From contig NC_086378.1 of the NCBI RefSeq assembly GCF_036588685.1, positions 67,642,001 through 67,706,000 of the forward strand: a stretch of 64,000 nucleotides of DNA, written 5' to 3'. A program made the translations under genes and the position numbers. The DNA is from Mytilus trossulus (Eukaryota). Of the stretch, positions 1 to 64,000 are shown in pieces. Positions within the stretch are counted from its first letter, which is position 1. Each line of letters begins with the position of its first letter. Below the pieces are notes generated by a model. It made no database searches. It was not told the DNA's origin and saw nothing but the letters and a program-made list of their open reading frames with translations.

Positions 1-679
1 AATGGTGAACAAAACAGACATATTAGGTGAAATTGTCAAATTAGCGGTACAGTAGTCATCACTCTGTCACAAACTCTAAACAAACAAATATTTAACAAAG
101 AAGCAAAAAAATGCGACCATCAAATTTAACAACTACATGCATTGCTTCGCGTGTTTGACGTCTGAATTTGTAAACGTCACACAAGAAGAAATATAAAATA
201 ATTTTGTCGTTCTCAGTATATTAAAAAAAAAACACATGGGGAATGGTGGTATACAGGGTTAAAAATCAAAAGTGTTCTTATAACTAACCTAAGTAAAAGA
301 CCAAGATTTAAAATTATCCACACTTCTTTCAAATTTCATAATTAAGAATTCACATAAATTTGTTTATGTTTAATACCAGGGCGCGAGTAAAATAGTATTG
401 TCGTTCAAAGTATTTTTAAAATTATAATAGAAAAATAACATAATTGCGGGATCTATAAAATTGTAGAGTCACGTCATATGTAACAACAAACACTAAAAGT
501 CACACGTACAAAACACGCCAGCAAAAATGAAAAATAATACAAAAACATTGACGGGGTGTATAGGTACCGAGCCACGTAAAATGGATATCACACTGAGAAA
601 ACAGACCAAACAGTAAAAGTAATATAAATTATAGAGATGGCAGATTATTCCGTCACTTCTTGAGTCGTGTAGTGTGTAT

Positions 680-834
680 AGATTATCGGGTTTTCTACAC
701 ATCTTAAAATATGAGCCGCGAGCCACAATGTGAACCTTTTTGGCGAGTGAGCGTAGCGAACGAGCTAAAAAGTTTCACATTGTGTCGAGCGGCTGATATT
801 TTACGATATCTATACATAGGAAACCCGATTATCT
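680..834. repeat. Long hairpin (foldback) repeat of the same design as 56901-57067
   Basis: AGATTATCGGGTTT...CACAATGTGAA-ttttt...GAGCGTAGCGAA...aaaaa-TTCACATTGTG...AAACCCGATTATCT. Confidence 0.7.
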
Positions 835-1303
835 GTTTATCGTTCTATTAATGGTATTTTTTCCTCTCCCTAAGAAAGTTTTACGCTTGACGAAAGCAAG
901 CTTGATAACGTCTCCTCTCGCATTGTGACGCCGCTGATAACTTCTTCTCTCACATTGTGATGTCGCTGATAATGCCTGGTCTCGTTTTGAAGTCTTGATA
1001 CGAGAATTACTGAGCGACAGAGCAGGGTGATATAGGCGTAGGGAAGGACGATAAATTGAAATACACGTAAGCAAATCATATACAAATGCTTACAGTATAT
1101 ATAAATTTTATTTACCGTAATAAAAACTATATAAAATCCATTTGATATGATTAAATAGAGATGTGGTATTAGCGCCATTCTATATGACGAAATAAGCGAT
1201 GATTGGTTCAATATTTTATATATTGGTCATGTGGTTAATAAAAATCCTTTATATTTATTGATTTAAACCCACCTTTAAATGATGTATTTATTTTTAATTC
1301 CAG

Positions 1304-1630
1304 ACTTTGCATTTTAACGATGTGTTTGGTGAACCAGATGGAGTCCATAGTATTGATTGTGTGTGGAAATTATCTGCTAAATGTTTTGACTGCTGGAAGC
1401 TTCTAACCTACAACTTGTTGACAATATTTTATGGCATCTGTATTGCAGCTGAGTGGGGATGCGAGTTCGCCTATATTGCGTTCTGGCATATATGGATTAT
1501 TTCACCGTTTATGAAGATTTTTGAAATTAACTGCGGACTTTGTCAGAGAATATATGCTTCCTGCGTTAATTGTTGTATTGTACCATGGTGTGAGGCATGT
1601 GGTGCCATATTCCATGCATTCAAACGATAA
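1304..1630 (+). CDS. Caveolin family protein, terminal coding exon (upstream exons not identified in window)
   Basis: Pyrimidine tract + AG acceptor (tttaattccag|ACT) at 1302-1303. Reads TLHFNDVFGEPDGVHSIDCVWKLS..., matching the caveolin signature FEDVIAEPxGxHSxDxxW, then a hydrophobic hairpin (LLTIFYGICIAAEWGCEFAYIAFWHIWIISP) and a Cys-rich C-terminus. Stop TAA at 1628-1630. Confidence 0.92.
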   Translation, partial: TLHFNDVFGEPDGVHSIDCVWKLSAKCFDCWKLLTYNLLTIFYGICIAAEWGCEFAYIAFWHIWIISPFMKIFEINCGLCQRIYASCVNCCIVPWCEACGAIFHAFKR

Positions 1631-4600
1631 ACAACCAATCTTAATAAGGATTTGGTCAAAGACTTTGGAGACAATAAATATATTGTTTTGTTCTACACAA
1701 AGACATTATGTTCATTTTATAATTTGATAATAATGAGATACTTTTAAATGTTTGATTAATCTTTACATGTTTAAAGATTTAACATGTAAAATGTACGTGA
1801 AGATTAATGAATAATTTTTAAAAATAAGTTGTTGTTAGATGATACAATTTATTCAATAAACAAGCTTTCAATGTCACAATTTGAAATACAGTATGATTTT
1901 GCTTTAATTCGAATAATACAGGCGGGAACATTATTTATGTATCCATTTGATTTTAGTACAACGCGGATTTGTAAATCAACGTGTATAAAGTGTTCCTCTT
2001 TCAAGATTTGTTATGCAAATAATTTTCGCTTGCTTGATATCTAGTATCAAGTAGAATCTAGAACTATAATATCAGTCTACTGCCACTGAAAACAATTAGC
2101 TTGAACCCCAGTGGTCCTTACCCCTGAGAGATAAGAGAGACATTTTTGTTTATGAACATAGAACTTTCGCTATATGAGGCATTTAATTCCACATTCCCAT
2201 TTGAGGCTGGACGCAGCTGCGAATTCAAAAATCTCTTACAGTCATAAGGGCGTAATTTATTTGCAGGATTTTTAGTGCTGGGGAGAAGTCATGCGATCAC
2301 GAGAAAAACTGTCTGTATTCCTGTCAACCTTAAAGTGTAGAAAACCGAAAATAAAGTTGATGTACCGTTTGTCTATTTCGAAATTAGTCCGCATAGCCAG
2401 AAATTAGTAGTGGTTTAGCTAATTAATATTCATAGTATGTAAATGAGAATTGTACCACGTGATAGTAGTTTGAACTGGACTGGCTTGATAGGCTTTATAT
2501 CATTAAAAGCTTTAAAACACGGATATTATAAGTTGCCCGTCACAGAATCCTTATTTACCATCACTTTGATATTTCCGGAAAGTTGTCAGGCGGTCAAAAT
2601 CAAAACAATGAACGCGAATTTAGTGAATTTTCCGTGTTTTCGTGAATTTATTCTTCTTGAAATAGTGACATTTTAATTTTACGTGGGAACCTAGAGTTCA
2701 ACGACTACACATTCAAGGTTTGGACTTGCTTATTCTTTGGAAATTCAAGTTTCAAATTTCACCCCGGCAACCTGTTTTTGTAAAGGCCTTGTAAGTTAAT
2801 TTTCAACACGAAGTTTGCAAATCTGACGTTTCAGCCATTTTAGCCTGTATTTTACACTGCAATGTTAAAGGCCTCTCGCTTCGATTTTTAAAATAGCTCA
2901 GGAACCTGTATTTTTGCAACAACAGTCATTATGTTTCGTTTAAATGGTGTATATTGTTGTGTATATTCATTTTCTGCCCCGGCAACCTGTCTATCACCTA
3001 AATTAAAATTATAACAGACATTTTTTTCAAAATTCCCTAACATTTTAATGTCATTTCCGTGACCCGTATCCGATTTCTTTAGTATAATATTCAAATAAGC
3101 AAAGTGGCGTTGATTTCTGGATATGGCGAAAAGTGAAACTCGAAACCATATTCACTAGTCGTGAAGATTGATTGGTAAAACTACATGTATCATGTTTTTT
3201 TCATATTTTACAATAACTCTAATCTCCAAGTGTTTAGATGTAGATAAGACTAACAAGTATGGCAATCTTAATTTCATCTATTATAAGTCCCTGAAACCTG
3301 TGTTGGATCTTTCTTACTGTGTCATAACCAACACTTAACAGCCACGTGCAAAAAAAAATGGGAACATTAAATTTGACGCCTAGCTACGGAAGATATAGAG
3401 GCATGCTTCAGCAATATGCCGATATTTGTATCCTATAAGCTATCAGCTGGTATCTGGAACTAGGAAATATCTAACGATTTTCAGTAATTTAACTATAATA
3501 GTACTCATAATACTATTTGTATTTCTAAATATGATCATACATGTATATCAACAGATAAACGGGGTACCTATTGTTTTTCATTCATGTAAGCCTGATAATT
3601 GATCTTTATATAATGTAGAAATGTAGATTGTTAATACATCAAAAATCCAATATAACAATTTGACCAATGGTCTTAGTTGGCATGCCAACCTAATAAACAA
3701 ACAAAATTGCAATAAAAACAATTAGCATCAATGTCCGAATAAAATGTGAACATTAATTTTTACACCTTGCTACGGGAGGTATAGAGACACCCTTCAGCAT
3801 TATACCGACATTAGTATAACCTAAGCTATCTGGTACTAGGTAACAGTTATTATTGATGTAAATATTATTAATAAATAATTGATAGTCAGAAAAAAGTTTC
3901 TCCTTGATGAGATTCATAAATGTGAACGGTGATTTACCTCATATGGGAAATGACATTTAGTTTCCTCTTTCAATATGATGATACATGATTTTGTTTGTAA
4001 ATTAAACTTGGTTGTTCTTGCTGAAATGTAATTATAACAAAAGAGATATCATATCCCATTATTTTAATTTTATTACTTCGTTTATAGAGCTTTTTAGGTT
4101 TTAAATGATCTATCTAGACTTATATAGCTTGCTAGGGCCGCATTTCTTTCCGCTAACACAAACGATGCCAACGGCTAAGCGCGCTTGTTTTGTAACATAT
4201 TACGTTTTCAAAGTTTATATCAACTTTGACAAACTATTCACTCGCTAGAAATGCGTCTACAGTTTGTCGTTCATCATTCGTTAGTACAAAGACTCGTTTG
4301 TTTCTAACTTTAACCTGATTAAACGACGTATTTGTTTCTACGTACTATGTAAAAAAAAAGTCCGTTTACCAACAACATGTGCATGCATTATTGAAATTTC
4401 AAACAGGATCAGTAAACACTGACTAAACGATGTATTTGTTTCTACTTTTGTATCGTTTAGAAAACAACAATAAACGCGACACAACGTTTACAAATCCATC
4501 AAAGGTCAACTTTCACTGACAAAGTTAAAGTTTAAATTTAAGTTTTTCAATAATTTCTAAAATGTATCAGCGTTTAGTATTAAAGATATCGCGCGTGTAC

Positions 4601-4890
4601 TGTGTTTGCACAATTGAAATGATAGTAAAATGCAGAAAAACGTTTATTTGAAACAATGTTAACATATATGAAGGTATTCTTAATTGAAATTCAACAATAG
4701 GCATGTATACAGCTATAATTAATGGTATTTGAAAACAAGTCATACGTAACATGATATCTTCTAAATTGGTTCAGTAATAAGTCTGTTCCGTAATATTCCA
4801 ACATGCTCAATATTTGATGTAGAAGTGTTTTTTTCTTCAAAATAAACATTCCACACTACATGTTTGAAAGTTGTACAGTATTCCGACGTT

Positions 4891-7800
4891 TTATTTAATT
4901 ACATTTGGAACTTGACATCTATACCGGACTGGATTAGCATCAGTTGCGCACGTACAGTCACATGGAATTCCAGTACAATTGAACGGAAATGTATCTCCTG
5001 AACCATGACAATTACCATTGATATCCGTACATTCTAAATAACAAAAACAAATGCATAATCAACCGGTTTGTTGCAGATTATAGACAATAAGCATCGCAGT
5101 AGCTTCATATTTAATCACATTGATATTTGTATATTTTCGTTAGGACCGTTTTATCTATTTTTATTCCCAGGGTCCGGATTTTGTACTCTTCCTTTTCTGT
5201 ATAAAAAGCAACAATAATTTATTGCTTGCACCAAAGATGTTAAAGAATGATTAAGTAACGGATGCCAAAAAAAAAGAACAGCCTACAATGTTCGAAAAGC
5301 AGTTGTCGCCTATCAGTGACTATATATGTCGAAAACGACACTGACCATTAAACTGAAGATACGGAATAAAAGAAATCATAAACATAGGCACATTTGACTA
5401 TTCGGGTCTTATTGCTAATGGTTTGAGTAAACTCAGCATAGATACAACTATTGAAACTTTAATCGCCATACGCGAGTTTCGTCTAGTGACACCCGATTCA
5501 AGAAAAAACACACATTTAGCTTCAAGCTCCCGTTGTATTGGAAAAATAAAATTTGTGAACGAATGAATCTGTTTTTATAATTTTAATGGACTATCGGAAA
5601 AAAATAAACGTTTGTTATTGTTATGGTTAAGTGTTGAACTTCGCCGTTATAGATATTTTGAGGTTGTACTTACATGAGCAGCGCCAATGGTGCTTCATGT
5701 TGAACAAAATCGGAGCACAAGAGATCACCCTCGCTTTTTGTAATTGTTAGTGTAGCTCAGTCTTTAAGGTCGTACCTTGACCTATATTGGTTTACTTTTA
5801 TAATTTTTTATTTAGTAGGAGAGTTGTCTCATTGACACTCATACCACATCTTCCTATATCTATTTAGTTTTCTACATGGTGTGTTTTATGTACTATATTT
5901 CTTTAAGTCGTTTGATGACATGACATTGTTGGTTTGATTTTGACTTTAAAAGAATTTCAATGTCTCTCTAATATCGTTATCATACCAGACACCTGTAGTT
6001 ATGAGCAGCGTTTAATGTAAGAATCCATAAGAGGTAACAAATGGAGATTAACATTTAAAAATGTCTGCACAATCCTTATTAGGAATATGATAAGGATCAT
6101 GATTATCCTAATGGCGACATTTCTTAGGCTAGTGTATCAGAGTTACCATATAAAGTGAAAGGAAATGTTAAAATCTGTTGATATATCTCACCTTGTCGTA
6201 TTCTAATTGGTTCACAAATGTATGTTCCATTACTATTAACTACTTTACATGTGTAAGTACCACATTTCTCTACCCATTCTTGACCCTTTTCAAAACATTT
6301 ATCACCATGTTCGCAGCCTACAATAATTATTTATATCATTTGAATAAATGATTCGATTTAAAAATTTTAACCTAAAGCTATTTATAAGTTTTGTGACGAG
6401 TTAGAATTGGATATCGCTTGATATCACATAAGTTGTGAATCTCCAATTTGGCTCATTTATTATTATATCAAACTGGGTTAAATAAGCCGAGATGATACCA
6501 AAATTAATATAATTTTCGTATGAAAATAATTACTATCTCGAAATATTCGCGATACACATAGATTTGTTCAACTAATAATGTTTTCTTGAATGTAGGCAGA
6601 TTCCTATTCAAGGGAGGCGAAGGATAAGAAAGGTACATTCAAACTCTTAAATCAGAAAAAAAAAACTGACATTGCCATGACAAAAATAACACGTATCCTA
6701 CTTAAAACCAACGGGGAATCTTAGTTGCACCGGTAAAGCAAGCAGATTCAGATATTGTACCGATAATTCTTTGATTCCCATGTATATCGAAAAAAAGAAT
6801 CGATATAATTTACAATCAGAAATCTCTTCAGTATAGACCAAATGACACATATGTTTACAACTATAAGTCACTTTACGGCATTCGACAATGAACCAAACCG
6901 CATAGTAAGCTATAAATAGCCACGAAATGACAGATTCAAAGGAGAAAAACTAACGTTTTATAATATATGTATTTTCTTTTATTAAAAACGATAAAATATG
7001 ATTATGTCAGCAAAACATTAAGAAAGATTATCGGTCATCGATTGGCACGGCTTATCTTTAAACCACACACATTCTGTCATAAAAAAAATTGATGGTAAAA
7101 GAGGGACAAATATACCAGAGTGACAGTTAAACTCATAGATTGAAAATAAACTGACAACGCCATGGTTTAATTAAAAAGACAAATATGCAACTAATAGCAC
7201 AGATGACACAACATCGAAAACTAAAGACTAAGCAACAGGAACCCCATCAAAAACTGAGGGTAATCTCATGTGCTCTGCAAGGGTAATCGTCTATTCCGTT
7301 GTTTTTTGGGTTTTTTTCTTGTTTTTTTTTTTTTATATAAATGTATTCTGAACTTTACTTACGGGGTACTTTTACTTCCGATATATACCATACAATATTA
7401 TTTTTAAATTTGACGTCACATTTATATGTTTGACATCCCGATTGCCATTCACTATCTATTCTGTAACAAGTACCATTGAACACACAGCCTGAAATAATAA
7501 AAATAAAGCAGCAAGATAGGTATTTTATCCCTTTTGTAGTTTTAATTTAATACATTTTTAAATAATAAGTCATGATGAAGCCAGTTTTCGCTGGCGAGAC
7601 GTTAAAGAGTTAAATCGTTATCAGTCAATCAAATGTATTATGATTAGCACAAAGCAAACACAATTACTGTCTAGTTGATGCTTGACATAATATGATGATT
7701 AAAAAGCTGATATTTTCATTTATAATTGATCTTCATCACAATATACGTTGAATAAAATTTTATGACTAGTTTTAGATTTCCTCTGACCAAAAGTGTAAGG

Positions 7801-10800
7801 AGTTACTGAATATTAAATCATAATAATTGTAGTTGATCCTTGAAGTTCTAATGCTGTATGTAAGACATTTATTTAATTCTTCTTGCTCCGGCTTCAATAC
7901 TGAAGAATGCATGTAGTTGCTCATGCGTGATCGACAAAACTTTATACAAATTCATAAAAAAAATGATAACAATTTAGGTATTTGTAGATACAGGTTGTGG
8001 TTAGAAATATGTTTTGTTTTCATTTTTTTTTTTATTGCATTTGTTTATTTAAGGCTAGAAACAACAGCTGATGTTAGCTGATCTCTAAAGATGTCAACAG
8101 AGGTGATTTCAATAATAATTTGAGGTAGCAAGTTCCAAATTATAATTGTCCGTGTAAGTATGACCATTTGTATGTGCCCTGGAAGTTTGTATATGTCTGT
8201 GTGTCACAGTGGAAAAATGGACAAAAATTGATTTTGAGACTTTTTGGACATTTTGTTAAAGATTTTGTAAAACCAATGTTTTTGTTATATTTGCAATGTT
8301 TCACTAGGCATTTTGATATTTTTATTGTGCAACATTTAAGTCAAGATTAGAAGATTAAGCTAATCTAATTTCAAGTTTTAATTTGTTTTTCAATTAGCGA
8401 CATTTTACTTCAAAATGATCTATTATTCGTAAATGTTTAATCCCATAAATAAGTCCGTATGTTCTATTGTTAATTATCATCTATGTGCATTTTCCTGTAA
8501 TCCGTTAATTGAATTTTCTCACTCATTTGGAGAAATATTTGTCAAGTCTATTCAAGTAGTTTTGGTTTGTTATATAAACTATGTTGTTATTTTGATGTGG
8601 CAGATTGGATTTAGTATAACACTGAGCAGTTCCAACTCTGTACAATTGTATTCCATGCTGAACTTATTAAATAATACATCGCGCTAACCAGAGTCGTCTT
8701 TTGTTACAAGAGCTAGTCCCAGAGTAACAGTCCGTGCAGACGTGTCGTACTGTTTATTGTGTGTGTGGTTCCAGACCAACACATTTCCCAGTCACAGATA
8801 CACCCAGAATTTATTTGTGACATTTGGTGCCAGGTCCGGGTCGTGTTGACTTTTCAGCTCAACACGCTTTCCTGATACCTCAAAGCAGCAAGCGAGTTAC
8901 CAGTTCCCCAGAGACGTACATATACATGTAGTAGATTTGCAGTGATGGAATACAACTTCAGGTCACAGTGGAGACCATGGTTTTTCCAGATGCGTCAGAT
9001 TCCAGCGTGCGCCAGATGTGGAAATCAGCATAGACAAACATTTTGTTATGCAGCAAGTAAGAAATGTTTTAAATGTAATCACGTAGGACATTACGCCCGA
9101 ATGTGTGTCTTTCGATCTAACCAGGAAATTCAACAGTGTAAAGATGTGCCCCAGATCAGAACCAAATCAAAATCGCAAAAGGATAGAGATGCTAGACGTA
9201 TAAAGGAATATTTCGATTCAAAATCATTTACCCGTAGTTTGCCGTTTGCTAATCTGCGTGATTCTGCATTCAAAAGTTATTTGGACTCTACAAGTATACT
9301 GAAATGTGAATTAACGTGTGTTAAAAAGAAACTTTCAAAAGTGCAGAAAAAAGGTGCAAGTCAGGCAGCTGAAATCTTGAATTTACGAGAACAGTTACGT
9401 CATTTACAAAGTGTGGCAATCGAAAATGAAAAGCTACGTGCAGATGTTCTAAGCTTACAAGACAACCAGAAAAGACAATCCGTTAATGAAGACAACTGTC
9501 AAAACCACGTTAAACGCATAAATGATTTGGAATTATACCTTCAAACAAAAACTGATTTTATTTACGACATCCAACAAAAATATGAAGAAATATCTACAGG
9601 AAAGAGACAGCTTTTTAATGAAATTTCCATTTAACATTTCAAAGAGGACGAGTATTACAATCAAATTTTAGAACTAAATATCAAATTAAAAGCAATTGAA
9701 TGCGAAAAAGAACAATTACAATCCGCGCTAAACCAAAGGACCGTTTACGTGAACCAGAACCAAGCCAGAACTTTTCAACCGCAATTTGAACATTTGCGTT
9801 AATTCTATTCGAAGCACGGGGTCGTGCTTCAGTGGGAGAAGAGGCATGTTGTCACAGTGGAAAAATGGACAAAAATTGATTTTGAGACTTTTTGGACAAT
9901 TTGTTAAAGATTTTGTAAAACCAATGTTTTTGTTATATTTGCAATGTTTCACTAGGCATTTTGATATTTTTATTGTGCAATATTTAAGTCAAGATTAGAA
10001 GATTAAGCTAATCTAATTCCAGGTTTTAATTTGTTTTTCAATTAGCGACATTTTACTTCAAAATTATCTATTATTCGTAAATGGTTAATCCCATAAATAA
10101 GTCCGTATGTTCTATTGTTAATTATCATCTATGTGCTTATTTTTCTGTAATCCGTTAATTGAATTTTCTCACTCATTTAGAGAAATATTTGTCAAGACTA
10201 TTCAAGTAGTTTTGGTTTGTTATATAAACTATATTGTTATTTTGATGTGGTAGATTGGATTAAGTATAACACTGAGCAGTTCCAACTCTGTACAATTGTA
10301 TTCCATGCTGAACTTATTAAATAATACATCGCGCTAACCAGAGTCGTCTTTTGTTACAAGAGCTAGTCCCAGAGTAAGAGTCCGTGCAGACTTGTCGTAC
10401 TGTTTATTGTGTGCGTGTGTGGTTCCAGACCAACACATTTCCCAGTCACAGATACACCCAGAATTTATTTGTGACATGTGTATGGTTTTGTCTTGTTCTG
10501 CTGTCTGCTTGCTCAAGAATGGCTACAAAGACAGTGTATTAATTTATAAAAAAAACATTCAATTTCGAATGAATCAAACAACAGCGAAACTCTAAACCAG
10601 TGAATCAGTCTTTTCTAAAGTTAACTTACCTGAATTAACTGTTATAAGTGTATCATTTTGGCAAATATATCTTTGACATGGCCGAGTAGGATGATCCAAA
10701 ACTTGTCCTTCCATCAAATCACCTATTTCGTTGTCGTGACATGTTGCTGTTTTAACAAAAAAAGGCTGATCATATATTCTGCTTATTCAACATATTATTA

Positions 10801-12192
10801 CTCGTTAATATGATATAGAAATGTATAGTGATTTTTTTTAAATCAAATTGAAAACAGGTGTATTTATTTTTAAAGATACAGTAAAGATATAAATACCGGA
10901 CAACACAGTATTCATTATTGACTTTTGAAATAGCGTCAAGTGTAAGAAGTCGTCTTAGCATAATTTGACTTTTTGCGTTTCTACAATTCAATAATCAGTC
11001 ATTTGACTGCAAAATCTAGTTTTTTCTAAGATTACACGTTATTGTGAAATATCATTTGGACGTACTGGTGATACTATATCGCGTGTATATGTTCCGGACC
11101 ATATGAGTATCTGGACCATACGCGTATGGTCGGACCGTACGCGTATGGTCGGGGTAATGAACACGATTACTTTTAAACTCTTCATTAGGGTGTGACCCTT
11201 CTGGATGTTACGTCACTAAAATGTCATTTTCTTATATATTAAAAAAAATAATTAAAAAAAACAGTTTCACACAGTTAATATTACTTATTATTTGTAAGTA
11301 CAATTATAAGAAAATGTCAAAATCAAATGAACATATTGTAAAAGGAATTTTATTGTGTAAAGTAGGTGACATCACCGGCAAGGATCATGATATTTTTTAA
11401 AAGATCATGATATTTTTAAAGACATTTTTTATAAGTAAAATATTAAAAATGTATGTTTCTTTATTTTCTTCTATTCTTTATTTCTAAACTTCTATTTTAA
11501 TCTTAATTATAAGACCGGTATAATAGCATTTAAGAACCATGAAATAGTTACTGCCTTTATTTAATTTGATCTGCGACATTCATTTTACGATATTAGAGAT
11601 CTAGAGTTTCTTGAAAACACCGTAGACACATCGGAATTCTCACTGTACGCAGCCAAAACAAGCAATCGCAGAAAAGCTTCATGTATGGTACCGTGTGAAT
11701 GTCATTCTACGTATACAAAAGCATACACGAATACAATTAGCGATGAAAACTAAGATCAACTGACTGTGGCATCAATATTTAATGTTTATGTAGCTTTTGA
11801 AATGTAAAATTAATACATTTTTTTTGAAACACATTTGTTTTTAAGATAAAGTTTATTGTATTATTTCTATTGTATATTTGAAAAAATACCTATATGGTCC
11901 AAATACTCATATGGTCCGGCCCGTTAATAACCAAATGAGTATAATACTCATATGGTCCGACCATACGCGTACGGTCGGACCATACGCGTATGGTCGGACC
12001 ATATGAGTATACGTATATGGTCATGACCATACGCGTATGGTCCAAATACTCATATGGTCCGGAACATATATACATGCAGATAAAGCAAGAGACAAGGGTA
12101 TGGGGGTGAAGGTTTACTATTTTTGGTGTTTTACCTCCAGTCTGTGAAATCCAGGATGCGATAGCTACCAAAAAGAAGAATGCTTTCGACAT
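4891..12192 (-). CDS. Secreted cysteine-rich protein, 189 aa, with four Fn1/vWC-like modules; 5 coding exons: 12135-12192, 10630-10746, 7363-7488, 6192-6317, 4891-5033
   Basis: All introns are GT-AG and phase 1, and the spliced frame is open: MSKAFFFLVAIASWISQTGA-TCHDNEIGDLMEGQVLDHPTRPCQRYICQNDTLITVNSG-CVFNGTCYRIDSEWQSGCQTYKCDVKFKNNIVWYISEVKVPR-CEHGDKCFEKGQEWVEKCGTYTCKVVNSNGTYICEPIRIRQE-CTDINGNCHGSGDTFPFNCTGIPCDCTCATDANPVRYRCQVPNVIK*. N-terminal signal peptide; repeated C-x5-C-(Y/F)-x5-W-x3-C-x2-Y-x-C spacing in exons 3 and 4. Confidence 0.85.
8202..8822 (+). repeat. 5' LTR (621 bp)
   Basis: TG...CA termini with a 7-bp terminal inverted repeat; about 98% identical by eye to 9850-10476. Confidence 0.92.
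8945..9634 (+). CDS. Gag-like nucleocapsid ORF: two zinc knuckles plus coiled coil; the frame stays open past the TAA to 9802
   Basis: CARCGNQHRQTFC (CX2CX3HX4C) and CFKCNHVGHYARMC (CX2CX4HX4C), then a heptad-rich helix. 55 further in-frame sense codons (HFKEDEYYNQILELNIKLKAIECEKEQLQSALNQ...EHLR*) follow the stop at 9632-9634. Confidence 0.8.
   Translation: MEYNFRSQWRPWFFQMRQIPACARCGNQHRQTFCYAASKKCFKCNHVGHYARMCVFRSNQEIQQCKDVPQIRTKSKSQKDRDARRIKEYFDSKSFTRSLPFANLRDSAFKSYLDSTSILKCELTCVKKKLSKVQKKGASQAAEILNLREQLRHLQSVAIENEKLRADVLSLQDNQKRQSVNEDNCQNHVKRINDLELYLQTKTDFIYDIQQKYEEISTGKRQLFNEISI
9850..10476 (+). repeat. 3' LTR (627 bp)
   Basis: Direct repeat of 8202-8822, followed by the TSD TGTG. Confidence 0.92.
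11088..12068. mobile_element. MITE with long terminal inverted repeats built from palindromic GACCATACGCGTATGGTC units; probable TA TSD
   Basis: Left end TATGTTCCGGACCATATGAGTATCTGGACCATACGCGTATGGTC is the near reverse complement of the right end GACCATACGCGTATGGTCCAAATACTCATATGGTCCGGAACATA; TA flanks on both sides; AT-rich non-coding interior. Confidence 0.85.
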
Positions 12193-15100
12193 CTGAAAGG
12201 AATTATTTTTTCATGTATTAGTAATATCAGAAAAAAAAACATAACATCATTGGAATTAATAAACTAAATATAATAAGGCTAAGTATCTCATCTCAAAATC
12301 AGGCATTTCGAAAAATCTTCAGTTTCGAGACATTTTTTTTGTTGTCAATTTGGTTTACAGTCGAAGTACTAAGTTGTATAATAAAAAGAGCAGCGCTGTG
12401 CTTGTCGACGTTATCGTTTTATAATATTTACACTTATGCGTATAACCAGTTTGGTTTTAAATATGTTGTAAATTCTTTATTGATGGCTTTAATAAAACAA
12501 TGCTTGTATTTATATCAATGGACGAAAACTGAATAGAAACGTGATTAACATATTACCAAAACATATGTTTGAAAAAAGCTTAATTTTGATTATTTTGATA
12601 AAATACGGTAATTTTGACTAGCGCGAGTTGCCGCCCTCTAATTTGGCGCTATGATAGGACAACAGTAATTTAAGGCTCGCCATTGCAGAGCAGCCTATTG
12701 CACTGACGAATACGACCATGTACATAAATAACAGACATGGTGGCGAATAGACAACGATCAAGGTAGAGTTATAACATAAGAAAACATATATTTCGATATA
12801 TAAAGCAGCCAAATGTTTCAAGTTCAGTTTTAAAAATAGGCGCACTGTCAAAGGGCCGAGCCACATTAATTAAATGGTGTTTGTATTGTATAATTTTATC
12901 AATAATGAACATGTCTTTTAAAAAATACATTGGTAGTTATGTTCATTTACAGAAAACGTTGGCAAAGCAGGGAAGAAAAAGCAAAGTTTCATTCTCATAT
13001 TAGTTCGTAACGTTGTCAAGATGTATGATTATACTAAAATGTTTTTAGCATTTTTTTTAGCAAAAGGCAAAATCACAAACATACCGAACGCTGAGGAAAC
13101 TTCAAGACATTTTATTATAGATTGTATGTGTGAACTGAAACCGTAGGGCAAAACCCATACAAAATGTGAATCATTTTAGAAGAAAAGAAAAAAAAATAAT
13201 TGCCTACTTCATAAGACATCAATTTACCTTAAATAAGTATGTAAGAGATGAATCAACGGTAACCACTATTACAAGCTCCTGTGTCGGACAATTACATAAT
13301 TAAGTTGTTGGATAAAACATGTTATTATATGATCAACTTTTCCCAAACCTAAACAAGTGCTGTTACAACACAACGTGTGAACAAACGATAACAATCAGTT
13401 ACAGCCGGATTTACTAAATATTCGTTACGAGGCACACGAAAGCTAGGTCAAACCAAATTCTTACTGATAAATTAATCAAGTTTTCACAGACTAAAGTGTC
13501 CATTAGTAAAAATCCAACCGCTTCAGTGTAATGTTGTCAAACAGACTGATAATCTGATGATCTTGAGCAGCGTCCAAATATAAACGAACATTATCGACAG
13601 GATATAGAATCGTGGTCTGTTTATAACATTCTATATGTACCTTGATAATTTTTAGCTGGTAAGATTCGTTATTCATACTTTAATGCTCGTATTTTATTAT
13701 TTCGTATGACGGTCATTCTGTGCAGATGATTTAAAGATTCAAAACTGTATGTGATTTTAAAACACATATGTAGTTAATCTCTGATACTTATATTTGTATA
13801 TGTAAATTCTATACGCTTAATTGGTTTTGAATAAAAGAACATTATTATAAGTTTGAGAATTTACAAAAAAATAATTATTATAAAAGCTTTAATCAGATCC
13901 ATGAAATTGCAAAATAATAGAAGTTCTTAGCATAAATAATTGACAAGGCATGTTTGCTGGTATTTTTAAATCATGAAATGCATACTTATATGAAAATAAT
14001 GATGGAACAAAGGTTTGACATTTTGGGCTGCCTAATCCTTACTATTCTGTGTACTTTTGTATGGTGTCATTTCTGAAACGTTTCATGAAGCTTTTCGATT
14101 ATTAAACAAATGTAAAATTAAATGTTGAAATTTAATATATATTTTTTTTCTACATACTTTAACTATTAAATAGACTTATTTTTTGCAATAAACATTTAAA
14201 TACACGATTTGGTTTTTTCTTTGAGTTTTTCGTGAATTAAACTTGGGAGGAAGCTACCTCAAGAAAAATACGTTTTTTTTATTTTTGCTGTACTTTACTG
14301 ATAAACATGTATATATGATACTTTTCGACTAACAGCAACAATAACAGGCGATACACAGGGTTATGTAGAACTCTTTCCGAATAATGAATTAAAATTAAAA
14401 GTACTTATGCCTATAGCAAAGTTACCAAAGATTGTATATATAAATAATAATTGCACACATTAGGTCTATTTTATCTATAAAATTGATGGAGGTTGCGTGC
14501 ATGAATAACTCATCATTCCCTATTATCGAAAGCAAGGACACTTTGGCGAAAATGACGGCACATAAGATGTTAAAACAAACTGCTTACACACTACAACTCA
14601 TCATCATTAACCTGCTGACCAAATATAAATTCATTCCCTTAAAAAAGGTAAGGACAATTAGATCAATATTATCCTTGCAAATGAGTGTTGAAATACTTCA
14701 AACTATTCGCAAAAGGATAGTGGCTGCAATAGGAATGTTAAAATTTCTTAGAACATGCTATTTATCATTACGAAGCTGCTGGTCAATATACATTTGACGA
14801 AACATTGCTACAAACATTCTTTCGGACAAACGAACGGCAAGATACTAAGTAGATGAACATAACAGTTCGTAGTCTGCTCTGGTCTTCGGCAACGCAATGT
14901 AATAATCTCAACCGTTAATATCAGCCCAATTAATTCCTAGCACTCTTAAACCGTGAGATATTTACAAATACTATAGACATAATAGATTAGATACCAAATG
15001 AAAGAACAGATTGTTTAAATGTCAAGCATCCAAAGCGTATCTCTAAATTGAAAAAGGTAAGCAACATTTTATAAAAAAAATATATAATTAAAAGTTACTA

Positions 15101-18100
15101 AATCAGAATGGCAAAGACCATCTAAATTTTATGTCAAATTTAAACGAGGGAGTTGGAAGCTTAGTTATGTAATTATTTCTAAATGTTTCAAATAAAATTT
15201 AGAAATATATGCTATATATCATATTAACGGCTTAGCACTGACTACTGCATTGATGGTGTCATCTGGACTAACAGGCTACCAGCCAAACAAAATAACTTTA
15301 TAAATTTGCACAACAGTAGCGTTTCACTGGATATACCTTCATCATGAAGTCCTAAACCGAAATCTGAAAGTCTTCTTTGCATAATTGCATAAGGATATGT
15401 ATGCTCAAAAGAGTCCCAAATCCAGGTTCAACCCACCATTTATTCCTTTAAAATTGTCCTGTACCAAGTCAGGAATATGGCCATTGTTATATTATAGTTC
15501 GTTTCTGTGTGTGTTACATTTTAACGTTGCGTCGTTTGTTTTCTTTTATTTTTTAGTGTAAATTCACATTGCGATAAGACGTGTCCCGGTACTTGTCTAT
15601 CCCAAATTCATGTATTTGGTTTTGATGTTATATTTGTTATTCTCGTGGGATTTTGTCTGATGCTTGGTCCGTTTCTGTGTGTGTTACATTGGAGTGTTGT
15701 GTCGTTGTTCTCCTCTTAAATTTAATGCGTTTCCCTCAGTTTTAGTTTGTTACTCCGATTTTGTTTTTTGTACATGGATTGATGAGTTTTGAACAGCACT
15801 ATACTACTGTTGCCTTTATAAACAAAATAGCCAAGACCCTGTAAAGTAAACTTTGTCTAAGGGTGTTTTAGCATTAGTTGCTAAATTATTCTTAATTCAT
15901 AGATAAACGTTAAAAGTAATGCAATAATATAACATGGTTTAAAAGGTTAAGTAACAAAAAAAACGAAATGCAATGATAGTTCAAAACGGAAAATCTCTTA
16001 ACAAATGGCAAAATCCAAAGCTCCTACACATTTAATTTGATAGCAACTGGCATATTCCTGACTACTGTAGAATATGGTAGATTAAACGTAGTTTAACCTC
16101 TCACTTGTGTTACAGTCGAATAACATTTCACGATATCGACATCAATTTGTGAGTAAAACAAACACACGTAATATGTTAAAATTTCATAATTTGAATACAG
16201 CAGTCAATTTTATCTGAAACACTATAACAACTTATAACTTAACAAGTAACAAACTGCCTGTTGACAAGTTATAGAAAAGAACATTACCAAAATATGAAAG
16301 AAAAAAATGACCATACCACAATGGCAATATGTTTAAAAACCGAGCAACGCGAAAAAGGATTTTATCAAAAAAGGATAACAGTATAGGTTAAAAAAACAAT
16401 GAAAAATAAAAAGAACACTTTAACACGTGATTAAGATGATAAACAACGCCAATACCTAGAATCAACACTTAAAGATTATATTTTATTTGTGAATTTGATA
16501 AGGAATATTTATCAGCAAAATTTTGTTATCTTCCGATGAACGTTTATAGAAAAACGACTGGACGTTCTTTAAAATTCCATTGGTTCAACTTTCTGCTCAA
16601 ACACTCGTAACTAACTTTTTGTTCGACAAATGCCTTTATCAAGTCAGGAATATGACAGTTGTTTTACTAGCGTTTGATGTTATACATTTTTAGTCTTCCT
16701 TTTTTTAATTTTTCCTGGAGTTTGTTGTTATTTGTGTTGTGCTTTCTGAATACTGGACTTGTGGTACCTACACGGGAAAATAGTCCAACAGCAACAGTAT
16801 TCATCCAGTAATATAAAATTTAAAAAAAAACAACATTTGAAACAAAATTACTTTTTAAATAGAATGATTCTCTGTTTATTTATTCATAAAACGAAGAGCT
16901 ATATGATGTTTAAACAAATCTAGAAAATAATCAATTGAATGTTACGATGCAATTATCACAATTTTACCATAATTCTAAAGCAATAAATATATTCGTTCTA
17001 TGATCACTTTCTTACCTTGAAGGAAAACTAAATATTGGTGAATGGAAACTGACAAAGAGATGTAATGTGGCAGATGAAAATAAGGGGCGAAATGGGATTT
17101 TATCTCAAAATAGTTGTACTATTAACCAAAATTAGTTCATTTAATGGAATGTTATATGTTTAAAGATAATTCCAAGGAATATACCTTTTTTAAAACTTAT
17201 CGTACTGATCTTTTGAAGATACATTAGCTTTTTAGAAGGAATAAATCGGAACAGAACCCCTTATGTTAGATTACAGTCATTCTCTATAGTATTTGCAACC
17301 TATATTTTTGTACTTTATCGAATCCGAATGTATTTGTTTATTTATTATGTTCTTTGTTAGAAAAAGGTCAGTTTATTCTTTTGTGTTTTAATGAGAATTT
17401 TATTCATGTTGTACAATCTTCTTAAGTATTATTGACTACAACAATTTGCATCCGCTCTAAACGTTTAAACCTACGTATTATAACATTGGTTTTGTAACTT
17501 CGAACATGTTGTTCATTACCGCATCAGAATATATAACCAGCTGTTGGTTCAAATCGTATTTGATAAATATTGTCGTGACGAAGTAAGGTCATGTTTTTTT
17601 ACGGATTTGTTTTTATAAATTTCTGAATTACCAGTATTTTATAAGGTCTAACCAATCTTATTATACATAATTCCCAAACTTTACCATATATTTCTCATAA
17701 TAACTCTTCTTTTAATCTATGATTTTGACTGTCCCTTTAGTATCTTTCGTCCGGCTCTTCCCTGAAAAGTTTATTTTAAGGTATGGACTTTTGTCATTAA
17801 TCACTATATGTATATACCAATATAAAATGAAATTTTCTTGAAACTTGCTAACATTGATGGACAGACCTTGATATTAGCTAACAAAAATAGATGCTAAAAT
17901 ATCTTTTAGATATGTACCATTGTTTGTTGTATTCTTGTCAACTTTGGCATGGGAATGACGTACATGTATTTTGATCACCACTAAATGAAGCGCAGGTGCT
18001 CCTACTATGAATTCCTCACAAAATAGGATATTAGATAGTGTCGACTTTTTTTTGTGCTCAGTTCAAGCCTGGTATTTATGATGAATTTATTCATCGGGAT

Positions 18101-18378
18101 TTAAAACTTGTACTGTTTTTCACTTCAGGGATTAATAGAAATAAAGTGTTTATTTGACAATATTCTATATTTGGAACAAGATATTAACAAGGAGTATCTG
18201 ATTGAATTACATCTTTTGTTGAAATACTAGTTTGTACTAAAGTATGCTGTCTTCTAGATAGTTTGCTGTTGTTTAATTCCTTTTGACTGAGTGACATGGG
18301 ACCCACTTCTCATTTTATTTATATGATGATTAATATAATCAACATGAACGCCTCTACAATGAAGTTGGAATAATCGAT

Positions 18379-19076
18379 TTATACTTTCAGAAGGAGATCT
18401 TTCTGCAAGATTTCAATTATTTCTGATCGTTTATTTTTTTCCGCGTAAAATAAAGCTGTTCGACCATCGTTGTCTTTCTGATCGACGCAAGCTTTATGTT
18501 CGCACAATAATCGAACTATATCCACTCTGCCTTCCCTACAGGCAAGGTGTAAAGGCGATCTGTTATCGGATTTACTTTGATTAACGTCTGCACCATTTTC
18601 TAAAAGCAGCTTTGCAATCTCTGTATGGCCGTTGTAACTAGCTAGGTGTAGCGGAGAAGATCCATTTTTGTTGGGTTCATTTACGACTCCGCCATTCTTA
18701 AGAAGAAGTTCGACCACATCTTTGTGATTTTCATGTACTGCCAGATGTAACGGTGTTGATGTTTTGAGATTATTAACTTGGTGAACGTTGGCTCCATTTT
18801 GTAAGAGCAATTCAACTATTTGTAAATGACCTTCGTGTGACGCTAAATGTAAGGGTGACGATCCATTTTCATTACCTTTATTTACAACTTCTGTAGCTCC
18901 TTTACTGAGCAAAAGTTCAACGACATTCGTATGACCTTCATGTGACGCTATGTGCAGTGGTGTTAAACCCGAATGATTCGCTTCATTTACTAGAACTCCT
19001 TCTTGAATTAAAACTTCTACCAATGACTTATTTCCCTCATGACATGCGTCAACCAATGATGTTGAGAATTCCATTT
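18379..19076 (-). CDS. Terminal exon encoding 7 ankyrin repeats
   Basis: Repeated G-x-(T/S)PLH(L/I)A...GH..(V/I)VELLL..GA motifs at ~33-aa spacing; AG acceptor at 19077-19078. Confidence 0.95.
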
Positions 19077-22000
19077 CTAAAACAGATTAACGAATATCTT
19101 GTTCAATAAAATAATGATAAAACAAAGAACAAAATAGATATATAGATTCACAACTGCAACAAGTGTATTACGATATTTCTCCAGCACTCGATACAATTAA
19201 ATTTTAATATTTAAAGCGCGAAACTTGTCGAGAGTGGAGGAATATCATAATACAGAGTAATAAGGTAGAATCTGTTTCTTTAGTGATTTGTATCCTTTCT
19301 GTTCAAAAATATAAAGATAGCTGTGTAGTTTTATGTGACGTCATCAGACATGGTCGCGTTTTTTCATGACATCACAATAGGACAATAGGTGAACGTTACA
19401 GTTAAATGTCGACCAATCAATTTCCAAGAACATATTTTTCATTTACAAGGAGAAATATTTTTCACCCACGAATGAAGAATTGTAAAAAGACCGCAAACAT
19501 TAGAGAAAAGGTAATATAACTGATTATACGATATCTCATAACAGACGTAACGTAATGTCACCACCTCCTTAAACTATCATAAAATTATTTTTGAAAGATT
19601 TGTATTAAAAACACCCTCCTTAACTATAGAATAATCATTTTTAAGAATACAGCAACATAGTTTATGTAAGCTTTCGTTTTTTATTATAAAAATTTAGCAA
19701 AATAACATGCCAAACTTATAAGTATGACACCGATAACATGTGTTTCAAATTCAATGATACAGCATAGTCGATATACTTGTCCTTTACTTGTAGTAAGGTG
19801 TGAACGTTTGGTCGAATTCAAAGCCAATATATACCGCTGCTTTTAAGATATACAGCGCTTTCTGAGATTTAGGCTTTGTCTTTATTATATGCATATTATT
19901 TGTACTGTGTCATTTAGAAAAGTGTCATACAGTTACACAATCATTCTCATTTTGATAAATACAGTAATGTCTGTAAACTTGACAATCCGAATTTTTATTG
20001 CCAAATTAACGAGTTTTGTTTTGAAACTTACGATTCCTACTAGGATGTTTAGCTTGTCCGAATGACTCGATTTCTGCTCCGATTGTTGGGTTTAACTTTT
20101 TCACAGCCTAGGTATAGATACAAAGATATTTAATAGATTATCAATCAAATCGATATAAATGTAACACTTCCTCAGTATAGTATGTGGGGGAAATAGACGT
20201 GTCACAAAGTTAATATACGAATAGCACTTCAAGCCCTAGTAGAGACCATCTCAAATTGTATTGATGCTATTTTATGCCGGCGACCTGTATGGGTTTTTTT
20301 ATATGCCGCATAGATATTAAAGGATGTAATCTTTCGTTGACTTGTTGGTGATCTTCTGCTGTTGTCTTTTTCTATGGTCGGGTTGTTGTCTCTCTGACAC
20401 ATTTCCCATTTCCATCCAGCTGAAGGACGACGTCGGGTGCGGGAATTTCTCGCTACATTAAAGACCTGTTCCTGACCTTCTGATGATGTCTTTTCTATGG
20501 TCGGGTTGTTGTCACTCTGACACATTCCCCATTTCCATCCAGCTGAAGGACGACGTCGGGTGCGGGATTTCTCGCTACATTAAAGACCTGTTGCTGACCT
20601 TCTGATGATGTCTATTCTATGGTCGGGTTGTTGTCACTCTGACACATTCCCCATTTCCATTATCAATTGTATTTCGTTAAATATTTTAATTCTTTTAGAA
20701 TTGTTAGAAAAAATTGTCACCGTATGTCAATACGTGAGTACCAGTGAAAATTTCAAACGTTTTCGAATTGATTAGCCTTGATTGAGCACGCGAAACCTCT
20801 TTCAATTAAAACTGAATGCTACGAATATCACACTCGTGCTGACATTGGCGTTAATCACCGACCATTCAATAAATAACCACGAACACGAAAATACAATTGA
20901 TAATTTATTCCACTTTCATGTTGGTCTATATGCGAACATTTAGCACATGCAAATTGAAAGCGGCTTAACAAAATCAGGTTGTGTCTTAAAATAGAGCGTT
21001 CACATTTTTTTACAAATCCGCATGAGTATAAAAATGTGCTAAACTTATCCTAAATTTATTAGCATATCAATAAACTCTTAAGGTATAACTCCATTAATAC
21101 AAAATCCCGTCAAAATTCAATAACAGCTAATTTTAAACCATGTGTGCATTATACAAAAGTATAGGCCATGAATTTTTAAATATAATAAATAGATGCAACT
21201 GCATTGAAAATTGCCTTTCAAACATGTAGGACTATTGTTATTTGCCCGTTTTGGGAAATTCTTATTTACAAAACTGTTTTATCTGCCTGGGAATTCTGTT
21301 TTATTTTTTCGAAAGAATACAATTATAAGACGACGGCCAAGGTGACTCGGATATACAATATACAGCTGAAAAACACTAAGAAAATCAGTAAAATAAGTCT
21401 GCACCAGCGTTACAAATTTATATGTCTATTAGGTCATCATCCCAGCATAATTTAACATCATTCATTTAATCTTTTCCAAAACGTGATTTTGTCAAATTCT
21501 ATTAATGTTTGGGTCAAAACTCAGTTAGGACCACCCCTCAAGTTCAGTTGAGTATGCAATAAATTATTAAAATTTGTTTCTCAGAAGACTTCCTTGAGAT
21601 GTCACAATTGTTTGCTACATTTTAGCATTCAAATGCTGTGTACTTATTCCTTTTATAATCTATGAAGAACATAGAATTGAGGAAGAAAATGGGGAATGTG
21701 TCAGAGAGACAACAACCCGACCAAAGATCGGAAAACAGACGAAGGTCACCAATGGGTTTTAATACAGAGAGAACATCCCTCACATTTTATTTTTCCAGTT
21801 CGCTGTATTTTACAAGTACCGCAAATAATATAAAAAAACTGACAGTATTGAATATTTAAACTAATTAATATACTGGCCTTTATGACATCATCGCAAATTT
21901 GTTTGAATTCTGAATCTGGAAAGCTAAAATATGTCGCATGTGCTATTTTATTTCGGTAGAATTTAATTGTAGATACCGCTGCTTCATCATTGCGGTCAGT

Positions 22001-23400
22001 TGGAACTGGTACCACGTTATCACAAATTTTCATTCCAACAATATGCCGCAGGAGGCACGTCATTAACGATATATCCAGGTGTTCAGATCGAAGTTCCACA
22101 CCTAAATATACAAGACAAAATATACCTTTTGACTTTCAGCATGTACATGTATCTCTTAAAATTTATTTCTCCCTATCATTTATTAATCAATTTCAAATAC
22201 ATTGAAGGATTAGCACTCATAGCTAGGTATCTTATGTCACAATCCCAGTAGTCAGCACTTTTTGTGCTGACATGATTTGTCATTGATATTGTTATATTTA
22301 TAAATTTACTGTTTACAAATTTTTGATTTTTTAAAAATACTAAGGCTTTTCTGCCTCAGACAATGATTTCATTAGCTGTATTTGGCAAAACATTTAGGAA
22401 TTTTGGTCCTCAATCCTCTTCAACTTTGTACTTTATTTGGCCTTTTTAACTTTTTGGATTCGAGCGTCACTGATGAGGCTTTTGTAGACGAAACGCGCGT
22501 CTGGCGTATACTAAATTTAGTCCTGGTATCTATGATGAGTTTATGTACCCTATACTGTTTTATCAACGTCAAGAATACATTGATAATTATATTTAAAAAA
22601 GTAGACTTCGTCCCTCTTGATCTTTATACTGTTACTATTAGACGCTCGTGTGACAGTGTGGAATATATATCTACCGTGTCATAAACTTGAATAACCGCAT
22701 AAACCTCATGCTAAGCAGCAGATAACAAAAAAGACCAGAACCACATAGACAAATTAAATGTGTATGTGTGTGTGTGTGTTAAATTTGTGGATTGAGTATA
22801 TATAATTTAAAAAGTAAAATCACAAGAATACTGAGCTCCGAGAGATATTCAATCGGAAAGTCCCTAATCACATGGCAAAATCAAATGAAAAATCACATCA
22901 CAAACGAATGGACAACAACTGTTATATTCCTGACTTGTTACAAGCATTTTTAAATGTAGAAATGCAAAAATAACTTCTTGTTGTGATTTGTAATACACCT
23001 GTACTTTATTTCATGTTCATGTCAAAAACTATCATAAAATAGTTGTACTTAAATCCTTACAAATATAAATTGAAAGTAGGCTTACAACTCCAGAAATTGA
23101 ATAATAAAATATAATGTTATTAGGCTAAGCGAACAACAAATGGATACACTCCATGTCTTATACAAAAAGAAAAGTATAAATACCTTTTGGTGGTTTTAAG
23201 ATTTTCTGTTGGGTTTGACTTAATCGACCCAGCTTGTTGTTGTTCAAATGCTTGAAAACTTCTTTCTGCAGTCTAACGGGGTCAATTTCTCTATCAACGA
23301 TATATCTAAGTGCCTGGAGTGAATGTTTAGACAGCATGAAAGCGACATTGAGAAAGTTTTCTTCTTCTTTTGACCGTGTAATAGTGACTGATGAAGACAT
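18379..23400 (-). CDS. DZIP3/hRUL138-like HEPN domain + 7 ankyrin repeat protein, ~404 aa; coding exons 23184-23400, 21878-22101, 20032-20107, 18379-19076
   Basis: Intron phases 1/0/1 join into one frame: MSSSVTITRSKEEENFLNVAFMLSKHSLQALRYIVDREIDPVRLQKEV...QQKILKPPKG-VELRSEHLDISLMTCLLRHI...PTDRNDEAAVSTIKFYRNKIAHATYFSFPDSEFKQICDDVIK-AVKKLNPTIGAEIESFGQAKHPSRNQ-MEFSTSLVDAC... Motifs EEENF, DISLMxxLLR and YRNxxAH are typical of DZIP3-like HEPN. Alternative in-frame ATG at 23421. Confidence 0.85.
20335..20670. repeat. Common interspersed repeat fragment with an internal ~122-bp tandem duplication
   Basis: CTATGGTCGGGTTGTTGTCNCTCTGACACATTCCCCATTTCCAT occurs three times; same family at ~25780-26070, 21675-21760 and 32385-32700. 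Confidence 0.75.
21878..22101 (-). CDS. HEPN catalytic exon (R-X4-H motif RNKIAH)
   Basis: Acceptor tatttag|GT at 22102-22103; open frame carrying LDISLMTCLLRH and IKFYRNKIAH; ends at AAG|GCCAGT (GC donor). Confidence 0.85.
22465..22506 (+). ncRNA. Minimal type I hammerhead ribozyme within a ~350-bp retrozyme/Penelope-type repeat (stem II has one mismatch)
   Basis: CGTCA-CTGATGA-GGC ttttgta GAC-GAAAC-GCGC-GTC-TGGCG. Confidence 0.7.
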
Positions 23401-23442
23401 GACGGTAAAACATTGGTGCATCACGGCACGGTATACATCATT
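23184..23442 (-). CDS. First coding exon of the HEPN-ankyrin gene (includes short 5' UTR)
   Basis: Acceptor ttttttag at 23443-23444; donor G|GTATTT at 23183; encodes SKEEENFLNVAFML...ALRYIVDREI. Confidence 0.8.
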
Positions 23443-23895
23443 CTAAAAAAAATGTTAAAATATTGTCACGTTTTGTATGACAGATTGTGGGTATAAAATT
23501 CATATATAGTAGCTTAACTAATAGATAATTGTAATCAATAGACAGTTATGAAGTAACACAACTGTGGTACATTTGCCAGTTTTTTTTATACCACAGCTGT
23601 TTGATATCATATACACTATATGGATTTTCAATAAACCATAGGTATTGACTATTACATATATTGATTAAGGGGATTGACAAATAACAAAGCAGAACAAATG
23701 GCGCCATATTAATTTATTATGTGAATTAGAATGATTAAATGTCTGAGAACAATAGATCTTACGCATTTAGATAGAAAAAAATAACAATATTATAGTAATA
23801 AACTTACATGTCTATTTGTGTACCGCGCTCTATCATCAAGGAAGTAATATGCACCATTCCTGACACTGAAGGCGTATCTTAAATATGACTATAGC

Positions 23896-23907
23896 GAAAC
23901 CGAAAGT
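23896..23907. promoter_or_regulatory. ISRE/IRF-E-like element GAAACCGAAAGT at the 5' end of the HEPN-ankyrin gene
   Basis: Matches the IRF consensus GAAANNGAAAG/CT. It lies ~90 bp upstream (minus strand) of a strong donor GTAAGTT at 23801-23807 that would close a non-coding first exon. Confidence 0.5.
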
Positions 23908-26263
23908 AAAGTTGTGTTTTCTAACCTGAAACTGTCGACCGTTTTCTAAAAATCAATATTATTGAAAGATCTAAAATTGAAATATGGGCTATTGTGACCA
24001 TATCCCCTTTTGGATTTGACTTTAGTATTGTTTAATACCTTGAATTGTAATAGCATATAAATTGCAATACGAGTTTTAAACATAACTGTTATTAACCGCT
24101 TGCAACACAGCTTTCATGTCTACATTTGTACATTACGATTTAACATGTTTAATACATTCTTCGAAGATATTAGTCAACCATTTGTGTTTTTTCCTATTAT
24201 AAATTTGGTTATTCTTAACAACAACTTACAATATGTGGATGCATGTCTCAACACGTAACGAAGATGATTCGTTATGTTTCATATTAATTTCAAGAAGTAA
24301 ATATTAATTTATTTATGAAAGATATATAACTCGATTATATCTTTAAAACATTCATCATGAGACTGAGGTCTACTCAGTGAGTTATTTACACGCTAAATTG
24401 AGACAGAAAGGGATGTAACGGGTATCACAAATTTCAAACTTCTTGTGTGTTATTCGACGCCGGGCGTTCACAATTGAAAGCTTCAAACAAGATTAAGATG
24501 GTGATCACGAAAAAAAGATTAAATCGCAATTCTAAAGTATTTTGTTACATCTAAGCTACCTGCACAAAAAGAAAAAGAACGATTCAGCGAAAACAGTCTA
24601 TGAACTAAGCCCAAGAATTTGCATCAAAATGATGTTGAATAAAAAGTGAACTTATCTCCTGCACCACTTAGAAAACACCATATTTTCAAATTAAACTGTC
24701 AAATCAATTATATTATGTTAGTTCACAGACACCACATGGTTTCTCTCTTCACCTAAAGGTGACAATTGTTGCAAGGAGGGATAAAAATGAAATACACAAT
24801 ACCATTCAAGAAAGTTATTTTTTTTCATTATATATATATATATATATATATGATTTTGATTTTTTTACAAAATTTATTTTTTTAATAAATTGCAAGATTA
24901 AAATAATTTAAAAACCATATATAAAAATAATTAGTTTTCAAATATATCTTGAAAGGCAGGATACATCAAAGAATATTTCCAATTTATTTTTTTTAAATTT
25001 AGAAAAAAGGGGGAGGGTCGACCCCAAATGTGCCTGTGCATTTTCCTAAAACTTTCAAAGTTTTACAATTTTGTGTTTAAAACATCTGTTACTTAAGTAA
25101 TATTATCGGTCGCCTTATCAGTATGAAATGACAGATTTATAGCACTACTTAACCATGAAGATATGAAATTTTCACTTTCGTGTGCATGGATCTAGGACTG
25201 AAAACGCGATTCGGACTCCTAGCTTATTTGCTTTGGTGTATAACCAACGACTAAGCATACTTTGTACTAGTTTGTATTTTGACAACTTATGTTGCAGTAA
25301 AGAGTTGTGCTGTGACAAGTTCTTATCAGAATAAAAATTATTACTCTTCATAAATAATTCTTAATCCATTTTTAAAGACTCAATCTCTCAAAGCTCAGCC
25401 TGACCAACCAATGTCTTCCATGTTCTGATTTTTTTAATGTTACTACAATTAATAAAGGAAAATCATCGTTTTATTGTTCAGAACACTTTATATCACTTTG
25501 GCATCAACAAAAATGTGAATGTTACGTAATTACGTACGTGCAATTCAATGAAATTGATTATTATGAAATACATTTCTTTTCTTTATACTTGTTTTACCTA
25601 AGGCAGGGGAGGATAAACATTTAAATTTATTTAAGACTTTCCTTCTCGTCTGTACGATAACATTACCATTTCATGCACAATACCAAATAAATCTGTGGTG
25701 AAATGAATTTGATATTGTATAGCCAAAGATCGTTTTGTTGAATACTAATACAAAATCATATATATATATTTAACTCACCAAGACATGTTTAACCCCGCCG
25801 CATGTTTGTGCCTGTCCCAAGCCAGGAGCCTCTGGCCTTTGTTAGTCCTGTAATATTTTAATTTTAGTTTCTTGTGTATAATTTGGAAATTAGTATGGCG
25901 TTAATTATCACTGAACTAGTATGTATTTGTTTAGGGGGCAGCTGAAGGACGCCTCCGGGTGCAGGAATTTCTCGCTACATTGAAGACCTGTTGGTGACCC
26001 TCTGCTGTTGTTTTTTCTATGGTCGGGTTGTTGTTTCTCACATTCCCCATTTCCATTCTCAATTTTATTTCTGACCAATCATATACATGTATTGAAATTC
26101 AAACTCGAGACTGCGAAAAGTTTGTAAACCGTTAGATTTAATAGCTATAATGAAACTATGAATATGGATAATGACTTGTTTGTGGTGACTCCAAAACTTT
26201 GATATTTTTTATTTCACCTATGTTTATAATAGTTATCAAAGGTACCAGGATTATAATTGTGTA

Positions 26264-26305
26264 CGCCAGACGCTCGTTTCGTCTACATAAGACTCATCAG
26301 TGACG
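26264..26305 (-). ncRNA. Minimal type I hammerhead ribozyme (intact core) in retrozyme/Penelope-type repeat ~26225-26490
   Basis: Reverse complement reads CGTCA-CTGATGA-GTC ttatgta GAC-GAAAC-GAGC-GTC^TGGCG: CUGAUGA and GAAA core, GUC cleavage triplet, stems I-III paired. Confidence 0.85.
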
Positions 26306-39800: not shown

Positions 39801-41980
39801 TTGTATAATGGTACACTGTGTCCTATCTTTTGTCTGTTTTAAGAGTATTAATGAGTATAAACTCATGATGTCTGTAAACTTTGGTATGTGTACCTCTATT
39901 TGTGGATACAAATTTAGTTTGAAATTTCGCTTACACTTCATATTTACGTTAATATTTATTTGTTAGTTCAAATGAAATAAAATAGAATACAACACCTTGT
40001 CAAATATTGGGGCCAACGCAATGCAGTCAAAGAGGTACGATTATGAAATATTCTTGATAATGCAAAGCTGACGGAGTTTTGGGTCGGACTATTTACCAAG
40101 ATGCTATATTTAGAAAGCCTTAAAATCAGAAATGAAGATGTTTAACTTTTCAGTACACAAAACTGTTATCTCTTTGATAATCAAATTATTTTAGATTGTT
40201 TCTTTGTTGACCATATTGTAAAATATTTTTAAATAAACTGATATAGAGATAACATCAGTTTGTTAAAATAGCACCTGTTAAATGTTGCATTGATATGAAT
40301 ACAAACTATTCAAGGTTTTAACATATTTTATGCCAGCGATATGAATTGTTGTATACTTCGAAAATATCATGTAATTGATAAATGAAGATTTAACAATAGT
40401 AGGAGAAGGATTTAATCCTGTAAACCAGTTATAACTTGTTTTTTAATTTCTTTTCTGTAGTCATTTATATAAATTAGTCCAGCATCATTTCCACTATTCC
40501 AATATTTCAGCGTTCCCGTGGTTTTATAAAGAATACTAAGAAAAGAAATACTCGAACCAATCATGACCTTTAAAATCCTATTATATATAAACGAAATCTG
40601 TATATGCTGTACAGATAAGAAATAAGGTTGCACCAAACAATAGCAAGTTTGACTATAGTTGTAATGATGACATTAAATTTGCATTGTTTGTTGTACAAAT
40701 TCAATTATACACTCTCTGTTATATGTTCTTTACGGTCCTGGTATTACCAATGTTATTTCAACTGATCGGGCGGAGCTTACGTTTAGATTTGCACAAGAAC
40801 AGTCTATTTGAAGATGTATGTGATAAGGATGATTGCCTTTATAATTATCATTGATATCTAATCACCTATCAGTGTCACTAAATGAATTTACAATGACCAT
40901 AACTGGACACTTCATTGGTGAGTTTATCCCAAAATACCTATCAGTAGATGGAGTGTTCAATGATGAGCGAACCGTTTTAACTCCGCCCAGTCATGTGAAA
41001 TAAATCAAGTAATACCTTGTCTGATTAGCACTATACACAGTGTTGTTATATTGTTTTACAATTTCACAATGAACGCCTTTACATAAAGAATGTATGTTTA
41101 TCATTTTGGATACACGAAACTACTATATCTTTGGTCACTTCAATTATTTAAAATTGTTTCTTTGTTAACTATATTGTTAAATTAACTTTGATAGGTATAA
41201 CATTAATTCTGGTACATTGACATGCATACAAAATATTAAAGGTCTTAGTGCAGGTTACATTCGAATGAGCTTCTTTATACATTGTTATACTTTGAAAACA
41301 TCAAGTAATTGAAATACTCAAATTTTACACAACGATTGGAGAAGGGGTTATTATAAGTTAAACCATGTAAACCTGATAATTTTAATTTTAATCTTACGGT
41401 AATCATACATGAAAATCATACATTTAAATTAGTTATCGACATAAATATCTCCACTATTGAAGCCGGAAGTGAAAAAGAGGGATTAAAGATACCAGAGAGA
41501 TATTCAAACTCATAAATCGAAAATAAACTGACAACAGCATGGCTAAAAATGAAAAAGACAAAGAGACAAACAATCGTCCTCATGACACAGCATAGAAAAC
41601 TAAAGAATTAGCAACACGCCATGGCTAAAAATGAAAAAGACAAAAAGACAAACAATAGTACACATGACACAACTGTTACATAGAAAACTAAAGAATAAGC
41701 AACACGAACCCGATATATTTGACTCATCTGCACTTTTTTTTACTAGTTACTATATCTTATATTAAATTGAATAAAATTATGTATATATTGTATATATAGA
41801 AAAAGATTTCTTTTTGTAAATGTTGTTTGTGCTGTATTTAGGCCGCTCTAGAAATTTGCACACGTATAAAAATTGCGATTTTTAATAGCCAACGCAATCA
41901 TAGTGTTGAACGTTGTTCTCAATTTAGACTTGTTTGTACAATGTATATACATATACGTATGCGTACTTTTTCCAATTACG

Positions 41981-42680
41981 CATACGGTCGGACCGTACGC
42001 GTACGGTCTGATTGATATTAAGAAGTTTATTAGATACATATGTATATAACAGATCAACATAACTAATATATCCAATTAATATAAAAAGTACAACAGCATT
42101 TGACATAAAAACTTAATATTTTAACTATTTAAAAAGATCACATTTATTTAATCTGTTAATCTCCTGTGTTTTGCAGGCCAATATTTCATTAATTGCAGCT
42201 CAGTAACTGCTTATTCATGTTATTGAAATAAGTAAACATAATGTGGGATGAAAATTGTTTTAGAATATTTATGAACTTTACAAAAGAAATGCATACGCAA
42301 AGAACATGCATTAACAAAACATTTAAATGTAAAAAAAATACGACGTTCTTATAAGAAGCAAGTGTCACCTTCGACCAGAGTAACAAAATAGAATTCACGG
42401 ATATACAATTAAACAAATATTTAATTTTATTTGTTCGCTTATTACCTTTATCCATCTTTTTTGTAATAATAACAATTTGTATAACTAAAAATAAAGATTT
42501 TGATAAATGTTTGTTTTAAATTTAACCAATATGATTCCAAAACATGTATGATCAGCTGGACCGTACGCGTATAATCATACGGTCCGACCGTACGCGTATG
42601 GTCGGACCGTACGAGTATACGTATACGGTCCGGACCGTAAGCGTACGGTCCAAATACTCATATGGTCTGGAACATATATA
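41981..42680. mobile_element. Truncated relative of the 11088-12068 MITE family
   Basis: GACCGTACGCGTACGGTC palindromic units at 41981-42008 and 42558-42650; right terminus AAATACTCATATGGTCTGGAACATATA. Confidence 0.7.
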
Positions 42681-43119
42681 TTGCCAACATATAAATCTAC
42701 TTTTTTTTATTGATAGACAATAAACAATATGTTATTGGCCCAAACGCATTTACAACAAATGGTATAGACCGAATGGATATACATGTTAGTAAAATACAAA
42801 CAATTTTATATAATGTGAATAAGAAATTAAAGGTATAATGAAAATCTATTGCAATAGATTAGTTCTTACATATTTCACAAATTCCTTGATCTCTGGGCAC
42901 TTTTAGTACATATCTGCAAGGCTATGAGCACTAACTCTTAATTTACACAATGATGATCGATCTGATATATTTCTTAAAGCATCAACATAAGTTGCACGGT
43001 CACTCATTTGTAAACACTCTGGAAAAATGTTATTTATTTTATGATATATATTTGGTCGAATTAATTATTTTTTCAGTTCAATAAAGTGTGCTTGCTGTGA
43101 TTCTCTCAGGACAAAAGAC

Positions 43120-44470
43120 ATGGAGGAAAAGGCCCAAAAAGGTGTTAAGGGTTTAGGAAAAGGACTGGGCGCGGCTGAAGATGCAGCTGGTGTTGTGGAA
43201 GGTGTAGCCCAATTCTCAGGGGCAGGAGATGTTGCTGATGTAGCTGGAGAACTTGGGGATGGAGCTGATATAGGAGTCGATGCAGCTGATATTGGATCGG
43301 GATGTTGTATGTTATTAAATATCAATTGTATCTTTTTATTCGAATGCTTTGAAATAAAATTAACAAATTAAGAAACACTTGAAATGAACTTGAAAACGAC
43401 AGAACAGAACTAAAAATAGTGATTAATATCCAGTCTTTAGATTCGTATGAAAAAAAACTAAAACACAGATAGATGGCCACCAAAAGCAAAACATATGACA
43501 ACATATGACAATATGTTCCATCTGTATACAATACATCAACAAAGAAGCAAAGACAATTGCTAATCTGTAAAAGAACCAGGAAGTTGATTTACACTTACAT
43601 TGTTCCACGTTTGCCTTATACTCATGGAAACTAGGGATGATACCTTGTTAATATGCTATAATTATTTATCCTTTTTTTAACCTTATCCGAATTTTTTTGG
43701 GACAAAGTAACAATCCGTGGGAGGACGTGCCAACCTACCTGGACACGTTATTCCGACTTCGATTCAATAGTCCGCAGTGTTCTTTCCCTACGCAGACACA
43801 TTATTCTTACTTCTAGCCAATTATTCTTACTTCTAGCCAATTATTCTTACTTCTAGCCAGTCTTTCCTCTTATTTCATAGTGCCGTTTGCGCAAATACAC
43901 ATTTTTTCAAGTCTTTGTTAGTTACGCCTGGTCATGGATTCGAGCTCAATAACTCCCGCACTCGAGTGCAGCAAACAACGAAGCAATTTGTACTTTAAGG
44001 CAGAGAATTTGGTACATTACATTTTATCATAATTATGTGGCATAGAATAAATAGATTCTAGCATATCATTATTCAATTCAGTACAAATGCATAATTGTTG
44101 AATAAACAAACTAGTACACTTCATTCAAGAAAAATATGTCATATATGTTATCATATATGTGAGATGGTTTTGAATGTCTGGATCACTTATGGTACATGTA
44201 ACATATGTGTGCAGACCAGTAAGAATTGGTTTGACACAATGACAAATATTTGGAAAACAATACTCGCTTGCTTTTATATGCTGTTTCTACAGAACCCCAA
44301 ATAAATTAAACCTAGCCTATTACTAATTATCATTGGATAGTACATGTTGCATTTATTTGATTATTTTTTTTTTAGTTCAATGTTTTTCAAAGAAGAAAAG
44401 CTCAAAGGTAAAGCATAGTGACAAAAAGGATGACGACAAGACTGGCAAGAAAGAGTCAGAAAGTACATAA
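43120..44470 (+). CDS. Novel 93-aa Gly/Ala/acidic + CFQC + polybasic micro-protein B; exons 43120-43306 and 44376-44470
   Basis: MEEKAQKGVKGLGKGLGAAEDAAGVVEGVAQFSGAGDVADVAGELGDGADIGVDAADIGSGC-FQCFSKKKSSKVKHSDKKDDDKTGKKESEST*. GC-rich coding-like island with ACATGG start context, donor T|GTATGT, acceptor ttttttttag|TT, upstream acceptor at 43075-43076. Confidence 0.72.
43801..43859. repeat. 20-bp tandem repeat x3
   Basis: TTATTCTTACTTCTAGCCAA x3. Confidence 0.9.
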
Positions 44471-45431
44471 CCGCTAAAGTAAAACTACACAGTCAAACAC
44501 AAGTATATCAGGACTCATTCGGATTACAATCATAATTGTGAGGGAACTCAAAACAACTTGTAGCTGCTTTGAAGCTACTTCCATATTCGGATTTATAGAT
44601 ATAGTTGTAGAAATAATTGGGTTTTTTTTGTTTTTCTTTTTGCAGAAAATAATGTTAAATATCAGTTTTACTGTACATATATTTACAAGGAGGGGTATTT
44701 TAACTTTAGAAATAATAATCATGGCGTACATGTATTTATCAATTCAGAAACAACTGGACGAGCCTCGTAATGAATAAACACTAACATTAAAGTTTTAGAA
44801 TTAATGTTATAATTAAAACATGTGCATGTGATATATAATGTATATGCCTCTATTATTGTTGTTGTTACCAATTATATAAATCAAATAAATCAATTGTATC
44901 TGATTTTATGCCCTTTATGGGCCCTGTAATTTGGGAAACAAAAATATTCTATTCTATTCTATTCTATTCTATTCTATAATGAATCTCATAATTCTGTCCA
45001 GGCTTAATGATTTGAAATTATCTTATCAATGCATTTACATTTTTTAATATATTTTTACAATTATGTTTTTATAAGAATAAAAAAAGGTATGGATAAAAGC
45101 CTAAACATCGTTGAAGATTATGTGTTGGTTTAGACAGCAATCAAACGACACGAAAATCATAAACATGCGCGAGTGGTCAAACTACGATTTTCAATAATAA
45201 ACAAGTTGTAGCGTTAAACTATTCGTCGAGATCTATATCATAAAAATTAATTCTCTGTCAGTGGGATAACAAAATGCACATACAACGAGCTTACAATCGA
45301 AGGGTTGGCATAGTACTAAGAAATAAGTTCTGAACTCAACTGAACCAATAATGCTGCCCAAATTCAAAATAGTAAAATAAGGAAATGTGGCATGATTGTC
45401 TATAAGATTGAAGGCCGTACGGTGCCCTATA

Positions 45432-47393
45432 TATAAAAGAAGATGTGGTATGATTGCCAATGAGACAACTGTCCACAAGAGACCAAAATGACACAGACAT
45501 TATCATCTATAGGTCACCGTATGGCCTTCAACAATGAGCAAAGCCCATATCGCATAGTCAGCTATAAAATGCCCCGTTAAGACAATGTTAAACAATCCAA
45601 ACGAGAAAACTAACGGTCTTATTTATATATAAAAAAAAATGAACGAAAATCAAATATCTAACACATAAACAAACGACAACAACTGAAGTACAGGCTGCTG
45701 ACTTGAGACAGGCACATACATGCATAATGTGGCGGGGTTAAACATGTTAGAGGGATCCCCCTAACCTGGGACAGTGGTAAATCAGAACAACATAAGAACG
45801 AACTTTAAAAATCAGTTGAAAAGGGCGAAACTCATCAGATGGACAAAAATACAAGTGGACGTGGCTGGGTGCTTGTACATTCCGACACAAAAAGACACAA
45901 TGAGCAGATCTGAGAGTACTCTGACAGCTAGTTCAAAGCCACTAACAACTAAACACAAAAAAATACACAAAAAAATGAGAAAAAAAACATGCATCTTAGA
46001 CTAAACTATCAATCCGTACACATTCAACATCCAATGGATTTAGTGTAAAGACGTTATTAACAGCCAGAGAAAATATGACCTTGTGCAATGAATAGGTAAT
46101 CTTTAAGAATAAGTTTATTTAAAGGAGCAACAAGTTTACATTAATCATTTCTAAACCGAGGACGGTAAACAACATTTCCGTAAAAATGAGGATGTGCTAT
46201 CCCGTTTGAAATAAGTTTTCTACAGGTACAACCAAAACAATATTCAATGTTCTTATTACAGTGTAAATAGGTATGGAAAAATTTAGTAAAGGTTTTAAGT
46301 AATTTATGGTAACGATATCCCTGGTTTGATAATTTACCAGTAATATATAAATTGCGTTCGTTTATTAAAATCAAAAACGTCACAACAGACACGGGCATAG
46401 CGAACGAGCTGTGAAAAATAAACACCGTAAGATGGTGCCAAAGGAACATCACCATCTAAAAATGAAAAATTAACAAAAATGAGCGAAAAATCGTCTCTTT
46501 TGCCGTAAAATTTAGTGTGGAGTTTCCCGTTTAAAACCAAAATATCTAAATCCAAGAAAGGACAGTTATTACCGAATAAATTTGATTTATTTAAAGTAAG
46601 TTCCTTGAGGTAAATTTTAGCAATACTAGAACACACCCGTGATATCGCGGGTCCGTGACTGAATTAAAGTATATAACTATGCGCTAGACTTTTTTTGTAT
46701 TAATATTGTCATCTGATAAAGTCATGCCGATTATAAGATAGTTATCACAGTTTTCTCTGCTTTCAAATCTTTCTGTTTGAACCCGTCTAACTGGAACTTA
46801 TCAATTATTGGTAATATTGATTATTTGGAAAACAAAAGGTCCTGGGATGGAGTATTTTTTTCATCAACAGTATTGTCATATATTAGTTATAAATAAAGTT
46901 GAATTCTTTGATTCGCTGTTTTACGTCATGCCCGCTAACAAATTGAAAACTGTACCTATACGCCTTATTTCTAGTATTCGTATAGTTATCTTATAAAGTC
47001 TTTCTGATTAAAATACTACAATAGGTAACAATTTGACAATTTAGTAGTGTCAACCCTGTGATTGTGACCCGTGTGTATAGCATATGCTGAATACACCGTT
47101 TGGTGGTGCGCCTGTCAAATGCAGAACGTACAGATAAGGTAATAGGTAACAGATGAATATACTATTTGTATCAGTATCGGACTCGACCCGGAACTTCTTA
47201 ATTATTGGCAATATTAATTACGTGGAAAACAAAAGGGCCTGGAGTGGTGAAATTTTTAACCTACACCTTTGTACTATATTAGTTATATATAAAATTTAAA
47301 TCTTTGATTCGTCGTTTTTACGTGATGACGGCTGACAAATTGGACCTCGTAATTTTTAGTATTATAGATATTGAGAAAATTCTTGATTATTTA
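45432..47393 (-). mobile_element. Degenerate 5'-truncated Penelope-like retroelement (RT C-terminal part ~46141-46625 + 47369-47393, then its non-coding 3' region), interrupted by a Helitron
   Basis: NNQEFSQY|IAKIYLKELTLNKSN...CPFLDLDI...LHTKFYGKRDDFS...VNFSFLDGDVPLAPSYGVYFSQLVRYARVC, then a frameshift to NERNLYITGKLSNQGYRYHKLLKTFTKFF. This matches the PLE RT thumb/HTH pattern YDKRDDF..VNFP..YGVYISQLIRYAR. Fragments similar to the 3' region recur across the window. Confidence 0.8.
46626..47368 (-). mobile_element. Non-autonomous Helitron, 743 bp
   Basis: Minus strand: A|TCTATAATAC...CCCGCGATATCACGGG (subterminal hairpin) TGTGTT CTAG|T. 5'-TC and 3'-CTAG termini, inserted between A and T with no TSD. 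Removing it restores the PLE reading frame. Confidence 0.88.
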
Positions 47394-49507
47394 ACGAAAA
47401 AATATCATCAAGATAACGGTAAGTTTTGTTGAATTTACCAATTAAATGCAGTTTCGACGGGTCTCTACTGAGTTTAATCATAAACTGTGATTCGTAACAG
47501 TACAACAAGTTTGCTATTAAAAGGGCACAAATAAGGTTCCATGGGGATACCTACAACCTGTGGATGAACTTTGCCAAGTTGCCGAAACGTACATAAATAT
47601 TATCAAGGAGTATATTTGTTAATTTCTGTGTCAATTTGGTATCTTGTGGAGAGTTGTCTCATTGGCAAGCAGACCACATCTTCATTTTTTATATATAGGA
47701 CGGCAATGTGTCCAAATAAAGCTCATGTAAGCAACAATATGACACTGTATGGTCCCGGAAAGTGCGTAAAATCCATACCTTAATGTAGTCAGCTAAAAAT
47801 TAAATATCACGACATAACAAAATATAAAATAGTTCATACGAAAAGACCAACAATTGAAAACGAAAAATGAATACATGTACCGAACCAATGTCAACCACCT
47901 GAATAATTTCGGATAGGCACATACCAATAATATAGATAGTGGCTGGATTAAACAAGATTTGGGCACTGAACTACCCCCACGAATCGGGGAAGTTATGTAA
48001 AAGCACAACATCAGAACTAACAGTAAAAATCAGTTGGAAATGGTATGACTGTCAGATCGACACAAAGCACAAAAACAACTAACATTAAGACTAAAGATCT
48101 AGACAAAGTACCACTTTGAAAGTTAGTACAAAGAAAATATCAACTAAAACATAATGCATATTGTCCCTGAATCACGCACATTGGCGTTGTATTATATTAA
48201 AAGAATAATTATCCAATGTCGTCTAAGCTCCTTGTTTATTTCAACATATCTGAATTAATTGTGACACTATTCTAATTATTGGTATTTTGCTTTTAGTGTA
48301 TAATAAAGACATAAATTTAATGTGGCATCTGCATAAAGCTTTCATTTTCAAACAGACTTTTGTCACTTTTAGCTCACATATGTACAGATACACCTATTAA
48401 GCAATAGCATCTGTAATTGAATGAGATCGGTCATTGCAAACTAAACTACATCAAGGTTGTTGTTTTTTGTGTCCAAAAAAAGTTTTTGTAATTGTTAAAA
48501 TTTCCCCTTGCATTACAGTCACTCTCTTCGAAAATTTGTTATAACATTTGGGTTTTGTGATAAATAAGACTACTCATAACATGTACTCCAGTTAATGTGC
48601 ACAATCAAACACTGATTGATTTCATTTGATATTTTATAGTGTGTCTTTCTATGGTGTGATATTTCACTATTGTTTCAGATGTAGGGTGAAGGTTTGGTAG
48701 CATTAAAACGTTTAAACCCGCTGCACTTGTCTGCACCTGTCCTAAGTCGGGAATCTGATGTTTGGTAGTTGTCGTTTGTTGATGTGGTTCATATGTGTTT
48801 CTCGTTTCTTGACTTTTTTATATATAGATAAGACCATTGGTTTTCCCTTTTTAAATGGTTTTTCACTAGTTCTTTTCATGGCCGTTTATAGCTTGCTGTT
48901 CGGTTTGATCCGAGGCTTCGTGTTGAAGACCGTTCTTTGACCTATGATTGTTTACTTTTATAAATTGTGACGTGAACGGTGAGTTGTTTTATTGGCACTC
49001 ATACCACAACTTCTTATATCTATTAGTTTCAACAAATTTCATTTTTATTTTTTATTTTTTTTTTATAGTGGACCTCTCATTCGAGGAAAATATTTTGTTA
49101 ACTATAAGGAAATCACAGGAGCATGACTGTATCGGGTCCCTTTTTATGGCAGTCAGTGACGCTACCTTTATAAAAAGTGTTGAATCCACCACTGATGCAT
49201 TATACATGTTATACATGTAGATATATCATTATTCAAACAGGTTCATGATGTATATATATATGTCGTGTACAAGTTGCGATTTTGTACAGGTTATAACATG
49301 TACAAAAATGTTGTACATGTTATAACTTGTATAATGCAAAAATAAAAGTTATAACATGTACAAAAGTACCTCGTACATGTTATAACCTGTACAAAATATT
49401 GCTTAAAAATGGTTTTAACTTGTACAAAATAAAAAAAATAAGGATATGTTTCTATCATCGCAACAGATGTTATTAGCCTCAATAATATTTTAATAATTGT
49501 TTTATTA

Positions 49508-50497
49508 TACTATAGATCCTGGTTTATTCCTACATACATAACAGTCGGTGGGACTATAGAAGGATACTATAGATCATGGATGCATTCCCACATACATATT
49601 ATTTGGTGGGACTATAGTAGGATACTATAGATCCTGGTTTATTCCTACATACATAACAGTCGGTGGGACTATAGTAGGATACTATAGATCATGGTTTATT
49701 CCCACATACATATCATTTTGTTGGATATACATATATATATCAAAATTGCGGTTTTTATCCAACGCAGTCATAGGTTTGAACGTAGTTTTCAATTTAGACT
49801 CGTAAATATAAAAATATATACAACTCGTCTTTACATCATCCCTATATCATTTATAGGGAAATATATTACCGCAAATGGGACGATAGCGGAATAAAATTGA
49901 TCAAAGTATATTGTCATGTATCAATTGTTTATAAAGTTGGACAAATGCGAGGACGGAATAAAGTATATGCAGTTAATGCTTATGTTTTTTAAATGTGAAC
50001 AAAGAATCAATAAAAAAAAAATGATAAAAACAAATAAATATAGAATTATTTTCTCACTCGCGTTTTGGTTTTATCGAAAAAGGCTGCAGATTTTTATTCT
50101 TCACAACAAAGTTTATAAAACAAAATTACCGGCGTAAAGGAATATTATATTTTTGTCATAAGCTTTATTCCGTTCTCGCATCCGGTGTACAACATATCAT
50201 TTGGTGGGACTATAGAAGGATACTATAGATCATGGTTTATTCCCACATACATATCATTTGGTGGGACTATAGAAGGATACTATAGATCATTTTTTATTTC
50301 CACATACATAACAGTCGGTTGGACTAAAGTATGATACTATAGATCATGGTTTATTTCCACATACATAAAAGTCGGTGGGATTATAGTATGATACTATAAA
50401 TCATGGTTTATTCCCACATACATAACAGTCAGTGGTATTATAGTAAGATACTATAGGTCATGGTTTATTCCCACATACATCCTGGTTTATTCCCACA
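49508..50497. repeat. ~57-bp minisatellite arrays (49508-49715 and ~50195-50497)
   Basis: Unit ATACTATAGATCATGGTTTATTCCCACATACATAACAGTCGGTGGGACTATAGTAGG repeated about 3.5 and 5.5 times; internal CCCAC/GTGGG hairpin. Confidence 0.85.
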
Positions 50498-50512
50498 CAT
50501 ATATATATATAT

Positions 50513-50985
50513 AAATTTACAGATCTAACATTGTTGGGTTGATGTTTAGACGAGTTGTATAAATATACATTATGTACACAACCATGTATCACCATACATA
50601 TATATGTAGGGTTGTCACTGACTCAGACGTACTTATGAATATAATTATTTTCTGTGACTGTATCTTACATTAATTTGTAGGATCCTTTACTATAGATAAT
50701 TTAGCTGATCTGTAACAATAACATCTGCATGCCTTATATATCATGTACTGTAGTACGCCGCTAGATTAAAACTGACGTGGAAAGGTAACACATGCCCACC
50801 GAAAGCTCTTTTTTGAGAGCCCAGGTGGTCGTGTGGTATAGCGGGACGGCTGCAGTGCAGGCGATTTGGTGTCACGATATCACAGTAGCATGGGTTCGAA
50901 TCCCGGCGAGGGAAGAACCAAAAATTTGCGAAAGCAAATTTACAGATCTAACATTGTTGGGTTGATGTTTAGACGAGTTGTATAT
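50513..50985 (+). mobile_element. tRNA-derived SINE-like repeat, copy 1 (pol III A/B boxes ~50819-50915), flanked by (TA)n
   Basis: TGGTCGTGTGG (A box-like) and GGTTCGAATCC (B box); direct repeat AAATTTACAGATCTAACATTGTTGGG at 50513 and 50936; near-identical second copy at 52299-52720. Confidence 0.7.
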
Positions 50986-51150
50986 ATATATTTGTTTGGG
51001 CATGTATCATATTTTCCCTCCGGTTTATATGATCCGTTCATCCTATATATTGACTCTTAAAATTCAAGAGTTAATCTAAAAATGAGGGTACTTTGTCTAA
51101 AAATGAGGGTGCTTTTTATATGGCCTTCCAAATACCGTTTCGATCCCTAA

Positions 51151-51192
51151 CATCACTGAAGAGACATTTATTGTCGAAATCCGGATATGGTG
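51151..51192 (+). ncRNA. Second-family minimal type I hammerhead ribozyme
   Basis: CATCA-CTGAAGA-GACA tttat TGTC-GAAAT-CCGG-ATA^TGGTG: CUGANGA/GAAA core, all three stems pair, AUA triplet. Confidence 0.75.
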
Positions 51193-52298
51193 TACTAAAG
51201 AAATATTGACACCGAATGTTTGTGGCACAACATCCTGTCCACAAGTTAACAATTTTTTTTTCTGTGACGTATTAAATTTATGATAAGATCCATTTTGCTA
51301 CAACCTGTGATCAATTTTATTTGGCAATCGCCAATGGCAGTCAGCAGGGTTAAAGAATATCAGTTGTTCGACCTGTTAGTCAAATGCGTTTTGTTTAAAT
51401 ATACTTTTTCACTCTTTTGGTCTTTTGGAAAATGTTGTTTGTGCTGTTTTTATACCCTTCTACAACGAAATTTGTTTGACATGCACACGTATAGAAATTG
51501 CGGTTTTTATCCAACGCAGTCATAGGTTTGAACGTAGTTTTCAATTTAGACTCGTTTATATATGTATATATATATATAAAATGACTGAATAAATAGTCAA
51601 CGATCAATTTAATATGATTCTGTACATTACAAAATATAATATATAACAAGTCAAAAAGGGTACAACATCACCATTAAATAACTATAAAATATACAAATAT
51701 TAGATATTTCGGATAACAGATATCCTTCTTCAATAATAGCACGATGTCAAATGAATCATGTCAATTCAAATTGAGACTCTATCAAAATCTTGATTTATAC
51801 AATTTAAGCGAACGCTGGAACAATTTTAAAATTTCCAAACACACCGCAAAGACTACAGAAATATGCCAAAAATAAAAATAGTTATTTACGATGTGAAATG
51901 GCACAACTCTAGATTTCCAAAGGATGTGACAGTTGAGATGTAATAACTGCAGTGAGGGCAGTCCTCAAACAAAAAAATAAAAAAAATCAAAAATGTCCTA
52001 ACCGATCCAGGATGGTATAAAGTAGACAACGGTAGGGCAATTACAACGGAAACTACATATTAAAGCCTTCCAAACGAATAGCAGTCTAATAGAGATTGAA
52101 AAAATGAGTTTTGTATCATGAGGTAAAATAATTGAACGTGGCAACGTACTTATACATCATCCCGAATCAATGAAAACCTGTAATTTAAACGGTTATTTTA
52201 AAAATAATTTCGAACTGTAAAGCCAGTACTAAATCAGGCGTTGTTTGAAACAGGTGGTTAAGGGAAAATGAGGGACTCGTTCTATGTTTTTTGCCAGT

Positions 52299-52720
52299 CC
52301 TTTACTATAGATAATTTAGCTGATCTGTAACAATAACATCTTGAAGTTCATGCCTTATATATCATGTACTGTAGTACGCCGCTATATTAAAACTGACGTA
52401 GAAAGGTAACATACGGCCAGTGAAAGCTCTTTTTTTGAGAGCCCAGCTGGTCGTGTGGTCTAGCGGGACGGCTGCAGTGCAGGCGATTTGGTGTCACGAT
52501 ATCACAGTAGCATGGGTTCGAATCCCGGCGAGGGAAGAACCAAAAATTTGCGAAAGCAAATTTACAGATCTAACATTGTTGGGTTGATGTTTAGACGAGT
52601 TGTATATACATTATGTACACAGCCATGTATCACCATCATTGATGGCGATCCAATGGATACATCTGTTGTAGAATTGTCACTGACTCAGACGTACTTATAT
52701 ATATATATATATATATATCA
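52299..52720 (+). mobile_element. tRNA-derived SINE-like repeat, copy 2
   Basis: Near-identical to 50684-50985; A/B boxes at ~52448-52525; ends in (TA)n. Confidence 0.7.
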
Positions 52721-52895
52721 TTCGGTGGGACATATATTACCGAAAATGGGACGATAGCAGGATAAAATTGATTCTCGCATCGCAATTTTTAAAGAATGAA
52801 TCTTATAGATATAATCATGGTTTAGTCCCACCTCTTATTATGCTAATGAAGTATTTTTCCGTATGGGTGGGATTAAACCATGATTATATATAAAC

Positions 52896-54953
52896 GGACA
52901 GACTTTCCTTTTAAAACGTTTTCAACAGATGTTTAATACTTGTCTGTCTTCAGGTATATACCAAACATCTTGGGCTGAAGGTTATATTACACCAATTTTT
53001 AAAAGCAACGATACAAGTGACCCTAACAATTATAGAGGAATAACAATAACAAGTGCAATTGGAAAGCTTTTTAATAGAATATTAAGTCTAAGACTGGACA
53101 AATTTCTTCAGGAACATAATATTATACATGATAGTCAAATTGGATTCACAAGGAAAGCCAGAACTGCAGATCATATGTTTATTTTAAACTGTATTATTAA
53201 CAAATACTGTAATTCAAAAGAAGGTAGACTGTTTGCCTGTTTTGTTGATTTTCAGAAGGCTTTTGACACTGTTATACATACAGGGATCAAGATTAAACTA
53301 CTAGATATTGGGGCTGGGTCTTATTTTTATAACATTATTAAAAGTATGTATGAAATTAGCAAATCATGTGTCAAAATTCAAAATCAAGTAAGTGATTTTT
53401 TCCCATTAGATATTGGAGTCAAACAAGGTGACAACCTCAGTCCGAATTTATTCAAGATATTCATAAATGATTTGCCCAGATATTTGTCAGATACTAGAGA
53501 CCCAGTTAATGTCAATGACAAAGATCTACATTGTTTAATGTATGCTGATGATATTGTTTTATTATCTACATCAGCTGAAGGACTACAAGAAAAGCTGGGA
53601 ATGCTTGATAAATTTTGCAAAGATTGGTGTCTCAATGTGAATACTAATAAGACAAAGGTGCTGATTTTCAACAAGGCAGGCAGACATGTAAAACAGATAT
53701 TCACATTTCAGAATATAAATCTGGAATGTGTTTCAAAATACAAATACCTAGGTTTATATTTAAGCTCATCTGGTTTATTCAGTTATGCTCAAAATAAACT
53801 ATACAAAAAATCCCTGAAAGCTCATTTCAAATTAAGGAAAGATCTTTTATCACTTAATCCTAATGTAAAAACAAGTATTCATGTTTTTGACCACACTGTA
53901 AAACCTATTTTATTATATGGTAGCGAAATATGGGGGATGTTTAATTCTTTTTCCTCTAAATGTAAGAAGGAAGATATATCTTTTGAAAAATTATATTCAG
54001 GTTTACCCTGTGAGAAACTTCATATAAAATTTTGTAAATTTATACTTGGGGTACACAAGAAAACAACAAATGCTGCAGTGTTATCTGAACTTGGAAGATT
54101 TCTAATATATTTTAATATTATAAAAGGAATGTTATTGTACTGGTATAGATTAGAGAATTTAGGTAATAATTTTCCTCTATTAAAATAGAAAATGTTGAGT
54201 TACTTAAAATAATATGTAATTTTATATACAAACATCTTCCTTAGTGAAGATTAGTTAAAGGAAATCTATGTGTGTATATACATTTGATTGGACATAGAAA
54301 ATTATATTCATCTGAATATCACAAACATACTACGTAGCCGATTAAAAACAAAGAAAAAAATTGTTAAGATATATTATTTATTCAAATGTTCTCTTATATC
54401 CTTGAGGCATCGTCCCCTGGTATCAAATGCATTCAAGTTACCTATGATGCTTCCTTGTTTGCTTTTGATACAGGTAGGAAAGAGACATTTACACACATTT
54501 TACATGCCTATGGCCCATAAGGTATCGCCCCCTGGTGTCAGCTGCCTTTAGGAAACCATAATGCTTTCCTATTTGCTGCTGACACAGGATGAGTCATGGA
54601 CATGTTTAATTTCTACTTTCTTTTTGGCTAATTATTATATATTTAATTGATCCAACTTTTTGTGTACTATACATATGTGGATATCTATTTTTCTTTTTTT
54701 CTTTTTGGGCTGCTTGTTTGTTATCTATATCAACCACACTTGCAATAAAATGCATTAGTATTAAAAAAAACTACATACTTATAATAGATTCTTTATCTAC
54801 GTATTCTTTAAGAACTTAAATAGTTCTCGTTTAACTTTTTTTTTTTATCTCATTGTTTGTATTGTATTATGAAAAAATTATTGATGTTGTAATGTTTATG
54901 CCCTTTGGGGCCCATAATTGGAAAATAAAATATCTTATCTTATCTATCTATCT
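52896..54953 (+). mobile_element. 5'-truncated non-LTR retrotransposon (LINE, CR1/L2-group-like) with (TATCT)n tail and TATAAAC target duplication
   Basis: RT ORF; 3' hairpin GCCCTTTGGGGC + AATAAA + TATCT repeats at ~54900-54953; TATAAAC at 52889-52895 and 54954-54960; splits one unit of a local satellite. Confidence 0.85.
52929..54188 (+). CDS. LINE ORF2 reverse transcriptase domain (truncated; no endonuclease domain)
   Basis: PIFK...DPNNYRGI, QIGF, FVDFQKAFD, GVKQGDNLSPNLF, YADD, KTKVL, YKYLG. Confidence 0.93.
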   Translation: MFNTCLSSGIYQTSWAEGYITPIFKSNDTSDPNNYRGITITSAIGKLFNRILSLRLDKFLQEHNIIHDSQIGFTRKARTADHMFILNCIINKYCNSKEGRLFACFVDFQKAFDTVIHTGIKIKLLDIGAGSYFYNIIKSMYEISKSCVKIQNQVSDFFPLDIGVKQGDNLSPNLFKIFINDLPRYLSDTRDPVNVNDKDLHCLMYADDIVLLSTSAEGLQEKLGMLDKFCKDWCLNVNTNKTKVLIFNKAGRHVKQIFTFQNINLECVSKYKYLGLYLSSSGLFSYAQNKLYKKSLKAHFKLRKDLLSLNPNVKTSIHVFDHTVKPILLYGSEIWGMFNSFSSKCKKEDISFEKLYSGLPCEKLHIKFCKFILGVHKKTTNAAVLSELGRFLIYFNIIKGMLLYWYRLENLGNNFPLLK

Positions 54954-54974
54954 TATAAACAGTTTTAAAGAATG

Positions 54975-55235
54975 AAACTGTTTATATATATATAATCATG
55001 GTTTAGTCCCACCTCTTATGTAAATTGAGGTATTGTTCCGTATGGGTGAGATTAAACCATGATTATATATAAACAGTTTTTAAAGAATGAATCTTATATA
55101 TAATCATGGTTTAGTCCCACCTCTTATGTTAAATGAGGTATTTTCCCGTATGGGTGGGATTAAACCATGATTATATATAAGATTCATTCTTTAAAAACTG
55201 TTTATATATAATCATGGTTTAATCTCACCCATATT
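54975..55235. repeat. Palindromic ~105-bp tandem/inverted repeat array related to the 57-bp minisatellite
   Basis: Units ATAATCATGGTTTAGTCCCAC...GTGGGATTAAACCATGATTAT repeated; also present at 52810-52895. Confidence 0.7.
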
Positions 55236-55875
55236 TATATATACAGTTTTAATAAAAATTAATACCCTTAACATGCTTAAGATCATTGTTTATTTATTAT
55301 TAAACATGGTATTTTTATATTTTATCGATATTTTTATCATTTTATTAAACAGACATAAAAATAGGTTTTTTTTATCGTTGTAGTAAAAAAAATCCCACGT
55401 GGGACTAAACCGTGATTATGCCGTAATAACAATATATACATTCATTTAAACGACTTTTACGTATATTAGATTCAAACTCGATTTTAAATTGATAGGCTGT
55501 ATTTTATTTTAAAACATTTCTTTCACATATTTTATTCAAAAATAAATATCATCATCTCATAGATTCATATATAAATAATGTAAAAAAAAGAAGAATAAAA
55601 CATAGAACAAAACAGTAAATAACACAATCTACAAATCATAGGCCGAGTTTGTTGAAGTACGAGTTATGATAGTCCGAGTTTCTGAAAGGCCGACTATGTT
55701 CAGTTTAGGCCGACTCAACCAAGCACCACTGGTATTAGGATATACCTTAAAATGGAAGGAAAAGTTTCGTAATCACAGAAGTAGCGAAAAAACGTAGAGG
55801 ACTTCACCCAATTTCATCAGCAAAAGTCTTGAATTCCTTCAGAATTTTCGTTTTTTGTTTGTCAAATTGTGTGTC

Positions 55876-58800
55876 ATGTCGCTGTGGCAGTTTTACCGCT
55901 CAGGACGACGGCATTTCAGCATTTGCAATAGCTTGAACAAGTTACACAACAACAGAACTGCGATCAATTCCTTACTTAGACAGTACTCTGTATTGAAACA
56001 AAATAATTCAAGATTTTTATTCAAAAAGTTTCAGGTAAAACAAACTTGATGTCACTTGTTCTGTATGATATCTGTATCAGTCTCTATGAACATTTTAATA
56101 TCAAACAACACTCCAAGAGCCTGAAGAGGGGGTCTAATGAATGCTAGTCAATTCGTTCCAAGTCCGATTCGTTCCAAACCAGTTCGTTCCAGATTTGGAC
56201 AATTCGTACCAAGTCAATTGTCAATTCGTACCAACTGATTTATTTTATTATTAATCAGACTTAACAATTTGTTTCAACTGATTTAGTTCATTATCAATCA
56301 GAGTTAACAATTTGTTCCAACTTTATTATAATGTTTGTGTCCGTAAATCACTGAATTTGTGTAAATCAACCAACCCACTGTTCATGGCAAAAATTGTCAA
56401 TTCCTTGTCATTTTGTTTATGTATATTTCATATAATAGATCGTTTTTCAATCAGCTCAGACCACTTGCTTTCACCAATCATATTGATAACCTCTATCTTG
56501 AGACGGTTGTAATATATTTGTCTAGTTGAAAATAAGGCAGTCACCAAGTTTCCAAGATAATGTTGATTTAATACTGTTTGCTTTACTAAATACTACTGCT
56601 TTGGTCTTTTTGGGGTGAATTGAAACTCTGTCTTGCACAGCATATCTAGGTAAGGTGGATAACATACATTGTAGTTCGTTTGGATTTGAAGACAAGAGAG
56701 CGATATCGTCCGCACATGTAGGACATCCCAGATAAACATTGCCCATCCTGAAACCTAGCCTTGTTTCCTGTAATTCCATCAGTAAATTTACCTTTCTTCC
56801 CAATTAATAAATCATAGATTTATTTTAAAGCTAAGTATTTATTTACATTATATATATAAGTACAGCATTATAAATTGAAATAATAAGGCTATGCAAATTA
56901 GGAGATAACTGTATTGTATTTTAAGCTCCGACGGCATCAATTGGGGATTTGATGGTCGCAAATTAAGTTTACTGGTGACGCGTTAGCGGAGACAGTAAAC
57001 GGGTATTTGCGACCATCAAATCCAAAATTGATGCCGTCGGAGCTTAAAATACAATATTGTTATCTCCATTCTAATGAAACTGACAGAAAACAACGTTAAA
57101 ACATGTATTTAAAACCTGTCATATGCCGTCTGCGCTTGCGCGTACTTCTCATAGCATCAATTGTCAATTGATGCCATGTAAGAAAGTGACGTTATCCAAT
57201 CAAAATGAACGTTACAAACGTTGTTGCATTAGAATGGTTATTATTGTTTAATACTGTTCTTAAATAAGTTGGAACGAACTGACAAGTTTTGGAAAAAGTT
57301 GGAACGAATTGTCAAAGCAACTTGGTACGAATTTGTTGGGACGAATCGGAGTTGGAACGAATCATCCAGATACCGGTCTAATACACCTTATCGCTAATAC
57401 CGGCTGACCCAGCCACTTGAAATTTAGACATCCACAACAATTACTTTTCCATTGTGGCGTCAGATATCTTGTTTTATGAAGTCAAACTTTTACAGGAACC
57501 TTTGTGATATCCAGTAAATAGCGATAAGGTGTATGATGTTATGACTTATGTAATGAAAATTGCCTCATACACCTTATAAAATTGAGAATGGAATCATATT
57601 TAGAAATCGATTCTGCTTGACCTGTGAATCTGTGCCATTTAAACTTTGATGTCATACATGTCATACAACTAACAGTTTTCCATTGTGGAATCAGATATTT
57701 TCTTTTGTGTCATCAAAATTTTACAGAAACCTTTGTGATATCATGTAATGGCAGAGAAATAGCGATAAAGGCTTAAAGTGTATTGTAATTGGAGAAAAAT
57801 TTAACACTGCATAATCTTCAATTTGTTTTCTAATTTGAAAGAAATTCAATAAACCTATTTACAGTTGGTATTTGGCTGAGTTTTGTTGCAGAATGACCTT
57901 TGATCTGTCTCCGATTATCTTTTGACATCATGCAGCATTTACTTATAAATTATGATATCCTTTTTTTAGATTGTGATCACTGATGTCAGATTTTACATGT
58001 TTTATGGGAACTTGTGTGATTTAATGTAGTTGCAGAAAAATTACAAACAAGTGTAAATACGTTCTCTCTGGGTACAGTCACTTACTCCACTGTGCAATTA
58101 AACATTAAATTATATATATTGTTAAACAGACAGCCATGATATAGCCAAGACTTCTGGCATGAAATGAAATGGGAAATATTTACTAAAACCAACTGTACAT
58201 TTTGTACATGTACATTAAACGTTTTTTTACCAAAATTATACATGTATGTGTATGTAAAAGCATGCGGTGAATATGCTTTTTTTTTAATTTAAAATCCAAT
58301 TCATACAGAAAAAAACTACTAAAATAAAACTAATATGGAATAAAATTAATTATTCAATGGAAATACTTTAAACAAGTCTGAAGTGTATCCTTTAGTGTAG
58401 AATTGACATCTAGCATTTTGATAAGACATTGACGTAATTGAGGCAACAGTAAAAGAGATACAAAGCAAGGTATAAATTCAAATATAAATGGCAAATGGCA
58501 TGAGCCCTAAATGGAGCAACATATTTACTCTTGTTCACTGGATGTTCCACGAGTAAATATCTCCTGCTAAGCAAGCATTATGCACATGCAAATCAAAATT
58601 CAGTCACAATAGTAAATTTTCAAAGTGGACAACTACTATCATGACAATGTATCTAAATAATTACAATCACTTAAACATCATGAACATGTACAACTTTAGC
58701 ATGTTTAGCTAGTGAGTTAAGAAACAAGACATTGTGCATCAATTATTAAAACAGAACTATAAATGTAACAGAACTAAACATCACCTACACAAAGACCTAT

Positions 58801-61800
58801 CATGCTTATTTTTCTATTGAAATTGATATATCAGATTTTAAATAGTTTGAAGTTGAACGTCTTTCTTTTCTTGTAGACAAATCAAAACAGAACTTTTCAT
58901 CAATTGAGCAGAGACTTCCGATTTCTTTCTTCCTTGTTGACAAAATGTGGTTTTCACAGAGAAGCCAATTTAGCAAAAGAAGTAGCAGGTATGATCATTT
59001 AATGATAACTAAAACTGTAGCAAGTATGATCACTCAATGATCATGATGATACATTGTAACTATAGCTGTTACGTCAGTACGTATCTGTATAGGATTCCTA
59101 TTAACCTCTTCAGAAGAACTAGTTTTTAACTCAGCATGGTTCAGTTAACATGGTGAAGCAAGGATAATACAATATTTTTTGTGTCCATTACTCAATATCC
59201 TTGCTTATCATTGCTTATACTCATTTTTTGTTCAGAAGTATCAGATTTTGATGAAACGTATTAATAATGAGAAATACTAAGCATGCTTAGTTCTATTGTA
59301 CAGCTGCTACATTTTGTATTTCTGTTTTCTGATGAAATGTTTGTAGGAGTTTCAAATACATGTAACAAAACATTGACTAAATATATACATGCAAAAGCCA
59401 AAGAATGCCCCCTTCTGCCTTTTCAAAAGATACATTTTACTAATTTCATGCCTTCTGGCGTTTCCGGTAAAATTGTTACCTGATTGTGTAACACTAATCA
59501 ACTGACAATAGGATTAAGTTAAATACCTAATGCCTTTGGCAGTTTTATCAGCTCTGCTAATGATTGTTTACTGCTAATTAGTGGATTTAAGATAATTGAA
59601 CAAATACTAGATATTTAATACAGAATGAAAATGCCCACATGTGTTACCCATTTGTAATGTTTACGTATCATAGCATATGTACACATAAAAAAATATATTT
59701 TTAAATAAAATTTAAAACAATTTAAAAGGCATACTAAGTTTTGACTAAAATTGGTAAATTGGTAAAAATGTTTTGTTTTATAACCACGAGTATGAAATTA
59801 AAAGAAGAACCAAAGAAATTTGTATTTGAACATAACAAGATTGCACCACTTCCTGTTTTATTTCTTGTATTATAATCCTCCTTACATAGGAGCACTTAAC
59901 AAAGGCTTTTATTTTTTTAACCATAATGGAGTTTATACCTACTGTAATATATATGCAATGTATTATTGCATCATTATAATATAATCATCTCTTGTATCAC
60001 CTGTTATATTTATAAAACTCCCTACTTAGGAGCACTTTGGTGTGCACTTCTTACTTAATACTTTTTTGTAACAACTTAAAGGATTACAAGTTAGGTAACT
60101 TTCAATAACACAAATACTATATGTCTAAACAAGTAATTTTAATGTAGATAATTTAATTACATAACAAATTCAATTTTGTTTAGCTCCATCTTTCAGAACT
60201 ACTTGTTTATTTTTATAGACTTGTATAATTAAGTTATATAAATTATAAAATAAAAAAATAAAAAATTTCTAAGGATTTTTTCCTGATCAAAATGCACAGT
60301 TTGCATAAATTAACATCAATTAAAATGATATGCTTTGTGTCATGGTATGATCATTTGATAATAAAAAAAATCTTACTGGAACCAACACTTGGAACACATT
60401 AATTTCTGAATAAGGTTGAAATACAAGTAATGTTCTGCAGCTGAGCCTAGCAATTTATACATGTATTCAAGGTTATTAATACACTGCCAAACAGTGCCCT
60501 TACAAATTGGGTTATTGCGCTAAAGTGCCCTTTCAGACATGTAGCACCCTTCTGCCCTGAGATTCAAGCTGGAACACTGGATGTGCCAAACATGCATTGA
60601 CAGGATTCTCTGCCACATAACAGGAAAATATTGTGAAATGTTTTGGAGCTTGTCATCCTCTCCTGGAACTTTTAATCATTTCAATTTGGGGAAATAAAAA
60701 AAATATAGTAAATTTGTCCAAAATTTTCAACCAACATGACCATGATGACCAAGGAATCATTTGAAAATTTCAAGTTATATATCTTTAGTTCAAGATAAGA
60801 TATAAACCTGTTGATATAAATTTCTAAAAAGAACCTTTTTACTTCATTTGTACTTCCAGGCCATGTGCGATGTTTCAGTACAACAGGAGCTCGTTTAGAC
60901 AAGACTGATTCAGATAAAAATAAACAAGAGAATGATGCAGATAAAGAAAAACATAATGATGAAGATGATGATAAAGACAAGGGTATGTATTCTATTTGAT
61001 CTACTGTGGCCATTGTTTCTCAGAATTATAAAAATTGATAGAAGAAATTGTGTATGAGTGCCAATGTGACAACAATCCATCCAAGTCACAATTAGTAAAA
61101 AGTAGTTATATAAACCACTGTAGGTCAAAGTTGGGTTTATAAAGATATATTTGTTCATGTTTTATTAAAAAAATAGGTACTTGAAGATCAAACAAACATC
61201 TGCTTACATGAGTAACTGATCGAGTCAGGAAATACATTGTAACATTCACATGATTAATTGCCTGATTTAAGTACGACACAATAATGAAAATAAAATATGA
61301 TATACAGCTACACTAACGACAGCTTCTGAATTACAGGCTGAGACTTGGGACAGGCACATACACACACCTTTTAGGGAAAGAATTGGGGAAATATGAACAT
61401 GATAAACACCATAATATTCAAAATGTTTAAAATGTGTGGTATTATATTTGTAGAAAATGAGAGGAAGGAGGCTATGGAACATATGTGGAGAATGTTAATA
61501 CGGGTTTCTGCCATTTCTTTAATTTTATTTATAATGATGAGTATGACTATGCCACCAGACCCTGCAGAGACGGCTAGTCCTTACAGCAAGATATATATCA
61601 CTTGGCAAGAATTCTATCATGATCTTTTACTCAAAGGAGAAGTAAGCTCATCACCTCCTATTTCAGTACCAATTCTAAATATACATATGCCTTAAGAAAG
61701 AAAAATTAAAACTTTTATTTGGTCTTTATGCTGTATCCTTTATTTTAAAGTAAAGTTTAACTATTAAACTGGAAATAATCAATCTGAAATGTATTTCAAT

Positions 61801-63614
61801 CTTATAGGTTGTAACTACAACAACCTTTTATTTTCTTACTATGTTTATAAATATTTTTTAGTAGTGGGGCTTTAATGGGCCAAATTAGGGGATACACATC
61901 CTTGTGATAAAATATACATTAAAATGTGCTTATTTATAGAAATTTAGGGATCATTTCAATACCTTTCAATGTGATATATAAATTTATGTTTACTTTTTTT
62001 CTAGGTTGATAGAATCCAGGTGTTGCCTAATGGTAAATATGTTCATGTTTATCCTCACCATGGTGCCATGTTTAAAGGAGAACCGGTATGTGTGAAATTT
62101 ACAATCATAGTTGTTTATTTAAAAGTTTCGTCAATAGTTAGGAAAATATATTTTTATAAACTGCAGAAGTGTAGATGGGTTGTTTATTCATGTAATCACC
62201 GTTGTCAATTACTTAATTGCTACTAAAATTATTCACTAAACCTTTTTGGTCCAAATACATGTTGTTTTGATGTGGCTTTAAGGTGGTATGGGAGTCTTAA
62301 ATAAAAACAATAGAATTTGTTCATACTTTGCCAATACAGTGGATATATTGATATATGTTCAAAAATATAATAAGAATGATAGGTCACCATGCATTTTCTC
62401 AAACTACAGGTTGTGATTGTATGGATTATACAGGAAAATACACCATTTTTGTTATTGGAAACTTAACTAAATAATAAAATGTAAAAAAAAATTACAAAAA
62501 AAAAATCGTGTAGACAAGGCTTTGAGAATATCAAAAGAAAAGATAGGGTCACCTTGTTTTTTCCGGCTAAATACAAATTAGGAAATTTCCATGAAGATCC
62601 TCAAAAAATGCAGTTTCAGAGTTACCTCCCCTTATATGCCAATTAAAAACATTTTTTTTTTTAGCCAAGATAATATACACTGACTGAATGAGAGTCAATA
62701 TAACTCGTGAAATGTTAGTAAGGTACAATGTATATATAGCATATTTTACATTTTTACTTGAGTTTGATTTCTTTTTTTTTATTAATGTTTTAAATTTGTT
62801 TAGGGTTAGCACACTTGTGTTGTCTCAAGCCTTAATAGTATAGAGTAATAGCTAGATATGCCTGATGAATGTTCCATTTTTTAGGCTTTTCAAAGATATG
62901 TGTTGACTTTACCAGATTCGAATTATAAGTTTGAAGAGAAGATACGGGAAGCAGAGAAGAAGTTGGGTATTGCTCCAGAAAATGGAGTTTCCATTCATTA
63001 TGAGAAAATTAAGTGAGTACAGTATCAATAACACTTAAACAATGTTATATTGACATGGCTTTTTAACTGCCTTTTGTCCTATTAAAAAGGGAAAAGGAAT
63101 GTTCCTGCGTATTTCATCTTAAAGTATTGTAATCAAAAGACTGCAACCAATTTAAACATTGTCGTATTTGTACCATGAACATGAACGTAAATACAAAATT
63201 TTACAAGAAATTTTATATAAAAAAAAGAAAAATCTTTTGAAGGAACAATTGTGATCAAAATTAAAATGAATGATATTACATGTACTATCATCTGGGAACT
63301 ACATGTTTTCTTTAATGGCTGTCATCAACTAATTTTCTGATATAATGTGCTTTAATGCAGAAATTTTGTTTAATGGGGATTTAGAAATTTAGATCTGTAC
63401 CCTAAATGGCCGAAAGCCCCAACAACTCACAAAGTTAATAATAATAAATATATGTCTGCATCGTTAAGTCTAATTCGTTGTTTGATATATTTTCAGTGCT
63501 CTTGAACAGAATATGATGAACCTATTGATTTTAGCAGTTGTTGCAATCCTTGCCTTCAGTATACTAGCTGGCACTTCTAAAACGGCTTCCTCAAATTCAT
63601 CTAAATCTATGTTT
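55876..63614 (+). CDS. SPG7: Paraplegin (mitochondrial m-AAA protease subunit), N-terminal 7 coding exons: 55876-56034, 58877-58988, 60860-60982, 61454-61641, 62005-62085, 62885-63012, 63497-63614; continues beyond window
   Basis: All GT-AG and frame-consistent. Arg/Ser/Leu-rich transit peptide, TM1, FtsH extracellular domain YITWQEFYHDLLLKGEVDRIQVLPNGKYVHVYPHHGAMFKGEP...KFEEKIREAEKKLGI...IHYEK (cf. paraplegin [40 protein letters not shown]), then TM2. Confidence 0.88.
56522..56790 (-). pseudogene. Internal fragment of a LINE reverse transcriptase
   Basis: LLMELQETRLGFRMGNVYLGCPTCADDIALLSSNPNELQCML...IHPKKTKAVVF: RT motifs 5-6 (CADD in place of YADD). Confidence 0.8.
56901..57067. repeat. 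Long hairpin (foldback) repeat
   Basis: ~63-bp arms GGAGATAAC..TTTTAAGCTCCGACGGCATCAATT..GATTTGATGGTCGCAAAT and their reverse complement, around a GCGTTAGC loop. Confidence 0.8.
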
Positions 63615-64000
63615 GTAAGTAGGCAATTTAGAATATAGCTTAAAGTTTACAATGCATAGAAATATTTTCATAAGCTACAATATAGTTAGTTAAAAATTTC
63701 CATACATGTATTTTCAAGACTAAAATATCAATCAGAACACCTTTAACAGATTTAGTGTATAGAAATCATAATCTGTCTGAAAAAAATGCCTTACGTTATG
63801 AAATAGTGTATTGTATTGTTTTAAACCTGGTTTTTTTATGCATGTACTGCACAGGTTTTTTGAAATGTGGTAACAATTCTTGATGACATGTTGACGCAAT
63901 GGAAAAAAAGTTATTTTAATTAAAAAAAAGAACTTTACACCGTGTTGTCATAGTTTTAGTATCTTTGCATCAATGATACCTTTGTATAATGTATATTTTA

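Follow-up and report, generated by a model that had tools for sequence, protein, structure and literature searches.

Does the seemingly stand-alone ankyrin open reading frame near the start of this segment encode a protein by itself, or is it the end of a larger one, and what might that protein do? The original prediction, made for the window (the whole 64,000-nucleotide stretch of Mytilus trossulus DNA that was analysed), was that this frame is the last exon of a HEPN-ankyrin protein of about 404 residues, formed from three listed open reading frames and an unlisted 76-bp exon (20032-20107). These pieces do join in frame: four minus-strand exons (23442-23184, 22101-21878, 20107-20032 and 19076-18379) form a single frame of 418 codons without a stop, the three junctions having phases 1/0/1. 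Translation from the ATG at 23400 gives 404 aa, and from the in-frame ATG at 23421 it gives 411 aa; the model matches RefSeq XP_063440968.1 (M. trossulus) exon by exon. The features are:

23184..23442, minus strand: exon A, with a short leader, two out-of-frame upstream ORFs, the ATG at 23400 (alternative in-frame ATG at 23421) and the N-terminal half of the HEPN domain
21878..22101, minus strand: exon B, the HEPN core, ending in a GC donor; exon B alone scores 48.3 bits against PF18738
21976..21977, minus strand: alternative GT donor within exon B, use of which deletes 33 aa including the catalytic motif
21938..21955, minus strand: putative catalytic motif R-N-K-I-A-H (R129, N130 and H134 in the 411-aa numbering)
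21876..21877, minus strand: non-canonical GC donor of intron 2
20032..20107, minus strand: exon C, 76 bp, the last HEPN helices and the start of the linker, with AG/GT ends and joints in contigs
18379..19076, minus strand: coding part of exon D, seven ankyrin repeats (Pfam Ank and repeat alignment) and the stop codon

We looked for the splice junctions in Logan contigs from 8 of the 19 listed runs, which are presumed to be RNA; contigs for the gene were present in all 8. The exon C/D joint, 20032/19076, was found in 4/4 runs, and the joints 23184/22101 and 21878/20107 were each found in 4/4 runs of a second set, the latter (GC-AG) with only 22-24 letters on its short side. All three junctions on which the original prediction depended are therefore present in contigs. 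A single 1132-letter contig carries exons A, B and D and leaves a gap of 74 letters, a size that suits exon C, and contigs extend past the stop into the 3' UTR, to about 18150-18210. At the other end, exon A is flanked by an AG acceptor before 23442, where contig cover starts, and a GT donor after 23184. Since an acceptor precedes exon A, a further 5' exon exists; our search of the contigs did not find it, and no joint links the covered stretch 24606-24738 to exon A.

Introns 1 and 3 are GT-AG, while intron 2 has a GC donor (AAG/GCCAGT). The corresponding site is GT in nine other HEPN exons examined in the same genome (eight loci read in frame, the ninth a compact paralogue), and in all three compact paralogues described below. 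Use of the GT donor within exon B reproduces exactly RefSeq isoform X2 (XP_063440969.1, 378 aa), and the joint of this motif-less form was seen in 1/4 runs of Logan contigs, at a depth of 2.2 vs 5.6. This donor requires a Val codon, and the orthologues of M. edulis, M. galloprovincialis (RefSeq), M. californianus and M. coruscus have Ile there. Because an Ile codon cannot start with GT, the motif-less isoform looks like leakage from the weak GC donor. A possible third isoform, from a GT donor after 21874 directly to exon D, would be in frame, 380 aa long and of the same form as M. galloprovincialis VDI79953.1; no joint for it was found among the contig joints listed. The original prediction mentioned neither the GC donor, nor the isoform lacking the motif, nor the subfamily of paralogues.

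The N-terminal part matches Pfam HEPN_DZIP3 (PF18738) at residues 58-169 with 59.7 bits, above the gathering score of 27, as expected if the domain had been identified correctly. The R-X4-H motif is likewise intact: RNKIAH starts at 21955, spans R129 to H134 and fits Rx4-6H with Asn after the Arg, and in a 58-row alignment R and N are present in 58/58 rows and H in 55/58. The predicted structure of the domain is all-helical, with seven helices (pLDDT 93.7), and matches HEPN_DZIP3 clusters of the Atlas at TM 0.88, both sides being predicted structures. In a wide PDB structure search, solved HEPNs matched at Z 5.5-7.5 only; Csm6 was among the top rows (Z 7.5, rmsd 4.2, 119 aligned), below the decisive level of the tool. 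For the HEPN model, Foldseek gave no solved structure as a significant match; when the HEPN alignment was run as a profile against the PDB, nothing came up at E<=10, and searches with the full-length protein returned only ankyrin proteins.

The linker is shorter than the 26 or so residues initially assigned to it. Exon C encodes mostly the last HEPN helices (helices 142-159 and 161-170 in the model, with the Pfam match running to residue 169), confidence is low only at 174-184, and the true linker has about 11-14 aa. It does hold that neither an NTPase nor a coiled coil lies between HEPN and ankyrins: we found no Pfam NTPase family and no P-loop in the protein, exon C is joined to the ankyrin exon in 4/4 runs, and intron 3 showed no remnant of nSTAND3. 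Without the nSTAND3 NTPase, there would be no ATP-driven oligomerisation in the compact protein.

The gene is on record under automatic names. XP_063440968.1 is called 'tankyrase-2-like', with its HEPN domain unnamed, and RefSeq and UniRef records (the M. edulis orthologue is UniRef A0A8S3S796) carry this name, 'ankyrin-1-like' or 'ANK', with no function attached. Tankyrases are defined by SAM and PARP catalytic domains; Pfam found neither here, Ank and HEPN being the only families matched. The protein belongs with the DZIP3/hRUL138-like HEPN family (PF18738; Anantharaman et al. 2013, PMC3710099), with which it shares the profile match, the R-N-X3-H motif and the N-terminal position of the domain. 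Table 1 of that paper lists DZIP3-type HEPN domains fused to ankyrin, TPR, NACHT, CARD, DEATH and LRR, with an expansion in oyster; a two-part form with only HEPN and ankyrins is not described in the portions of the paper available to us. With a RefSeq model in place and HEPN-ankyrin fusions tabulated in 2013, the original prediction overstated the discovery. Neither this gene nor any NTPase-less HEPN-ankyrin protein is the subject of a paper in the literature examined; supplements (pearl oyster domain combinations, and those of 2013) may bear on novelty.

Orthologues in M. edulis, M. galloprovincialis, M. californianus and M. coruscus are 85-90% identical and keep RNKIAH. The sequence searches run found no compact HEPN-ankyrin protein outside Mytilus. 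Three paralogues with the same exon skeleton lie on another contig, making a compact subfamily of four loci. Two of these three have a hydrophobic C-terminal tail, and one paralogue is interrupted by an in-frame stop in the present assembly, so not all of the subfamily is essential. The genome contains at least 98 related HEPN exons, and in a 41-row HEPN tree the compact clade (11 rows, support 97/87) falls among HEPN-nSTAND3-ankyrin receptors; the tree is midpoint-rooted and gives no direction of NTPase loss. Bivalve and cnidarian receptors that combine HEPN, STAND (NACHT, nSTAND3) and repeats (PMC9646362, PMC8260672; VDI51927.1, XP_071145672.1) have the same HEPN type, with an ankyrin C-terminus. 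Two STAND paralogues on C12 have the exon layout of the compact gene, with phases 1/0/1 (read fully in one, and for exons C and D in the other). In contrast to the compact gene, as originally proposed for its larger relatives, their exon C is longer and coiled-coil-like, and their exon D holds an NTPase with its P-loop. From the motif to the first ankyrin motif there are 80-90 residues in the compact form vs 346-750 in STAND forms. The compact genes are therefore likely to be NTPase-less derivatives of HEPN-nSTAND3-ankyrin receptors, judging by exon structure and sequence. Three proteins with no P-loop and 133-309 residues before the first ankyrin motif (P0081, P0086, P0087) were left out of the compact count. 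A second independent compact lineage suggested by the tree (P0034, XP_076109489.1, 517 aa) was dropped: in this genome, the matching locus contains an ORF with a P-loop, and breaks in frame separate its exon C from the ankyrin part, so that the model appears to splice its way around a broken STAND gene.

Broken STAND loci that give compact-looking models, as well as the weak GC donor and the upstream ORFs, are what one would expect if the gene itself were a decayed receptor fragment with no function. The open frame, the spliced contigs, the motif intact across five Mytilus species and the four loci with one skeleton largely refute this explanation, which we consider highly improbable. A derivative of the same skeleton, in a genome so rich in related HEPN exons, could instead be a helper or dampener of the larger receptors, its HEPN pairing with theirs, or with the motif-less isoform of the same gene, and tuning output with no sensing of its own. 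However, the catalytic motif is intact in the compact paralogues and all full-length orthologues, the HEPN of the compact protein is less than 50% identical to those of STAND paralogues, and the motif-less isoform is barred by the Ile codon in four other species. Such a role seems unlikely.

Our preferred reading, to which we give a probability of about one half, is that the NTPase-less derivative is an RNase gated by a ligand in its ankyrin groove. A HEPN-nSTAND3-ankyrin immune receptor would have lost its coiled coil and NTPase, leaving a 404-411-aa protein of HEPN and seven ankyrin repeats; a ligand held by the conserved groove would bring two HEPN domains together and switch the RNase on. 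The intact motif suggests RNase activity, and a dimer would probably be needed, as in all characterised HEPN nucleases, which require two juxtaposed motifs (10.1101/760058, in the portion available). The architecture points to gating by the ankyrins and the family to an immune role, which makes 'ligand-gated RNase' a reasonable name for the predicted function. Counting against the model, it offers no explanation for how the protein would be held inactive at rest without an NTPase.

The groove is the same in orthologues at 36-40 of 42 positions. In one paralogue lineage it is kept better than outer positions (26/41 vs 13/42, p 0.004), while in the other two the difference is not significant (p 0.15 and 0.82); the two rows that reach significance are an orthologous pair. 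Because the groove changes so little between species, a single conserved ligand is favoured, most likely one protein or peptide, pathogen- or host-derived, and not a variable pathogen surface. A conserved groove, a single-copy and slowly changing orthologue and contigs in every run examined would also suit an RNase or RNA-binding adaptor (like Las1) that is constitutive and non-immune and whose ankyrins dock a fixed partner. The gene is, however, seen only in Mytilus by the searches run and is nested in a fast-turnover, immune-type expansion (HEPN tree; PMC9646362, PMC8260672), and we regard this alternative as unlikely.

Contrary to expectation, the groove as a whole is not basic but net acidic: its 42 positions hold 6 K/R vs 10 D/E and 5 H, with a His-Glu stripe along repeats 1-4, and the ankyrin domain has a net charge of -8. 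The exception is a small basic/aromatic patch in repeats 5-7 (K316/Y327/R352/R360/R385/Y390), of which K316, R352, R360, Y/F327 and Y390 are kept in 10/10 compact proteins and R385 in 9/10. This patch would fit an analogue of RNase L, in which a nucleotide second messenger (2-5A made by a mussel OAS, or a cGLR product) would dock on the ankyrins and so pair the HEPN domains. RNase L likewise joins an ankyrin sensor and a HEPN-superfamily RNase in one chain. Of 41 candidates scored in the genome, 11 were OAS1_C exon matches, and the single KEN match among five candidates lies in a gene of IRE1 type, around which the 50 kb read contain no ankyrin. A Mab-21_C ORF also lies head to head with the gene, 4.6 kb away.

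Against a nucleotide trigger stand the acidic groove, the 17-23% frequency that K/R have anyway at the patch positions, and the lack of the pseudokinase lobe on which the 2-5A pocket of RNase L depends (PMC5927464, in the portion available). Pfam matched neither a kinase nor KEN (PF06479) in the compact protein, which has the reverse domain order, a HEPN of DZIP3 type rather than KEN type, and seven repeats where RNase L has nine. The Mab-21 neighbour is truncated (227 aa) with no NTase-domain match, and there is no Mab-21 match in 160 kb around the paralogues. As a dedicated partner it was set aside as weak: the ORF is truncated, and its one homologue among 144 candidates disagrees in frame. 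The genome has at least 150 Mab-21-type loci, with a post hoc chance of adjacency of 0.2-0.9%. The resemblance to RNase L is one of analogy, not homology, and a nucleotide trigger appears distinctly improbable. No more probable is the wider proposal that the compact proteins arose independently as a counterpart of RNase L, gated by a nucleotide made by OAS or cGLR. They would then be the missing effector in a genome with OAS-like genes but no RNase L detected, and their soluble and tail-anchored versions would cover cytosolic and membrane-bound RNA.

In bivalves and corals the animal DZIP3-type HEPN proteins have expanded greatly; they are presumed from their motif to be immune RNases, with activity not shown in the literature examined. 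Most are STAND proteins of 800-2000 aa, whereas the compact member has 404 aa, is soluble and has one short linker. It is therefore a convenient handle for a first biochemical test, with the motif-less isoform as a natural control and orthologues in five species. If a nucleotide were the trigger, OAS or cGLR signalling in invertebrates would gain an identified effector. The gene also raises the question of how an NLR-like receptor is controlled once its NTPase is lost.

The window gene is a real, conserved and spliced gene. Its four exons, placed from the spliced frame and from contig joints, are:

23442-23184, minus strand, exon A
22101-21878, minus strand, exon B
20107-20032, minus strand, exon C
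19076-18379, minus strand, exon D

Joined, they form 418 codons with no stop in frame (phases 1/0/1) and encode 404 aa (ATG at 23400) or 411 aa (ATG at 23421), in agreement with the original prediction of a single spliced frame of ~404 aa. Introns 1 and 3 are GT-AG, and intron 2 starts with a GC donor (GC-AG). The predicted joints (23184/22101, 21878/20107 and 20032/19076) were sought in contigs from 8 of the 19 runs that cover parts of the window, none of the 19 being recorded as RNA. All were present: C-D in 4/4 runs of a first contig set, and both A-B and the GC-AG B-C joint, the latter with a short side of just 22-24 letters, in 4/4 runs of a second. A single contig of 1132 letters spans A, B and D, and its 74-letter gap fits exon C. 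Numerous exon D positions in these runs do not match the window, so the runs come from other individuals or sister species. RefSeq already holds the protein (XP_063440968.1, M. trossulus, 411 aa, 'tankyrase-2-like isoform X1').

An AG acceptor lies immediately 5' of exon A, and a 5' partner exon was looked for and not found. Because the ATG of compact paralogues directly follows the equivalent acceptor, and annotated orthologues begin at the matching Met, a further coding exon upstream appears unlikely. Upstream ATGs in exon A (23441-23327, minus strand) are out of frame; one ORF, of 6 codons, lies where the paralogues start, and a second, of 28 codons, overlaps the main start. These ORFs could possibly damp translation.

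The Pfam scan of the protein bore out the HEPN assignment (HEPN_DZIP3, residues 58-169, 59.7 bits against a cut-off of 27) and also matched ankyrin families; it gave no match to any NTPase, kinase or PARP family. The putative catalytic R-X4-H motif is intact, as predicted: it reads RNKIAH (R129-H134 of the 411-aa form, beginning at 21955), and in a HEPN alignment of 58 rows R and N are retained in 58/58 and H in 55/58. The HEPN model (pLDDT 93.7) resembles HEPN_DZIP3 models in the Atlas (TM 0.88); Foldseek gave no significant match among solved structures, and a wide structure search ranked Csm6 first, with a Z of just 7.5. In the full-length model (pLDDT 77) helices run through residue 170 and disorder is limited to 174-184, so that exon C mostly encodes the end of HEPN. 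The linker to the seven C-terminal ankyrin repeats is thus modelled at about 11-14 residues, and the ~26 aa first proposed is too long.

A GT donor further upstream in exon B, at 21977, yields RefSeq isoform X2 (378 aa) residue for residue, and its use deletes 33 residues, motif included. Its joint occurs in 1/4 runs, at a depth of 2.2 versus 5.6. This donor requires a Val codon, which is Ile in the RefSeq/GenBank orthologues of M. edulis, M. galloprovincialis, M. californianus and M. coruscus; Val is retained only in a divergent M. galloprovincialis copy (VDI79953/4). At the junction ending exon B, the other HEPN exons that were examined carry GT, not GC. Isoform X2 is probably leakage from a weak GC donor rather than a conserved switch.

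The three nearest ankyrin exons in the M. trossulus genome (57-62%) all lie on one contig, each with a HEPN exon a few kb ahead:

C8:39899600-40014470 (L024-L036), cluster of three compact HEPN-ankyrin paralogues

All three have the four-exon skeleton of the window gene, the R-X4-H motif and no NTPase. Two carry a 19-residue hydrophobic C-terminal tail (mean hydropathy 2.1-2.2, versus 0.4 for the window protein); one of these has fewer ankyrin repeats, and the other has an in-frame TAG in exon B in this assembly, its M. coruscus orthologue (CAC5393883.1) having an open frame. The cluster also contains an additional partial ankyrin copy (39906850-39907150) and GPCR-like ORFs between the compact genes.

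In a midpoint-rooted HEPN tree of 41 rows, from which isoforms or near-duplicates (P0001, P0003, P0004, P0009), odd rows (P0030, P0050, P0064) and matches under 105 residues were omitted, the compact genes form one clade (11 rows, support 97/87) amid STAND-bearing relatives. Two HEPN-nSTAND3-ankyrin genes on contig C12 share their exon layout but have a longer, coiled-coil-like exon C, and their exon D starts with a P-loop. The simplest origin for the compact form would be a STAND-type gene that lost its coiled coil and NTPase. A second compact lineage proved only apparent. Its locus (C6:5395500-5404200, L052-L053) is a frame-broken HEPN-nSTAND3-ankyrin gene, for which the M. galloprovincialis RefSeq model omits the NTPase and so looks falsely compact; compact gene models therefore need checking. 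The window gene passes: intron 3 holds no NTPase remnant and the C-D joint is spliced, upholding the claim that no NTPase separates HEPN from the ankyrins.

In two word-based searches, all close relatives (5/12 and 4/203 candidates) came from Mytilus or from unnamed contigs. Cluster look-ups gave orthologues of 85-90% identity in four further Mytilus species; that the gene is a dead remnant is highly improbable. An exhaustive exon B search gave 78 matches, the 33 longest of which were scanned, and 9/9 of those looked up were Mytilus, the short query saying little on range beyond that genus. One M. galloprovincialis copy (VDI79954.1, VDI79953.1; P0013/P0003) has a HEPN just 81% identical to that of the window protein and an ankyrin part near-identical to the RefSeq orthologue, possibly through recombination or gene conversion between paralogues. 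The M. trossulus genome holds at least 98 related HEPN exons, and a role as helper or dampener of STAND paralogues is conceivable, if unlikely.

By NLR logic the STAND NTPase supplies oligomerisation, as would apply in the large HEPN relatives; in the window protein the ankyrins would be the sole candidate control element. Since every characterised HEPN nuclease, according to parts of 10.1101/760058, requires two juxtaposed motifs, we favour a protein in which a ligand would drive dimerisation or relieve autoinhibition (probability about 0.5). A constitutive role outside immunity is doubtful.

Gating by nucleotide, as in RNase L, would find some support in the genome:

C9:4.86-4.88 Mb, C10:68.1-69.9 Mb, C8:70.1 Mb, C1:32.2 Mb and C95, OAS1_C-like exons (11 exon matches among 41 candidates, from putative enzyme genes)
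C7:60417702, the only KEN-domain match (1 among 5 candidates), in an IRE1-type gene

We take the latter gene to be IRE1 from motifs in its luminal, membrane and kinase exons, and no ankyrin occurs within the 50 kb read around it. Against such gating, the groove of the window protein is acidic overall and the 2-5A pocket of RNase L includes the pseudokinase lobe (parts of PMC5927464); an 'RNase L' homologue is listed for Nematostella in part of PMC8476169, so invertebrates as a whole may not lack RNase L. We consider this analogy improbable.

The basic ankyrin groove originally expected is absent: with groove and outer positions assigned by the ankyrin consensus rather than by coordinates, 42 groove positions hold 6 K/R, 10 D/E and 5 H, and the domain has a net charge of -8. 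His-Glu recurs at two equivalent positions in each of repeats 1-4, a pair that 18 related proteins show in 1/71 repeats; part of this pattern could reflect duplication of repeats within the domain. Residues K316, R352, R360, Y/F327 and Y390 are retained in 10/10 compact proteins and R385 in 9/10, against a K/R background of 17-23% at such positions. Orthologues are identical at 36-40 of the 42 positions. In one paralogue lineage groove identity exceeds outer identity (26/41 vs 13/42 and 27/41 vs 14/42, p 0.004, the two comparisons not being mutually independent); two others showed no significant difference (p 0.15 and 0.82). This conservation suggests a fixed ligand rather than an arms-race surface.

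The window also contains:

27098-27432 and 28045-28785, plus strand, truncated Mab-21/cGLR-like gene in two spliced pieces (Mab-21_C match only)
8876-9634, plus strand, gag-like ORF with zinc-knuckle/coiled-coil (translation, by eye)
52884-54188, plus strand, LINE-type reverse transcriptase ORF (translation, by eye)
1298-1630, plus strand, caveolin-like exon (translation, by eye)

The Mab-21/cGLR-like gene (227 aa from the first Met) and the HEPN-ankyrin gene are in head-to-head orientation. One contig joins the two Mab-21/cGLR-like pieces, with gaps relative to the window, and the Mab-21_C ORF (28045-28785) has no counterpart near the compact paralogues.

Ankyrin is among the fusions of DZIP3-type HEPN, which is expanded in oyster (PMC3710099, Table 1 row and section 16). 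In pearl oyster 194/202 members have the motif and many lack NACHT, according to parts of PMC9646362, whose main text, to that extent, does not mention ankyrin; HEPN-NACHT expansions and shuffled bivalve architectures appear in sections of PMC8260672 and PMC8195603. The portions consulted of PMC9334734, PMC7773633 and PMC11817969 contain nothing on the window gene. None of the literature found describes a HEPN-ankyrin that lacks an NTPase, though supplementary domain lists might include such forms. The compact HEPN-ankyrins are apparently a small, undescribed subfamily inside a known, heavily shuffled family, and the worth of the window gene is as a small, testable member of a putative RNase class.
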